Origin: an uncultured delta proteobacterium
GTDB taxonomy: Bacteria > Desulfobacterota > Binatia > JACPRU01
Assembly (NCBI GenBank): GCA_963745025.1
Contig: CAVUWD010000010.1
Span: 215,718-279,717 of the forward strand
Length of the DNA stretch: 64,000 nucleotides
Reading direction: 5' to 3'
The notes beneath the pieces are model-generated. The model did no database searches, was not told the DNA's origin, and saw only the letters and a list, made by a program, of their open reading frames with translations. Position numbers and translations under genes: made by a program. Positions 1 to 64,000 of this stretch are shown piece after piece; the first letter of the stretch is position 1, and each line of letters starts with the position of its first letter.

Positions 1-661
1 TGATGAGGCTTACGTCCGTTCCCGACCGGCGGATCGCCGCGTGGTCGATTTCGACGGCCCCGGCATCGGCGGCGAGCTCTCCCTCCATCGCGTACAGCGT
101 GCCGTGCTCGAAAATCAGCACCGGATCGGGGTTCTCGAGCGCCGTCCAGAGCATGCCGCGCGCGTCCTCGAGCGTCGCCGGCGCGAGCACGCGGATCCCC
201 GGGATGTGCGCGTACCAGCCCTCGAGGCTGTGCGAGTGCTGCGCCGCGAGCTGGCGGCCCGCGCCCGTCGTCATGCGGATCACGAGCGGGATGTTGAACT
301 GTCCGCCCGACATGTGGAGGATCGTCGCGGCGTTGTTCACGATCTGGTCGAGGGCGAGCAGGCTGAAGTTCACGGTCATGATCTCGACGATCGGACGCAT
401 GCCGCCGAGCGCCGCGCCGATCCCGGCCCCGACGAACGCCGACTCCGAGAGCGGCGTGTCGCGGATGCGCTCGGGGCCGAACTCGTCGAGCAGCCCCTTG
501 CTGACGGCGAAGCAGCCGCCGTAGCGGCCCACGTCTTCACCCATGAGAAACACCCGTGGATCGCGCTCGAGGGCCTCGCGAATGGCCGCGCGCATTGCCT
601 CGCGATAGGTGACCCGCACTTTGGCGGCGGCTGCGGGCACCGCTCCACCGAGGGCGCTCAT
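1..661 (-). CDS. pdhB: Pyruvate dehydrogenase E1 beta subunit (5' part; runs off window start)
   Basis: Manual translation from ATG at 661: ...[60 protein letters not shown]...[21 protein letters not shown] overlap with the pdhA stop. Absent from the ORF track because it has no stop in the window. Confidence 0.92.
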
Positions 662-1649
662 CGCGGCGACACCTCCGAGTAGACGAAGCGTTCCAATTCT
701 TCGACGGGCTCGAGGCTCCCTGCCTCGGCGAAGGCCACCGCGTCGGCTACCTCGGCGGCGATCTCCCCTTCCATGCGCTCGAGATCCGCTTCCGCGATGA
801 GGTCCGCTTTCTTCAGGGTTGCGGCCAGCGCTGGGATCGGATCCCGCTTCTTCCACTCCTCGACCTCGCGCTTGTCACGGTAGAGCTCGGGGTCGAACAT
901 CGAGTGCGCGCGGAAGCGATAGGTGCGGAGCTCGAGAAAGCACGGGCCGCCGCCCGCGCGCGCCCCTTCCACCGCGCGGCGCGCGGCACGCTCGACCGCG
1001 AGCACGTCCATGCCGTCGACGGGCCAGGCCGGCATTTCGAACGTCGCCGCTTTGAGCACCAGGTCGGTCTCGGACTCCGAGCGGCCGAGCGCCGTGCCCA
1101 TGGCGTAGAGGTTGTTCTCGCAGAGGAACAAGACCGGCAGGTCCCAGAGCGCGGCGAGATTCATCGATTCGTGAAACTCGCCTTCCGCGACGGCGCCCTC
1201 GCCGAAGAAGCACGCGGTCACGCGCGAACGCCCCTGCATCTTGTCGGCGAGCGCGAGGCCGACGGCGAGCGGTAGCCCGCCGCCGACGATGGCGTTGCCG
1301 CCGTAGAAGCGCGTCGCCTTGTCGAAGAGGTGCATCGAGCCGCCGCGGCCGCGACTGCAACCTTCGAGCTTGCCGTACATCTCCGCCATGATCGAGCGCG
1401 CCGACAAGCCGCGCGCCAGCGCATGACCGTGCTCCCGATAGGTAGCGACGACGGCATCCTCGGGCGCGAGAGCCTGCATGACACCGACCGCGACGGCCTC
1501 TTCCCCGATGTAGACGTGGAGGAAGCCGCGGATCTTCGTCGCGCTGTAGAGCTCGACGCACTTCTCCTCGAAGCGGCGGATGCGCAGCATCTCGCGAAGC
1601 AGCCGAAGCGCATGATCGCGCGGCGGCAGCGTGGGCGTGGTCTCGAGAG

Positions 1650-1653
<4 letters not shown>
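658..1653 (-). CDS. pdhA: Pyruvate dehydrogenase E1 alpha subunit
   Basis: [38 protein letters not shown]-binding motif, [15 protein letters not shown]. Confidence 0.95.
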
Positions 1654-3423
<1,770 letters not shown>

Positions 3424-3436
3424 GTCGCGAAAAGTC

Positions 3437-3452
3437 CGCAAGAAGCGTGCCC
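3437..3452 (-). promoter_or_regulatory. sigma54 (-24/-12) promoter candidate for the acs-pdhAB operon
   Basis: Minus strand reads GGGCACGCTTCTTGCG, matching GGCACG-N4-TTGC (GG-N10-GC). Confidence 0.7.
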
Positions 3453-3728
3453 TTAAACTTATAGCCTTTCGAGTAGGGCAGTGTTCCCGAAACTTGGAAT
3501 GGAAATTTTCCTCCTTTCCGCTTTCGAGAACGAACTATCATTGAAACGCAGGCATCAGAGAAAGCATAAAGTGACGTTGATGAGATACTCTAGCGACGAA
3601 GATTTGACGCAGGAAACCGAAGTGTCGAATGACAGAGATTAGTCCACTACTAATATTGTTCTTAAAATTCAAGTGCTTGACGCCAGTTTGCCTTGATTCG
3701 GTTGATGTATTTAACCATCTAAAATTTA

Positions 3729-3744
3729 TGGCATGAGTCTTGAT
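3729..3744 (+). promoter_or_regulatory. sigma54-like promoter candidate
   Basis: TGGCATGAGTCTTGAT: good -24 box, variant -12 box (TTGA), at the end of an AT-rich intergenic region. Confidence 0.4.
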
Positions 3745-3756
3745 AAGTCCTAGTCC

Positions 3757-5481
3757 ATGATTCCAGATAAATCGACTGAACAATCGTTTGGCTACTTCTG
3801 GACTCGGATCCCTTCACGGCGAGTAAGAGGGGAACTTCACGCCCTTATTTGCTCTCTTCTCTTTGCGGTGGTTGGACTCTTCCCGAGCCAATCTCATGGT
3901 CAGGCTGCGGATCCCGTGGCGCCTCAGGCACGGCGTCCGGCTCATTCGCTTCGGGCATCGGTGAAACTCCGCACCCCGGCCGAAATGGACGAGGCGGAGC
4001 GCATGGTCGTGAGCCCGACATCATCAGGCTCGGTCCCGTTTCGTTCGACCATCAGCGCTGATGAGCTGGTGGCGCTCAAAGCGGGGCCGGCGTTGCAGGT
4101 CTCGGTCGCTCGCCGAGCGTCGAGGTCTAGCGGTGGCATGGCTGCACTCGTGGGCGCCGCCTCGATTAATCTCCCGATTGTTCAAGGGATAAACGTCGAT
4201 GGGGTGGATCAAGGAACGGGCGTTTTGATACCGCCGGATACGCATGGCGCGGTGGGCGCGAGCCAGTTCGTCGAGGTCGTGAATCAGCGGTTCGTCGTAT
4301 ACAGCAAGGACAATCCGCCCAAACTGCTGAAGAACGTCTCGCTCGCGAACTTTTTCGGGTATGCCGCGCCGTTTCCGGGTCTCTTCGATCCACGGGTCAT
4401 CTATGATCCTACGTGGAAGCGCTGGATCGTGACGGCGAACGCGTTCCACGAGTCGCCCGGGGTGCAAAAGCTACTCATCGCCGTATCGAAGACTTCGAAC
4501 GCTAAGGGCGCATTCTACGTCTTCCACAACTTCGACACGGACGTCCTCAACAACGGCAACTTCAGTGATTTTCCCCAACTCGGTATGGATCAGGATGCGA
4601 TCATCTTGACGACCAACGTCTTCGAAAACGAGGCGGAGACTTCTCCGTATGTACGGAGCGAGGTCATCACGTTTGCGAAGGCCCGGGCTTATAATGGGTT
4701 GGCACTGGAGGCTCAGTTCTTCGACGCGGGCCTATCAGGGACGATCGCTCCGCCGATCGTGTTGGATGAGAACCCGCACACGTTCCTCGTCGCTGCCGCC
4801 CCCGTTGCCTACCCGAATGGAATCTCGCTGGGCCTCTTCACGCTTACTAACGCGAGCCGGGGCTCCGGGGCTTCGCTTGCGGGACCGGTGTCGGTGCCCG
4901 TCGCGGCCTATGGTGTGCCAGGGGACGCGCAGCAGCTCGGCACGACAGATACCCTGCTCACCAGCGACGCCCGCTTCGCGAACGCGAGCACTCAAGTGGA
5001 CGATACGCTGTGGCAGACCCACTCGGTGGATACTGGGACTGGGTTGCCGACGCCTGTATGGTACAAGATCAACACGGAGGCGCAGAGCGTCGCCGAGCAA
5101 GGCCAATTCTACTCGACCCCGACGTCGTTCGACTTCAACGCATCGATCGTTGCCAACCAGGAAGGCGACATGTTCGTCACATGGTCTTCGACCGATCCGT
5201 TTCCAAATTCTGGGTTTCCGGCCGTGAACGCGCAGGTGCGCTTTTCCGGCAGAACCGTTGGCAATTCCGCGACCGATCTTTCTCCGGGCAAAGCTCTCTT
5301 CACGAGCTCGACGTTCTACAGTCCTGTCGACTTCGGCCTTTCTCCCTGGCCTTGGGGCGACTATTCCTCCATCACGATCGATCCTGCGGACGATATGCAG
5401 GCGTGGCTCGTGAACCAAAAGAATAGCTCGAAGAGCACCTGGGGCTCCCGGATCGGCCGCATCACCTTCCCCTCTCCATGA
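3757..5481 (+). CDS. Secreted hypothetical protein, likely beta-propeller-like
   Basis: 574-aa ORF with a hydrophobic signal-like segment (ALICSLLFAVVGLFPSQSHG) and motifs PPDTHGAVG..FVEVVN, FDPRVIYD..RW, DFPQLG, WGDYSSITIDP. Start position uncertain. Confidence 0.7.
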   Translation: MIPDKSTEQSFGYFWTRIPSRRVRGELHALICSLLFAVVGLFPSQSHGQAADPVAPQARRPAHSLRASVKLRTPAEMDEAERMVVSPTSSGSVPFRSTISADELVALKAGPALQVSVARRASRSSGGMAALVGAASINLPIVQGINVDGVDQGTGVLIPPDTHGAVGASQFVEVVNQRFVVYSKDNPPKLLKNVSLANFFGYAAPFPGLFDPRVIYDPTWKRWIVTANAFHESPGVQKLLIAVSKTSNAKGAFYVFHNFDTDVLNNGNFSDFPQLGMDQDAIILTTNVFENEAETSPYVRSEVITFAKARAYNGLALEAQFFDAGLSGTIAPPIVLDENPHTFLVAAAPVAYPNGISLGLFTLTNASRGSGASLAGPVSVPVAAYGVPGDAQQLGTTDTLLTSDARFANASTQVDDTLWQTHSVDTGTGLPTPVWYKINTEAQSVAEQGQFYSTPTSFDFNASIVANQEGDMFVTWSSTDPFPNSGFPAVNAQVRFSGRTVGNSATDLSPGKALFTSSTFYSPVDFGLSPWPWGDYSSITIDPADDMQAWLVNQKNSSKSTWGSRIGRITFPSP

Positions 5482-5583
5482 CGACTCGGCGCTCGCCACG
5501 GCAAAGAGAACCTTCAGCGAGTTTTCAAGATTTGCGAGCCTCAGAGGTAGAGCAACGACGCGCTTCGTGATTACCCAGACGCA

Positions 5584-6126
5584 ATGCTTCTCGAGATGTG
5601 CCAGGTCCTCTACTGCTTCGGCCCGGCGTACGCGGCCGACGTGGCGCCCGTCCTGGTTCGCGGCATGTTCGAGCCGCTCGCCCGGCCGCTCGACGCCGGC
5701 CGTAGCTTTCGCGGTCGACCGATCTTCGGCAGCCACAAGACTTGGCGGGGTCTCGTCTTCGGACTCATCGCGGGGAGCATCGTGTTCCAGCTCCAAGCCC
5801 TCTTCTACGAGCTCGGATGGCTGCGCGAGCTCGCGCTAGTCGACTATCACCGCCAACCCGTGCTGCCGGGCTTGCTGATGGGGTTCGGGGCGATCGCGGG
5901 CGACTCGATCAAATCGTTCTTCAAGCGACAGGTGGGGATCGCGCCGGGCTCGAGCTGGCTCGTCTTCGATCAGCTCGATTTCTTCTTCGGGGCGTCGCTG
6001 CTCCTGTCGATGGTGCAGCCCCTGCCGCTCCTCCCGTGGATAGCCGTGCTGCCGATCGTATTCGTGTGCGACGTGATCGTGGCGGCGCTCGCCTACACGT
6101 GTGGGCTGAAGGACGCGTGGATCTGA
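5584..6126 (+). CDS. carS: CDP-archaeol synthase (CarS/DUF46) family membrane cytidylyltransferase
   Basis: PAYAAD..P, PLDAGRSFRGRPIFGSHKTWRG and GDSIKSFFKRQVGIAPG...DQLDF signature motifs. Confidence 0.82.
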   Translation: MLLEMCQVLYCFGPAYAADVAPVLVRGMFEPLARPLDAGRSFRGRPIFGSHKTWRGLVFGLIAGSIVFQLQALFYELGWLRELALVDYHRQPVLPGLLMGFGAIAGDSIKSFFKRQVGIAPGSSWLVFDQLDFFFGASLLLSMVQPLPLLPWIAVLPIVFVCDVIVAALAYTCGLKDAWI

Positions 6127-6144
6127 GGCGTCTCTTCGCTCACC

Positions 6145-7029
6145 CTACGCGACGCGCCTGCTACCCGCCTCGAGCCAAAGAGCCTTCAGGTCTTTCGGCA
6201 GCTGGCTGAATATGTCCCAAGCCTCGCCTTCTTTGCCGGTGGCGCTGCCGAGCAATCGCTGCAGACCACGGAAGACGACGCGCACGGCTTTTTCCGCCTG
6301 CGCATCGCTCTCCAAGCCGGCCCTCCGGCGCACCCGGCCGATGAATTCCTCCCTGTGAATTCGTCGAACGCGACGGTTGGGCCGCTCCTGTTCTAGCCAG
6401 AGTGGCTTCACCTGCGCGGGAAGCTGCGCCGCGACGTCGGCGGCCTCTTTGGGCGTGAGGCGATCCCGTAGCTCCTGGAGTACCGCGAATGCGATGCCCT
6501 CCGCTTGCCGGTGCTCGCAACCCAGACGCTGCGCGATCTCGCGGATGAGTGAGGGCTTTCGCGCCCTCGCTCCGCCGCGTCGCGCCGCGCGGAACGCATC
6601 GCCGGCCTCGCTAGCCGCGGCGCACTTGAGCGCCCGGACGACGTCCTCGCGAGAAATGATGCCGACGACCTCCTCGCCCATCATGACCGGGAAGCTCTTG
6701 AATCGCGTGTCGGCCATCATGCGAATCACCCGCGTGAGCGGCGTGTGGCTGCGGACCGTGATCGGCTCGCGGGTCATCACGGCCGAAACCTGTTGGCGTA
6801 GCATCTGCGGGTACGATTGCACGTCCGAGCGCCGCTCGAAGCCGAAAGCCTTGAGCAGGTCGAGCTTGGTGAGCACGCCGACGAGGCGACCTTCCTCCAC
6901 CACGGGAATGCAGTTGAACTCGTTCTCGTCGAAAATCTCTTGGGCTTTCGCGAGCGTGGTACGACTGTCGATCGTGACGACCGGAAAGGTCATGAAGTCG
7001 TCCGCCCGGTACTCGAGGAACTCGAACAT
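6145..7029 (-). CDS. CBS-pair domain fused to a DUF2267-like domain
   Basis: Two CBS repeats (IPVVEEGRLVGVLTKLDLL, FPVMMGEEVVGIISREDV). C-terminal AVLQELRDRLTPKEAADVAAQLP...QLPKDLKALW. GGGAGG RBS before the ATG at 7029. Confidence 0.8.
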   Translation of the reverse strand: MFEFLEYRADDFMTFPVVTIDSRTTLAKAQEIFDENEFNCIPVVEEGRLVGVLTKLDLLKAFGFERRSDVQSYPQMLRQQVSAVMTREPITVRSHTPLTRVIRMMADTRFKSFPVMMGEEVVGIISREDVVRALKCAAASEAGDAFRAARRGGARARKPSLIREIAQRLGCEHRQAEGIAFAVLQELRDRLTPKEAADVAAQLPAQVKPLWLEQERPNRRVRRIHREEFIGRVRRRAGLESDAQAEKAVRVVFRGLQRLLGSATGKEGEAWDIFSQLPKDLKALWLEAGSRRVA

Positions 7030-7053
7030 GGCGCGGCCTCCCGCTAAGGAGCG

Positions 7054-7069
7054 AGCACAGACCATGCCG
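7054..7069 (-). promoter_or_regulatory. sigma54 promoter candidate for the CBS-DUF2267 gene
   Basis: CGGCATGGTCTGTGCT (GG-N10-GC), positioned just upstream of the RBS. Confidence 0.55.
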
Positions 7070-7216
7070 AGCGGCGTGCGATAGGAGCGCCGGGTTGATG
7101 GCCAGGTTTTCCCGCGGTCGGGAAAGGGGAAGTCATCGAATTCTCGAATGGAGGAACGTCTTCAGCTCGTTGCGGTCCTTTGGCCGACCTGCCTCGGGCG
7201 CTCACGATCTGCCGGC

Positions 7217-7232
7217 TGGCACGTTCCTTGGG
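7217..7232 (+). promoter_or_regulatory. sigma54-like promoter candidate upstream of znuC
   Basis: TGGCACGTTCCTTGGG: perfect -24 box, TTGG variant at -12. Confidence 0.45.
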
Positions 7233-7373
7233 ACGCTTGCGCTCCATGGCGACGCGCCATAACGATTTCATCCGACGTTGCATTAGCCTCGGGCAACTCG
7301 AAAGGAGAGTTCTGTAAAGCAGCCCCTGACATCGACCGATCTGCAACCGCCGCCCGCCTGTCGCCCCCCGGCG

Positions 7374-8132
7374 GTGACGGATTGCGAGACATCGGCAGGG
7401 CAGCTCGTCCTCGAGGCGCGCGACCTTTCGGTGACGATCGGGTCGGAGGAGATCGTCTCGGGTGTGTCACTGACTCTGCGCCGCGGGGAGGTCCTAGCGC
7501 TGATCGGGCCGAACGGGGCGGGGAAGACCGTCCTGCTGCGGGCCCTCCTCGGTCTCGTGCCGTACTCGGGAGAGGTGCATTGGCGAGAAGGGGTTCGCTG
7601 CGGCTATGTCCCGCAGCGGCTCACGGTCGACCGCTCGATACCGCTCACCGTTCGGGAGTTTCTGCTCCTCAAGTCACCGCGCTTCTGGTTTCCGAGCCGG
7701 AGTGCGATCGCGGACCTAAAGCACGAGCTGGACCTCGTGGGCCTCTCCACCGACCTCCTCCGCAAGTCACTCGGCGAGCTCTCCGGCGGACACTTGCAGC
7801 GGATTCTCATTGCCTGGGCGATGCTCGGTCACCCCGACGTGCTTCTATTCGACGAGCCGACGGCGAGCGTCGACCTCGGATTCCAGGATACCGTTTACAA
7901 CCTCGTCCGGCGGATGCAGCGGGAACGGGGAACGGCCATCCTTCTCATCTCGCACGACCTGAACGTCGTCTATCGTCATGCCGACCACGTAATGTGCCTG
8001 AACAAGAAGGTGCTGTGCTACGGCCGCCCGCGCGACGTCCTCAATGCGGAGAGTCTGGCGCGCCTATACGGCGAGGTGGCCTTCTACGAGCACGATCACG
8101 CGAATGCTCCGATGATGCAGTCGCAAACGTGA
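7374..8132 (+). CDS. znuC: Zn/Mn ABC transporter ATP-binding protein
   Basis: Walker A GPNGAGKT, GYVPQR, LSGG, LLFDEP, ISHDL, His-rich tail. Confidence 0.88.
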   Translation: MTDCETSAGQLVLEARDLSVTIGSEEIVSGVSLTLRRGEVLALIGPNGAGKTVLLRALLGLVPYSGEVHWREGVRCGYVPQRLTVDRSIPLTVREFLLLKSPRFWFPSRSAIADLKHELDLVGLSTDLLRKSLGELSGGHLQRILIAWAMLGHPDVLLFDEPTASVDLGFQDTVYNLVRRMQRERGTAILLISHDLNVVYRHADHVMCLNKKVLCYGRPRDVLNAESLARLYGEVAFYEHDHANAPMMQSQT

Positions 8133-8920
8133 TGGGACCCGGCCTGGCACAGAGCCTCGTCATGGCGGGCGCCGTCGGCACGGCGTCGGGAGCGATCGGC
8201 GCGTTCGTCATCCTGAGGAGAATGGCACTCGTCGGCGACGCTCTCTCCCATGTGGCGCTGCCTGGGATCGCCGTGGCGATCCTCTACGGAGTCGATCCCT
8301 TCTGGGGCGTCGTCGCGTGTCTCGTCGGTGCGAGCTCGATCGTCTGGTGGCTGGAAGGTAGGACGAACCTGCCGGCCGAGGCGCTGGTCGGTGTTCTGTT
8401 CACGGCCAGCCTGGCCGTCGGTACCTTGCTCATTCCCAGCGAGGCGCTGGTCGACTCCCTCTTCGGCGCATTTCCCAGCCTATCCCCGCCAGCGCTGACC
8501 GGTCTCGTCGCCCTGGCCGGCGCGACGACCTGCGTCTCGTTCCTTTTCGCCCGAGAATTCCTCCTGCTCAGTCTTTCCCGGGAGCTGGCGCAAGCGGGTG
8601 GAACCGGCCGTCGAACCGACCTCGTGCTGCTGCTGAACTTCGCCTTGGTGGTCGCGCTCGGAATCAAGCTCGTCGGCACGTTGCTGATGGGCGCGCTCAC
8701 CATCCTACCCGCCGCGATTGCCAAGGTGACCTGCCGGAGCGTCGTGGGGTACATGGGAACCGCCGTCGCGCTAGGCGCGCTCAACGCGGTCGGCGGCACG
8801 ATCATCGCCAGACGTCTCGAGCTTCTGCCGGGACCGACGATCATCCTGCTCGGCGTAGGCTTCTTCGTCGTGTCGCTCGTGTGGACGGCCGCGCAAAGGT
8901 CGACCGGGGCCACAACATGA
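8132..8920 (+). CDS. znuB: Zn/Mn ABC transporter permease (ABC-3 family)
   Basis: LRRMALVGDALSHVALPGIA motif and multiple TM segments in the C-terminal part of ORF 7148..8920; coupled to the znuC stop. Confidence 0.88.
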   Translation: MGPGLAQSLVMAGAVGTASGAIGAFVILRRMALVGDALSHVALPGIAVAILYGVDPFWGVVACLVGASSIVWWLEGRTNLPAEALVGVLFTASLAVGTLLIPSEALVDSLFGAFPSLSPPALTGLVALAGATTCVSFLFAREFLLLSLSRELAQAGGTGRRTDLVLLLNFALVVALGIKLVGTLLMGALTILPAAIAKVTCRSVVGYMGTAVALGALNAVGGTIIARRLELLPGPTIILLGVGFFVVSLVWTAAQRSTGATT

Positions 8921-9008
8921 AGGCGAGCAGGCACCAGGTACCAGGTACTGCCATTGCCCTCCAGCCTGGCAGCGACCGCGATCGCAGAAAGGACTTGATG
9001 CCAAGACC

Positions 9009-11430
9009 ATGAAGCCAGGCGAGCCGCTCCAACCCGAAGAGCTCTACCGAAAAAGCGATCCGGAGAGCATCCCCTTCAAAACCACCGCCGAGCTCGAGGC
9101 GCCAACCGAGTTCTTCGGGCAACGGCGCGCTCTCGATGCGGTCCGCTTCGGAGTCGGCATCGGGCGCGAGGGTTACAACATCTTCGCGCTGGGGCCCTCC
9201 GGCACGGGCCGCCACTTCCTCGTGCAGCAGCTCCTCGAGCAACGCGCCGAGAAGGGCCCGGCGCCGCGCGATCAGTGCTACGTTCACAACTTCGACGAGT
9301 CGCATCGGCCTCGGTCGATGCGACTCCCCGCCGGGGTTGCGGTCCAATTTCGCAAGGACATGGAGCGGCTCGTCGAAGAGCTTCGTCCGGCACTGACCGC
9401 TGCGCTCGAGAGCGAGGAGTACCGTACCCGGCGCCAGGTCATCGAAGAAGAAATCAAGGAGCGGCAGGAGAAGGCGCTCGCGGAGCTCGAGGAGCGCGCC
9501 AAGCGGCAAGGCTTCGCGCTGCTGCGCACGCCGATGGGCCTCGTCCTCGCCCCGGTGCGGGATAACGAGATCATCACTCCGGAGCAATTCCAAAAGCTGC
9601 CGGATGTCGAACGTCGGCAGAAGGAAGAGCAGCTGCAAACCCTGCAGCGCGAGCTGCAGGAGACCATCCGCAAGATGCCGCAGTTGGAGCACGAGGCGCG
9701 CGAACGGCTGCGCGAGCTCAACCGCGAGATCACCCGGTTCGCAGTCGGCCACCTGATCGTCGCGCTGCGCGAGAAGCACCGTGAGCTCGTCGACATCGTC
9801 GCCTACCTCGACGCCGTCGAGCGCGACCTCGTCGAGAACGCACGGAGCCTGCTCTCGGGCGACGAGATTCCTCCGGCCCTGATGCATGGCGGCGCGGCGA
9901 GCGTGCTCGGGGAACCGCCGTGGCTGCGGCGCTACCGCGTCAACGTGCTCGTGGATCACGGCGCCTCGAGCGGAGCCCCGGTCGTCTACGAGGACAATCC
10001 GAGCTACGAGAACCTGATCGGCCGCGTGGAGCACCTGGCACAGATGGGCACTCTCGTCACCGATTTCACGCTCATCAAGCCCGGGGCGCTGCATCGCGCC
10101 AACAGCGGCTACCTGGTTCTCGATGCGCTGCGCGTGCTGCTCGAGCCCTTCGCCTGGGAGGCGCTCAAGCGAGCGCTGCAATCCCGGCAGCTGCGGATCG
10201 AGTCGTTGGGACAGCGGCTGAGCCTCGTCAGCACGGTCTCCCTGGAGCCCGAGCCCGTCCCTCTGGACGTCAAGGTGGTCCTGATCGGCGACCGGCGCCT
10301 GTACTACCTGCTCTGCGACCTGGATCCGGACTTCTCGCGTCTCTTCAAGGTGGCTGCGGACTTCGAGGACGACGCCGAGCGCACGGCCGAGAGCGAAGCC
10401 GGCTACGCGCGGCTCGTGGCGATGCTCGCCCGCAAGGAGGGGCTTCGCCCGTTCGATCGCGGCGCCGTGGCGCGCGTGATCGAGCAAGGCGCGCGCTCGG
10501 CGGGCGACTCGGAGAAGCTCTCCGCCCGCACGGAGAGCGTTCTCAACCTACTTCGCGAAGCCGACTACTGGGCCGGCGAGGCCGGCCGCGGCGTTGCCGG
10601 CGTCGAGGACGTCGAGCGTGCGATCGAAGCGGAGATCGCTCGCTCCGACCGCATCCGCCGGCGGCTTCTCGACGAGGTGCTACGCGGAACTCTCCTGGTC
10701 GATACGACGGGCAGTCAGGTCGGGCAGGTGAACGGTCTCTCCGTACTCCAGCTCGGGGGCTTCGCGTTCGGGCATCCGACCCGAATCACGGCGCGCGTGC
10801 GGCCCGGCAAGGGCGAGATCATCGACATCGAGCGCGAGGTCAAGCTCGGCGGGCCGATCCACTCTAAGGGGGTCCTGATCCTTTCCGGGTTCATCGGCGG
10901 GCGCTACGCGCGAGAGCGTCCGCTGTCGCTCTCGGCAAGCCTGGTCTTCGAGCAGTCCTACGGCGGGGTGGAGGGCGACAGTGCGTCCGCCGCGGAGCTC
11001 TTCGCGCTACTCTCCGCCATCGCCGAGATCCCGCTTCGGCAGTCGCTCGCGGTCACCGGCTCGGTGAACCAGCACGGGCGGCTCCAGGCCATCGGCGGGG
11101 TCAACGAGAAGATCGAGGGCTTCTTCGATCTCTGCCGGTCCAGGGGCCTCACCGGCGAGCAGGGGGTGCTCGTTCCCGCACTCCAACGTCAAGCATCTGA
11201 TGCTCCGCAGCGACGTCGTCGAGGCGGCACGGGCGGGCCAATTTCGTGTGATTCCGATCGAGACCGTGGATCAGGCGATGGAGATCCTCACCGGCCTTCC
11301 CGCCGGGGAGCGCGACAGTCGGGGAAGTTATCCCGCGGGGAGCGTCAACCGCCGGGTGGAGATGCGGCTGGCCCGGCTCGCGGCGATCTGGTCCGCGCCC
11401 AGTGAAGAGACCTGGAGAAGGGGACCATGA
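9009..11430 (+). CDS. Lon-like (LonB/LonC type) ATP-dependent protease; frameshift near 11180
   Basis: GQRRAL, IKPGALHRANSGYL, GQVNGL, catalytic EGDSAS, IGGVNEKIEGF. The C-terminus (MLRSDVVEA...F) continues in ORF 11200..11430. Confidence 0.88.
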
Positions 11431-12266
11431 GCGAGACCGGGGTGTTCAGCCGTGTTCTCGTCGCTCTGGATGCCTCGCCGAACAGCCTGACGGCGCTCGA
11501 CGCGGCGGTGGAATTCGCCGCGCTCTTCGATGCCGAGCTGCTCGGGATCTTCGTGGAGGATGTGGAGCTGCTGCGGCTCGCCGATCTGCCGTTCGCGAGC
11601 GAGGTGGCCTCGTTCTCGGCGTCCATTCAGCCTCTCGACGCTGAGCGACTGCGGCTCCAGCTCCGGGCGGTCGCCGAGCGCTCCCGCCGCGCCCTGGCGG
11701 TTTCGGCGGAGCGTGCCCGTGTTCGCTGGTCCTTCCGGGTGGCGCGTGGCTCGGTCGCAGCCGCGGTCATGGAAGGGGTGGGCGGCCGCGACCTGATCAG
11801 CTTCGGCCGGCTCGGTTGGTCGCGGCTCGGCAAACCCCTCGGTAGCACCGCGCGGGCAATCTTGTCCGAAGCACGGGCCTCTACGCTCGTGCTGCAACTC
11901 GGCCGGCGAATCGGCGCACCGCTTTGTGCGCTCTACGACGGCTCGAAGGCCGCACGCCGGGGCCTGGACGCGATTGCCCGCCTGGCAAGAGGAAGCCCTG
12001 CGACGGTCGTGATCGTCGCGGCCGACGAGAGCGTCGCCGAACGCCTCGAGCGCGAAGCGGAAGAGATCCTGCAAGCGCAGGGGATCGCGGCCGAGGTACG
12101 GCGCGTCAGCGGATCGAATCGCGAGACGATCCGCGCCGCGATTCGCGCCGTGGGGGCCGGGCTGGTCGTGCTGCCGATCGATGGAGCGATCGCGACGGGC
12201 GAGGAAGTCGTCGACCTTCTCGTGGACTTGGACGTTCCGGTCCTTCTCGTGCGTGACGTCGAGTAG
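11427..12266 (+). CDS. Universal stress protein (tandem USP-like domains)
   Basis: RVLVALDASPNSLTALDAAVEFA, LGSTARAIL, VPVLLVR; ATGA coupling to the Lon gene. Confidence 0.8.
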   Translation: MSETGVFSRVLVALDASPNSLTALDAAVEFAALFDAELLGIFVEDVELLRLADLPFASEVASFSASIQPLDAERLRLQLRAVAERSRRALAVSAERARVRWSFRVARGSVAAAVMEGVGGRDLISFGRLGWSRLGKPLGSTARAILSEARASTLVLQLGRRIGAPLCALYDGSKAARRGLDAIARLARGSPATVVIVAADESVAERLEREAEEILQAQGIAAEVRRVSGSNRETIRAAIRAVGAGLVVLPIDGAIATGEEVVDLLVDLDVPVLLVRDVE

Positions 12267-12279
12267 GGGAAGGAAACAC

Positions 12280-12717
12280 ATGGGAGATACCTTCAGGCTT
12301 GTCGCCGCCGCGACCGCGCTGCTCACTGCCGCTTGCTGCGGCACCGTCCCGGAGACCCTGCGACGCCATACCTATCCGCCGTCGTTCAACTACGTGCCGC
12401 ACGAGGATCTCCACTCCGCAATGTGGCAGCTCGCCCACGATACGTACGAGCTCGACCGGATCCTCCGCGAAAGTGCGAGCGGAGGCGGTTACCCCCGCGA
12501 AGAGATTCTCCGCTTACTCGCCGGCATGGACGAGGCGGCTCGCAGCCTCGGCCCGGGCGGATGGCCTGCGAATCACCCGCAGATCGGCGCGAACGTCGAC
12601 CTGCTGCGGCAGGACATCGAGCGCGCGCGGCAGGCGGCAGAGCGTAATCCGCCGAGCTACTTTTACGCCGGCGCGGTCTCGGGCGCCTGCCTGTACTGCC
12701 ACGCCTCGCGACCGTGA
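12280..12717 (+). CDS. Putative lipoprotein class II cytochrome c (c'/c556-like)
   Basis: Signal with lipobox-like LTAACC, helical body and a C-terminal CLYCH haem-binding motif; AGGA RBS. Confidence 0.65.
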   Translation: MGDTFRLVAAATALLTAACCGTVPETLRRHTYPPSFNYVPHEDLHSAMWQLAHDTYELDRILRESASGGGYPREEILRLLAGMDEAARSLGPGGWPANHPQIGANVDLLRQDIERARQAAERNPPSYFYAGAVSGACLYCHASRP

Positions 12718-12842
12718 GGACCAGGGTCCGCTCTCGCCTCCATGCTCGCCGCCGCTGCCGAGAAAATCGGATGACCCCCGGAGCCGTGCGCGCGGGGTGC
12801 CGACTCGAATTCGCTCGATGGTGCGCGGGACAAGGAAGGTGG

Positions 12843-13750
12843 TCACGGGCAAACCAGCGTGCCCGCACGTCCCCCACAAGCCTCCTCGAGCTCTACGATC
12901 GTCGTGATGAGCGCCGCACGGCCCGTCGCTTCCGTGAAGGCGACGGCGCTCTCGACCTTCGGCGCCATCGAGCCGGCTAGAAACGTGCCCGACGCCAGGC
13001 GACGACGCGCTTCGGCAACGGTCATCTTGCCGATGGGTCGCGCCTGCGCGCTGCCGAAGGCCTCGAACGCGCACGGCACGTCGGTGGCGAAGAGGAGCCG
13101 CTCCGCATCGAACGCGATCGCCAGCAGCGCCGCCACCCAGTCCTTGTCGATCACGGCGGGCTGCGGCGCGCGGCCGCGCTCGCGCGCGGCGAGCGCCACG
13201 CCTCCGCCTCCGCCTGCGACCACGTGATGGGTCGCGAGCAGCACGCGGATCGCCTGCGATTCCAGTACGGCGATCGGCCGCGGCGAGGCGACGACGCGCC
13301 GAAAGCCGTGCCCGCCGGGAATCGGCACAGACGGAACGCCGAGCGGTGGATGCGCGAGGATCGCGCCGACGGGCTTCGTCGGCGAGCGAAAGGCCTCGTC
13401 GTGCGGATCCACGAGGGCTCGCGTGACGAGCGCTGCGCACGGCTCGTCCGCCAGACGCGTCTCGAGCGCTTCCGCCAAGAGATAGCCGAGCTCTCCCTGC
13501 GTCTGTGCCACGTGAACGTCGAGGCTCTCGGAGTCCCCGATGCCCTGCGCACAGAGCAAGCGGCCGACCTGCGGTCCGTTGCCGTGGACAACGAGCAGGC
13601 GCGCGCCCTGCACGGCGAGCCGCGCGATCTCGGCGGCTGCTCGCCCGATCACGGCGCGCTCGGCGCGAACGAGAGATCTCCTGCCGGCGGGCTGATCGCG
13701 TTTCCGCCGAGGGCGACGACGACGAGGGGGCGTGACGCGTCCGACGTCAT
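12843..13750 (-). CDS. arcC: Carbamate kinase; frameshift near 13665
   Basis: N-terminal VVVALGGNA from ATG 13750 (different frame), then VHGNGPQVG, PTKPVG, RRVVASP, GGGGG, VIDKD, GSMAPKVESA. Confidence 0.9.
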
Positions 13751-15108
13751 GAGCGGCGCCCGAGCCGATCGCCGAGGTGCTCGAGGAAGCCGTCGACGAT
13801 CGATCCGAGCGTGGGCTCGCCGGCCTCGGCGAACTCGTAGCGGGCGCGCACGATCGGCTTGCCCACAGCGATCAGCGCGGCGAGATCGATCGGCGTAGCC
13901 GAGACGACGACCTCGGCATCCGAGCGCTCGATGGTCTCACGCAGCGCCTCGAGCTGCGCGGCGCCGTAACCGACCGCGGGCAGAACCGCGCCGATGTGCG
14001 CATGGCGAGCGAAGACCTCGCGGATCGGTGCAGGTGCAGACGCGCGCGGATCGACGATGGCACCCGCTCCGGCTCGAAGGGCGGCGACCAAGCCCGCGCC
14101 GTAAGGCATACCGCCGTGCGTGACGGTGGGACCGTCCTCGACGACCAGCACGCGTCGGCCACGAACCGCCCGAGGCTCGTCGAGCCGCACCGGCGAAGCG
14201 GCACGCACCACGGTCGCGTGCGCGTTCAGCCCACGTACCGCGTCGATCACGCGTTGTACGTCGGCGTCCGCGGCCGCGTCGACCTTGTTCACCACGACGA
14301 CGTCGGCCATGCGCAGCACGGCCTCGCCCGGATGGTAGCCGTCGACCTGGCCCGGCCGGAGTGCGTCGACTACGACGATGTGAAGATCGGGGCGGACGAA
14401 GGAGAAATCGTTGTTGCCGCCGTCCCAGACGATCAGATCGGCGTGCTCGGCCGCCTGCCGGACGATCTCGGCGTAGTCGATTCCCGCGAACACGACGTTG
14501 CCGGCCGCGAGATGCGGCTCGTACTCCTCTCGCTCCTCGATCGTGCAGCGCGCCCGTTCGAGATCCTCCCGCGCGGCGAAGCGTTGCACGCGCTGCTGCT
14601 CGAGGCTGCCATACGGCATCGGGTGGCGAAGCACGGCCACACGCAGCGCCTGCTCACGCAGCCGTCGGCCAAGCCAACGGGCGATCTGCGACTTGCCGCA
14701 TCCGGTGCGCACCGCGCAAACCGCAATCACGGGAATCGCCGCTTCGAGCATCGTGCTGTCCGGTCCGAGGAGCAGAAAGTCGGCGCCGACCGCCAGGGCC
14801 CGGGAGGCGAGGTGCATGACGTGGGCGTGGGAGACGTCGCTGTAGGCGAAAACGACTTGCGTGACACCCTCGCGAGCGCAGATCGTCTCGAGATCGGCCT
14901 CGCGCTCGATCGGGATCCCCTCTGGATAGAGCGCACCTGCGAGCGACGGCGGATAACGGCGGTCGGTGATGCCGGGGATCTGCGCCGCCGTGAACGCGAC
15001 CACGGCGACGTTCGGATCGTCGCGATAGCGCACGTTGAAGTCGTGGAAATCTCGGCCCGCGGCGCCGAGGATCACGATCCGGCTCTTCGGAGTCTTTTCG
15101 TTTTTCAC
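13747..15108 (-). CDS. arcE: Cyclic 2,3-diphosphoglycerate synthetase-like P-loop protein; likely arginine synthetase (ArcE)
   Basis: GAAGRDFHDFN, FTAAQIP, RTGCGKSQ, RHPMPYG, EEREEYEPH, DGGNND, EDGPTVTHGGM. Translationally coupled to carbamate kinase. Confidence 0.72.
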   Translation of the reverse strand: MKNEKTPKSRIVILGAAGRDFHDFNVRYRDDPNVAVVAFTAAQIPGITDRRYPPSLAGALYPEGIPIEREADLETICAREGVTQVVFAYSDVSHAHVMHLASRALAVGADFLLLGPDSTMLEAAIPVIAVCAVRTGCGKSQIARWLGRRLREQALRVAVLRHPMPYGSLEQQRVQRFAAREDLERARCTIEEREEYEPHLAAGNVVFAGIDYAEIVRQAAEHADLIVWDGGNNDFSFVRPDLHIVVVDALRPGQVDGYHPGEAVLRMADVVVVNKVDAAADADVQRVIDAVRGLNAHATVVRAASPVRLDEPRAVRGRRVLVVEDGPTVTHGGMPYGAGLVAALRAGAGAIVDPRASAPAPIREVFARHAHIGAVLPAVGYGAAQLEALRETIERSDAEVVVSATPIDLAALIAVGKPIVRARYEFAEAGEPTLGSIVDGFLEHLGDRLGRRS

Positions 15109-15176
15109 GCCGTCTTCGGCCGCGTGCCCCCGGAACGTGCGCCCGGGCGCAGGACCGTTCACTCCAAGCGATTTCA

Positions 15177-15192
15177 ACCAATGATCGTGCCA
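15177..15192 (-). promoter_or_regulatory. sigma54-like promoter candidate for arcE-arcC
   Basis: TGGCACGATCATTGGT, nearly identical to the motif at 21046-21061. Confidence 0.55.
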
Positions 15193-15207
15193 GCGATGCG
15201 GTCTTCG

Positions 15208-15223
15208 TGGAGCGGTGCTTGCA
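15208..15223 (+). promoter_or_regulatory. sigma54 promoter candidate for the small ORF at 15250
   Basis: TGGAGCGGTGCTTGCA (GG-N10-GC with TTGCA), followed by a GGAGG RBS. Confidence 0.5.
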
Positions 15224-15249
15224 TGGCAAGACCTCGGAGGATTCTCGAA

Positions 15250-15495
15250 ATGTCCCTTTCGAAACATCTGGAAGCCGCCGTCGAGAAGCTGAAGAATGCC
15301 GAGTCGCGAATCGGAGCAGCGAGAAACAAAGCTTCGAGCCCCGAGGACTTGCGGCTATGGTTGGTCGCTCTGAGCGACTTCTGCTTGGCACTATCCGACA
15401 TCCAGACGTTCAACAACGAGTCGGTGCACGAAAAGCTTCACGAGCTTGCCGAGCGTATCGGGCTCAAGAAATTTTCTTCTCACCCGTCGAAATGA
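15250..15495 (+). CDS. Small helical hypothetical protein (81 aa)
   Basis: GGAGG RBS; MSLSKHLEAAVEKLKNAESRI...; natural amino-acid composition, unlike the shadow ORFs. Confidence 0.65.
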   Translation: MSLSKHLEAAVEKLKNAESRIGAARNKASSPEDLRLWLVALSDFCLALSDIQTFNNESVHEKLHELAERIGLKKFSSHPSK

Positions 15496-15583
15496 GGACC
15501 CGCCGCGTGTGAGAGCCGGTTGGTTCTCGGTTTCGAGAGAGGGCGGCCCGAGAATTCCCGGCAATCGGAACAATAGAGCGCGA

Positions 15584-16060
15584 ATGAAGATCAAGCGAAT
15601 ACTCGCCCCAACCGATTTCTCGCCGCCGTCGCTCGCGGCAATCGATCACGCCGTCGACCTGGCGCGAACGTTCGACGCCGAAGTGATCCTGCTGTTCGTC
15701 CAGGAGGCTCCCTATTTTGGTCCCGAGCCTGACCCGTACGTAGTCTCGGCGAACTTCCGCCTGCTATTCGCCGAGCATCAGCGCGTCGTCAGGGAGCAGA
15801 TGTCGGCGCTCCACGCGAGACTCGGGAAGCGGGGCGCGCGCTGCCGCGCGGTGCTCGGCGAGGGCAACGCGGCGGCGCAGATCCTGGCCACGGCGCGGAA
15901 GGTGAAGGCGGACCTGATCGTCATGGCAACGCATGGACGAACGGGAGCGAAGCGATTCTTCGTCGGAAGTGTCGCGGAAAAGGTCGTCCGGGGGGCGCGA
16001 TGTCCCGTTCTGACCCTGCGTCTGGCGCCGGCCGCTCGGCCAAGACGCCGGTCGAAGTAG
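15584..16060 (+). CDS. Universal stress protein (UspA)
   Basis: MKIKRILAPTDFS...DLIVMATHGRTG..GSVAEKVVR.A.CPVL. Confidence 0.92.
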   Translation: MKIKRILAPTDFSPPSLAAIDHAVDLARTFDAEVILLFVQEAPYFGPEPDPYVVSANFRLLFAEHQRVVREQMSALHARLGKRGARCRAVLGEGNAAAQILATARKVKADLIVMATHGRTGAKRFFVGSVAEKVVRGARCPVLTLRLAPAARPRRRSK

Positions 16061-16195
16061 TCAACTCGACCCTGCCGCCTCAGCAATCCGGCCTCATCGA
16101 GGCTCATCGCCGCCCGATCGACGAGGTCTATGCTCACCGACCCCATCCAATCGATCTAGCAGAAATGAATCGCGGAGCGGGTTATATGCGCGGCC

Positions 16196-16702
16196 TCATC
16201 TACCCCGCCGCGTCCCGATTCGCCGCCCGCTCCGGCTGCTGACGGCTCGGTGGGAACGCGTCGGTGCTGGGCCGGAGCGCACCGTGAGCACCGGGCATTG
16301 AGCCGTGCGTACGACCCGCTCGGCCACACTGCCGATCATGAAGCGTGAAAAGCCGGTTCGCCCATGAGTGCCGATGACGATGAGATCGGCGCCGAGTTTA
16401 CGCGCGGCCTCGATGATCGCCGAAGCGGCCATGCCGCCGACGACGAGGCTGCGAACGCGCGACGCTCGCTTGGCGAGGTGAAGCGCCCGGCGCTCGAGCT
16501 CTGCGCGCGCCGCTTTGTCTTGCTCCTGGAGGAACGAAGCCACCTCTGGCGCGGCGAGGATACTGGTCGCGTCGACCGGTTCGGCACAAAATAGCAACAG
16601 GACTTCAGCATCGAGGGTTCGAGCCAAGTCGGCCGCTAGGTCTTCTGCGGGCATCGAAGCTCCGGAGAGATCCGTCGGCACTAGGATACGCTTGATGCGC
16701 AT
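16196..16702 (-). CDS. Universal stress protein (UspA)
   Basis: MRIKRILVPTDLS...DLIVIGTHGRTG..GSVAERVVR.AQCPVL. Confidence 0.92.
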   Translation of the reverse strand: MRIKRILVPTDLSGASMPAEDLAADLARTLDAEVLLLFCAEPVDATSILAAPEVASFLQEQDKAARAELERRALHLAKRASRVRSLVVGGMAASAIIEAARKLGADLIVIGTHGRTGFSRFMIGSVAERVVRTAQCPVLTVRSGPAPTRSHRAVSSRSGRRIGTRRGR

Positions 16703-16888
16703 GGGTGAGTGCTCGCTCTCAAAAGGCCATTGGTTCTGAGTGCTGTGACATCGGGGCTCAGCTCATGATTGGCATATTTTCAACCTCACGGTGCGTGCCA
16801 CAGAGCCATTGGCCGCGTGTATAGAAGCCCATGCCGATTGGCAATGTATCTGACCGCACGTCAGGTAGAAGACGGAGAAGCGCACACG

Positions 16889-17923
16889 ATGGTCCACATC
16901 GATGGAAGCCAGCGCTCGGGAAGCGGCACGATCGTTCGGTTCGCGACGGTGCTCGCGGTGGCGTACGGGCGGCCGGTCCACGTCTTCAATGCCCGCGTTC
17001 GCCGCCCCAAGCCCGGCCTCCGCCCACAGCACCTGACGACGGTTCGGGCCCTCGCCGAAGTCTGTGACGGGACGGTCACGGGAGCCGCAGTGGACTCTCG
17101 CGAGTTCGTCCTCACGCCCGGGCGGCTCCGCGGCGGTCGCTTCGAGTGGGACATCGGCACGGCGGGATCCGCGACGATGCTCGCGCTCGGCATTCTTCCT
17201 GCCGCGTGCCTCGCGCCCTCGGCGCTGACCGCGCGGATCACCGGAGGCGTCTTCCAGGATTTCGCGCCGTCCCCCTTTCATCTTCAGCACGTTCTCCTTC
17301 CTCTGCTTCGAAGCATGGGCATCGAGGCCGAGCTCGAGGTGATCCGCCCTGGATACCTGCCGTCGGGCGGAGGCGAGATCGAGCTCCGCACGAGGCCCGT
17401 GCGCGGCCCGCTCACGGCGATCCACCTCGGCGAGCCGGGCATCCCCCGAGACGTGGCCGGTATCGCCCTCGCGAGCAGGCTCGCGGAGCGGCGCGTCGCC
17501 GACCGCATGGCCGAAACCTGCGAGACGGCGCTTGCTTCGTCCGGGGTCGGGTCGCGCATCGAGCGGAGGTACGACGAGACCGCGAGCCACGCCGGAGCGG
17601 CGCTCGCGATCTGGGCGACGACGTCGACAGGTTGCCGGCTGGGAGCCGATCGGGCTGGTGCGCCGCGCCGCACTTCCGAGACGATCGGGCGTAGCGTCGC
17701 GGCGGCATTGCTCGCCGACCTCGCGACCGGTGCGACCGTCGACCGTCACCTCGCCGATCAGCTCGTGCTCTTCGCCGCGCTCGCGAAGGGCCCGAGTGAA
17801 TGGATCGTGCCGCAGTGGACCGAGCACGTCGAGTCCAATCTTTGGCTCGCCGAGCGGTTCGGCGCGGTTGTGCGACGTGGCGGCCACCGGGTGGAGATCG
17901 GCGGCGTGCCGCCATCGTCGTGA
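16889..17923 (+). CDS. rtcA: RNA 3'-terminal phosphate cyclase
   Basis: IDGSQRSGSGTIVR, RPKPGLRPQH, DIGTAGS, GYLPSGGGE, VDRHLADQL (catalytic His), TEHVESN. Confidence 0.92.
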   Translation: MVHIDGSQRSGSGTIVRFATVLAVAYGRPVHVFNARVRRPKPGLRPQHLTTVRALAEVCDGTVTGAAVDSREFVLTPGRLRGGRFEWDIGTAGSATMLALGILPAACLAPSALTARITGGVFQDFAPSPFHLQHVLLPLLRSMGIEAELEVIRPGYLPSGGGEIELRTRPVRGPLTAIHLGEPGIPRDVAGIALASRLAERRVADRMAETCETALASSGVGSRIERRYDETASHAGAALAIWATTSTGCRLGADRAGAPRRTSETIGRSVAAALLADLATGATVDRHLADQLVLFAALAKGPSEWIVPQWTEHVESNLWLAERFGAVVRRGGHRVEIGGVPPSS

Positions 17924-18100
17924 AGGCGACCTCGTCGGCGTCGATCGCCCGCGTCGTCGCTCCTCACAGCCGACGAGCGATCAGGCGGCCATCATTCTCG
18001 CGCTCGAAGCGCGTGCCGAACGAGCCGCGACCGAGAGACCCGCGATGTGGCTCGCGAGTCGCAAATCTCGAGCAGTATGCGAGATTCGCTGTAACCGAAG

Positions 18101-18895
18101 TCACGCCGCCGTGTTCGATTGCGAGAGCTTGCGATCGCCGATCGCGCTGAGAGTCCGAAGCACTTCCTCGGCCTTGATCGGTCGCCGGCCCGAAGACATG
18201 GAAGACCTGTGAGCCGCTCCCCGTGTGATATCGTTGAGGGAGAGGATCCCCACTAAACGATGATCGTCGTCTACCACAGGCAGGCGGCGGACCTGCCGCC
18301 GGCTCATAATCTCCTCGGCCACCGATAGCGGGTCCTCGGACCGGCAGAAGGCGACGTCCTTCGACATCACGTCTGACACGCGGAGCTCGGTGAGCGGGCG
18401 GTTGCAGAAGTACGCGGCCATGCAGACATCGCGATCGGTCAGCATCCCGAGCACGTGCGACGCGCCATCGAGCACGGGAACGCAACCGCAGTCGCGCTCC
18501 CAGAGAATTCTCGCCGCGGCGTTCAAGGGATCAGCGGCGCCGCAGCTCGCCACGTCGCGCGACATGAGCTCTGCGACCTTGGTCGCTGCGGCCTTCGACG
18601 CAGAGTGCGCGCGAAGCCGGGAAACGGCTCCTTCGAGCCCAACCGCCATCTCCTGCCACGCCTTCTCGGCCGCCTCCCGAAGTTCCTCCCAGGCGTGCTC
18701 TCCCGCCCCTCGCAGCTCGCGAATCTTCTCCGTCGCCTCGTCACGGCGGGACTGCAGGGCGGCGATCTGCTTCGCATATTCGGCGCGGCGGGCGGACGTC
18801 ACCTTGCGGACCCGAGCCTTGAGGTCCTCCAACCGCGCGGACCACTCGCGCATCTGTGCCTCGAGCTTTTCGACGAATGCCTCACGATCTGGCAT
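18101..18895 (-). CDS. Coiled-coil domain plus CBS-pair protein
   Basis: N-terminal KLEAQMREWSARLEDLKA...AWEELR coiled coil; CBS motifs CGCVPV, GMLTDRD, VRRLPVV, GILSLND. Confidence 0.85.
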   Translation of the reverse strand: MPDREAFVEKLEAQMREWSARLEDLKARVRKVTSARRAEYAKQIAALQSRRDEATEKIRELRGAGEHAWEELREAAEKAWQEMAVGLEGAVSRLRAHSASKAAATKVAELMSRDVASCGAADPLNAAARILWERDCGCVPVLDGASHVLGMLTDRDVCMAAYFCNRPLTELRVSDVMSKDVAFCRSEDPLSVAEEIMSRRQVRRLPVVDDDHRLVGILSLNDITRGAAHRSSMSSGRRPIKAEEVLRTLSAIGDRKLSQSNTAA

Positions 18896-19607
18896 GGCTG
18901 CTCCTCTCTTTGGCCTGCTGCTTCGGCCGAAGGTGATCGATGAACCACTCGCGAGCGAGCTGGGCCACCGCTTCCAGCGTGCCTGGCTCCTCGAAGAGAT
19001 GTGTGGCTCCGGGAACGATCTCGAGCTTCTTTTCGCAGCGGAGCTGCGAGAGTGCTTCGCTGTTCATGAGGATCACCGGCGTATCTTCCCCACCGACGAT
19101 GAGCAGCGTCGGCGCCTGAACCCGCGCCAACGCGGATCCGGCGAGGTCCGGCCGCCCGCCGCGAGACACCACTGCGCCTACGACGCGGGGCCGCTCGGCG
19201 GCCGCAACCAATGCCGCCCCGCCGCCGGTGCTGGCGCCGAAGTAACCGACCCTGAGATCACGCGTGGCAGGTCGAGAAGCGAGCCAGTCGGTGGCCCCGA
19301 CGAGTCGCTGGGTGAGCAAGGGGATGTCGAAGCGAAGCTCCGCCGTTCGCGCATCGATCTGCTCTTCGTCCTCCGTCAGCAAGTCGAAGAGTAAGGTTCC
19401 GAGGCCGCCCTGGTGAAGCACCTCGGCGACGTACCGATTGCGCGGGCTATGCCGGCTGCTGCCGCTTCCGTGCGCGAACAGCACGACGCCGCACGTCCCG
19501 ACGGGCAGGGCCAGGCTGCCATCGAGCACGACCGGAGGTGCCGAGATGCGGACGGGAGACTGCTGGCTGTCCCGCGTGTGCGCCCTGGTCGCTGCGATGT
19601 GCTTCAT
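18882..19607 (-). CDS. Dienelactone hydrolase-family alpha/beta hydrolase
   Basis: FAHGSGSSRHSPRN, GYFGASTG, SRGGRPDLA, GATHLFEEPG. Confidence 0.88.
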   Translation of the reverse strand: MKHIAATRAHTRDSQQSPVRISAPPVVLDGSLALPVGTCGVVLFAHGSGSSRHSPRNRYVAEVLHQGGLGTLLFDLLTEDEEQIDARTAELRFDIPLLTQRLVGATDWLASRPATRDLRVGYFGASTGGGAALVAAAERPRVVGAVVSRGGRPDLAGSALARVQAPTLLIVGGEDTPVILMNSEALSQLRCEKKLEIVPGATHLFEEPGTLEAVAQLAREWFIDHLRPKQQAKERSSHARS

Positions 19608-19664
19608 AGAAGCTCCTCCGCGCTGCACGCCGCTCGTGTGCCCGATCTGCCGTTTCAGGCCAGG

Positions 19665-20408
19665 TCAACGGGCTGCAGGCATCGTCGGCTCCACGAGCAC
19701 GTGGTTGATCACGCTTCTGACGCCGAACACGTACCACGCATCTGCCTCCGCCATCTCCTTCTCGGAGTCCGACGCCACGAGCCCGTCGAGGGTCACGGTC
19801 TCGTTCGCACATGTCACCCGGATCTGCGACGCGTTGACGAATGGGTCCTTCTCGAGCGCCAGACGTACCGCGTCGGTGATCTCGTCGTCGCTGTCCTCTT
19901 CAGGAGGGGACACGCCGAGGCCGTTTACGACGTCGCGGCTCCCCGGCACCCACCACGCAAGGACGCCGGCGAGGCGCTTGTGCTCGAGGCCGGGAACGTC
20001 GCCGTCCAGCGTCACCACGCCGTCCTCTACCGAGCATTCGATGGCTCCGCGTGGCGAGCCCGCACCTCTGCGAACCAGTTCCGAACGGCCTTTGACCCGT
20101 TGGTGGATCGCGCATTCGGCGAATGCGGTGTCTTGCGCGAGCGAGTGACAGACGCCATCGCGGATCTCGGCGTCGCTCATGTGCCGGGCCGGGGCGATCT
20201 GCAATCGGTCCACGATCGCGTCGACGCCCGGAACGGCGGCGGCACGAACGAGCGCGAGCTTCTTCATCGATAGGCTTGGAAGCTCGCCCTCGAGGATGAG
20301 GTCGCTGTCGCTGAGGGCGATGGTCATCGGGTGGAGCGACAGGTTGAGCTTGGGCTCGCTCGAGAGGGCGATTCGCACCGCCCGCAGGATCTCGGCCTTT
20401 CGGTTCAT
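19665..20408 (-). CDS. BON-domain protein (about 3 BON repeats)
   Basis: Repeated SD.EI.D.V...L, VEDGVVTLDG, VPG..DVVN.L, VFGVRSVINHV. Confidence 0.85.
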   Translation of the reverse strand: MNRKAEILRAVRIALSSEPKLNLSLHPMTIALSDSDLILEGELPSLSMKKLALVRAAAVPGVDAIVDRLQIAPARHMSDAEIRDGVCHSLAQDTAFAECAIHQRVKGRSELVRRGAGSPRGAIECSVEDGVVTLDGDVPGLEHKRLAGVLAWWVPGSRDVVNGLGVSPPEEDSDDEITDAVRLALEKDPFVNASQIRVTCANETVTLDGLVASDSEKEMAEADAWYVFGVRSVINHVLVEPTMPAAR

Positions 20409-20477
20409 GGGGGGTCGTCGGCGCATCCCCGCAATTCCGACCCTAGGTGCAATCTCGGCCGCGGCTCGTGTCCTGCC

Positions 20478-21017
20478 TCACCGTGCCGCGCCGCGCTTCC
20501 AGGTGCCGAGCAAGCATCCGTCTTCCTCGTCCCAGTGGTATCGGACGCGTCCTCCCAGCAGCTTCTCGATCTGCTGACCGATGCGATGCGCGAGCTTTTG
20601 CGAAGTCGTCAAGACCTCGAGCTCGCCATCGACGGCCTCGATCGACACCACTCTGCGTTCGGGTTGAGTAAATCCGGCCCGGCTGGCGACATTGCGGATG
20701 CGGCGGCGTACGAGCGCCTCCTCCTCGGCACCTGCCAAGCCCCGCAGCCGTATCCGCCCGAAGTACTCGTCTCGGCTCACCTGACGGCAAGCGGGACAGA
20801 CGACCCACGTCGGGCCGGTGGCCAAGGCCGCAACCAATTGGCGCCCCTTCCGCCAGGTGCGCTTCTCGTAGACGGAGCCGCAGCGTTCACAAACCGAGTG
20901 ATCGCGAATGTGCTCTTCGTCGGCCACGTGCTTGGTCTTCGATTGCAGGCTGCCGCGCCGAACGAGAGCCCGTACGAGTCCTTTACCCTTGCTGGTAGTC
21001 GCGCCTACTCTCTTCAT
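20478..21017 (-). CDS. BCAM0308-family (NMD3-like zinc-binding) protein
   Basis: CERCGSVY...W, CPACR, TTSQKLAHRIG...YHW. Confidence 0.7.
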   Translation of the reverse strand: MKRVGATTSKGKGLVRALVRRGSLQSKTKHVADEEHIRDHSVCERCGSVYEKRTWRKGRQLVAALATGPTWVVCPACRQVSRDEYFGRIRLRGLAGAEEEALVRRRIRNVASRAGFTQPERRVVSIEAVDGELEVLTTSQKLAHRIGQQIEKLLGGRVRYHWDEEDGCLLGTWKRGAAR

Positions 21018-21045
21018 GGATCGCAATCCTCTCGATGTCAGTTAC

Positions 21046-21061
21046 ACCAACGATCGTGCCA
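21046..21061 (-). promoter_or_regulatory. sigma54-like promoter candidate for the BCAM0308-BON-hydrolase-CBS operon
   Basis: TGGCACGATCGTTGGT. Confidence 0.55.
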
Positions 21062-21201
21062 CTTCGAACGCGACGCCGATTGGCGAGCACCGCATGATGA
21101 TTTGGCGCGATGATCTTCTCTATCACAGGAAAACTGGCTGCGCCGACTCCCGAATCATAGAAAGTCTGGTCGATCCCCCTCCCGGTCATTACGTCCCCGC
21201 T

Positions 21202-22814
21202 TCATTCGAGGGCGGGTGGCGCTTGCGGCTTCGGCTCCTCCACCTCGGTGAGCGTGGCCTCGCTGAGGAGCAGCACGCTGGCGACCGAGACCGCGTTCTC
21301 CAGCGCGATTCGCACGACCTTCGTCGGATCGATGATACCGGCCTCGACGAGGTCAACGTAGGTGTTGCGTGCGGCATCGTAGCCGAAGTTTCCCTTGCCT
21401 CCGCGCATGCGATCGACGACCACCCCACCGTCTACCCCGGAGTTCTCCGCGATCTGCCGTGTCGGAGCTTCGAGGGCATGCTTGAGGATCCGAAGGCCGG
21501 TCCGCTCGTCGCCTTCGCTCTTCGCTTCCTCGCGCTCGACGGCATCGATCGCGCGCAAGAGCGCCAGCCCTCCGCCGGGCACGATTCCTTCCGCCATCGC
21601 CGCCTTCGTCGAGCTGATCGCGTCGTCGAAGGCCTCCTTGCGGCTCTTCATCTCCGCCTCGGACGGCGCGCCGACGCGGATCACGGCCACGCCGCCGGCG
21701 AGCTTGGCGAGCCGCTCCTGGAGCTTCTCGCGATCGTAGTCGGACGTGGTCTCCTCGATCTGCCTGCGGATCTGCTTCACGCGGCCCTCGATGTCGGCTT
21801 CCTGCCCCCGCCGCCGATGATCGTCGTGTTGTCTTTGTCGATCACCACTCGCTTCGCTCGCCCGAGGTCCGAGAGGCTGACGTTCTCGAGCTTGATGCCG
21901 AGCTCTTCGGCGACGACGTGGCCGCCGGTGAGGATCGCGATGTCCTCGAGCATCGCCTTGCGCCGATCGCCGAAGCCCGGAGCCTTGACGGCCGCGCAGG
22001 GGAGCGTGCCGCGGATCTTGTTCACGACCAGGGTGGCGAGCGCTTCGCCCTCGACGTCCTCGGCGATGATCAGGAGCGGCCGTGCCGCCTTCAGCACCTG
22101 CTCCAGCATCGGCACCAGGTCCTTGAGGCCCGATAGCTTCTTCTCGTACAGCAGGATCAGCACGTCCTCGAGCATCGTCTCCATGCGGTCCGGATCGGTG
22201 ACGAAGTAAGGCGACAGATAGCCGCGGTCGAACTGCATCCCCTCGACGACCTCGAGCGCCGTCTCGGTCGTCTTCGCCTCCTCGACGGTGATCACGCCTT
22301 CGGCGCCGACCTTCTCGACCGCGTCGGCGACGAGCTCGCCGATCGTCGGATCGTTGTGCGCCGAGATCGTGGCGACTTGCGCTCGCTCCTTGCGACTCTG
22401 GACGGGACGCGACAGGCCGCGCAGCGCTTCGACGGCAGTCCGCAGGCCGCGATCGAGACCGCGCTTCAGGTCGACCGCGCTGGCCCCCGCGGCCACGTTG
22501 CGTACGCCTTCGGCGAAGATCGTGTGGGCGAGAATCGTCGCCGTGCTGGTGCCGTCGCCGACCGCGTCGCCGGTTCGGTCGGCGGCGCCGCGGATCATCC
22601 GTGCCCCGAGGTTCTCTTCGGGATCCTTGAGGTCGATCTCCTTGGCGATCGTGACGCCGTCGTTGCACACGAGCGGCTCTCCCCACTTCTTCTCGATCAG
22701 CACGGATTTCGATTTCGGGCCGAGCGTGACGCGTACGGCGTCGGTGAGCATGCTGGAGCCGCGAAGGATCTTCTCGCGAGCTTCCGAACGGAAGGTGAGT
22801 CGTTTGTACGGCAA
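21202..22814 (-). CDS. groEL: Chaperonin GroEL (Cpn60) with no adjacent groES; frameshift near 21800
   Basis: AGGAGG RBS with TTG start; [32 protein letters not shown]. Second frame: [25 protein letters not shown]. Confidence 0.93.
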
Positions 22815-22829
22815 GGCTTTCCTCCTAGG

Positions 22830-23075
22830 TCACTGGTCGATGAGAGAAACGCGCGGCAGCAGCGTGCGCTCGATGATCTCGGGCCACGCGTACTGCTCGG
22901 CCGTAAGGCGCGCCGAGCTCCGCAGCGCGGCGTTGGCGGCCGGGTCGGCGCAGACCCTCTTGAAGGAGCCCGATGAATTCCTTCGGGCTCGTGGTCTGCA
23001 TCACGAGCGCGTTGCGTCCCGGCACCGCGTAGTCTTCGCCGAGGGAGTATCCGGTGAGAGCGAGCCCGATCCCCT
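22830..23075 (-). pseudogene. C-terminal remnant of a GT-B glycosyltransferase
   Basis: Manual translation across a frameshift: GEDYAVPGRNALVMQTTSPKEFIGLL...ALRSSARLTAEQYAWPEIIERTLLPRV. No 5' part is present. Confidence 0.45.
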
Positions 23076-23091
23076 CGGGCGACTGGTCCGA

Positions 23092-23568
23092 CTACTTCTT
23101 CGCCTCGATTTGGACAGAAATCTTCTTCGGCTCTAGCTCCTTGGGCATCGGCAGGGTGATCTCGAGGACGCCCTTGTCGTAGCTGGCCTTGATCTTCTCG
23201 GCATCGACCTTGCCCGGAAGCCTCAGGCTCCGCTCCAGGCTTCCGTAGGAGATCTCTCGGCGCGTGTACTCGCCCTCCTTTGTCTCCTCCTTGTGCTTGC
23301 GCTCGGCCTTCACCGTCAGCACGTCGCCGGTCACGCTGATGTCGACTTCCTTCGGATCGACTCCCGGCAAGTCCAGGCGCACCACGAGATCGCCGTTCTT
23401 CGCGAAGCTCTCCATGGCGGGATGCCTCGCGAACGCCGTGCCCTCGAAGCGGGCACCGGCCGTGAAGCGTGAGAAGAGATCATCGATGCTGCGATGCCAC
23501 TCCTCAAGCTCCCGAAACGGTTCCCATTCGCTCTCCTCACGACGTCTCCAGGGGATCAGTGAACGCAT
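23092..23568 (-). CDS. Hsp20/alpha-crystallin small heat shock protein
   Basis: DLPGVDPKEVDISV, REISYGSLERSLRLP, ASYDKGVLEITLP; AGGAGG RBS. Confidence 0.95.
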   Translation of the reverse strand: MRSLIPWRRREESEWEPFRELEEWHRSIDDLFSRFTAGARFEGTAFARHPAMESFAKNGDLVVRLDLPGVDPKEVDISVTGDVLTVKAERKHKEETKEGEYTRREISYGSLERSLRLPGKVDAEKIKASYDKGVLEITLPMPKELEPKKISVQIEAKK

Positions 23569-23604
23569 TTTGCGCCTCCTTGATCGTTGATGCCGAAGTT
23601 ATGA

Positions 23605-23620
23605 TGCAAAGCACGCACCA
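23605..23620 (-). promoter_or_regulatory. sigma54 promoter candidate for hsp20
   Basis: TGGTGCGTGCTTTGCA (GG-N10-GC). Confidence 0.55.
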
Positions 23621-23678
23621 CTTGCAGTTACACGCCGGGAGCGGTCCCACTGCGGCTGCTTTGCCAAGAGCAAGAATA

Positions 23679-24767
23679 TCAGCGGCGCGAATTCCCAGAG
23701 ATTGGAAGATGCTCGAGCTTCGGGGGCGGCCGAAGTCCGGCGGCGATTCGCAAGCCGACGGAAGACAGGGGAATCCCGTCGAGCTCCCTGTGGCGGAACC
23801 ATCGCGCTCCCGGCCGGCGCTCGCGCACGCGGCGTTCGAGGCGGGCGTGGAAAACGAACGTTTCGATCCGCCGGTTGGTGATCGTGTGGAGGATCCGAAC
23901 GCCTTCACGCAGCGCCCGGCAGCGGATGCCGAGCCGCGCGAGCTCTCGTTGCGCCGCGGCTTCGAGCGCCTCACCGCGTCTCGGCTCGGCGGTCGGGAAC
24001 TCCCAGAGCCCACGAAGCAGGGGCCCGCGATCGTGACGGGTCATCAACACCCGACCGTCGCCTTCGAGCACCAGGCAGGCCCGCCGGACGCGCCGCGGCG
24101 AACGCCGAGACGGCGGATCGGGAAGGCGCTCGACCCAGCCCGTGTGGTAGGCGGCGCAGCTCGGGCGCAGCGGACACCGCGGGCAAGCCGGCGCTCGCGG
24201 CGTACAGAGCCTGGCGCCGAGCTCCATCAGCGCCTGGTTCCAGTCTCCCGGAGAGGATCGATCGACGAGATCCTCGGCGATCCGCCAGAGCCTGGCGGCC
24301 ACCGCTGGTCGGCGAATGGGTCCGCGGACCTTGAAGTGGCGCGCGAAGACTCTCGCGACGTTGCCATCGAGGACGGGCGTGGGGATGCCGAAGGCGATGC
24401 TGGCGACGGCGCCCGCCGTGTAGCGGCCGATGCCCGGCAATGAGCGCAGCGCTCGCGGATCGCCCGGTAGCTCTCCCCCGTGCCGCGCGACGATTTGTCG
24501 TGCGGCAAGACGCAGGTGGCGGGCGCGAGCGTAGTAGCCGAGGCCCGACCACGCCGCGAGCACGGCGCTCTCCGGCGCCTGCGCGAGCGTCGACACGTTC
24601 GGAAAGCGGCGGAGGAAGCGCGGGTAGTAGCGCAGAACGGTCTCGGAGCGTGTCTGCTGCAGCATGGTCTCGGCGACCCAGATCGCGTACGGGTCACGGG
24701 TTTGCCGCCACGGAAGCTCGCGGCGGTGCCGCCGGTACCAGCGAAGCAGCGAGGCGCGGGTGTTCAC
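23679..24767 (-). CDS. mutY: A/G-specific adenine DNA glycosylase
   Basis: RELPWR, IWVAETMLQQT, WSGLGYYARAR, LPGIGRYTA, DGNVARV, Fe-S motif CTPRAPACPRCPLRPSC, C-terminal NUDIX-like GLWEFP. Confidence 0.95.
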   Translation of the reverse strand: MNTRASLLRWYRRHRRELPWRQTRDPYAIWVAETMLQQTRSETVLRYYPRFLRRFPNVSTLAQAPESAVLAAWSGLGYYARARHLRLAARQIVARHGGELPGDPRALRSLPGIGRYTAGAVASIAFGIPTPVLDGNVARVFARHFKVRGPIRRPAVAARLWRIAEDLVDRSSPGDWNQALMELGARLCTPRAPACPRCPLRPSCAAYHTGWVERLPDPPSRRSPRRVRRACLVLEGDGRVLMTRHDRGPLLRGLWEFPTAEPRRGEALEAAAQRELARLGIRCRALREGVRILHTITNRRIETFVFHARLERRVRERRPGARWFRHRELDGIPLSSVGLRIAAGLRPPPKLEHLPISGNSRR

Positions 24768-24853
24768 GCCGGGGCGATCACCAGCACGCGTGGCTCCGTC
24801 GTGGATTCCATGGCGGAGCGCACGCCTTCGCGCCCGAAGCCCGAGTCCTTGCC
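24764..24853 (-). pseudogene. C-terminal remnant of an aldehyde dehydrogenase
   Basis: GKDSGFGREGVRSAMESTTEPRVLVIAPA*, matching the ALDH terminal G.K.SG.GREG motif. Its stop overlaps the mutY GTG start (GTGA). Confidence 0.6.
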
Positions 24854-25060
24854 GTGTCATGGCTTGGATTCGCGCTTCATGCCTCTCGAGCATGGCACCG
24901 CTCGTGTGCTCGAGAAAGAGGCGCAGCGGTGAAGCGAAATCGATCGAAGGCTCGGAACGCGTCGAGTCCGCGCCTGGCGTAGCCGCGTCGCGAGCGCCAA
25001 GTTCTTCGCGATACCGTCTTTGGACGCATTGACGGGCCCGTGAAGGAAGCTCGTGGCGGC

Positions 25061-27256
25061 CTAGTCAGGTGCGGACTCGACGCGTTCCGATGCGCGAACA
25101 TGCGTCGCTTCGAGCGCCGCCTGTTCGCCGAGCTCTGCCGACGCTCGCATCGCCGGAAGGTAGAGCTGCTCGACGTATTCCTTGACCATGCGACGTGCCG
25201 AGAATCTCGTGGCTGCCGACCGCATGGCCTCCTTCATCAGCTCGACCCAGCCGCGCGGTACGTTGTCCGAGTCGCGAGCGTAGTAGAGTGGGATGACTTC
25301 TTCGGAAAGCACACGGTAGAGATCTTGCGCGTCGAGCGCGTCGTCGCTCTCCATCGTCTGCTCACGCTTCCGTCCGAACGCCCAGCCGTTGCCGCCGCGG
25401 TAACCCTCGTACCACCAACCGTCGAGCACGGAGAGATGCGGTGCGCCGTTCAGCCCCGCCTTCTGTCCGCTCGTTCCGCATGCTTCCATCGGTGGGCGCG
25501 GCGTGTTCAGCCACAGGTCCACTCCCGAGACCATGAATTTGGAGACGTGCAAGTCATAGTCGTCGACGAAGGCGATGCGTGCCCCGAGCCTTCGGTCGAG
25601 CGCCTTCTCGTACACCTCGCGGATGAGATGCTTGCCCGGGTCATCCGCGGGGTGGGCCTTGCCGGCGAAGACGATCTGCAGCGGGCGCCAGGGGTCCTCG
25701 AGCATGCGGAAGAGCCGCTCGATGTCGTGGAAGATCAGCGTGGCCCGCTTGTACGTCGCAAAGCGTCGCGCGAAGCCGATGGTGAGCGCCTCGGGGTCGA
25801 GCAGCGTGCCCGCTGCGAGAAGCTGCGCCGCTTCGGTGAGCCCGCGCATCCAGCGAAGGCGGGCGCGCTCGCGAATGAGCCCGACGAAGCCGCGCTTCAG
25901 CTGGAGATGGACGCGCCAGAGCTCGTCGTCGCGAACGCTCACCAGATCTTCCCAGAGCGCCGGCTCGTCGTGGCGTGTGAGCCAGTCGGGGCCGAGCGTT
26001 CGGGAGAGCAGCGCCGACAGACGCGGCGCCACCCACGTCGGGACGTGGACGCCGTTGGTCACCGAGGTGATCGGCACTTGATCCTCGTTGCGGTCGGGAA
26101 ACACGCCGCGCCACATCCGCCGAGAGACTTTGCCGTGTAGCTCGCTCACCGCGTTGCACCGTCCCGACGCCCGCAGCGAGAACACGGTCATGTTGAAGCT
26201 CTTGCCCCAGCTCTCCTGATGCTCGCCGAGCGCGAAGCAGCGGTCCTTCAGCGGCTCGAGACCATCCCAGTAGCCACGGAACGAATCCTCGAGGAGCGAG
26301 AAGGGAAAGGCGTCGTGTCCCGCCGGCACGGGGGTATGCGTCGTGAAGACCGTGGCGGCGCGAACACGCTCGAGCGCCGCTTCGAAGGGGACCCCGGCGG
26401 CGAGCTGCTCGCGAAGCCGCTCGAGCATCATGAAGGCCACGTGGCCTTCGTTGGCATGCCAGACGGTGGGCTCGATCGAGAGAGCCCGGAGCAGCCGCAC
26501 GCCGCCGATCCCGAGTAGGATCTCCTGCGCGATCCGCGTGCGCTGGTCGCCGCCATACAGCCGAGCGGGAATGTCGCGATCCCAGGAATCGTTGGCCTCG
26601 AGATCGGTGTCGAGGAGGAGGAGGCGGCCTCGGCCGAGATGCACTTCATAGGCCGCGACCGTCACCGAGCGTGCCGCGAACGCGACCGAGACCTGCACGC
26701 GCTCGCCCGCAGCGGTCGTGATGGGGCGGATCGGTGCGTGACCCCAATTGATGACTTCGATCGCCTGCTCCTGCCATCCCGAGCTCGAGATCCGCTGATG
26801 GAAATAGCCGCGCGGGTACATGAACCCCACCCCGACGATGGACACGCCGAGGTCACTTGCTTCCTTGCAGTGGTCGCCGGCGAGCACGCCGAGACCGCCG
26901 CTGTAAATCGGCAGCGAGTTGTGCAGACCGAACTCCGCCGAGAAATAGGCGATGCGCTTCGGCGCGAGCTCCGGGCGCTCGAGGGCCGCCCAAGACCCCT
27001 CCCCGGCGAGCATCTCGTCGAAGGCGAGCAGCACGGCGTCGAAACGCCTCACGAACGCCGGATCCGCCGCCGCCTTGACGAGACGCTCTTCGGGGACTTC
27101 GTGCAGTAGCTTGACGGGATTGTGCTCGGTATCGTTCCAGAGGGTCGCATCGATGGCCTCGAAGAGCGCCCTCGTCTCCTCGTTCCAACTCCACCAGAGG
27201 TTGTAGGCGAGCTCTTCGATGCGCGCGATGCGGGGCGGGATGCGGCGTTTCAGCAT
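25061..27256 (-). CDS. glgP: Alpha-glucan (glycogen/maltodextrin) phosphorylase
   Basis: YFSAEFG, YSGGLGVLAGDH, NEGH, TTHTPVPAGHD, FARRFATYKR, PLP site EACGTSGQKA. Confidence 0.95.
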   Translation of the reverse strand: MLKRRIPPRIARIEELAYNLWWSWNEETRALFEAIDATLWNDTEHNPVKLLHEVPEERLVKAAADPAFVRRFDAVLLAFDEMLAGEGSWAALERPELAPKRIAYFSAEFGLHNSLPIYSGGLGVLAGDHCKEASDLGVSIVGVGFMYPRGYFHQRISSSGWQEQAIEVINWGHAPIRPITTAAGERVQVSVAFAARSVTVAAYEVHLGRGRLLLLDTDLEANDSWDRDIPARLYGGDQRTRIAQEILLGIGGVRLLRALSIEPTVWHANEGHVAFMMLERLREQLAAGVPFEAALERVRAATVFTTHTPVPAGHDAFPFSLLEDSFRGYWDGLEPLKDRCFALGEHQESWGKSFNMTVFSLRASGRCNAVSELHGKVSRRMWRGVFPDRNEDQVPITSVTNGVHVPTWVAPRLSALLSRTLGPDWLTRHDEPALWEDLVSVRDDELWRVHLQLKRGFVGLIRERARLRWMRGLTEAAQLLAAGTLLDPEALTIGFARRFATYKRATLIFHDIERLFRMLEDPWRPLQIVFAGKAHPADDPGKHLIREVYEKALDRRLGARIAFVDDYDLHVSKFMVSGVDLWLNTPRPPMEACGTSGQKAGLNGAPHLSVLDGWWYEGYRGGNGWAFGRKREQTMESDDALDAQDLYRVLSEEVIPLYYARDSDNVPRGWVELMKEAMRSAATRFSARRMVKEYVEQLYLPAMRASAELGEQAALEATHVRASERVESAPD

Positions 27257-27402
27257 CGATTCGGCGATCGGCTCTCAGCTATGGCAATCGGCAACGACGG
27301 GGTCGGGCGGCTCCGAACGGACGAGACTCGCGAGCTCGGTGACGAAGTCGGCGCTCGCCGGGGTGCGTCGTGAGATGGCACCGGGCCCCGTTAGCATCGC
27401 CG

Positions 27403-27461
27403 CCGGCTACCGGCAACCGGCCACCGGCAAAGACTCCGCTGTCTTCCATAGCCGGTTGCCG
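27403..27461. repeat. Heptamer tandem repeat (CCGGC[TAC]A x4) with an inverted copy; REP/terminator-like hairpin
   Basis: CCGGCTA CCGGCAA CCGGCCA CCGGCAA at 27403-27430, and complementary TAGCCGGTTGCCG at 27449-27461, directly downstream of hemW. Confidence 0.55.
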
Positions 27462-27463
27462 CC

Positions 27464-28618
27464 CTACACGAAGGTCGCGAACACCGAGTCGGCGAGCAGA
27501 AGCCCGCGCGGGGAGAGCGCCAAACGTCGGTCGGCATGCCGCTCGAGGAGCCCATCGCCGAGCAATTGCTCCACCTCGGGGAACGTCTCCTCGAGCGGCG
27601 ATCCGAACCGGGCACGAAACGCTTCCTCGCCAACTCCTTCGCTCGTACGCAGGTGGAGGAACACGAACTCGCCGGCCGTCTTCCTCGGCCCGAGCGTCTC
27701 TTGGCGGACGACGGCTCCGCCGCCTCGGAGCGCGCGACTCGCGTAGAGGGCCGGGTCCTTTTCGTTCGACCAGCGACGCGCGCAGCTCCCGCGCGGCTCG
27801 TGGGAATGCGCCCCCGCGCCGATTCCCAGGTAGGGTCCGGCGTGCCAGTAGTTCCGGTTGTGCCGCGCTTCGAAGCCGGGCCGGGCGAAGTTCGAGACTT
27901 CGTACGCCCGGTAACCGGCGTTCCCCAGGCGACTGCGCGCTTCCTCGAACATCGCGGCTTCGATCTCGTCTTCGAGCGGGTCGAGCCTTCCCGCGCGCTT
28001 CAGGTCGAAGAACGGTGTTCCTTCCTCGTAGGTCAAGTTGTACGCGGAGATGTGCTCGGGGGCGTGCGAGATCGCGGTGTCGAGGTCGGTGCGCCAGTCG
28101 GCGACACTTTGCCCCGGCACGGCGAACATCAGGTCGAGACTGACGTTGGCGAAACCGGCCTCGCGCGCCATCGCCACGGCCAGGCGTGTCTCGGCCGCGG
28201 TCTGCAAGCGGCCGAGTCGCTTCAGGACGTGAGGGTGAAACGACTCGATGCCGAAGGAGAGCCGATTCACGCCCGCCCGGCGGTAGCCGGCGAGCTTCGC
28301 GACCCCGACGGACTCGGGGGTCGCTTCGAGCGATATTTCGACCGTCGTCTCGACGGCAAACGCGCGGCGCGCTTGGTCGAGCAAGCGGGCGATCGATTCG
28401 GCGGCGAACAACGAGGGCGTGCCGCCGCCGAGAAAGATCGTCGCCAGTCGCTTGCCGCCGAACGGCGGAGCGCTCGCGTGTAGCAGGAGCTCGGCGATCA
28501 GCGCGTCGACGTAGCGCGCCTCGGGCCAGGTGGCCGCCGCCTCGACGTTGAAGTCGCAGTACGGGCACTTCGTCCGGCAGTAGGGGATGTGTACGTAGAG
28601 GCCGAAGGTCTCAAACAC
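27464..28618 (-). CDS. hemW: Radical SAM heme chaperone HemW (HemN-like)
   Basis: YVHIPYCRTKCPYCDFN, GGGTPS, YEVSNFA, HNRNYW, GIGAGAHS. Confidence 0.92.
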   Translation of the reverse strand: MFETFGLYVHIPYCRTKCPYCDFNVEAAATWPEARYVDALIAELLLHASAPPFGGKRLATIFLGGGTPSLFAAESIARLLDQARRAFAVETTVEISLEATPESVGVAKLAGYRRAGVNRLSFGIESFHPHVLKRLGRLQTAAETRLAVAMAREAGFANVSLDLMFAVPGQSVADWRTDLDTAISHAPEHISAYNLTYEEGTPFFDLKRAGRLDPLEDEIEAAMFEEARSRLGNAGYRAYEVSNFARPGFEARHNRNYWHAGPYLGIGAGAHSHEPRGSCARRWSNEKDPALYASRALRGGGAVVRQETLGPRKTAGEFVFLHLRTSEGVGEEAFRARFGSPLEETFPEVEQLLGDGLLERHADRRLALSPRGLLLADSVFATFV

Positions 28619-29261
28619 CGAGGCCTGACGCTCCGACGAGGATGCGCTCGATCTCGCGCACGTTGACGATCACGTGATCGATCGTCTCGTCCGCGCGATC
28701 GCTCGTTGCTTCCGCGACCCAGATCGTACGCATGCCGAGTCGCTTCGCCGCCGCGAGATTCGCGCGCAGGTCGTCGATCAAAGAGCAACGCTCGGCCGGT
28801 GCTCCGAGGCGCTCGAGCGCCGATCGGAACGCGCCCGGGCTCGGCTTCGGCACGTAGCCGAGGTCTTCGAGCCCGATCACGCTCTCGAATGGCTTCTCGA
28901 GGCGGAGCAGGGCGAGCACACGCTCTGCATGCGCCCGCGACGCATTGCTGAACACCACCTTTCGGCCTGGCAGCCGTTCGAGCAAGGCCCCGAGCGTCGG
29001 GTCGGGCTCGAGGAGATCGGCGAGCTCGATGTCGTGCACGTATTCCAAGTAATCGTCGGCGTCGACGGAGTATTGGGCCGTGAGACCGCGGAGCGTCGTG
29101 CCGTGCTCGGCCCAGAAGCGCCGCCGCACGCCGTCGACCTCGGAAGCGGGGATTCCGATCCGCGCGTGAAGATAATCGTTGATGCGCTGGTCGATGCGCG
29201 CGACCACGCCGAGGCTCTGCGGGTAGAGCGTATTGTCCAGGTCGAAGAGAAGAACGGGCAC
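28611..29261 (-). CDS. HAD-superfamily pyrimidine 5'-nucleotidase
   Basis: FDLDNTLYP, HGTTLRGL, FSNA, PKP, IDD..NL..AK.LGM.T. Confidence 0.88.
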   Translation of the reverse strand: MPVLLFDLDNTLYPQSLGVVARIDQRINDYLHARIGIPASEVDGVRRRFWAEHGTTLRGLTAQYSVDADDYLEYVHDIELADLLEPDPTLGALLERLPGRKVVFSNASRAHAERVLALLRLEKPFESVIGLEDLGYVPKPSPGAFRSALERLGAPAERCSLIDDLRANLAAAKRLGMRTIWVAEATSDRADETIDHVIVNVREIERILVGASGLGV

Positions 29262-29313
29262 CGGGCGATCGTAGCAGAGGCTCCGCATGCGATCGACCGG
29301 CGGCTCGACGGGT

Positions 29314-29922
29314 TCAGCGATACTTCCGCAGGATCGCGACGACGCGTCCGCGGCTCGTGAAGTCCTTCTCCTTGACGAAGATCGGCTGTATTCGCTCGTT
29401 GGCGGGCTGCAGTCGGATCCTTCCACCCTTCTCGCGAAAGAATCGCTTCACCGTTGCGTCACCGTTCACCATCGCAACGATCGTATCTCCATTCTCGGGA
29501 ACGGAACGCTCCTCGACCACGATGAAGTCGCCGTCGAGAATGCCATCCTCGATCATCGAGTCGCCTTTGACGCGGAGCACGTAGCTGTTGTCGCGTCGCA
29601 CCAGCTCTTCGGGCACGGCGATCGATCCCGGTGTCTCGATGGCCTCGATCGGCGCGCCGGCGGCGACTTGTCCGAGCAGCGGCAGCTCCACGGCGGCGAC
29701 CTTGCGCTTTTGCGGGACGAGCTCGAGCGCGCGGCTGTGGTTCCACTTACGCCGGACGATGCCCTTGGCCGCGAGGTTCGTGAGGTGCTTGTGAACGGTA
29801 GCGGGTGACGAGAGGCTGAACTTCGCACCGATCTCTTCGAGCGTCGGCGCGTAGCCGTGCTCGCCGATGTAGTCGTCGAGGTAGTCGACGATCTCCTTTT
29901 GACGCTTGGTGAGCGTAGCCAC
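29314..29922 (-). CDS. lexA: SOS repressor LexA
   Basis: LTKRQ, GYAPTLEEI, VAAG cleavage site, GDSM, TVKR. Confidence 0.96.
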   Translation of the reverse strand: MATLTKRQKEIVDYLDDYIGEHGYAPTLEEIGAKFSLSSPATVHKHLTNLAAKGIVRRKWNHSRALELVPQKRKVAAVELPLLGQVAAGAPIEAIETPGSIAVPEELVRRDNSYVLRVKGDSMIEDGILDGDFIVVEERSVPENGDTIVAMVNGDATVKRFFREKGGRIRLQPANERIQPIFVKEKDFTSRGRVVAILRKYR

Positions 29923-29936
29923 TGATTCGAGAGCCT

Positions 29937-29954
29937 AGGCGAAAATAAGGCGAA
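29937..29954 (-). promoter_or_regulatory. Candidate LexA operator (direct repeat)
   Basis: AGGCGAA-AATA-AGGCGAA, 11-bp period; minus strand CTTC-N7-TTTC; 15-32 bp upstream of the lexA start. Confidence 0.6.
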
Positions 29955-30013
29955 GTGCAAGCGATCGACGCAACGCGGGCGAGCGCGCCATCCCACGTCG
30001 TCGTCGTGTCCGG

Positions 30014-33000
30014 TCAACCTCCTCGAGCCGCCTCGCCTCGCAGCCTGCGCAGGACGAGTTCCAGCAGGAAAACCCCCATCGCCGCGGGCAGCAGAAACGG
30101 CGCCAAGGGCACCTTTTCTTCCGGCGTCGGCGCCGGCTTGATCCGATCGAGCGTCGGGTTCACCTCGCCGCCGGTCGAACGGGCAATCTCCTCGAGCAGC
30201 TGCCAATTGGGCTCGCGGCGCGGCCGCTCCACCGTCGCGGATTTCGGGATCGTGTAACCGAGCGGCGATTCGGTCGCCGATCCGCGCGCCGCGCGGATGT
30301 CGATACGATAGTCGCCGGCAACGCGCGTCGCGAACGAGCCGCGGTAGTGACCCGGAGCGACTCGTTCGAGGGGGAGCTCTTCCGTTCGCCCGTCGGGCGA
30401 GGAGATCTTCGCGCTCACCGCTCCGGCCGGGTCCTGGTCGAAGCGGCTGTAGTCGATCTCGAGGGCGCCGTCGCGATACGCGAGGGCGAACCGCGGCTGC
30501 GCCCCGCGGCCCTCCGGAGCGAGCCAACCGACGAGATCGCCCCACAGCCGGCTCCACTCCTTCCAGCGAAGCCAGCGATCCGACCATCGACCATCGGCGT
30601 CGGTCGTGACCGCCAGAGCGCGTCCGCGCCCGTACTCCCAGGAGGCGATCAGCGGCGCCGACGATTCGGCCACACCGACGTCGCGCCGCGCGAGCGGCTT
30701 GAGCTCGGTCTCGACGAGCCCCAGCACGGCCGGCCAGCGTGAATCGCTCGCGGCGAGCGCACCGACGACCGGCGAGTCGCGCATCGGCAATGGGCGGAAC
30801 TCTCGCTCGGCGAGCGTCTTTTCCCGGCCGTGCTCCTCGAACTCGCCGAGCACGAGCTCCGGCAGGCTCGCGGCATCGGCGGTCTCGTGAAACGCGCCGC
30901 GCCCGTAGGAGGCGATTCGCTCGAGGAACACGGTGTCCGCATCGTGGCCGAGCGCGATCGTCGAGATCGTCACGCCCTGCTCCGCGAGTGCGAGCGCGAG
31001 ATCGTAGTAATTGCGGCGGCCGGCGGCGCTTTCGGCGTCTTCGCTGAGACCGTCGGAAAGCACGATGATGTGGCGCCGCTTCGCTTCCTCGCCGAGGAGC
31101 TGGCGTCGCGCCTCCTCGAGCGCAGGGAACAGCCGCGTTCCTCCGGAGGGCTTCAGACGGTCGATCCGATACGCGAAGTCCTCGCGGATCTCGCCCACGT
31201 CGGAGAGCGGCACGACGGTGAACGGCTCGCGATCGAAGCCGATCACGGCGATGCGGTCGCGGTCCTTCAGGTGCTCCACGAGCTGACGCGCCGCCTCGCG
31301 AGCGAACGAGATCCGGTGCTCGTCGCGCATGCTCCCCGACTTGTCGATGACGAGCGCCACGGCATTGCGCGGCTCGTCTCGGGAGCGTTCCTTCATCCGC
31401 ACCGGCAAGGCTTCCTCGACCGGCGAACCCTGGTATCCGCCGAGCCCGAAGCTCCTCGGCCCGCCTACCATGGCGAGGCCGGCGCCGCCGCGAACCTGCT
31501 CGCGCAGCGCCGCGGGGTAGCCTCCCGGAAGATCGCCACTCGGTACGTCGTTCAAGACGACCGCCGCGAAGCCGCCGGGATCGGGGAGCGGATCGCCGCT
31601 GCCGCGGGCCACCGACGTCACGCGAAAACCGCGTTGCTCGAGGGCGGACGCGAGGTCTCGGTTGTCGCGCGCATCGTGCCCGACGAGCAAGATCCTCCGT
31701 CCGCCACCGACGGCGACCCAGGCCTTGGCGACATCGTTCGCGCGATCGAGGTCCGTCGCTGGATCCGTCGGCTGGAACTCCGCGACGAACTCGAGGAGTC
31801 CCGCGCCCGTGAAGAGAATCGGCCGGGTGATCACGCTGTCCCCGGGCGGCACCTTGACCTCGTCGCGGACGAGCGTCTTGGTTCCCTGGCGCACCAGCAG
31901 CCGTCCCGACACGGTGGTCGGGTTGTCGCTCCGAAACCAAACCTCCGCGCGGGCCGCCTTGCCGGCCGGGCTCTCTGCGGGGAGCGAGAGCGAGTGGAGC
32001 GCGACGTCCTTGCCGAGCAATTGCGTTTCCGCGATCGGATAGACCCGCACGTCTCGCTTCGTCAGCGCGTCGAGCGCGTGCTTCGCCTCGCCTCGCGTCT
32101 GCCAACCGTCGGTTACGAGGAAGACCGCCGCCGCGGAACCTCGGTTCGCCGCCTCGAGGAGGGCCGCTTCGAGATCGGTATCGTTGTCGTCGGCTGCCCG
32201 CGCCGACGATCCGAGCTCGGCGACAGTCGTCGAGAACGGATGGCCGGCGAAGGCGATCACCGGATCGGCGGGATGGAGACCGATCGCGTCGAGCGCATGC
32301 GCGCGCGCGGCGTCGAGCACGCTCTTCGAGACGTCGATCAAGGCGAGCGGCTTCGGCGCCACGCCGGCGATGGCGCGCATCGGATCGAGCCAGGCGGCGA
32401 TCAGCAGCGCCGTGACAAGGACGCGGAGGCCCCAGGCAAAGCCCCCGCTCGCGCCGTGAAACCATGCCTCGAGGGCGAGGAGCAGGAGCGCCGCCAGCGT
32501 CAGCGCCGGCCACAGGGGGTGCGATTTCGTAGCGGGCTTCGCAGGCGGGCTCTCGCGGGTCGGCAACGGCAGGGTGGCCGGACGCTCGAGATTGGACTCC
32601 GTTCGCCCGATCGGAATGCATTGCCCCGCACCTGCGGTCTCGCCCCCGCCGCCATGGAGCATCCACGACAGGAGGTTCAACGTGAGGATCGACACCGGGC
32701 GATTGCGATCGCCGAGATAGGGCAGGAGATCGATGCCGCTGACCACGGCCGGCGTCGCGCCGGCTCGGCCGAGGATCACCGCGCCGCCGTTGGCCAACGC
32801 GAGCGGCTGCCAGCCGGACGACTCCTTCAGCGTCAGTGCCCGGCGCGGTTGAAGGGCGGCCGGATTCAGGTATCGCGCGACCGGGTGCGTGACGACCGGG
32901 AACGCGATCGTCGGGCGATCGACGCGTCCGGACGTGGGGGGCAGGAAGGGCGCATCGGGCGGCAAGAGGTAGAGCGCGGGCGACTCGGGAGGAGCCGCGG

Positions 33001-34072
33001 GCGCGGCGAGATGGAAGATCACGAGGTCGCGCCCGCGCGCGAGCTCGGGGCGGTAACGCTCGGGCTCGACCACCTCGAGGTGGAAGCCGAGAATCCTCTC
33101 GAGCGCCGAGAACCCGCTCGCATCCGCCGCGACGAGCAGCACGCTGCCGCCGGTCGTCGCTCGGGGCACGATCGAAGCCTCATCGTCGAGCGGCAACGCG
33201 TCCTTGCCCTCGATCTTTACACGCAGCTCCGCCGTCGCGGGTGCGTCTGCCGTGAAGCTCGCGGCGCCCTCGGCGCCGAGCTCCAACTCGCCGCTTCGGA
33301 TCAACGTCCGCCGCGTCGTGTCCTCGACCCGGATCGGCACGCGTGCGGGCCGCGGCGAGAAGTTCTCGACGACGACGTTCAGGGAAGCGGGACGATCGGC
33401 GACCGAGGAGGGGACCAAGCTGAGATCGGTGATCGCCCGGTTCGACGTGGGAGAGCCGATGCGGGCGAGCTCGAAGGGGCCGATCGAGGTGCCGGGCCGG
33501 TCGGTGACGACGTGGATCCTGGCGTACCCCTGGCGCGAGAGCCGGTCGAAGAAAGAGAGGAGCACCGTCTCGTCGGGGTGGGCGCAGCTCGCGGGAGAGA
33601 GCTCGGCGAGGCGACTTCTCGCCTGACGCGGCGAAAGGCCCTGCGCGAGGTCGTGCGGCATCGGCGACAGCACGAACAGATCCCAGTTGCCGGCCGGGTC
33701 TCGCGCGACCTCCCGGTCGGCCGCCCGCACCGCGGCGGCGAAGCGCGTCTCTCCCGACCCTTCGATCGCCGAGAGGCTCGCCGAGTTGTCGAGGACGAGG
33801 GCCGAGCGGACGTCGTTCGAGCGCAGCGCCGGCCGGCAGAGTGCCGCGATCGCCACGATCAGCAGAAGGAGCTGCAGCAGGAAGAGCGGACGGAGGCGGA
33901 GCGAGCCGCCGAGGCGCAGTCGCTGCGCGGGCTCGACGCCGTTGAACAGAAAGAGAGCGGGCACCGTCCTTCGGCGCGGTCGCTGGCGGAGCAGGTAGGG
34001 CACGAAGAGGAGCGGAACGAGCGAGAGCCAGAGAAGGCCCGCCGGGTTGAGGAGCTCGGGCACCAGTGACAC
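30014..34072 (-). CDS. Large membrane VWA-domain protein (BatA N-terminus, several VWA domains, GATase-like domain)
   Basis: N-terminal LNPAGLLWL..P...Y BatA-like motif; MIDAS motifs DNSAS, DVSKS, DKSGSM; TDG and LSDG; VGGPRSFGLGGY. Confidence 0.85.
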   Translation of the reverse strand: MSLVPELLNPAGLLWLSLVPLLFVPYLLRQRPRRRTVPALFLFNGVEPAQRLRLGGSLRLRPLFLLQLLLLIVAIAALCRPALRSNDVRSALVLDNSASLSAIEGSGETRFAAAVRAADREVARDPAGNWDLFVLSPMPHDLAQGLSPRQARSRLAELSPASCAHPDETVLLSFFDRLSRQGYARIHVVTDRPGTSIGPFELARIGSPTSNRAITDLSLVPSSVADRPASLNVVVENFSPRPARVPIRVEDTTRRTLIRSGELELGAEGAASFTADAPATAELRVKIEGKDALPLDDEASIVPRATTGGSVLLVAADASGFSALERILGFHLEVVEPERYRPELARGRDLVIFHLAAPAAPPESPALYLLPPDAPFLPPTSGRVDRPTIAFPVVTHPVARYLNPAALQPRRALTLKESSGWQPLALANGGAVILGRAGATPAVVSGIDLLPYLGDRNRPVSILTLNLLSWMLHGGGGETAGAGQCIPIGRTESNLERPATLPLPTRESPPAKPATKSHPLWPALTLAALLLLALEAWFHGASGGFAWGLRVLVTALLIAAWLDPMRAIAGVAPKPLALIDVSKSVLDAARAHALDAIGLHPADPVIAFAGHPFSTTVAELGSSARAADDNDTDLEAALLEAANRGSAAAVFLVTDGWQTRGEAKHALDALTKRDVRVYPIAETQLLGKDVALHSLSLPAESPAGKAARAEVWFRSDNPTTVSGRLLVRQGTKTLVRDEVKVPPGDSVITRPILFTGAGLLEFVAEFQPTDPATDLDRANDVAKAWVAVGGGRRILLVGHDARDNRDLASALEQRGFRVTSVARGSGDPLPDPGGFAAVVLNDVPSGDLPGGYPAALREQVRGGAGLAMVGGPRSFGLGGYQGSPVEEALPVRMKERSRDEPRNAVALVIDKSGSMRDEHRISFAREAARQLVEHLKDRDRIAVIGFDREPFTVVPLSDVGEIREDFAYRIDRLKPSGGTRLFPALEEARRQLLGEEAKRRHIIVLSDGLSEDAESAAGRRNYYDLALALAEQGVTISTIALGHDADTVFLERIASYGRGAFHETADAASLPELVLGEFEEHGREKTLAEREFRPLPMRDSPVVGALAASDSRWPAVLGLVETELKPLARRDVGVAESSAPLIASWEYGRGRALAVTTDADGRWSDRWLRWKEWSRLWGDLVGWLAPEGRGAQPRFALAYRDGALEIDYSRFDQDPAGAVSAKISSPDGRTEELPLERVAPGHYRGSFATRVAGDYRIDIRAARGSATESPLGYTIPKSATVERPRREPNWQLLEEIARSTGGEVNPTLDRIKPAPTPEEKVPLAPFLLPAAMGVFLLELVLRRLRGEAARGG

Positions 34073-34076
34073 TTCG

Positions 34077-34988
34077 TCACTCCCGCAAGAGCCCGAGGGC
34101 GGGAAGCTCCGTCAGCACGAAGTCCTCGAGGTCGCTCGAGGTGTCGTAGAAGGCGTACTGCACTCCTGCGCGATGACAGAAGTTGCGCAGGTCGCGCCGG
34201 TGGCGGGTCAGGTTCTGAAGATAGATCGCTCGGCCACGATCGTCGAATCGCAGATCGCTCTCTTGGCCGCTCTCGGCATCGACCAGACGCTCGACGCCCA
34301 AAGCCGCGGGAGCGAGCTCCTGCGGCCCGAGGGTCTGGATGACGAGCAGGTCGAGCTTCGCCGCGCGAAGCAGATTCACGCCAGCCTGGAACTCCTCGAT
34401 CGGGATCAGCAGATCGGAAATCAGAATCCCCTTGCCGGGGCGTCGCAGGGAGGCGAGGTGGGGGGCGAGCGAACGCCTCAGGTCGAGCGCTCCGCCCGGG
34501 GACTCTCGCTCGAAGAACTCGCGGGCGTCGAGCATGCGGCGGCGGCCGAAGTAGAACGGGCTCGCGTCGCTTCGGCCCGTCTTCAATCGGTGCAGGCGCA
34601 CGGAGTCGCCCGACGAAAGAATGACGTAGCAGAGCGCGAGCGCCAGCGCCGTAGCCGCCCGGTACTTCGTGTCTTCCTCCGGGTGCGCCATCGAGGCGCT
34701 CGCATCGATGAAGAGATAGCCGAAGAGATCCTCTTCCTCCTGGAACACCTTCACGTAAAGGCGATCGGTGCGCGCGTAGAGTCCCCAGTCGACGGCTCGC
34801 GGGTCGTCGCCCGCGGCGTAGCTGCGATAGTCGGCGAACTCGAGGCTCGTGCCGCGGCGCGGGGAGAGGTGCATGCCCTTGCGCTTGCCGAGAAAGCGGC
34901 GGCGCGCGCGCAGGCGCAGCGTCTCCAGCCGGTTCAGAAAGTCCTGCGAGAAGTCGAGGCTAGGAGACTGCGTCACAGATCGCGTCAC
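34077..34988 (-). CDS. DUF58 domain protein
   Basis: EFADYRSYAAGDDPRAVDW, DASASM, ISD; in a MoxR operon context. Confidence 0.9.
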   Translation of the reverse strand: MTRSVTQSPSLDFSQDFLNRLETLRLRARRRFLGKRKGMHLSPRRGTSLEFADYRSYAAGDDPRAVDWGLYARTDRLYVKVFQEEEDLFGYLFIDASASMAHPEEDTKYRAATALALALCYVILSSGDSVRLHRLKTGRSDASPFYFGRRRMLDAREFFERESPGGALDLRRSLAPHLASLRRPGKGILISDLLIPIEEFQAGVNLLRAAKLDLLVIQTLGPQELAPAALGVERLVDAESGQESDLRFDDRGRAIYLQNLTRHRRDLRNFCHRAGVQYAFYDTSSDLEDFVLTELPALGLLRE

Positions 34989-34991
34989 GTG

Positions 34992-35055
34992 TCGCTTCCG
35001 TTGGTCGCGAGAGCTCCGCCGTGAGTGCTACCTCGATCGCTCCCGTTGGTCGCGA
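34992..35055. repeat. 19-bp direct repeat (REP-like)
   Basis: TCGCTTCCGTTGGTCGCGA at 34992-35010 and TCGCTCCCGTTGGTCGCGA at 35037-35055, between moxR and DUF58. Confidence 0.6.
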
Positions 35056-35091
35056 TCCCGTCTCCGGTCGAGCATTCTACCGAGCTAGCAG

Positions 35092-36109
35092 TCACGGCCG
35101 AGGCAGGCTCCGCAGAACCTCGGTGAGCAGGCTATCCTCGGTGACGTTCTCCGCCTCGGCCTGGAAGTTGAGGATCAGTCGGTGGCGCATCGCCGGCAGC
35201 ACCGCGTCGGTGATGTCGTCGAGGCTCGTGTGTGCACGACCGTCGAGCAGCGCGTTCACCTTGGCGCCGAGCACGACCGCCTGAGCGGCACGCGGACCCG
35301 GACCGAACCGCACGTAGTTGCGGACGGCCGCGACCGAGCCGCCGCCGTTCGGCGCCGAGGCCGCGATGAGCGACACCACGAAATTCTGCAGCGGCGGCGC
35401 GATCAGCACTTGGCGGACGAGCCGGCGCATGTCCGCGATCGCCTGCTGCCCGGCTTCACCCGCGAACACGACCGCGACGTCCGGCCGGTACTCCGTCGTG
35501 GTGCGATTGAGAATCTCGTTCAGCTCGGCGGCGTTCGGCGACTCCACCAGCAGCTTGAAGAGAAAGCGATCGAGCTGCGCTTCCGGAAGCGGGTAGGTGC
35601 CCTCGAGCTCGATCGGATTCTGCGTGGCGAGCACGAAGAAAGGGTCGAGCAACGGGTACGTCTCGCCGAACGACGGTGACCTGCCGCTCCTCCATCGCCT
35701 CGAGGAGCGCCGACTGCGTCTTCGGCGAGGCGCGGTTGATCTCGTCGGCGAGCACGATGTGCGCGAAGATCGGACCCGGCCGGAACCGGAACTCCCGGGT
35801 CGCTTTCTCCTCCGTCAGGATCTGCGCGCCGATGATGTCGGAAGGCATGAGATCCGGCGTGAACTGGATGCGCTTGAACGACAGGCCGAGGGCCTTGGTC
35901 ACCGAGCGGACGATCAGCGTCTTGCCGAGCCCGGGAACGCCCTCGAGGAGCACGTGGCCGCCGGCGAAGAAGGCGGCGAGCACCTTGCGGAGCACCGCTC
36001 GGTGGCCGACGATCACCTTGCCGACTTCCTGCTCGATCGCCCGGAAACGCTCGCGGAAGTCTTCGATGCGCTGCGCGGCATCGCTCTGCGACTCGGAAAC
36101 GGCGCTCAT
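35092..36109 (-). CDS. moxR: MoxR-family AAA+ ATPase; frameshift near 35670
   Basis: GVPGLGKT, RIQFTPDLMPSD, LADEINRA. Second frame: ATQNPIELEGTYPLPEAQLDRF. Confidence 0.92.
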
Positions 36110-36119
36110 TCGATCTCCT

Positions 36120-37607
36120 TCATGGCGGAGGAGGCTTGAGGGCGTCGCGATACTCGAGCGGTATCGGCTGTTCGGCTCCGACCTCGCCGGGGGAGCCGGC
36201 CACAGGAAGCGGGGCGTTACCGTATGGAACTTCGAGGTTCACGTCGCCGGGCTTGGCGACTTCCTCGGTGCCGGCGAGCGGCCGATCCTCGTCCGGGACG
36301 CGGACCCGCACGTATTGGCCGCCGACGATGCTTCCGCCGGGGCCTTCCCCGGGCTTGTAGTAACGCTCGGTGGGCTTGGCGTCGCCTCGCTGGGAGGGCT
36401 TCTGGCTCGCACCTTCGGCGCTAGCTCCCGGACCGCTTTGAGATGAGGGATTTTGCGCGTTCGGTCGTTGCTGTTCGCCGCCGCGCTCCGCCTTCGCCTC
36501 TCCCTGCTCGCCGCCCGGCTTCTCGTTGCCACCCGACTTGTCGGGAGCCTTTCCCGGTTGATTGCCGCTCGCCTCCCGCTCGCCGGGCTTGCGCTCCTTG
36601 GCGCCGCTCTCGGGACCCTGGATGCCTCCACCGGAGGGTTGCGGCTTCGCTTGCGTGTTCTTGCCCGGATCGGCCTTGGCCCCCTGGGATTCGCCGGCGA
36701 GCTCGCCGGCGATCCTCTCGAGCTCCTGCTTGGCCTGGCCGCGAGCGTTGCCTTCGCCGTTGCCGGCTCCGCCTGCTTGCTGCTGTTTCTCCTGGCCACT
36801 CCCTTGCGCGCCGGCACCGCCATCCTGCCGCTTGCCGTCCGCCTGCTGCTGTGGGCCTTGGTCTCCCTTCCCGCTGGCGCCGCCGGAGGAGCCTGCGGCG
36901 GAGATCTGCCGCTTCCGCTCTGCCTGATCGAGCTTGGCGAGCGCCTCCGCGATCTTCGCGCGCTTCTCCTCCTTCGACCGGCGTGGATCGTGAAGCGTCT
37001 TGGAGACGTCGCGCAGCACCTGGGCGAGCTCCCGGTCGGCCGCATCACCCGCGGCGAGCTCCGCCGCGATGCGATCGAGCCCGCCGCCGCCCGCCCCCGC
37101 GAGAGAAGTCAGCTGGGGAATCACCCACAGGAAGAGAAGCCCCGCGGCCGAGAGCGCGACGCTGGCGACGAGCGGTTGCTTCCGGCGCGGGGGAAGTGGC
37201 AGGTCTCCGGCGCTCGCGGCGAGCGCCGTCGCACCGGACTCGACGACCGGGAGAAGGCTTGCCGTTCGCTCGATCGTGGCGAGCGTCAGGAAGCGATCCT
37301 TGGCGCCGAGCGAGCGATCGAGGAAGCGTGCCGCCCGCGGCTTCGAGGCGACGAGTCCCGTGACGTGGAAGCCGAGGATCGCGAGCGCGATCGCCCCGGC
37401 GACGCCGATCTCGAGCGGAAGACGGCCGGCGGCGAGCGCCGTTGCGAGCGCAAGGAGGGGCGGGACGGCCGGCAGCAGGAGCTCGGACAGACGCCGGCGG
37501 TACCAGCGGAGCGCCGTCTCCTCGATCAGCCGATACGGGGGCGCCGTCTCGCCGGTCGGCGCCTCCGTTTTCAACCCGTTCGCATCCATCGAAGCCTCGA
37601 AGATCAA
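36120..37607 (-). CDS. Membrane-anchored hypothetical protein with a Gly/Gln-rich tail (MoxR-operon associated)
   Basis: N-terminal TM helices, low-complexity G/Q/E region and C-terminal IPLEYR motif; coupled to mltG and moxR. Confidence 0.7.
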   Translation of the reverse strand: MIFEASMDANGLKTEAPTGETAPPYRLIEETALRWYRRRLSELLLPAVPPLLALATALAAGRLPLEIGVAGAIALAILGFHVTGLVASKPRAARFLDRSLGAKDRFLTLATIERTASLLPVVESGATALAASAGDLPLPPRRKQPLVASVALSAAGLLFLWVIPQLTSLAGAGGGGLDRIAAELAAGDAADRELAQVLRDVSKTLHDPRRSKEEKRAKIAEALAKLDQAERKRQISAAGSSGGASGKGDQGPQQQADGKRQDGGAGAQGSGQEKQQQAGGAGNGEGNARGQAKQELERIAGELAGESQGAKADPGKNTQAKPQPSGGGIQGPESGAKERKPGEREASGNQPGKAPDKSGGNEKPGGEQGEAKAERGGEQQRPNAQNPSSQSGPGASAEGASQKPSQRGDAKPTERYYKPGEGPGGSIVGGQYVRVRVPDEDRPLAGTEEVAKPGDVNLEVPYGNAPLPVAGSPGEVGAEQPIPLEYRDALKPPPP

Positions 37608-38620
37608 CGTGTCTCAAGCCTCGCATGGCGCGAGCGCTGATAGCGGTTCACCGCGCGGTTGTGGTCTGCGAGGCTCGTGCTGAACTCGTGCGAGCCGTCC
37701 TCTCGGGCGACGAAATACAGATACGGCACGTCGGCCGGATGAATCGCGGCGAGCAACGAAGACCGTCCCGGGTTGGCGATCGGCCCCGGCGGCAGTCCCG
37801 GCTCGGTGTAGGTGTTGTAGGGCGTGCGCGTCTCCAGGTCCTTGCGCGTCAGGTTGCCGTTGAAGTTCTCGATCCCGTAGATCACCGTCGGATCCGCCTG
37901 CAGTGGCATGCCGAGCCGCAGCCGGTTGCGGAACACCGCGGACACCAGCGGACGTTCCTCTTCGCGCGCGGTCTCCTTCTCGGTCACCGACGCGAGCGTC
38001 ACGATCTGATGCACCGAGAAGCCGGCCTTCCGTGCTTCCGCAGCCATCTCCGGGGTGAAGACTTTGTGGAAACGGCCGACGAACGCGGCGAGAACTTTCT
38101 CGGCACCGTCGAGCGGCGAGAAGAAGTAGGTGTCGGGGAAGAGGTAGCCCTCGAGACCGTCGGCGTCGATGGCCAAGGAACGCGCGAACGCGGCATCGTG
38201 CGCGAGCGCGACGAACCGTTCGGCGGGTCCGAGGCCGCTGTGCTCGAGAGTGAGCGCGAGGTCATGTACGGTCGCACCCTCGGCCAGCAGCACGTGGACC
38301 ATCATCGCCTCGCCCGAGCGCATCTTGTCGACGAGCGCGATCGGCGAGAGCGCTTCGGCAAACTGATAGGCGCCGTGCTGGATCGCGCGGTCGACGCCCT
38401 CGAAACGCGCCCAAAGCGTCAGCGCTAGCGCGCTCGGAACGAGCCCTGCGGCCTCGAGCCTCCTGGCGGTCGTGCGAAACGGCTCGCCCACGCCGACGTC
38501 GATGCGGATCGGAGCGGGGGGCGGCGGCCCGGGGCGCTCGAGCAAGAGAGCGAAGACGTAACGTGCGGCCGCGCTCCCGGCGACCGCGATTACGAGGAGC
38601 ACAAGGAGCGCGCGCTTCAT
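37604..38620 (-). CDS. mltG: Endolytic transglycosylase MltG
   Basis: EGYLFPDTY, LASVTEKE, LQADPT, YNTY...GLPPGPIANPG, YLYFVA. Confidence 0.95.
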   Translation of the reverse strand: MKRALLVLLVIAVAGSAAARYVFALLLERPGPPPPAPIRIDVGVGEPFRTTARRLEAAGLVPSALALTLWARFEGVDRAIQHGAYQFAEALSPIALVDKMRSGEAMMVHVLLAEGATVHDLALTLEHSGLGPAERFVALAHDAAFARSLAIDADGLEGYLFPDTYFFSPLDGAEKVLAAFVGRFHKVFTPEMAAEARKAGFSVHQIVTLASVTEKETAREEERPLVSAVFRNRLRLGMPLQADPTVIYGIENFNGNLTRKDLETRTPYNTYTEPGLPPGPIANPGRSSLLAAIHPADVPYLYFVAREDGSHEFSTSLADHNRAVNRYQRSRHARLETR

Positions 38621-38778
38621 TCCCTTCGGTCCGAGAACTAACACCCGCCGGAAGGGGCCGCAATGCGCACGGTCACCACGATTGACCAATAGGTCAGCGA
38701 AACGCCGTCTTTTTTCTTGACAAAAAATGTCAGTGTGGGAAACGTCTGCGAACCTTTTGATCCCGAAGCTGGGTTGGC

Positions 38779-40203
38779 ATGCGGAGGATGTGGAGAAACG
38801 CTCCCACGGAGCGAGATCGAAGGACGTATTTGCGTGTCGCCTTATTCGTGGCGCCCTTCGTCCTCCTCTTCGTGGTCCTGCTCGCCGTCAAATCGGCGGA
38901 CTCTTCCGCTGCCTTCCGAATCGACAACCAGCTCGTGCTGGAGAATCTGAAGCGGCAGATCGCCGCGACGGCGCCGCAGACCGAGCTGGCGGTGACTCCC
39001 GAGGCGGTCGCTGTCCTGAACACCGAGGTTGCTGCCGCCACGACGACCACCTCTGCGTCAGAGCTTCGCGAGATCCGCGAGGTGGTGCACAAAGGCGACA
39101 CGCTCGGTAGCATCCTTCGTCGCATCGGATTGAGCGCCGACGAGGTGACCCGTTGGTCGGGGACGACTCGTCGGCACGTGAGCCTCGGGCATTTGCAGCC
39201 CGGCCGTCGCTTCGCGTTTCTGCTGCCGAGCGGAACGGACCAACTCGCCGGTCTCCAGTACGAGGTGTCTCCAGAGGCCACGCTGGTGATGCGCAAGGAC
39301 GGCGACGAGATCACGGCGCAAGTGGAGCGGCTGCCGCGGATGGTCGACACGCGCGTCGTCTCGGGCGTGATCGAATCGAGCCTCTACGCCGCCGCCGCGC
39401 GCCGCGGCGTGCCCGACTCGGTGATCTCGAGTCTCGTCGACATCTTCAGCTGGGAGATCGATTTCTCCTCGGACCTCGAGTCGGGTGACACGTTCCGCGT
39501 CGCCTACGAAGAGACGCGCGACGCGGTCGGAAGGGCCCAAGGCGGGCGGGTGATCGCTGCGGAGGTCGTCGTCGGCGGCAAGCGGTGGGACGCGGTCTAT
39601 TTCGAGGACGCCGACGACGGCGGCAGCTACTATACACCGGAGGGGAAACCCTTCGGGCGCGCCTTCCTGCGATATCCGCTCGAGTTCACTCGGATCACGT
39701 CGCAGTTCACCTCGTCCCGCTTCCATCCGTTACTTGGCATCAACCGGCCCCATCTCGCCGTGGACTTCGCCGCGCCGATAGGCACGCCGGTGCGGGCCAT
39801 CGCCTCGGGACGAGTCGTGTACGCGGGCTGGAATGGCGGCTCCGGGCGCTACATCCGTATCGACCATGGGTCGGGAATCGAAACCTCGTACTCGCATCTG
39901 CGGTCGATTTCGGCATCGGTACGCACCGGCATGCGGGTGCAGGTCGGGCAGATGATCGGCGCGGTCGGCGCAAGCGGGCTGACGACCGGTCCCCACCTCC
40001 ACTTCGCGCTCTATCGCAACGGAGTGTACGTCAACCCGATGACGGTGAAGCTGCCGGCCTCCCCGCCACTGCCGGCGCAGTACATGAGCGAGTTCGCCCG
40101 CACCCGCGACCAGGCGATGCGTCAGCTCGCGTCGGCCGGGACCGGGGAAACGCCCGGCGAGGTACGCATGGCGGGCGCCCCGGCAGCGTCGCGGACGAAT
40201 TGA
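38779..40203 (+). CDS. M23-family peptidoglycan DD-endopeptidase (MepM-like)
   Basis: N-terminal TM, LysM/OapA-like region, HLAVD (HxxxD), YSHL, TGPHLHF. Confidence 0.9.
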   Translation: MRRMWRNAPTERDRRTYLRVALFVAPFVLLFVVLLAVKSADSSAAFRIDNQLVLENLKRQIAATAPQTELAVTPEAVAVLNTEVAAATTTTSASELREIREVVHKGDTLGSILRRIGLSADEVTRWSGTTRRHVSLGHLQPGRRFAFLLPSGTDQLAGLQYEVSPEATLVMRKDGDEITAQVERLPRMVDTRVVSGVIESSLYAAAARRGVPDSVISSLVDIFSWEIDFSSDLESGDTFRVAYEETRDAVGRAQGGRVIAAEVVVGGKRWDAVYFEDADDGGSYYTPEGKPFGRAFLRYPLEFTRITSQFTSSRFHPLLGINRPHLAVDFAAPIGTPVRAIASGRVVYAGWNGGSGRYIRIDHGSGIETSYSHLRSISASVRTGMRVQVGQMIGAVGASGLTTGPHLHFALYRNGVYVNPMTVKLPASPPLPAQYMSEFARTRDQAMRQLASAGTGETPGEVRMAGAPAASRTN

Positions 40204-40237
40204 CCGCGTCCTCCCGTTCCTCTCTACTCTGACGGTG

Positions 40238-41041
40238 ATGGGTCGCGGCTATTTCACCCGCCCGCTGCCACGCCTGTTCGGCCATCGAGGTGCGGCGGGG
40301 ATCGCGCCGGAAAACACGATGGCCTCCTTCCGCCGAGCCTTCGAGGATGGCGCCGACTATTTCGAGCTCGACGTGCATGCGACGCGCGACGGGGTCGTGG
40401 TGGTGATTCACGACCCGACCCTGGAGCGGACGACCAACGGTGCGGGCGCGGTTCGTGATCTGACCTTCGCCGAGCTCGAGCGCTTCGACGCAGGGTTTCG
40501 CTTCGTGCACGGCGGGTCCTACGCGTTTCGGGGACAAGGCGTGCGGGTGCCGGCGCTCGAGGAGCTACTGGAGGAGTTTCCGGAGGTCCCTCTCAACATC
40601 GAGATCAAGCAGGCCGAGCCGCCGATCGAGCCTGCGGTCGTCTCGCTGCTCGAGCGCAAGGGCGCTCTCGACCGCGTCGTGCTCGCAGCGGAAGACGATC
40701 GGATCATAAGACGCATTCGCGCACACGCGCCGGGCGCGGCGACGAGCGCCTCGTACGGAGAGGTTCGGGATTTCTTCGACCGCTGCTTCGCCGATCGTTT
40801 CGAGGGATATGTGCCCGAGGCTCGCGCGCTGCAGATCCCGGACCGCTTCGGCGACATCGATCTCGTCAGCCCGGAGACGCTCGCCGCCGCCCGCCGTTTC
40901 GGTCTCGAGGTGCACGTCTGGACGGTGAACGAGGAGAGCGAGATCGAGCGCTTGCTCCGGCTCGGCGTCGACGGCGTGATGTCGGACTTTCCTTCGCGGC
41001 TCGTCGCGGTTGCGCGGGGGAGATCGTCGGCGAATCCCTGA
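40238..41041 (+). CDS. Glycerophosphodiester phosphodiesterase
   Basis: GHRG, PENT, ELDV, HD, NIEIK, VWTVN, GVDGVMSD. Confidence 0.92.
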   Translation: MGRGYFTRPLPRLFGHRGAAGIAPENTMASFRRAFEDGADYFELDVHATRDGVVVVIHDPTLERTTNGAGAVRDLTFAELERFDAGFRFVHGGSYAFRGQGVRVPALEELLEEFPEVPLNIEIKQAEPPIEPAVVSLLERKGALDRVVLAAEDDRIIRRIRAHAPGAATSASYGEVRDFFDRCFADRFEGYVPEARALQIPDRFGDIDLVSPETLAAARRFGLEVHVWTVNEESEIERLLRLGVDGVMSDFPSRLVAVARGRSSANP

Positions 41042-41984
41042 GCTCGGCGAGCAGCCGTCGCCAGGCGGCGCGCTCACGACTCGGCGCGAAAAGCCGCGCG
41101 ATCTTCCGGCAGTGGCGGGCGAGCCGAGAGTAGAAGGATGTGTCGCGCTCGGCGCGTCGCAGCAGGCGCGCGAGACCGGCCGTATCGCCGGGCTCGAAGT
41201 ATCCGGGATAATCGGCGCCGAGAAGGCCGATCGATCCCGGGATCCGGCTGGCGAGCACGGGCACCCCTGCAGCGGCGGATTCCGAGATCACGTTAGCCCC
41301 GCCTTCCATGCGCGACGCGAGGACGAGTAGGCGCGAACGCGCGAGGCGGGCGAGCGCCTCGCGCCGTGGCCGTTCGCCGAGCCAGCGATAGCGGGGGTTC
41401 CGCTCGTTCTCGGTGCGCGCGCGGCGCTCGAGCGCCGGCGTCATCGCCTTGCCGAGATGAACGACCCGGATGCGTGATCTCGCGGGCAAACGCCGAGCGG
41501 CCAACGCCGCGCGCATCGGATCCTTGACCGGCCGTAAGTGGCCGATCACCGCGACCTCGAAGACCTCTCGCGTGGGGCGCGGCTGGTCCGAACGGCCGGG
41601 TGCCGACTGGTAGATGACGCGCGCCTTGCTGCGCAGCGCACGCGGTAGCTCGCGGAGGCCTAGCGGCTGGAGAAGAACGACGCGGCGGGCATGCCCGAGC
41701 GCCCGTCTCGCCCGCTCGCATCGCCGGAGATCGCGGTAGAGATCGGTTCCGGTCAGTGCGACGACGATCGGCAGCTCCGGCCGAACGCGGCGAAACGCCT
41801 CGACCGACCCGGCGCTCTTCCGCGCGTGCAGTGCGATCAGCAGGTCGCAGTCGTGCTCCCCGAATCGCTCGGCGATCGTCACACGGTGACCGAGCCCGCG
41901 AAGGATCCCCGCCCAGCGAAGCGCGGTGATGCGGTTTCCGTGCCGGGTCCGCGCCGGCGCCGGGCACGCGATGAGAATCTTCAC
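40866..41984 (-). CDS. senB: Selenosugar synthase SenB (selenoneine-biosynthesis glycosyltransferase)
   Basis: GNRITALRW, IALHARKS, TGTDLYRD, GHLRPVKDP, SRMEGGANV, LLGADYPGYF; adjacent to senA. Homologous region ends near 41040, and the tail overlaps the GDPD gene. Confidence 0.85.
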   Translation of the reverse strand: MKILIACPAPARTRHGNRITALRWAGILRGLGHRVTIAERFGEHDCDLLIALHARKSAGSVEAFRRVRPELPIVVALTGTDLYRDLRRCERARRALGHARRVVLLQPLGLRELPRALRSKARVIYQSAPGRSDQPRPTREVFEVAVIGHLRPVKDPMRAALAARRLPARSRIRVVHLGKAMTPALERRARTENERNPRYRWLGERPRREALARLARSRLLVLASRMEGGANVISESAAAGVPVLASRIPGSIGLLGADYPGYFEPGDTAGLARLLRRAERDTSFYSRLARHCRKIARLFAPSRERAAWRRLLAELRDSPTISPAQPRRAAKESPTSRRRRRAGASARSRSPRSPSRRAPRDRNGGRRRASPG

Positions 41985-42169
41985 CGGCCGGTGTATTCCA
42001 CGAAAATTCCGCTATGCTAAGACACGTTCGATGGAGAGGAGGCCGCTCACGCGCCGGTGGTCGGCGATTCTCTGTACATCCGCTGCGCTCGGTTTCGTGT
42101 GGCTCGCCGGTGCGCGCGGCGCAGGCAGCGATCCCTGGAAGCGCCTCGAAGAGAGCTCATTGTGAATTG

Positions 42170-43477
42170 ATGGCCGGCACACCGAGCGACATTGCCGCGG
42201 AGCTCGTCGCCTGGCACCGCGACGCGCGGCGGCGGACGCTCGAGCTGGTCGCGGCGCTCGACGATCGACAGCTGATGGGCCCTCGCCTCCCGATCGTCAA
42301 TCCGATGCGCTGGGAGGTGGGTCACGTCGCCTGGTTCCAGGAATTCTGGGTGCTGCGTCACGCGTGCGGGGAAAGCCCCATCCGCGTCGATGCAGACTCC
42401 CTCTACGATTCGTTCAAGGTCGCGCACGACACGCGCTGGGACCTGCCGCTGCCGTCTATGCCGGACACTCTCGCATACGGCGACGCGGTCTTCGACCGCG
42501 TGCTCGCTCGCCTGGGATCACGCGAGCCGACGGCGGACGAGGCTTATTTCCACCGCCTCGCGATCTTCCACGAGGACATGCACGGCGAGGCGTTCGCCTA
42601 CACGCGGCAGACCCTGGCCTATCCACCACCGGAGCTCCGCGTCGCGCGTGGCGCGCCGGAGATGAAGACACCCGTTCCGATGGGCGACGCCGACGTGCCC
42701 GGCGGCACGTTCCTGCTCGGCGCGAGCGACGCTCTTCCCTTCGTGTTCGACAACGAAAAATGGGCGCACGCCGTCGCGCTCCGCCCGTTTCGCATCGCAC
42801 GCACGCCGGTCACCAACGCCGAGTTCGCGGAGTTCGTCGCGGTCGGGGGCTATCGAGAGCGGCGCTTCTGGTCAGAGGAAGGGTGGGCATGGAAGGAAGC
42901 CACGCGAGCCGGTGCCCCGTCCTACTGGAGAGAGACCGGAACGGGGCGATGGCAACGGCGCGCCTTCGACCACTGGGTGCCACTCGAGCTCGAGCACCCC
43001 GTGATTCACGTGAGCTGGCACGAAGCCAACGCCTACTGTCGCTGGCGGGAGCGGCGGTTGCCGAGCGAAGCGGAATGGGAGATGGCTGCGGCCCTCGATC
43101 CCGAGATTCCAAGCGGCCGCCCACGTCTCTACCCGTGGGGCGACGAGCCGCCGCGCGCGGAGCAGGCCAACCTTGACGGTAGGGCGCTCGGCCCGATCGC
43201 CGTCGGCGCGCTGCCGGCGGGTGACAGCGCCTTCGGCTGCCGGCAGCTTCTCGGCAACGTGTGGGAATGGACGGCGAGCGACTTCCTTCCGTACCCGGGC
43301 TTCGTGGCCGATCCCTACAAAGAATATTCCGCCCCCTGGTTCGGCACCCACAAAGGGTTGCGGGGCGGGTCGTGGGCGACGCCGGGACGACTCCTCCGCA
43401 ACACGTGGCGAAACTTCTATACCGCGGATCGACGAGACATCTTCGCGGGATTTCGCACCTGCGCACTGAACCGATGA
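42170..43477 (+). CDS. senA: Selenoneine synthase SenA (EgtB-like DinB + FGE-sulfatase domains)
   Basis: NPMRWEVGHVAWFQEFW, LYDS..VAHDTRW, FHEDMHGEA, FDNEKWAH, GNVWEW, YKEYSAPWFG, RNFY...RRDIFAGFRTC; next to senB. Confidence 0.85.
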   Translation: MAGTPSDIAAELVAWHRDARRRTLELVAALDDRQLMGPRLPIVNPMRWEVGHVAWFQEFWVLRHACGESPIRVDADSLYDSFKVAHDTRWDLPLPSMPDTLAYGDAVFDRVLARLGSREPTADEAYFHRLAIFHEDMHGEAFAYTRQTLAYPPPELRVARGAPEMKTPVPMGDADVPGGTFLLGASDALPFVFDNEKWAHAVALRPFRIARTPVTNAEFAEFVAVGGYRERRFWSEEGWAWKEATRAGAPSYWRETGTGRWQRRAFDHWVPLELEHPVIHVSWHEANAYCRWRERRLPSEAEWEMAAALDPEIPSGRPRLYPWGDEPPRAEQANLDGRALGPIAVGALPAGDSAFGCRQLLGNVWEWTASDFLPYPGFVADPYKEYSAPWFGTHKGLRGGSWATPGRLLRNTWRNFYTADRRDIFAGFRTCALNR

Positions 43478-43492
43478 CGGGAGGATGAACCC

Positions 43493-43921
43493 ATGGAGAT
43501 GAATCCGCTTCTCAAAGGCATGATCCGCAGCTTCAGCCGTTTGCACATGAGCCTGTCTCGATGGCTGGGAACGACGGGACCGGGGGCGTTTCGCAGTACG
43601 TTGATTCTCACGACGCGCGGCCGCAAGACCGGTCGCGAGGTGGCGACCCCGCTGCTCTACGTCGAGGAGGACGGGAAGCTCTTCATCGTCGCCTCGTTCG
43701 GTGGCAACGACACGCCGCCCGGCTGGTACCGGAACTTGACTGCCAACCCCGAGGTCAAGGTCGAATTGAAGAATGATTCGCGGAGTTATCGGGCGCGATC
43801 GCTCGGCTCCGAAGAGGCGGGCAAAGTGTGGCCGAAGCTGCTCGCGCTCTACCCGACGTATGCCAGTTATCAGAAGAAGACCACGCGGGTGATCCCCGTG
43901 GTCGAGCTGACGCCGAGCTGA
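43493..43921 (+). CDS. Deazaflavin (F420)-dependent nitroreductase family protein
   Basis: LTTRGRKTG, VASFGG...PGWYRNL.ANP, YQKKTTRVIPVVEL. Confidence 0.88.
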   Translation: MEMNPLLKGMIRSFSRLHMSLSRWLGTTGPGAFRSTLILTTRGRKTGREVATPLLYVEEDGKLFIVASFGGNDTPPGWYRNLTANPEVKVELKNDSRSYRARSLGSEEAGKVWPKLLALYPTYASYQKKTTRVIPVVELTPS

Positions 43922-43933
43922 AGAAATTCACGG

Positions 43934-43998
43934 CGGATCGGCTACCGGCTACCGGAAAGGCGTCGCTGAGTCGTTGCCGGAATCGGTAGCCCGATCCC
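43934..43998. terminator. GC-rich hairpin between convergent genes; shares the GCTACCGG motif with the 27403 repeat
   Basis: CGGATCGGCTACCGGCTACCGG ... CCGGAATCGGTAGCCCGATCC imperfect inverted repeat. Confidence 0.45.
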
Positions 43999-44001
43999 CG
44001 C

Positions 44002-45132
44002 TCAGGCGGGCGCTTCACTGGCCGAAGACTCGCCAGTCGCAGGCGGCGCGTTCTTGGGGCGACGGCGCCCGCGGCCTCCGCGCCGCCGCGGACGCTTGCC
44101 CCGCTCCGGGTCTAGCGCGTGCGTCGCCGTCGACGCGGAAGCGGGCGGCGGCTCCGTGACGGGCTCGGCAAGAAGCTCCATCGGAATCGGCCCGGGCGGC
44201 AAACTCATCAGCCGGACCATTCCCGTTGGGCTCACCTCGACGTCCTTCATCTTGCGAAGCCGGGTCACCAGCCGCGGCGAGCCCAGCGGGCGGCCGAACC
44301 CTTCGGCCTTCAGAGCATTGATCAGTAGATCCAGGTTTACGCCGCGCTCTGGCGCCTTGGTGGTCAGTCGAGCGATCGTGGCGATGATCTGCTCCGGCGT
44401 CGCACCGTGGATGTCCTTCTCGACTCCGTTCGTCGCCGCGACGGCGGGGGAGACGGAAGGCAGCGGCGGACGCGCGGCTCTCGTGGGAGCCTCCGCGTGC
44501 GGCACCGCGGCCCGACCCCAAAGAGGGGGCTGTGGCGCCCCTCCCCGGCGTCGTCGGCCGCCGCGGCGGCCGCGTCGCGGCCCGCCCTCGGCCGGCTCGG
44601 CCGGAGTGATCGCCTCGGCGAGTCCGGAGAGCGGGCCATAGGTGAGCCGGCGGAACTTCACGCCGAGATTCACCGCCGCATCGGCCACTGCATCGAACGC
44701 GCGATCGGCAGAGACGATCTCGATGCGATCACCGGGCTGGGCGCGACCGAGCCAGATGCCGGCAGCGACTGCGATCGACAGATCACTCCAGTCTTTGACG
44801 CCGGTCGCCGGCGCGGTATGCAGCAGCCGCGCACCGCGCTGGGCGAGCGTGCGTGCGACGTGCTGTCCGATCACCCGCCAGTTCCCGACGGCGACGAGCT
44901 CTGTCGGCATCGCCGTATGATCGATGCCAAGCTGATCCAGAGCGCCGAGCAGAGCAGCCTCGCTGCTCGTGTTCTCGACGTCGATGAAGATCGTGCGCCG
45001 GGGACCGCTGGCGTGAGCCTCGGTCTTCGCCTTGGCGCGCGTGCCTTTTTCGACGGCCGCGGTCTTGCGCCTCGGCGCAGGGGTCTTGGCAGTCGCAACC
45101 TTCTTGCGGGCGACCTTGGAATCCTTCTGCAT
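44002..45132 (-). CDS. NYN (PIN-like) domain protein with Arg/Pro-rich linkers and a possible LOTUS/HTH domain
   Basis: IFIDVENT, KDWSD, VSADRAFD acidic motifs. Confidence 0.65.
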   Translation of the reverse strand: MQKDSKVARKKVATAKTPAPRRKTAAVEKGTRAKAKTEAHASGPRRTIFIDVENTSSEAALLGALDQLGIDHTAMPTELVAVGNWRVIGQHVARTLAQRGARLLHTAPATGVKDWSDLSIAVAAGIWLGRAQPGDRIEIVSADRAFDAVADAAVNLGVKFRRLTYGPLSGLAEAITPAEPAEGGPRRGRRGGRRRRGGAPQPPLWGRAAVPHAEAPTRAARPPLPSVSPAVAATNGVEKDIHGATPEQIIATIARLTTKAPERGVNLDLLINALKAEGFGRPLGSPRLVTRLRKMKDVEVSPTGMVRLMSLPPGPIPMELLAEPVTEPPPASASTATHALDPERGKRPRRRGGRGRRRPKNAPPATGESSASEAPA

Positions 45133-45261
45133 GGCTCCCTATTTATGCTCGGAGCCCCTGCAAGTCCATTGCCGTCGGGCGGCACTTGGCAACGCCGGGA
45201 CTGGCGGAGAGCCGACCGCCGCGATAGGAGAGACCACTCCGTTCACTCGAACGAGGGATCC

Positions 45262-45420
45262 TTGGAGGCACGTCGCCAGCCGCTCGTCGGAATCAACGTG
45301 CCCGACTTCAGTCACCAGGCCGCGCGCCCGTGGTGCATGAGGCTGCTCGGCGACATGGGGACCAATGTCGTCAAGGTCGAGAAGCCCGGGCGCGGCGACA
45401 GCGACAGCGTCCGCTCGGCG
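45262..45420 (+). pseudogene. N-terminal remnant of a CaiB/BaiF CoA-transferase
   Basis: PLVGINVPDFSHQAARPWCMRLLGDMGTNVVKVEKPGRGD, a degenerate family III CoA-transferase N-terminus. Confidence 0.6.
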
Positions 45421-45507
45421 GAGCCGAGCCCGTGGCGGTTCATCACGTTCCCCAAAGGCTGCGGCCGTGCTCGGTCGCGACTCACCAACGAAGAGGAGAC
45501 GCAGGCC

Positions 45508-46524
45508 ATGAAATTCGGCTTCGTGGAAGACTTTCGCAACCCGCTCCCCTGGCGCCGACCGGCCCCCGATCTCTATCGAGCGATTCTCGAGCAGGTCCGG
45601 CGCGCCGAAGAGATCGGCTACGACAACGTCTGGCTCACCGAGCATCACTTCACCGCGGACGAGTACAATCCCTCGCTGCTGCCGACCGCGGCCGCAATCG
45701 CGGCGGCGACCGAGCGGATCCGCATCGGCACCTTCGTCTTGTTGCTCCCCTTCCAGCATCCGGTGCGCGTTGCCGAGGACGCGACCTGCGTCGACATCCT
45801 GTCGAACGGGCGCTTCGATCTCGGCGTCGGCCAAGGGTACTCGCGCGAAGAGTTCGAGGCGCTCTGCATGCCGCGCCAAGAGCGGTCGGCGCGGCTCGCC
45901 GAAGGTGTGCGGCTGATCCAGCGCTTGTGGAGCGAGGAGCGTGTCACCTTCGACGGGAAGTTCGTTCGGGTGAAGGACCTGAGTCTCTCGCCGCGGCCGG
46001 TGCAGCGGCCGCATCCGCCGCTGTGGATCGGCGCGCGGGCCGAGAAGGCCGTCCGGCGGGCCGCCCGCGCCGGTTGTCATCTGATGGCGACGCTCGGTCC
46101 CGACCCGGCGCCGTGGTACCTCGACGAGCTGAAAGCGGCCGGTCGTGATGCTGCCGACTTCTCGATCGCGCAGCTCCGCATGGTCTACGTGGCCGAGACC
46201 GAGGACCGCGCATGGCAGGACACCCAGGAGCACGTCCACAGCATGATGGAGTACTACGGAAGGATCCTCGCCGAGGCCGGCGACGTTGCCGGCGACGACC
46301 GCATGTGGGCGATCGACAGGCCCGAAGACATCCGCCACTCGAGGTTCGGGGCGGCCGTGATGATCGGGACCCCGGATCAGGTGGCCCGCAAGCTCGAGCG
46401 CTTCCAGCGCCAGTTTCGCTGCACGCACTTCATCATGAGCACTCAGCTTCCCGGCATGGATCCGCGAAAGGGGACGCGCTCGCTCGAGCTCTTCGCGAAG
46501 GAAGTGATGCCGGCGTTTCGCTAG
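45508..46524 (+). CDS. LLM-class flavin-dependent oxidoreductase
   Basis: VWLTEHHF, RIRIGT, DILSNGRFDLGVGQGY, PRPVQRPHPPLWIG; GAGGAG RBS. Confidence 0.92.
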   Translation: MKFGFVEDFRNPLPWRRPAPDLYRAILEQVRRAEEIGYDNVWLTEHHFTADEYNPSLLPTAAAIAAATERIRIGTFVLLLPFQHPVRVAEDATCVDILSNGRFDLGVGQGYSREEFEALCMPRQERSARLAEGVRLIQRLWSEERVTFDGKFVRVKDLSLSPRPVQRPHPPLWIGARAEKAVRRAARAGCHLMATLGPDPAPWYLDELKAAGRDAADFSIAQLRMVYVAETEDRAWQDTQEHVHSMMEYYGRILAEAGDVAGDDRMWAIDRPEDIRHSRFGAAVMIGTPDQVARKLERFQRQFRCTHFIMSTQLPGMDPRKGTRSLELFAKEVMPAFR

Positions 46525-46684
46525 CGCCTCGGGGCGACGTTCAACAGGCGTCTGAGGTCGGGATTGTTGCCGTTCATCTTCCAGACGAAGCGCAGCCGAA
46601 GGCTTCGACCAGCCACTCGATGCCACTCACCGCCCCGCTTCCAACTCCCATGCGGCCACCGCCGAGGCTATGCCGCGTGCCCGC

Positions 46685-47686
46685 TTACGACAGCTTCTTC
46701 AGCAGCTCGGTCTTCTTTGCGTCGAATTCCTCTTGGGTGAGGATCCCCTTGGTCATCAGCTCGTGGAGCTTCTCGATCGCCGCGGTGACGTCGCCTGCTG
46801 CCGCCGCTGCCGGCTTTGCGGCTTGGGTCGCCGACGCGATCCCGGAAGCCATCGTTTGACCGATTGCGACACCGGCCCCGACACCGGCGCCGATTCCCGC
46901 CGCCCCGCCTTCGTTGGCGGCGGCGATGGGGATCGACTGGGCGGTCTGGTACTGCGTGTAGCGACCCATGTCGCCGACGACGCCGATGCCGATCCGCTGG
47001 TCGAGAATCTTCTGCAGCTCCTCGGGGAGCGAGACGTTCTCGACCTGGAAGCGGTCGAGCGCCAGCCCGTACTGCTGAAACATCGGCTCGACCTTGGCCT
47101 TCAAGCGCGTCCCGAGCTCGTCCTGGTTCGCCGCCATGTCGAGAAAGGCGATCCCCGATTCGCCGAAGAGATCGGTGATCGACGAGACGATCGTGTTGCG
47201 CAGCTGTCCCTCGAGGTCGGCGACCGTGTAGATCTCCCGCGTGCCGCTGATGTGCAGATAGAACGTTTTGGGATCGGCGATCTTGTAGGAGTAGATGCCG
47301 AAGGCGCGTATGCGCACCGCACCGAATTCCTGGTCGCGGATCGTGATCGGATTCGCCGTGCCCCACTTCTGGTTCAGCTGCAGGCGCGTCGAGTAGAAAT
47401 AGACGTCCGACTTGAACGGCGACTGGAAGAGCTTGTCCCAGTTCTTGAGGTTCGTCAGCAGCGGCAGCGTCTGGGTCGTCAGCTTGTAGCGCCCCGGAGC
47501 GAACACGTCGGCGATCTTCCCCTCGTCGACGAACACGGCCATCTGCGACTCGCGCACGGTGAGCTGCGCGCCGTACTGGATCTCGAAGTCCTGCATGGGA
47601 AAGCGATAGGCGAGAACGCCATCGCCATCCTCGGTCCAATGGATGACATCGACGAACTGCTTCTTGAGAAAGTCCGTGATCGCCAT
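46685..47686 (-). CDS. SPFH/band-7 (YdjI-like) protein with a C-terminal SHOCT domain
   Basis: LTVRESQMAVF, KWGTANPI, ENVSLP; C-terminal IEKLHELMTKGILTQEEFDAKK. Confidence 0.88.
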   Translation of the reverse strand: MAITDFLKKQFVDVIHWTEDGDGVLAYRFPMQDFEIQYGAQLTVRESQMAVFVDEGKIADVFAPGRYKLTTQTLPLLTNLKNWDKLFQSPFKSDVYFYSTRLQLNQKWGTANPITIRDQEFGAVRIRAFGIYSYKIADPKTFYLHISGTREIYTVADLEGQLRNTIVSSITDLFGESGIAFLDMAANQDELGTRLKAKVEPMFQQYGLALDRFQVENVSLPEELQKILDQRIGIGVVGDMGRYTQYQTAQSIPIAAANEGGAAGIGAGVGAGVAIGQTMASGIASATQAAKPAAAAAGDVTAAIEKLHELMTKGILTQEEFDAKKTELLKKLS

Positions 47687-47976
47687 GGTACTCCTCGTGC
47701 GTCTGGCTTCCCGACGCTCGTAGCAGTAGTAGCATGCCGTCGCCGATGCCCGCCAATGCCGACCTCGAATGCCGCCATGCTCCCGACGTCGACGAGCCCG
47801 ATCTCCTGCCCTCCCGGAAGGGCGATCGCGCCCGAGAGCTGAAGCTCCGCCGCCGCCGGACGTCTGGGGAATCGGCAGACCGTCGGAGCCCGCAGAGCGC
47901 AACCACAGGCACGAGATCGTATGCTATTGGCGATCAAATATTGACATCACAATGCATATAGATTAGCAGAAAGTGT

Positions 47977-48183
47977 ATGCGCACCACCCTCGATCTGCCG
48001 GAAGACCTTATCGAGGAGGCGCGTCGCCTTCTGGGGTTCAAATCGAAGACCGACACCGTGGTACTTTCGCTGCGTGAGCTGATTCGGCGGCGGCGTCTCG
48101 AGGAGCTGAAGGAGCTCATGGGTGCGGTCCGCTTGGACGTCGATCTGCCGAAGGCGCGGCGGCGGTCACGTAGCCGATCGTGA
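47977..48183 (+). CDS. vapB: Type II TA antitoxin VapB
   Basis: MRTTLDLPEDLIEEA...KTDTV..L RHH-like fold; overlaps the PIN toxin gene. Confidence 0.88.
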   Translation: MRTTLDLPEDLIEEARRLLGFKSKTDTVVLSLRELIRRRRLEELKELMGAVRLDVDLPKARRRSRSRS

Positions 48184-48569
48184 TCGTCGTCGACACGTCG
48201 GTGTGGGTCGCCGCCCTCCGCTCCGCGTCCGGCGTCGAGTCCGAAGAGCTTCGGCGCCTTCTCGATCATGATGACGTGGCGCTCGTGGTCGTCGTGAAGC
48301 TCGAGATTTTGGCAGGAGCGCGCGCTCGCGATCGCGGGCGCCTACGCCGTCTGCTGTCGGCTCTGCCAATCTACGTCCCCGAGGCCGGGACCTGGGAACG
48401 GATCGAGTCTTGGATCGAGGACGCCGCGGCTTCAGGTGAGCGATTCGGCATCGGGGACCTCATCGTCGCAGCAATCGCGGCCGATCATGGTGCACCGGTC
48501 TGGTCGTTGGACAGCGACTTCACCCGAATGGCGCGTCTCGGTTTGATTGATCTCCATCGGTCGGGGTGA
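48180..48569 (+). CDS. vapC: Type II TA PIN-domain toxin VapC
   Basis: VVDTSVW, EIL.G, DLIVAAIA, WSLDSDF. Confidence 0.9.
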   Translation: MIVVDTSVWVAALRSASGVESEELRRLLDHDDVALVVVVKLEILAGARARDRGRLRRLLSALPIYVPEAGTWERIESWIEDAAASGERFGIGDLIVAAIAADHGAPVWSLDSDFTRMARLGLIDLHRSG

Positions 48570-48605
48570 ACGCGGGCTCGCGACGTGAAAGACTAGCCTA
48601 CGCGC

Positions 48606-49463
48606 ATGCTGACGACGCTCGACCATCTGGTGATCGCCGTTCGCGATCTGGCCGCTGCGACCGATGTCTACACTCGCCTTCTTGGCCTCCGACCTTCGTG
48701 GCGGGGCTCGCATCCGACGTACGGAACGGCGAACACGCTCTTTCGCCTCGAGAACCTCTACGTCGAGCTGCTTGCTCCGCAGCGCCCGGGGCCCATCTCG
48801 GATCGGCTCGTCGATTGGCTCGGTGACCACGGTGAAGGCCTCTTCGCGCTTGCCTTCGGAGCCTCGGATGCAGAGGCGTGCGCCTGTGAGCTGCGCGCCC
48901 GCGGTGTCGACGCGACCGATCCGATCGACGGAGCCGGCCGCGAGGAGCGCACCGGCGCTGAGCGTCGTTGGCGAAACGTCCTGCTTCCCGAGGCGCAAAC
49001 GCTCGGCGTGACGATCTTCGCGATCGAGCATCGCTCACCCCCCGCGTGCCTCCCCCTGGCCGAGCCGGTCGAGGAGCCGGTCAGCGCGATTGCGGGCTGC
49101 GATCACGTCGTGATCAACACGCGAAGCCCGGATCGTGCTCGCTCCTTCTACGGCGGCGCGCTCGGTCTTCGCCTCGCGCTCGACCGGAGCTTCCCCGATT
49201 GGGGTGTGCGACTGCTTTTCTTTCGCATCGGGGGTATCACGGTGGAGATCGTCGCGCCCCTCGGAGCGAGCGATCTCGAGGGAGAGGATCGCCTGTGGGG
49301 GATCTCGTACCGGGTGCCGGACGTGGAGGCGATCCACGCGCGGCTGGCTCGGCAGGGCTTCGACGTGTCCGATGTCCGTCCCGGCCGCAAGCCCGCGACC
49401 CGCGTATGCACCGTGCGCGGCGAGCCCTGCGGGGTCGCCACGCTGCTCATCGCCCGCGACTGA
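48606..49463 (+). CDS. VOC/glyoxalase-family protein (two domains)
   Basis: LDHLVIAVRDL, CDHVVI, YVELL. Confidence 0.85.
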   Translation: MLTTLDHLVIAVRDLAAATDVYTRLLGLRPSWRGSHPTYGTANTLFRLENLYVELLAPQRPGPISDRLVDWLGDHGEGLFALAFGASDAEACACELRARGVDATDPIDGAGREERTGAERRWRNVLLPEAQTLGVTIFAIEHRSPPACLPLAEPVEEPVSAIAGCDHVVINTRSPDRARSFYGGALGLRLALDRSFPDWGVRLLFFRIGGITVEIVAPLGASDLEGEDRLWGISYRVPDVEAIHARLARQGFDVSDVRPGRKPATRVCTVRGEPCGVATLLIARD

Positions 49464-49479
49464 GCAGAAAGGACCATCA

Positions 49480-49935
49480 ATGACCCTCATCTTCAAGCGC
49501 GTACTGGTGACGACCGATTTCTCGGAATCGGGCGACGCCGCGATCCCGTACGCATTCCGGATCGCGGCCGACCACGGGGCGGAGGTCGTTCTCTGCCACG
49601 TCATTGAGACTCCGCCGACCCCGAATCCGCTCTACGCGCACTATTCTTCGACGGAACTCTTCCGCCCCGAGGCGCGGCTCCAGGCCGAGCAGAAGGCGCA
49701 TGAGGCGCTGCGGGCGCGGGTCCCGAAAGACGCCACGCCCGCTACGGTCCCCTATCGCACGCGAGTCGTGGACGGAGACCCAGTCGCTCGAATCCTCGAG
49801 GTGGCGCGCGAAGAAGAGACAGAGTTGCTCGTCATCGCCACGCACGGCCGTACGGGCCTCAAGCACTTCTTTCTCGGCAGCGTCGTCGAGCGGGTGATCC
49901 GCCAGGCGCACTGCCCGGTGCTCGTGATCCGCTGA
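49480..49935 (+). CDS. Universal stress protein (UspA)
   Basis: KRVLVTTDFS...ATHGRTGLKHFFLGSVVERVIRQAHCPVL. Confidence 0.92.
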   Translation: MTLIFKRVLVTTDFSESGDAAIPYAFRIAADHGAEVVLCHVIETPPTPNPLYAHYSSTELFRPEARLQAEQKAHEALRARVPKDATPATVPYRTRVVDGDPVARILEVAREEETELLVIATHGRTGLKHFFLGSVVERVIRQAHCPVLVIR

Positions 49936-49938
49936 AGG

Positions 49939-50064
49939 TCAGCGCTCGCGCGGTTCGAAGACCCCGAGCTTCTGGCTGACCACCGCACCGCGCATGAGCC
50001 GCAGCGTATTGCCGAGGAACGGGAAGGGGCTTCGCTGGAAGGCGACGCCGTAGCGCTTCGCCCA
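49939..50064 (-). pseudogene. Internal fragment of an HCCA isomerase/DsbA-family gene
   Basis: WAKRYGVAFQRSPFPFLGNTLRLMRGAVVSQKLGVFEP, which resembles the segment WVSRYGVPFQMNP...LRGALVAQKQG at about 51450. Confidence 0.55.
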
Positions 50065-50096
50065 GCTCCACCTTCCACGGGCCACGGCACTCCTCT

Positions 50097-50900
50097 TCAG
50101 GCTGCTCGGTCGATCTTCTCGAGGTACGGCTCGACGTCGGGAGCGAATGCGGGATGCCTCCGTAAACGATCGAAATGCGCGAAGGCCTGCGCGTATGCGG
50201 CGTCACTCCTGACCCCGTCGAGAACCGGCGAGAGGCCTCCTCGCTCGAGCGCGTTCCTCCGTGCCCGTTCGTTCGAGAAGAGTGCGAGCTCGGCGACGAA
50301 GCAGATGTCGGCGAGGGTCAGTCCCTCGCCGACGAGGAAGTGGCGCTCCGGAAGCAGCGCCCGGCTGATCCCGGCGAGATAGGTGCGCGAGACCGTCCCG
50401 GGCTCGCGATTGAATCTCGGCGGACACGGATCCGTCGAGCAGCGACAGCAAGTACGGTCTGCGCATCGCGAGCGAAGACGAGGCTCGCGTCGAGGAAGCT
50501 GTCGACGCGCGACGCCTCGTAAGGGCCGCTGCCGTAGAGCGGGAAGCGTCCCTCGCCGAGCCGGGCGACCGCGCGCATGATGCTGTTCGACTCGAAGATG
50601 CCGATGATGCCGTCGGGGCTGAACGCGGCCGGCACGGTGCCGAACGGATGCGCTTCGAGGAAGGCGCTGCGTCTTCCGCAGCTTGACTCCCTTGAAGCCG
50701 GTTCGGCCGATCTGCTCGCCCGCGGGCTCGGACTCGTCGGCCGCCGAGAGCGGCCGCGCGTCGAAGTCCCAGAGCCAGGACTGGAGCTCGGTGGGCGGCG
50801 CTCCCCGGACTTCGATCTCGACGCCGCAGAGGCGAGCGGCGATCGTCGCCTTCCAGATCCGCGGGTTCGGCAGGTACGAGAAGATCCGAAGCTGGCTCAT
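50097..50900 (-). CDS. Glutathione S-transferase-like protein (multiple frameshifts)
   Basis: Across frames: PFGTVPAAF, IFESNSIMRAVAR, FLVGEGLTLADI. Confidence 0.7.
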   Translation of the reverse strand: MSQLRIFSYLPNPRIWKATIAARLCGVEIEVRGAPPTELQSWLWDFDARPLSAADESEPAGEQIGRTGFKGVKLRKTQRLPRSASVRHRAGRVQPRRHHRHLRVEQHHARGRPARRGTLPALRQRPLRGVARRQLPRREPRLRSRCADRTCCRCSTDPCPPRFNREPGTVSRTYLAGISRALLPERHFLVGEGLTLADICFVAELALFSNERARRNALERGGLSPVLDGVRSDAAYAQAFAHFDRLRRHPAFAPDVEPYLEKIDRAA

Positions 50901-50907
50901 GCCGTCC

Positions 50908-51736
50908 TCACCACGGCTCCGCGAACGGCCGGATCTCGACGTTGAACGACCACGCGGACCGTTCCTGCTGGGCGACGTGCCACACCTCCTCGGCGATCGC
51001 GGACGGCTGGATGAAGAATGGGTCTCCCGCAGGCTTCGAAACCATCGCCCGGGTCCATTCGAGGTCGATGACGGCGTCGATCACGACATAGGCGACGTGC
51101 ACGCCCTTCGGCCCGATCTCGCGAGCGATCGCTTCTGCGAGGATCCGTTGCGCCGCCTTGGTCGGTGCAAAACCTGCGAACCTGGGCTTGCCGCGAAGCG
51201 CCGACGTGTTCCCGGTGACGATGATCGCTCCTTCCCCCGCTTCGATCATCGCGGGCGCTAGTCGCCGGGCCCGCTCGCCATACGCCGGTTCGTCGGCGGT
51301 CTTGAGGATTGCCTTTCCATCCAGGCCCGCCGCGCCGAGTCGCCCCGCCAAGAGCGCTCGGTCGTTCACGTCGAGACCCTCGCTCCAGAAGGCACCGAAG
51401 ATCGCGCGGTTATAGGCGTCCTCCGCGCCCTGCTTCTGGGCGACCAGGGCTCCTCTCAGGGAGAGACTCGGGTCTCCCTTAAAGACGTGTGGGTTCATCT
51501 GAAACGGCACGCCGTAGCGCGACACCCAGCGAGCGATGTCCTGGGTCGCGTACTTCAGCTTGTTGGCGCAGAGGACCGTCGTCGGGACGTTGCCGACCTG
51601 CTTCATGAGATTCAGCAGGTGCATCGGCCAGAGCCGGAAGCGAGCGCCCGTTCGCTCCTTCAGGGCGCCCAACTGCGTCTGCGCGAGGTATGTAGGGGCT
51701 GACGAAGTCGAAGAAGAAATCGACGTCTTGCGGCAT
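50908..51736 (-). pseudogene. Chimera: N-terminal HCCA isomerase/DsbA fused to the C-terminal half of an SDR
   Basis: MPQDVDFFFDFVSP.TYLA...GAFWSEG...EPAYGERARR joins LAPAMIEAGEGAIIVTGNTSALRG...FAPTKAAQR...HVAYVVIDA near 51260. Confidence 0.7.
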
Positions 51737-51797
51737 GGATCCTCCTGGCGCTCGCGAGGAGATTGCCATCTTCCCGGCCAGCGGCTATTTTCGTTTT

Positions 51798-51845
51798 TGA
51801 TGACGATCGTTACCAATCGTAGGTCAATCATGACGATCACCATCA
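51798..51845. promoter_or_regulatory. Paired palindromic operators, likely bound by the adjacent TetR
   Basis: TGATGACGATCGTTACCA and TCATGACGATCACCATCA (consensus TGATGACGATCGTCATCA) in the divergent promoter. Confidence 0.7.
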
Positions 51846-51876
51846 AGGCAAGAGGGCCTGAGGAGGAAGTTTTTCG

Positions 51877-52458
51877 ATGCGTGTGTCCAAGCAGGCGGCG
51901 GCCGAAAATCGACGACAGATCCTCACCGCGGCAGCGCGGCTCTTCCGTGAACATGGCATCGACGGGGCTGGCGTCGATGCCATCACTGAGGCCGCCGGCC
52001 TCACGCACGGGGCTTTCTACAGCCAGTTCGAATCGAAGGAGGCGGTCGTCGCGGAGGCTTTGCGCCTCGTACTCGACGAGTCGCGCGAGTTATGGGCGCG
52101 CGACGCGAGCGGCGAGGAGAAGAACGACGTCCTCGAGAGGATCATCGACCGCTACTTGTCTCGGCGCCATCGGGATTCACCCGGCGCAGGTTGTGCGGTC
52201 GCAGCGCTCGGCTCGGACATCGCTCGCCAGCCGAAGAAGATTCGTGATGTATTCACGAAGAGGCTCGAAGAGAGTCTCGACATCCTCGCGGGGCTGGTTC
52301 CAGCGAGGACGGCGTCGCGGCGCTACGACATGGCGATTCAGCTCTTCTCGGCAATGGTGGGCGCACTCATTCTCGCACGCGCAGTCGACGAGGAAGCCTT
52401 GTCGCGACGGATCCTCCAGACGGTGGCGGAAGGGCTGAAACGCGTCGCCCCCAGCTGA
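51877..52458 (+). CDS. TetR/AcrR-family transcriptional regulator
   Basis: AARLFREHG...AGLTHGAFYSQFESKE HTH; GCAVAAL. Confidence 0.93.
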   Translation: MRVSKQAAAENRRQILTAAARLFREHGIDGAGVDAITEAAGLTHGAFYSQFESKEAVVAEALRLVLDESRELWARDASGEEKNDVLERIIDRYLSRRHRDSPGAGCAVAALGSDIARQPKKIRDVFTKRLEESLDILAGLVPARTASRRYDMAIQLFSAMVGALILARAVDEEALSRRILQTVAEGLKRVAPS

Positions 52459-52672
52459 GGGTGGTCTTTTGGGGTATGTCGATGAACCATCCCGCGGTCA
52501 TCGGCGGCGTTTGGGCTTCTGATCGATGCGCTACGCCGTCGCGGCTGACGCCGGGACCATCCCGGCCATCATACCGGGAGGTGGCGCTTAGGCCCGCTGG
52601 GGAGACCTGTAGAGTTCCCGGAGCTCCCAACGTCCGGGATCGATCGTTGTGGCAACTCGGCCGCCGATACTG

Positions 52673-54937
52673 GTGATGGGCGACGGGATCATGGCGCTCT
52701 TCGGCGCCCCGCTCGCCCACGAGGACCACGCCGTCCGAGCCCGCTACGCCGCCCTCGCCATGCAGCAGGCGATCTCCGGCTACGCCGCGGAGCTGCGCCG
52801 GGAGCACGGTGTCGAGGTCACAGATCCGCATCGGACTCAATTCGGGCGAAGTGGTAGTTCGCGCCATCGGCAGCGATCTCCGCATGGACTACTCCGCGGT
52901 CGGCCAGACGACGCATCTGGCCGCGCGCATGGAGCAGCTCGCGACGCCCGGGACGACGCGATTGACCGGCGAGACGGTCCGGCTCGCCGAGGGATTCGTC
53001 CACGTCGTCTCCCTCGGTCCGATGCCAGTCAAGGGCGTGACGGCGCCGGTGGAGGTGTTCGAGCTGATCAGCCCGACGGCCACGCGCACACGCTGGCAGG
53101 CCGCGGCGGCGCGAGGCCTCACCCGCTTCGTTGGGCGCGACCGGGAACAGGACCACCTGCGCGAAGCCTCGGACGCCTGCTGCTGGTCAACTACCGCCCC
53201 GAGTACTCCCATCGATGGGCAGGCAAGACCTACTACAGCCAGCTCCGGCTCGACCCGCTGCCTCCAGAGAGCTCGGAGGAGCTCCTCCGGGCGCTCGTCG
53301 GTGAGCACCCGGAGCTCGATCCGATCAAGCAAATGCTCGCCGAGCGGGCGGAGGGAACCCCGTTCTTCCTCGAGGAGTGCGTGCAGACGCTCGTGGAGAC
53401 GGGGGCGCTGACCGGAGAGCGGGGTGCCTACCGGCTGGCGAAAGCCTTCAACACGATTCAGATGCCCGCCACCGTGCAGGCCATCCTCGCGGCCCGGATC
53501 GATCGCCTGCCGCCGGAGGACAAGACCTTGCTCCAAACGGCGGCTGTGATCGGCAAGGAAGTCCCGTTCGCGCTCTTGCAGGCCCTCGCCGAGCTGTCGG
53601 ACGACGCGCTCCGGCACGGTCTCGGCCGACTCCAGGCTTCCGAGTTCCTGTACGAGACGGCGCTCTTCCCCGAGCTCGAATACACGTTCAAGCATGCGCT
53701 GACCCAGGAAGTGGCCTATGGGGGACTGCTCCAGGAGCGCCGTCGCGCCCTGCACGCCGCGATCGTCCGGGCGTTCGAAGGGCTCTATCCCGAACGCGCC
53801 GGCGAGCAGACGAGCTGGCTCACACTTCACGCGTTCCGCGGGGAGCTTTGGGGTCGAGCCGTCGCATATCTCCGGGGCAGCAAGCTGCCGACCCTCGACG
53901 AGTATAAGAGCAGCTTCGCCGGCTTCGAGAGCGGGGGCGTTCTCTGGTGGGTGGGGGACCACGAGCACGTCATCCGCACCGCCCCGCGGGAGCTGGGCGC
54001 GTTGTCCTCTATCCAGGGATGGAGCTTCGGTCTCCACGTTGCGGTGAACCTACGCCTCGGTCAAGCCCACCACTCGCTCGGCGAGTACTCCCGCGCGCGG
54101 GAATACCTCCGGAAAAATGTCGAGCTGATCGGCGACGAGCTGCTCCACGATCGGTCGGAAATGCTCGGGCTGCCCTCGGTGCTTTCCCGCGCCTGGCTCG
54201 CCATGTGCCTGGCTGAGCAAGGAGAGTTCGCGGAAGGACTCGCCGTGGGAGAGGAGGCGCTACACATCGCCGAGACGGGGGACCCGGCGTACAGCCTCGT
54301 CGTCGCGTGCGTCGGCCTCGGAACGGTCCTCGTGCTCCAGGGAGAGGTCGAGCGCGCCACGTCCATCCTGGACCGAGGGCTCCGCACCGATCCCGGTGAG
54401 CCTATCGGCCGGGTATGGCCCTTCGTGGCGTCCACGCTGGGCGCGGCGTACATCGGCCTCGGGCGCTTGGACGACGCCCTGCCACTCCTCGAGCAAGCGG
54501 TGGAGCGGGCGGTCGCCATGAAGCTGATGGCGAATCATCCCCTCCGGCTCGTCCGCCTGGCGGAAGCGCACGTCATGGCCGGGCGACCCGAGAGCGCTTC
54601 CCCCCTCGCCACGAGGGCGATCGACCTCGCCATGGAACAGCGCGAGCGCGGGCACGAAGCGTATGCTCTCAAGCTCCTCGGCGACGTGTGGGCGATCCGC
54701 GATGACCCCGACGAGGACCGGGCCGAGGAGCACTACCGCAAAGCCCTGGCGCTGGCGGTGCAGCTCGGCATGCGCCCGTTGCAGGGGCACTGCCATCTCG
54801 GCCTCGGTCGGCTCGCCCGGCGCAGGCGTGATGGCGACGCGGCCGGGGCGGCGCTGGCGGCCGCGCACGACCTGTTCCAGGAGTTGCAGATGACCTTCTG
54901 GCTTCGTCAGCTCGAGGCCGTGGCGCGCGGCCGGTGA
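52673..54937 (+). pseudogene. Truncated adenylate/guanylate cyclase-AAA-TPR protein (5' end and P-loop region missing)
   Basis: MGDGIMALFGAP.AHEDHA, IRIGLNSGEV, AARMEQLA, FVGRDRE, then a direct jump to LLVNYRPEY near 53175; GTPFFLEE, ARIDRL, YTFKHAL, TPR-like C-terminus. Confidence 0.75.
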
Positions 54938-54980
54938 TGCCGGAGCGCGGGACCTCCGGGCGCCCGATCGGTCCTCCGCC

Positions 54981-55284
54981 CTACTCGCGTCGAAGCGCGG
55001 GGAGCACGGTCTTCGCGAACGGCTCGATGCTCTTCGTCGCGAGGGGGTGGGGCAGGCTGCCGAACTGAAACAGCCCCATGAACACGCCGGCGCCCAGCTC
55101 TTGCATGTGGGCGCGAATCTCGCGGGCCCACGTAGTCGGGATCCCCGACGAACGTCAGCCCCTCCTTCTGCGTCAGGTCGAAGTCGAACTCGTAGAGGGG
55201 CAGCTCCTCCGCGGACCGGACGAGGGGCCGCCGCGCCGGCGGCGTCTGGCCGAGCAGCTTCATCGAGCCGCGGTGATAGCTCAA
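54981..55284 (-). pseudogene. C-terminal remnant of an LLM oxidoreductase
   Basis: FVGDPDYV...QELGAGVFMGLFQFGSLPH..ATKSIEPFAKTVLP across a frameshift; no 5' part is present. Confidence 0.6.
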
Positions 55285-55562
55285 GAGCCGTAAAATCGGG
55301 CCCGTCGTGCGACAGCCAGTGTCCGAGATGGAGGGTTATGTCGCTTCCAGGCCTCTTGTACCCGCTATCCTCTCGCCCTCCCCGTTCCGCACGATCCGCG
55401 CTTCGGCCATGGCGGTGCTCCTTCTCGACCGGCGAGCGGAAATTCTACTGGCCGGCGCTGGCGAAGCCCATCGAGGCGTCCGCGGGCCGGGGTTGGGATA
55501 GAGTGTCGCCGATTCCAGCACAGCCGCCACGTGGCTTGTCTCGGCGGTGACGGGAGGCTCGA

Positions 55563-56057
55563 ATGCGCGACCTCGGCCCTGAATACGCCCGCCTTGACGA
55601 CGATGCGTTCACGCCGCGTTACCGGGCAAGCTGCCATTGCGGCGCGGTCCGCTACGAGGTGAGCTCCGATCCGGTCGATGCCAAGATCTGCCACTGCCGG
55701 GCCTGCCAGTCGTTGCACGGCGCGCCCATGCAATGGGCCGCGATCTTCCACAAGCGCCATGTCCGGATGACCCGCGGGATCGAGCATCTTCGTTTCTATT
55801 CCTACACCCTCGACCGGGCCGAGCGGGTGGCGCCGTGCAAGGTGAGCTGCGCGCGCTGCGGCACGCCCATCGCTGACGAAGGCCGCCGCATGTGGCTCGC
55901 GTTTCCGACGCTGTTCGATTTCGGAGAGGTGGGCGAGGTGCCCGAAGCGTTCCGGCCGACCTGTCACATATTCTACGGCCAGCGGATCGTGGACATGGCC
56001 GACGCCTTGCCCAAATGGTCGGGACACAAGAACGCCTCCGAACAGATCGGCGTTTGA
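55563..56057 (+). CDS. GFA (glutathione-dependent formaldehyde-activating) family protein
   Basis: CHCGAV, CHCRAC, CARCGT, PTCHIFY, D.LPKW. Confidence 0.9.
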   Translation: MRDLGPEYARLDDDAFTPRYRASCHCGAVRYEVSSDPVDAKICHCRACQSLHGAPMQWAAIFHKRHVRMTRGIEHLRFYSYTLDRAERVAPCKVSCARCGTPIADEGRRMWLAFPTLFDFGEVGEVPEAFRPTCHIFYGQRIVDMADALPKWSGHKNASEQIGV

Positions 56058-56126
56058 CGCGACCCGCGATTGGGTCGACCACGGTCCACAACTCATCTCC
56101 GCGAACGAACACCGGACATTTTGGCG

Positions 56127-56906
56127 TCACCATTTTTCGACCCACGGCCGCAACACGATTTCGAACGCCCAAGTCGATCGATGCTGCCGATGCAGTTGAA
56201 GATACGTCTGCGCGATGTGGTCCGGGTCGGCCATGTTGTCGTCGACGGTTGTTCCTGCGAGGCGGTGCGCTCGAGTGCCGTCCTCCTGGGTCCAGCCGAT
56301 TGCCGCGTCGATCGGTACGTTTGCAACGTGGATGCCTTCCGGCATCAGTTCCCTCGCCATGCTTTGGGCCAGTCCGGACTTCGCATGACATGCCATCGCA
56401 AACGCGCCGCTCAACGGGAAACCTTTGAGCGATGCGCTCGCGTTCGTGAAGATGATCGTGCCCTTCACCCCGTTGCGATCGGGTTTGTTGGTACGCATGA
56501 GTCGCGCTGCCTGTTGACCCACCAAAAATGCGCTGAATGCCGAGTTTCGAAGCGTGTTGAGCGCCAGGCTCGGTTCGGCTTCGGCGATCCCCTTGCGAAA
56601 AATGTCCGGCACCCGGCCGTCGATGTTGTGCACGACGAGTGTGGGCGACCCGAGATCCCGAACCACATCGCGGAAGAGCCGCTCCACGGACGCCGGTTCG
56701 CTTGCATCACAGGCATATCGGCGAACGCCGTGCCTTTTCTCGAGCTTCTCCAGGACCGGCTTGTCCGGACTCCTCGCGGCGATGGCGACCTTCATCCCCC
56801 TTCCCGCGAATAGCCTGGCGCAACTTGCGGAGATTCCGGGGCCGCCTCCGACGATGAGCGCAACGTCCTGCACCGATTGTTGGTCCGGTTTTTCCGATTG
56901 GGTCAT
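56127..56906 (-). CDS. Short-chain dehydrogenase/reductase
   Basis: VGGGPGIS, FTNASASLKG, GLAQSMAREL, HVANVPID. Confidence 0.9.
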   Translation of the reverse strand: MTQSEKPDQQSVQDVALIVGGGPGISASCARLFAGRGMKVAIAARSPDKPVLEKLEKRHGVRRYACDASEPASVERLFRDVVRDLGSPTLVVHNIDGRVPDIFRKGIAEAEPSLALNTLRNSAFSAFLVGQQAARLMRTNKPDRNGVKGTIIFTNASASLKGFPLSGAFAMACHAKSGLAQSMARELMPEGIHVANVPIDAAIGWTQEDGTRAHRLAGTTVDDNMADPDHIAQTYLQLHRQHRSTWAFEIVLRPWVEKW

Positions 56907-57018
56907 GTTCGCGCTCCGAAACGAAAGGTGATGTCGAGGCGAATCGAATCCCTCTCCTGCATACATAGAATGGTTGCTTTAAAAAACCACATGGTCTCAT
57001 CCATACGTACGATCCGAC

Positions 57019-57783
57019 TCAGTGATTCCACCAGGGGCGATCCGAAAACGAACGCATGTCGAGCTCGTGCGTCCACGTGGATCGATGTTGCTGCGCGAGG
57101 TGGAGATAGGTGTCCGCGATTTTGGCGGGAAGCATGAGCCCGTCGTGTTCGTTGCCTCGGGTTTCTCTCAGTTGCTGGAAGCGCTCCGGTCCGAGCATCT
57201 TTCCCAACGTGTCGGGCGCATCTACCGCGCCGTCGATGACGATGTGCACGACGTGAATTCCCTTCGAAGCGAACTCCGCGTTGAGCGATTGGCACAGCAT
57301 GCGTCGTCCGCCCATCGCAGCCGCATGGGAATGTTGGCCGCCATTGCCGCGCATTGCTGCCGTCGACGAAGTCACCAGAATCGTCCCTTTGCCGCGCCCC
57401 GCCATCAGCGGGCAAACGACCGATGCAAGACGAAACAGGCCGAACGTGCCGAGTCGCCATCCCGTTTCGAATGCCTTGAGAGACGTATCGCCGAGCGCCC
57501 GGTCGCCGATCTGGGCGCCCAGGTTGTAGACGACGACCTCGATCGGACCGATGTCCGCCTCGATGGCGGCAACCCGCTCTTCAATGCTGTTTGCCTCGAT
57601 CGCGTCGAGGAGAAATCCGGATGCCGAGCCTCCTTCGTGATTGATGGAGTCGACCATCCGATTCAGCCCGTCCAGATCGCTGCGTCGGCACAGACACGCG
57701 TGATAGCCCGCTTGTGCGAAGCGTCGCGCGACGTTTCCACCAATGCCTGCACCGGCGCCGATCACCAGACAAACGGGTTTCAT
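57019..57783 (-). CDS. Short-chain dehydrogenase/reductase
   Basis: IGAGAGIG, VYNLG, TSSTAAMRG, HVVHIVIDG. Confidence 0.92.
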   Translation of the reverse strand: MKPVCLVIGAGAGIGGNVARRFAQAGYHACLCRRSDLDGLNRMVDSINHEGGSASGFLLDAIEANSIEERVAAIEADIGPIEVVVYNLGAQIGDRALGDTSLKAFETGWRLGTFGLFRLASVVCPLMAGRGKGTILVTSSTAAMRGNGGQHSHAAAMGGRRMLCQSLNAEFASKGIHVVHIVIDGAVDAPDTLGKMLGPERFQQLRETRGNEHDGLMLPAKIADTYLHLAQQHRSTWTHELDMRSFSDRPWWNH

Positions 57784-57820
57784 GCTCAGTCTTGATCTCG
57801 TGGCCGGCGGCTAATTTTTT

Positions 57821-57868
57821 TGATGACGATCGTTACCAATCATCGGTCAATCATGACGACCACTATCA
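57821..57868. promoter_or_regulatory. Second copy of the paired TetR-type operators
   Basis: TGATGACGATCGTTACCA, identical to 51798-51815, plus TCATGACGACCACTATCA at the same 30-bp spacing. Confidence 0.7.
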
Positions 57869-57900
57869 AACGAGTCAAGAGGGCCAGCTGTTACAGCCCA

Positions 57901-60189
57901 CTAGTCGGGACAGGCCGGGTCGGCGCAGGTGATCGGCGTCAGCGAGTTTTCGGTGATCGTGAAGCGGTGGCCGCCCTCGAGATCGTCGAACCGCGTGGTC
58001 GCGCCGGAGGGCCAGGTGATCTCCAGCTCGCGGATGAGATTCTCCTCGGCGAGGCCGAAGTGCTGGATCGAGCTCTGCTGGGACAGGTACGCGGACCCCG
58101 CTCCGACGACGCGGGTCTGCCAGCCGTGGCCGGTGCGCAGGCGAATCTTCGCGCCCACGGCGTCGCGGTTCGAGACCGTGCCGACGAGCTTGAATTCGAC
58201 CCAATGCTCGCGGCCGCCGCGGTTCTTCAGGAGCTGGGTCGGCTGCTTGTAGTTGCGCAGCAAGAGATCGGGTTGGCCATCGTTGTTGTAGTCGAAGACG
58301 GAGAGCCCGCGCCCGTCTTCTTGCCGCGCGGCGCCGTTCACGAACGCGACGTCGGTGAACGTGCCGTCGCCGTTGTTGCGCAAGAGCACCTTTCGCTCAC
58401 GACCGTTCAGGCTGTGCGAACCGATGTTCAGCAGCGTTCCGGTCGTCTGATCGAGGCGTCGACCGACGCCTTCGAACATGTCCATTCAGACGTCGTCGGG
58501 GAGCTGGCCGGTGACGAAGCCGTTCTCGGCGAAGATGTCGAGCCGGCCGTCGTTGTCGTAGTCGAGGAACTCCGCTCCCCAGCCCCACTGCGCGTCGCGC
58601 ACGCCGGCCTGTCTGGACACGTCGGTGAACGTGCCGTTCCCATTGTTGCGGAAGAGCGTCCAGCCGCGCGTCAGGTCCTCGATGATTTGATCGGAGCGGC
58701 GCTTCACTTCCGTCGTGAAGACTCCGAGCAGCCGGAAGTACCAAGGCGCCGGCACCGGAAAGTCTGGATGAAAGAGCGCCCAGCGCGAGTTCGCGTACAT
58801 GTTGGAGACGTAGACGTCGAGATCTCCGTCGCCGTCGTAGTCGCCCCACGCGACACCCATGCCCGCGGTACGGATCCTCGCGCCGCTCTTTGCGCTCACG
58901 TCCTCGAACGTACCGTCGCCGCGGTTCCGGTAGAGCACCGAAAATCCGAATTCGTTGGCGACGTACAAATCGGGCCAACCGTCGTTGTCGTAGTCGCCCC
59001 AGGCGCCGGCGAGCCCCCAGCCCCTGTCGCCCACGCGCGCTTGCCCCGTCACGTCGGTGAACGTGCCGTCATGGTTGTTGTGGAGCAGCTGGTTCGGCAA
59101 TCCATTGTTGGCTTCGTAGTTGGGCCTCGGGCTCGTCTTTTCGTGATCTCCCATGCGCACGACGTAGACGTCGAGGAAGCCGTCGCGGTCGTAGTCTGCG
59201 ACGGTCGCCATGCTCGACCAGGCGCCCTCTGGAATGCCGGCCTCGACGGTGACGTCGACGAATCGCGGAGCCCCGTCGCTGCCCGGGAGGTTGTGGAAGA
59301 GGCGGTTGCCGCCCTTGATCGCCGCCACGAAGAGATCGGGCCGGCCGTCGTTGTCGTAGTCGAAGAACACGGCGCCCGTGGCGACGGCCGGGAAGGGGTG
59401 GGGAATGCCCCACTGCGCGGTGACGTCCGTGAACGTGCCGTTGCAGTCGTTCTTGTAGAGAACCGCCTCGGGATCGCCGGGGAGGAAAAGGTCCTCGCAG
59501 CCGTCCCCGTCGACGTCGGCGACGGCGGTTCCCGCGCTGCTCGTCGTGCCGCCGATCATCCGGAAGATCGGCGAGCCCGCGTTGGTGTGGGTGTTTCGGA
59601 TCCCCGCTTCCTCGGTGGCGAGGGCGAACCGCGGCTCGCGGCGCGAGACCATCTCGCGCGCGGTGACTTCCTCGGCGGTGATGCGCCAGTCCTTGCTTCG
59701 CTGCGCGATGTGGATGTGCATGCGTTGATCGAGCTGCGCGGCGGAACCGTCGGCGCGCGTGCCCCGGACGATCAGATGAACGTCGGCCGGATACCCTTCG
59801 GCATCGGCCGCGTCCCAGTAGATTCGGTGAATGCGTAGCTCCGCCTTGTCGACCGTGGGGAAGAGATCGAGAATCCGCTGATAGCGATCGCGGATCGACT
59901 CGCGTCCGGTCGATCCTTGCCAACGGACCATCTCCTCCTCTTGCTGCGGGTAGATCGCACGGCTCCCGTCCCAGAGCAGGCCCGAGCCGGCGTCGGTCAC
60001 GTAGAGCGAAAGGATCTGATCCAGGTCGCGCGACTTGATGTACGCCGGCAGGTGACGGTGGAACTCGGAATTGATCGGGTCGATGACCGTCTGGCGGGTC
60101 GTTTCCCAGCGGTCCGCGCGCACGGCCGCCGGCGCGACGAGCGCGACCAGAACGGCGACGCCGAGAGCTCTACGTGCTGAACGATCCAT
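57901..60189 (-). CDS. Secreted FG-GAP/VCBS-repeat + ASPIC/UnbV (CRTAC1-like) protein with an in-frame UGA; candidate selenoprotein (~762 aa, Sec at about residue 568)
   Basis: Signal peptide MDRSARRALGVAVLVALVAPAAVRA; multiple DYDNDG..DL / RN.GDGTF.DV repeats; ...GQLPDDV-UGA-MDMFEG... continues in frame into a further FG-GAP repeat and ASPIC/UnbV (SNRDAVGA, YLSQQS, HFGL, ITWPSG). Confidence 0.75.
58444..58492 (-). promoter_or_regulatory. Bacterial SECIS-like stem-loop immediately 3' of the UGA
   Basis: mRNA: CGUCUGA AUGGACAUGU UCGA A GGCGUC [GGUC] GACGCC UCGA UCAGACG. 10-bp upper stem with one bulge, GGUC loop 21 nt after the UGA, and a 7-bp lower stem that includes the UGA. Confidence 0.72.
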
Positions 60190-60922
60190 GCCGACCGTGA
60201 CCTCCGCGGAACCGTCCGAGACCTCCGGAGAGCTCCGGCGAGGCGAGCGATCTCCCGCCGAGTGCAAATTCATTACGAATCGCCTCGTCCAATTCAAGCC
60301 CGAACTGGTCGTGGGCGGAGCGACGATCGTTGCGCATGCACTCCTGAGGGAAGCTTGCGATCTCGCGGGCGAGCGTCTCCGCGGCCTCTCGTGATTCGCC
60401 GTTGGCGACCACGCGGTTGGCGAGGCCCATCGCCAGCGCTTCGTCGGCCTTCACCGGCCGGCCGGTGAGAATCAGGTCGAGCGCGCGGGACAGGCCGATC
60501 AGCCGGGGCAGTCGCACCGTGCCTCCGTCGATCAGCGGCACGCCCCACCGTCGGCAGAAGACCGCGAAGACGGCGTCCTTTTCCGCGACCCGAAGATCGC
60601 ACCAGAGGGCGAGCTCGAGGCCGCCCGCGACCGCGTAGCCGGCCACCGCGGCAATGGCAGGCTTGGCGAGCATCATGCGCGAGACGCCCATCGGACCGTC
60701 TCCGTCGTCGCGGACGCGGTTGTCGAAATGCTTGAGGTCCGCGCCCGCGCAAAACGTTCCGTTCGCGCCCCACAGGACCGCGACGCGCGCCTCCGCGTCC
60801 GCTTCGAAGGCGCGGAACGCATCGGCGAGCGACTCGGCCGTAGCGCGGTCGACCGCGTTTCGGACCTCGGGACGATCGAGGATGATCGTTGTCACGACGT
60901 CCTGCTTCTCGACACGCACCAT
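60170..60922 (-). CDS. Enoyl-CoA hydratase/crotonase family protein
   Basis: RPEVRNAVD, FCAGADLK, AVAGGLELALWCDLR, WGVPLIDGGT. Confidence 0.93.
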   Translation of the reverse strand: MVRVEKQDVVTTIILDRPEVRNAVDRATAESLADAFRAFEADAEARVAVLWGANGTFCAGADLKHFDNRVRDDGDGPMGVSRMMLAKPAIAAVAGYAVAGGLELALWCDLRVAEKDAVFAVFCRRWGVPLIDGGTVRLPRLIGLSRALDLILTGRPVKADEALAMGLANRVVANGESREAAETLAREIASFPQECMRNDRRSAHDQFGLELDEAIRNEFALGGRSLASPELSGGLGRFRGGHGRHGSFST

Positions 60923-60960
60923 GATGTCTCTCCTCGCGCTTGATGCTAGCGAATCTTCTT

Positions 60961-61017
60961 GTGGCAGAGGCCGCCGACATTGTCATCATCGGCGCCGGGT
61001 TCGCGGGCGCCGCGACC
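60961..61017 (+). pseudogene. N-terminal FAD-binding remnant of an oxidoreductase
   Basis: VAEAADIVIIGAGFAGAAT (GxGxxG), after which homology stops. Confidence 0.45.
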
Positions 61018-61118
61018 TGTGCCGTTGGGTGTCTCGGGCAGCGGCGATTCTCGGCGATCGATCCTCCGAGCTCGACCGCTTCTCGCCCGCCCGGCCCGGA
61101 CGTACCGCGGGGCCTTGG

Positions 61119-61559
61119 CTAGGGCGCCGACGGGGGCGCTTGGCTCCCGGTCGACGCGGTCGAGATGGACGCGCGTCCCGCCGCCTGTGAAGCCACGATC
61201 AGCGCGCCGCCGCCGCCGAGCTCGAGCGCGAGCGCGAGCCAGCCGAAGATCCCCGGGTTTCCGTCGACGAAGACGCCGAACAGGCGGCCGGTTCCGGTGC
61301 CGATCCAGAGGAGCCCGAGAAGCAGCAGTCTGCCCTGGTGCTCGCGCGGATCCGGTGCTGAGAGGAGGGTGAAAACGGCGGCGACGATCAGCATCCCGCC
61401 GTAGACGGCCCGCACCTCGCCGCGCACCAGCGTCGCCGGCGCGTCGCTCGCCACGGCGTAGCCAACGAAGCTCATGATCCATTCCGGGCGGAAGAGACCG
61501 CCGAGACCGAGGAGGAGTGTGAGGGCGCCGACGACGGCAACGACGATTCGCGCGTTCAT
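61119..61559 (-). CDS. DUF4345-like membrane protein
   Basis: Four TM helices; EVRAVYGG and GRLFG..VDG motifs. Confidence 0.75.
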   Translation of the reverse strand: MNARIVVAVVGALTLLLGLGGLFRPEWIMSFVGYAVASDAPATLVRGEVRAVYGGMLIVAAVFTLLSAPDPREHQGRLLLLGLLWIGTGTGRLFGVFVDGNPGIFGWLALALELGGGGALIVASQAAGRASISTASTGSQAPPSAP

Positions 61560-61608
61560 ACCGCCTCGACCATAGCATCACGGCCGAAAATGGCGAAGAC
61601 TTGAACGC

Positions 61609-62229
61609 ATGGGCGAGCCGAGTTCCCCGACATGGCGTTGGGTGGGAGACCGAGCGATCCTGCGCGAGTTTCCCGGCGACGACCTCGCTCGCCGAAATCA
61701 ATCGGCGCGAGCGCTTTACGATCGAGTTCGCGACTTGCGGCTCGCCCAGGTCGAAGACGTGGTTCCGGCGGCCGCTTCGCTGCTCGTGCTGCTGCGCGCC
61801 GGCGAGGCGCCGTCGCCTGGTCTGATCTCTGCTTTCGAGCGGGTGGAGGAGGCGGCTAGCGTTGCGGCCGCCCGCGAGCCGCGCGTTCACGAGATCGGGG
61901 TGGCCTACGGCGCAGACGCCGGGCCCGATCTTGCCGAGCTCGCCCGCGTGCACGGCCTCGACGAAGGCGCCGTCGTCGAGCTCCATGCGTCGGTCCGTTA
62001 CACGGTCGGCTTTCTCGGCTTCTCGCCGGGGTTCGCCTATCTGATCGGACTTCCCGCGACGCTGGCCACACCTCGCCTGGCGACGCCGCGCACGCGGGTG
62101 CCGTCGGGCAGCGTCGCAATCGGCGGCGAATTCACCGGCATCTACCCGCGTGCGACACCCGGGGGCTGGCGGATCCTCGGCCGCACCGACGTCTCGCTTT
62201 TCGATCCGGGCGACGACCCGCCGACACGC
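61609..62229 (+). CDS. pxpB: 5-oxoprolinase subunit B / allophanate hydrolase subunit 1 (C-terminally truncated)
   Basis: GDRAIL, GPDL, GFSPGFAYL, PRLATPRTRVPSGSVAIGG.FTGIYP..TPGGW.ILGRT; breaks after LFDPGDDPPT. Confidence 0.82.
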
Positions 62230-62550
62230 TCTGGAAGTTCAGGTGCTGCACATATCCAAGAAGGAACAGCGAGAGCGCTTGCAAGCGAGGCTCGACGAGC
62301 CGCAAGTCGCTGGAAGTTCAACCCAAGCGACCTTGAAGATCGCAAGCTGTGGGACGAATACCAAGAGGCCTACGAGCTGATGCTCAACGAGATGCTCGAC
62401 GGAATGGGCGCCGTGGTATGTCATTCCCGCGGATCGCAAGTGGGCGCGCAACGCTGCAGTCGCCTTCATCGGTGCGCGGAGACGCTAGAAGCAATGAGCC
62501 CGCAATATCCGAAGCCGGATTGGAAGCCGAAAGACTTCAAAGTGGAGTGA
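62230..62550 (+). pseudogene. C-terminal fragment of a polyphosphate kinase 2 (PPK2) family gene, frameshifted
   Basis: [60 protein letters not shown], spread across frames. Confidence 0.75.
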
Positions 62551-62606
62551 GGTTGCTCGTCACACGCCGGCCACGGGGCGGGCCCGGCTACGGGAAATGC
62601 GAGTAG

Positions 62607-63867
62607 ATGGATCAGGAAGAGCTGTTCCGTCGCCTGGGCGTTCGCTGGCCATCGGTTTGCTCGTTGGCCTCGAACGCGGTTGGCAAACACGTGAGGAAAG
62701 CGACCATCAGCGCACCGCAGGTCTTCGCACCTTCGCGCTAACAGGTCTCCTTGGCGGCATTTGCGGACTCACATCTCTTGTCAGCTCCCCATTCGTGCTC
62801 GCCGCCGGGCTTTTGGCTTTCACCGGTGCCCTGGTGACATTCAGCTTCCTTGAGGGCTGCCGCTGAGAAGATTCCAGCGTGACAGGTATCGTCGCCGGCA
62901 TTCTCACCTTCGTGCTCGGTGCCTACGCCACGCTCGGCAATGAGACCGTAGCTGTGGCAGCCGCTGTCGCCATGACTATCCTGCTCGCCCTCCGCGAGCC
63001 GCTGCACAGTTGGGTGCGCAACGTCACCTGGCCCGAAATGCGCAGCGTGCTCGTGTTGCTTGCGATGTCGTTCTTGAGCTACTTCCGATCCTGCCGAACC
63101 GGCCTGTCGACCCTTGGCAGGTGCTCAACCCCTCGGAAATCTGGCTGCTCACTATCCTCATCGCCGCCGTCTCGTTTGTCGGATACATCGCCGTGCGCGT
63201 GCTGGGCGAGCGCAAGGGCATCGCTGTCGCTGCCATTGCCGGAAGCCTGGCCTCCTCTACCGCAACCACGCTCTCCTTCGCCCGCCTCGCGCGGGAGCAC
63301 CCGCAGGGCGTACGCCTGCTCGCAAGCGGGATTTCGTTGGCCGGCATCACTATGATGGCGCGCATCGTTGTGCTCGCGGGCGTCCTCAGTCGGAGTCGCT
63401 GCTGCGCTCATCTGGCCGAGTGTCGCGGCCGCGGCCGTGCTAGGCGCGGGTGCCGCAGTGCTCTGGTTGCGGCAAAGGCAGAACGGCGCAACGGAACACC
63501 CACAACTGCAGATCAAGAATCCCTTCGACCTTGGCACGGTCCTGCAGCTGGCCGCACTGATCGCGGCCATTCTCTTGCTGGCCAAGTTGGTCGCTACGCA
63601 CGCTGGCAACGCGGGGCTATTCGTTGGCCGCCATTTCCGGCATCGCCGATGTCGATGCTCTCACCCTCTCGATGGCGCGCCTGTCGGGTGTACAGGTGTC
63701 TACTGCGGAGGCAGCCACAGCTATCCTGGTCGCAGCCTCGGTAACACCGGTACGAAAGGCCACGATTGCCGGTTTCGTGGGCGGGACGCGCCTCGGCAGC
63801 ATCGTCGGCGTCGTAAGCGTGATGGCTATTCGGCGCGCTCGGTATCACGTTCGTGATGCTTCGGTGA
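62607..63867 (+). CDS. MgtC/SapB + DUF4010 membrane protein (several frameshifts)
   Basis: LAIGLLVGLERGW, AGLRTFAL, LPILPN..VDPWQVLNP.EIW, SFVGYIA, SSTATT, GIADVDA, across frames. Confidence 0.78.
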
Positions 63868-64000
63868 ATGCACCACTCGCTCATACGTCCCACGACGTCC
63901 CAGACCACGGCCCTAGCGGTCATGTGATCGACCCCCTGAACTGCACCCGCATGACATCTCGCACGAGCAGGGCGCGCAGGTCCCTTGGGCCGTCCCGCGA

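What the first reader, a model, noticed from the sequence alone, without database searches (positions are those of the whole stretch)
57901..60189. Candidate new secreted selenoprotein: FG-GAP/ASPIC-UnbV protein read through a UGA with a SECIS hairpin
Seen in the sequence: the ORF caller splits this gene into 58486..60297 and 57901..58485, but both are in the same frame and separated only by one TGA (58486-58488). There is no spacer or RBS before the apparent second ATG, and the FG-GAP repeat pattern continues across the stop. Directly 3' of the UGA is a strong hairpin, UCGA-A-GGCGUC-[GGUC]-GACGCC-UCGA, whose G-first GGUC loop lies 21 nt after the UGA, plus a lower stem (CGUCUGA/UCAGACG) that includes the UGA. 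Established: bacterial SECIS elements sit immediately 3' of the Sec UGA and have a short G-containing apical loop (the E. coli fdhF loop contains GGUC). CRTAC1-like proteins normally carry FG-GAP and ASPIC/UnbV domains in one chain. Inference: a ~762-aa exported protein (signal peptide, NTF2/SnoaL-like domain, Ca-binding propeller, Sec ~568, ASPIC/UnbV, C-terminal CADPAC). To my knowledge this is not one of the classical bacterial selenoprotein families, and the Sec is not in a CxxU redox motif. The senAB genes ~15 kb away independently suggest selenium metabolism in this genome.
Basis: partly seen in the sequence, partly recalled or inferred. Interest (0 to 1): 0.93.

Follow-up and report, generated by a model that had tools for sequence, protein, structure and literature searches.

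The report
New exported selenoprotein, CRTAC1-like propeller
A gene for an exported calcium-binding propeller protein is read through one UGA codon as selenocysteine, which appears to define a selenoprotein family missing from current inventories and with no cysteine version.

Summary
The minus-strand gene 60189..57901 is one 762-codon frame with a single TGA at 58486-58488. Read through, it gives a signal peptide, an NTF2-like domain, an FG-GAP propeller and an UnbV_ASPIC domain. TGA sits at the same column in 27 of 27 genome loci that span the site. It is also TGA in 80 of 80 metagenome loci found with a pattern that left that codon free. The genes' real terminators are TGA in only 19 of 27 and 41 of 66. 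A 6-bp hairpin with a GGUC loop lies 21 nt downstream and pairs in 161 of 162 cells. Its codons are the four most synonymously frozen of 102 comparable columns. The genome holds selA, selB, a Sec-containing selD and tRNA-Sec. Points against: no homolog has a credibly aligned Cys (Val/Ile/Leu/Phe instead), the lower stem including the UGA is not conserved, 2 of 26 carrier genomes show no SelA or SelB, and selenium incorporation is untested. The family is absent from NCBIfam and from a 2026 table of 119 selenoprotein families. Verdict: a real selenoprotein (about 0.9), a new member of a known kind, biochemical function unknown.

The parts
57901..60189 (-). Whole selenoprotein gene: 762 codons plus the TAG stop at 57901-57903. 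ATG start at 60189-60187.
   Evidence: The start is supported by ortholog N-termini (MDRS.../MGRS...). The AF2 model of the fused chain has pLDDT 87.9 and pTM 0.89.
58486..58488 (-). In-frame UGA, read as selenocysteine U568.
   Evidence: TGA sits at the same alignment column in 27 of 27 genome loci. It is also TGA in 80 of 80 metagenome loci found with a pattern that left this codon free.
58455..58470 (-). Conserved SECIS-like apical hairpin GGCGUC-GGUC-GACGCC. The loop starts 21 nt after the UGA. The hairpin overlaps the codons for G574-V-G-R-R578.
   Evidence: Codon-level freezing is shown. The 16-mer alone folds at -9.6 kcal/mol.
60115..60189 (-). Predicted Sec-type signal peptide, residues 1-25 (MDRSARRALGVAVLVALVAPAAVRA|D).
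   Evidence: Read from the sequence. Orthologs have comparable hydrophobic N-termini, and some have a lipobox (LLPASGC). No signal-peptide predictor was available.
59590..60117 (-). N-terminal domain with an NTF2-like fold, residues 25-200. It is specific to this Sec clade.
   Evidence: There is no Pfam hit even at E<=10. The AF2 model has pLDDT 90.9. The Foldseek hits shown above and just below E 0.001 are NTF2-like superfamily chains, plus LDB self-association domains at ranks 11 and 13. The best has E 3.7e-4, and TM scores run 0.4-0.64.
58240..59577 (-). FG-GAP beta-propeller with DxDxDG-type calcium-binding motifs, residues about 205-650. The UGA lies inside it, in a loop between strands 551-556 and 601-605.
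   Evidence: Pfam FG-GAP_3 (E 3.3e-54, 6 stretches) and FG-GAP. DSSP of the model. Foldseek top hit is murine CRTAC1 9etn_A, E 7.4e-30, TMt 0.74.
58660..58794 (-). Clade-specific insertion, residues about 466-510 (ANSRWALFHPDFPxPxPW...). W470 is invariant and H474 is in 20 of 21; all 12 non-Sec homologs compared have gaps at these positions.
   Evidence: Alignment A3 and the clade-specific residue count. That it lies near the Sec loop in space is inferred, not shown.
57967..58161 (-). UnbV_ASPIC domain, residues 677-741. It is encoded entirely downstream of the UGA.
   Evidence: Pfam PF07593, E 1.1e-15, 57.7 bits against a cut-off of 23.4.

Best explanation
This is one gene for an exported 762-residue CRTAC1-like protein. 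Its parts, in order, are a signal peptide, an NTF2-like domain, a calcium-binding FG-GAP propeller and an UnbV_ASPIC domain. Codon 568 is a UGA decoded as selenocysteine. The mechanism is the standard bacterial one: a short hairpin (6 bp, GGUC loop) 21 nt downstream, inside the coding sequence, recruits SelB with Sec-tRNA(Sec) to the ribosome paused at the UGA. The shown steps are the conserved UGA, the conserved hairpin under RNA-level selection, the presence of the Sec machinery, and a single fold that spans the UGA. The inferred steps are SelB binding and actual selenium insertion. The Sec sits on a roughly 35-residue inter-strand loop of the propeller. I infer that, together with a second clade-specific insertion (W470, H474), it forms a new reactive or soft-metal or chalcogen-binding site outside the cytoplasm. 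The chemistry is unknown.
For: (1) TGA is at the same column in 27 of 27 loci that span the site. These come from 26 of 401 genomes of the class, down to 36-38% identity.
(2) A metagenome scan with the Sec codon, the next codon and all third positions left free gave 80 loci, all with TGA, in 71 distinct 72-mers.
(3) Control: the same genes' real terminators are TGA 19, TAG 7, TAA 1 and TGA 41, TAG 18, TAA 7.
(4) The frame stays open for 180-213 codons after the TGA in 27 of 27 genome loci, and for 179-374 codons in 63 of 66 metagenome loci that reach a stop.
(5) The codon after the UGA is not ATG in 10 of 27 genome loci and 27 of 80 metagenome loci, where it is CTG, CTC, ATT, ATC or ATA.
(6) The hairpin forms standard pairs in 161 of 162 cells. 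RNAalifold predicts exactly this helix on its own. Variants are U-A to U.G (7 sequences), G-C to G.U (2) and G-C to A-U double changes (3 cells).
(7) Of 102 conserved columns of 4- or 6-fold degenerate residues, the four lowest synonymous entropies are the hairpin codons: GGC 25/25, GTC 25/25, CGC 25/25 and GGT 24/25. GGT is a minor codon at all other 30 Gly columns.
(8) The hairpin meets the published bSECIS criteria: loop 3-9 nt, stem 4-16 bp, G in the first two loop positions, spacing 16-37 nt, MFE <= -7.5 (PMC13188914, passages). Here the values are 4 nt, 6 bp, GG, 21 nt and -9.6 kcal/mol.
(9) The genome has selA, selB, tRNA-Sec and a selD with its own in-frame TGA. That selD UGA is followed 17 nt later by an 8-bp stem with a GGC loop.
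(10) The AF2 model of the fused chain has pTM 0.89, with confident strands on both sides of the UGA. It matches the CRTAC1 crystal structure at TMt 0.74.
(11) Only the N-terminus has an export signal, so a separate C-terminal product could not join the exported part. This is an inference.
Against: - No homolog has a credibly aligned Cys at this position. The nearest full-length homologs have Val or Ile.
- Among 86 homologs whose BLAST alignment spans the site, the aligned residue is L 17, F 17, gap 10, V 9, A 7, Y 6, C 4, R 4, and others. Three of the four Cys alignments fall on other blades. The fourth lacks the loop.
- There is no CxxU/UxxC motif and no invariant partner Cys.
- Covariation is thin. 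The double changes come from two sequences of one divergent subclade, and the rest is conservation.
- The hairpin codons also encode an invariant VGRR, so protein constraint contributes to the conservation.
- An ATG lies at codon +1 or +3 in every genome locus, so reinitiation is not formally excluded.
- Two of the 26 carrier genomes, G132 (87% complete) and G135 (99% complete), show no SelA or SelB. SelA is in 339 of 401 genomes of the class anyway, so co-occurrence says little.
- Two of 27 loci carry frameshifts elsewhere in the gene.
- The Sec loop is modelled with pLDDT below 50.
- No selenium, protein or reliable RNA evidence exists.
Confidence: 0.9

Rival explanations
1. The gene is conserved as two parts. 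The UGA is a true stop, and the 194-residue UnbV_ASPIC part is made separately by termination-reinitiation at the adjacent ATG. The hairpin would slow the ribosome or simply reflect the conserved GVGRR peptide.
For: Gene callers split the gene in all public records seen. About 40 truncated 558-594 aa proteins end at DD[IV]. An ATG is present at codon +1 or +3 in all 27 genome loci. The hairpin's folding energy is not exceptional.
Against: TGA is used 107 of 107 times at the internal site, against 62-70% TGA at the true terminators. The +1 codon is non-ATG in 10 of 27 and 27 of 80 loci. There is no Shine-Dalgarno-like stretch. Synonymous sites are frozen, including the rare GGT codon. The propeller and the UnbV_ASPIC domain form one fold across the stop, with pTM 0.89. 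Only the N-terminal part has an export signal.
Confidence: 0.05
2. The UGA is read through without selenocysteine. A near-cognate tRNA inserts Trp, Cys or Arg, or another programmed read-through occurs, stimulated by the downstream hairpin.
For: The hairpin is short. Two carrier genomes show no SelA or SelB. No homolog has Cys at the site.
Against: The hairpin fits the bSECIS spacing and GG-loop rule. It also resembles the element behind this genome's own selD Sec codon. 24 of 26 carriers have SelA. The two exceptions are fragmented assemblies of 450 and 280 contigs, and genomes of the same genera have SelA. If any residue would do, a sense codon should have replaced the UGA somewhere among 107 loci.
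Confidence: 0.04
3. The TGA is an artefact or the gene is a pseudogene: a sequencing error or a decaying gene.
For: Two of 27 loci have frameshifts elsewhere in the gene. Three of 66 metagenome loci have short downstream frames.
Against: The same TGA is found in 107 loci from many assemblies. Contigs from two other metagenomes bridge the site and list no difference at 58486-58488. Protein sequence is strongly conserved on both sides of the TGA.
Confidence: 0.01

Closest known systems
CRTAC1 / ASPIC / UnbV family (FG-GAP propeller plus UnbV_ASPIC domain; crystal structure of murine CRTAC1, 9etn)
   Same: The domain order, FG-GAP repeats followed by UnbV_ASPIC, is the same. There is a sequence match to 9etn_A at E 1.4e-17 and a fold match at E 7.4e-30 with TMt 0.74. 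The DxDxDG-type motifs are invariant.
   Different: Identity to bacterial CRTAC1-family proteins is only 37-41%. This clade adds an N-terminal NTF2-like domain, a roughly 45-residue insertion (residues 466-510) and a Sec in the inter-strand loop. The closest relatives with the same loop have Val or Ile there. No CRTAC1-family selenoprotein was found in print.
Bacterial SECIS consensus (bSECIS) and the E. coli fdhF element
   Same: The element lies directly 3' of the UGA inside the coding sequence. It has a small apical loop starting GG, 21 nt spacing and a 6-bp G+C-rich upper stem. All criteria quoted in PMC13188914 are met. That the fdhF loop also reads GGUC is recalled, not checked here.
   Different: No conserved bulged U or lower helix was found. 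No Rfam model matched, but Rfam's bacterial SECIS coverage was not checked.
Cell-envelope selenoproteins without a classical redox motif in the 2026 inventory (FCYXU-type TonB-dependent receptor, GSU2204/MtrB-PioB-like outer-membrane protein, ExtKL multihaem cytochrome)
   Same: These are predicted exported or envelope selenoproteins. Several are listed with '-' as the Sec motif (Table 1 of PMC13188914).
   Different: The folds differ. Where the papers say, those families have Cys-containing homologs; for example, deep-Sep requires them. This family has none.
This genome's own Sec-containing SelD
   Same: It has an in-frame UGA followed by a G+C-rich hairpin with a GG-initial loop (GGC) 17 nt downstream. 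It would be read by the same SelB.
   Different: It is a cytoplasmic enzyme, its Sec sits in the known UxxK loop, and the family has many Cys forms (PMC13188914).

Membership tests
Bacterial selenoprotein (SelB/bSECIS-dependent UGA recoding) | In-frame UGA conserved at one column among orthologs, with the coding frame conserved on both sides | tested here: met
   27 of 27 genome loci and 80 of 80 metagenome loci have TGA. Downstream frames stay open for 180-213 codons.
Bacterial selenoprotein (SelB/bSECIS-dependent UGA recoding) | [quoted passage not shown] 2 legend) | tested here: met
   The loop is GGUC, the stem is 6 bp, the spacing is 21 nt (24 nt in L113 and L114), and the MFE is -9.6 kcal/mol. 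The bare 16-mer of the divergent L113 variant reaches only -4.9 kcal/mol.
Bacterial selenoprotein (SelB/bSECIS-dependent UGA recoding) | The hairpin is conserved as RNA, beyond what the protein sequence requires | tested here: met
   The four hairpin codons have the lowest synonymous entropy of 102 comparable columns. 161 of 162 cells are paired. True covariation is limited to 3 cells.
Bacterial selenoprotein (SelB/bSECIS-dependent UGA recoding) | The genome encodes selA, selB, selD and tRNA-Sec | tested here: met
   Across carrier genomes, 24 of 26 have SelA. G132 and G135 show neither SelA nor SelB.
Bacterial selenoprotein (SelB/bSECIS-dependent UGA recoding) | Cys-containing homologs aligned at the Sec position (usual, but not strictly defining) | tested here: not met
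   An exhaustive search with the N-terminal domain found no protein longer than 574 aa among 53 hits.
Bacterial selenoprotein (SelB/bSECIS-dependent UGA recoding) | Selenium actually incorporated at the UGA | not testable with these tools
   This needs 75Se labelling or mass spectrometry.
CRTAC1 / ASPIC-UnbV family | FG-GAP repeats followed by an UnbV_ASPIC domain in one chain | tested here: met
   Pfam PF13517, PF01839 and PF07593 are all above their cut-offs on the read-through product.
CRTAC1 / ASPIC-UnbV family | Fold like the solved CRTAC1 structure | tested here: met
   Foldseek hit 9etn_A: E 7.4e-30, TMt 0.74, 620 columns.
NTF2-like / SnoaL-like superfamily (N-terminal domain) | Sequence match to a Pfam NTF2/SnoaL family | tested here: not met
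   No Pfam family matched at E<=10.
NTF2-like / SnoaL-like superfamily (N-terminal domain) | Alpha+beta cone fold like solved NTF2-like proteins | tested here: inconclusive
   Most listed Foldseek hits are NTF2-like chains. The scores are weak: best E 3.7e-4, TM 0.36-0.64.
Two independent genes (split CRTAC1) | The second ORF has its own start codon and ribosome-binding site | tested here: not met
   The +1 codon is CTG, CTC, ATT, ATC or ATA in 10 of 27 and 27 of 80 loci. There is no spacer and no SD-like stretch.

The most novel reading that the evidence does not exclude
The Sec has no Cys counterpart anywhere. It arose on a loop where relatives carry Val or Ile, together with a second clade-specific insertion (W470, H474) and an added NTF2-like domain. 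The boldest reading not excluded is that this clade built a new extracellular selenium-dependent active site on a CRTAC1 propeller, a selenoenzyme or selenium-dependent binding protein with chemistry that Cys cannot replace. In several lineages it may act on the product of neighbouring radical-SAM, acyl-ligase and acyltransferase genes. It would also be the first functional handle on the large and so far function-less bacterial CRTAC1/UnbV family.
Probability: 0.3. Interest if true: 0.85.

Novelty: new member of a known kind. Interest (0 to 1): 0.7.

Why it matters
Bacterial selenoprotein discovery relies largely on Sec/Cys pairs. The deep-Sep authors state that their method may miss families without Cys homologs. 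This family is such a case. Every public protein record seen truncates it at the UGA and loses the UnbV_ASPIC domain. It occurs in 26 of 401 sampled genomes of its class. If confirmed, it adds an exported, non-thioredoxin-fold family to an inventory that is dominated by redox motifs. It also shows Sec arising at a non-Cys position. It gives a clean example of an RNA signal that freezes a peptide (GVGRR). Finally, it offers an entry point to the unknown function of bacterial CRTAC1-like proteins.

Tried and rejected
- Single-sequence folding and a crude genome-wide scan for TGA plus hairpin (105 hits) cannot tell this site from chance. I did not use either as support.
- The Rfam E-value scan of 58300-58600 gave only three chance-level hits; the best is a 16-nt match to a viral frameshift hairpin at E 5.7.
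- The search for related loci on genome contigs was swamped by generic FG-GAP patterns.
- The phylum-level genome sample found nothing beyond G000.
- SelA co-occurrence is uninformative, because 339 of 401 genomes of the class have SelA. That tally includes six genomes flagged as unpublished (G350, G340, G371, G212, G343, G207). None of them carries the gene, and no other claim rests on them.
- Read laying: RNA-library contigs X16 and X18 cover only parts of the gene (for example 58624-58821, 59763-60147) and none bridges the UGA. The tool warns that DNA can be present in such libraries, so transcription is not shown.
- The hairpin 16-mer motif occurs a second time in the genome (C11), but not at an in-frame TGA.
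- Gene neighbourhood: the upstream crotonase is kept only in the closest relatives. A B12-binding radical SAM gene follows the gene in 15 of 41 longer loci. In G000 its ortholog lies on another contig, so I draw no functional conclusion.
- The AF2 model gives no usable geometry for the Sec loop (pLDDT below 50), and the tool returns no coordinates. The proposed proximity of U568 to W470 and H474 is untested.
- Literature: the Haft papers on new selenoprotein families (PMC9879109, PMC12013261) are not held. What I know of them is recalled only.
- Supplementary tables of deep-Sep and BSepDB are closed and could list this family.
- 'Not in print' rests on searches, on term look-ups in four papers, and on Table 1 of PMC13188914 read in full.
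Full report
**What is in the sequence**

On the minus strand, an ATG at 60189 opens a frame that runs to a TAG at 57903-57901. It is interrupted only by a TGA at 58488-58486. Read with TGA=U, it gives 762 residues with U568.

The ORF caller's two pieces, 58486..60297 and 57901..58485, are in the same frame and abut with no spacer. The twelve bases before the second ATG (CCCGACGACGTC) contain nothing like a Shine-Dalgarno sequence.

Pfam on the read-through product finds FG-GAP_3 (E 3.3e-54, six stretches), FG-GAP, and UnbV_ASPIC at residues 677-741. FG-GAP motifs continue after the TGA. NCBIfam release 20 has no model that matches the protein.

**The hairpin in this one sequence**

Its energy is ordinary for this DNA: z = -0.97, and 36 of 200 shuffles fold as well. 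The genome is 65.9% G+C.

My own crude scan of the genome looked for a TGA with open frames on both sides and a hairpin of at least 6 bp with a G-initial loop. It gave 105 hits. The single-sequence observation is therefore real but proves nothing by itself.

**Comparative evidence for recoding**

- A protein search with residues 470-762 found about 40 close relatives at 70-86% identity. They are 558-594 aa long and all end at DD[IV], exactly where the TGA lies.
- That search found no full-length close relative.
- Whole-genome searches that read through stops found the gene in 7 of 41 relatives and in 26 of 401 genomes of the class.
- Every match that spans the site has an in-frame TGA.
- I mapped the site in all 28 loci. 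27 have TGA at the same column, and the 28th (L110) is cut by its contig end.
- The 27 include two divergent members at 36-38% identity in alignment A3 (L113, L114).
- A sample of 400 other genomes of the phylum had none.

I then scanned metagenome contigs with a degenerate pattern built from the flanking peptide. The Sec codon, the following codon and all third positions were left free. All 80 have TGA, in 71 distinct 72-mers.

As a control, the same genes' real terminators are mixed. They are TGA 19, TAG 7 and TAA 1 in the genome loci. They are TGA 41, TAG 18 and TAA 7 in the metagenome loci.

After the internal TGA the frame stays open for 180-213 codons in 27 of 27 genome loci. It stays open for 179-374 codons in 63 of 66 metagenome loci that reach a stop.

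The codon after the TGA is not ATG in 10 of 27 and 27 of 80 loci; it is CTG, CTC, ATT, ATC or ATA there.

Contigs from two other metagenomes bridge the site and list no difference at 58486-58488.

**The RNA signal**

In an alignment of 27 sequences from -9 to +51 (A2), RNAalifold predicts exactly one helix: GGCGUC/GACGCC closing a GGUC loop.

Counting pairs gives 161 of 162 cells as standard pairs. The variants are:
- U-A to U.G in 7 sequences;
- G-C to G.U in 2 sequences;
- G-C to A-U double changes at two pairs, 3 cells in all, in L113 and L114.

That is little true covariation, and it probably reflects one event.

The stronger argument comes from codons. In a codon alignment of 25 orthologs there are 102 conserved columns of 4- or 6-fold degenerate residues. 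The four with the lowest synonymous entropy are exactly the hairpin codons: GGC 25/25, GTC 25/25, CGC 25/25 and GGT 24/25. GGT is a minority codon at each of the other 30 Gly columns.

In the metagenome set, where the pattern allowed any third base, GTC and GGT are 80 of 80. Every 16-mer variant keeps pairing through G.U.

The element meets the bSECIS criteria as quoted in the 2026 review (PMC13188914, passages seen):

| Criterion | Required | Here |
|---|---|---|
| Apical loop | 3-9 nt | 4 nt |
| G in the first two loop positions | yes | GG |
| Upper stem | 4-16 bp | 6 bp |
| Spacing from the UGA | 16-37 nt | 21 nt (24 nt in L113 and L114) |
| MFE | <= -7.5 kcal/mol | -9.6 kcal/mol |

Two pairs of the middle stem are broken in 16-17 of 27 sequences. 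Rfam gave nothing meaningful.

**The machinery**

The genome has selA and selB. It has a selD with one in-frame TGA at the known Sec position. It also has a tRNA-Sec with anticodon UCA.

The selD UGA is followed 17 nt later by an 8-bp stem with a GGC loop. This organism's SelB therefore already reads a GG-initial small loop.

Among the 26 carrier genomes, 24 have SelA. G132 (87% complete, 450 contigs) and G135 (99% complete, 280 contigs) show neither SelA nor SelB. Genomes of the same genera do have SelA. SelA is present in 339 of 401 genomes of the class, so this co-occurrence neither helps nor hurts much.

**The protein**

An AF2 model built from 33 aligned sequences (A3) has mean pLDDT 87.9 and pTM 0.89. 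It has confident strands on both sides of the UGA (551-556 and 601-605) and a low-confidence loop at 562-592 that carries U568.

Its best structural match is the crystal structure of murine CRTAC1: 9etn_A, E 7.4e-30, TMt 0.74. 9etn_A is also the only PDB match by sequence.

The N-terminal domain (residues 25-200) has no Pfam hit even at E<=10. A confident model of it (pLDDT 90.9) matches mostly NTF2-like proteins, weakly: best E 3.7e-4, TM 0.36-0.64.

The N-terminus looks like a Sec-type signal peptide. Several orthologs have a lipobox instead. No predictor was available, so this is my reading of the sequence.

The C-terminal CADPAC-like motif is confined to the four closest loci.

**No cysteine form**

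- In A3 the Sec column is the only column that is 'C' in all 21 TGA-bearing sequences, so there is no invariant partner Cys.
- The six nearest full-length homologs that share the loop have Val or Ile at that column.
- A second protein search focused on residues 545-645 found no full-length ortholog. The best full-coverage hits are 32-37% identical.
- Among 238 retrieved homologs, 86 BLAST alignments span the site. The aligned residue is L 17, F 17, gap 10, V 9, A 7, Y 6, C 4, R 4, and others.
- Three of the four Cys alignments fall on other blades. The fourth (P0035) lacks the loop.
- An exhaustive HMMER search of 1.84 billion representatives with the clade-specific N-terminal domain found 53 proteins. 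The longest is 574 aa, so none reads past the Sec position.

This is the main departure from the usual pattern, and it counts against a routine Sec assignment. It also explains why pipelines based on Sec/Cys pairs would miss the family. The deep-Sep authors say as much about their own method.

**Clues to function**

These are weak. Residues invariant in the Sec clade but different or absent in other CRTAC1 proteins include D565, D566, U568, V575, G576 and R578. They also include a roughly 45-residue insertion (residues 466-510) with W470, H474 and several prolines.

I infer, but cannot show, that the two insertions form a new site on one face of the propeller.

Neighbouring genes are not conserved with G000's. 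Among 41 loci of at least 4.5 kb:
- a B12-binding radical SAM gene follows directly on the same strand in 15;
- a PaaK-like AMP-ligase lies divergently upstream in 10;
- a ThiH/NosL-like radical SAM gene is present in 9;
- an LpxL-like acyltransferase is present in 9.

In G000 the orthologs of these genes lie on other contigs. The link may therefore be synteny within one lineage.

**Comparison with what is known**

The recoding mechanism is the ordinary bacterial one. The protein family is not on record as a selenoprotein.
- No paper in the library holds selenocysteine together with UnbV.
- The papers that hold CRTAC1, ASPIC or FG-GAP together with selenoprotein terms are unrelated.
- Four recent method, database and review papers have no occurrence of FG-GAP, ASPIC, CRTAC1 or UnbV.
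- Table 1 of the 2026 review lists 119 families or subfamilies. I read it in full, and it has no entry with these domains.

**Verdict**

I put the probability of a real selenoprotein at about 0.9. It is a new member of a known kind, notable for its fold, its export and the absence of any Cys form. Its biochemical role is open.

Noticed in passing
window 40866-43477: A divergent senB (40866..41984, -) and senA (42014..43477, +) pair, for selenoneine biosynthesis. Both score above their NCBIfam cut-offs: TIGR04348 at 400.6 bits and NF041186 at 521.3 bits. The genome therefore uses selenium in at least two ways.
   Followed up: partly
G000 contig C20:20417-24790 (loci L001-L003): selD, selB and selA lie together on one strand. 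selD itself carries an in-frame TGA (KAAG-U-AAKLG). An 8-bp stem with a GGC loop follows 17 nt later.
   Followed up: partly
L097:3786-5183, L103:4-1398 and 13 further loci: A B12-binding radical SAM gene (PF02310 plus PF04055; no NCBIfam family reaches its cut-off) follows the selenoprotein gene on the same strand in 15 of 41 loci of at least 4.5 kb. Other recurring neighbours are a PaaK-like AMP-ligase, a ThiH/NosL-like radical SAM gene, an LpxL-like acyltransferase and an HpnL/flippase-like membrane protein. In G000 their orthologs lie on contigs C13 and C16.
   Followed up: partly
window 58660-58794 (residues 466-510): An insertion found only in the TGA-bearing clade (ANSRWALFHPDFPxPxPW...). 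W470 is invariant and H474 is in 20 of 21. It may be a partner of the Sec loop.
   Followed up: no
L113 and L114 (G170, G153): A divergent subclade at 36-38% identity keeps the UGA and the VGRR hairpin. It has one extra codon of spacing (24 nt) and A-U in place of G-C at the two lowest pairs.
   Followed up: partly
L111 (G162) and L115 (G063, second copy): These copies have two frameshifts and one frameshift, respectively, elsewhere in the gene, yet keep the TGA and the hairpin. They are either assembly errors or decaying copies. G031 and G063 each carry two copies.
   Followed up: no
window 60170-60922: An enoyl-CoA hydratase-like gene ends 20 nt inside the start of the selenoprotein gene, on the same strand. 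The arrangement is kept only in the closest relatives L009-L011.
   Followed up: partly
window 38779-40203: An M23 peptidoglycan DD-endopeptidase-like gene. It is similar to ShyC and MepM but scores below their cut-offs.
   Followed up: no
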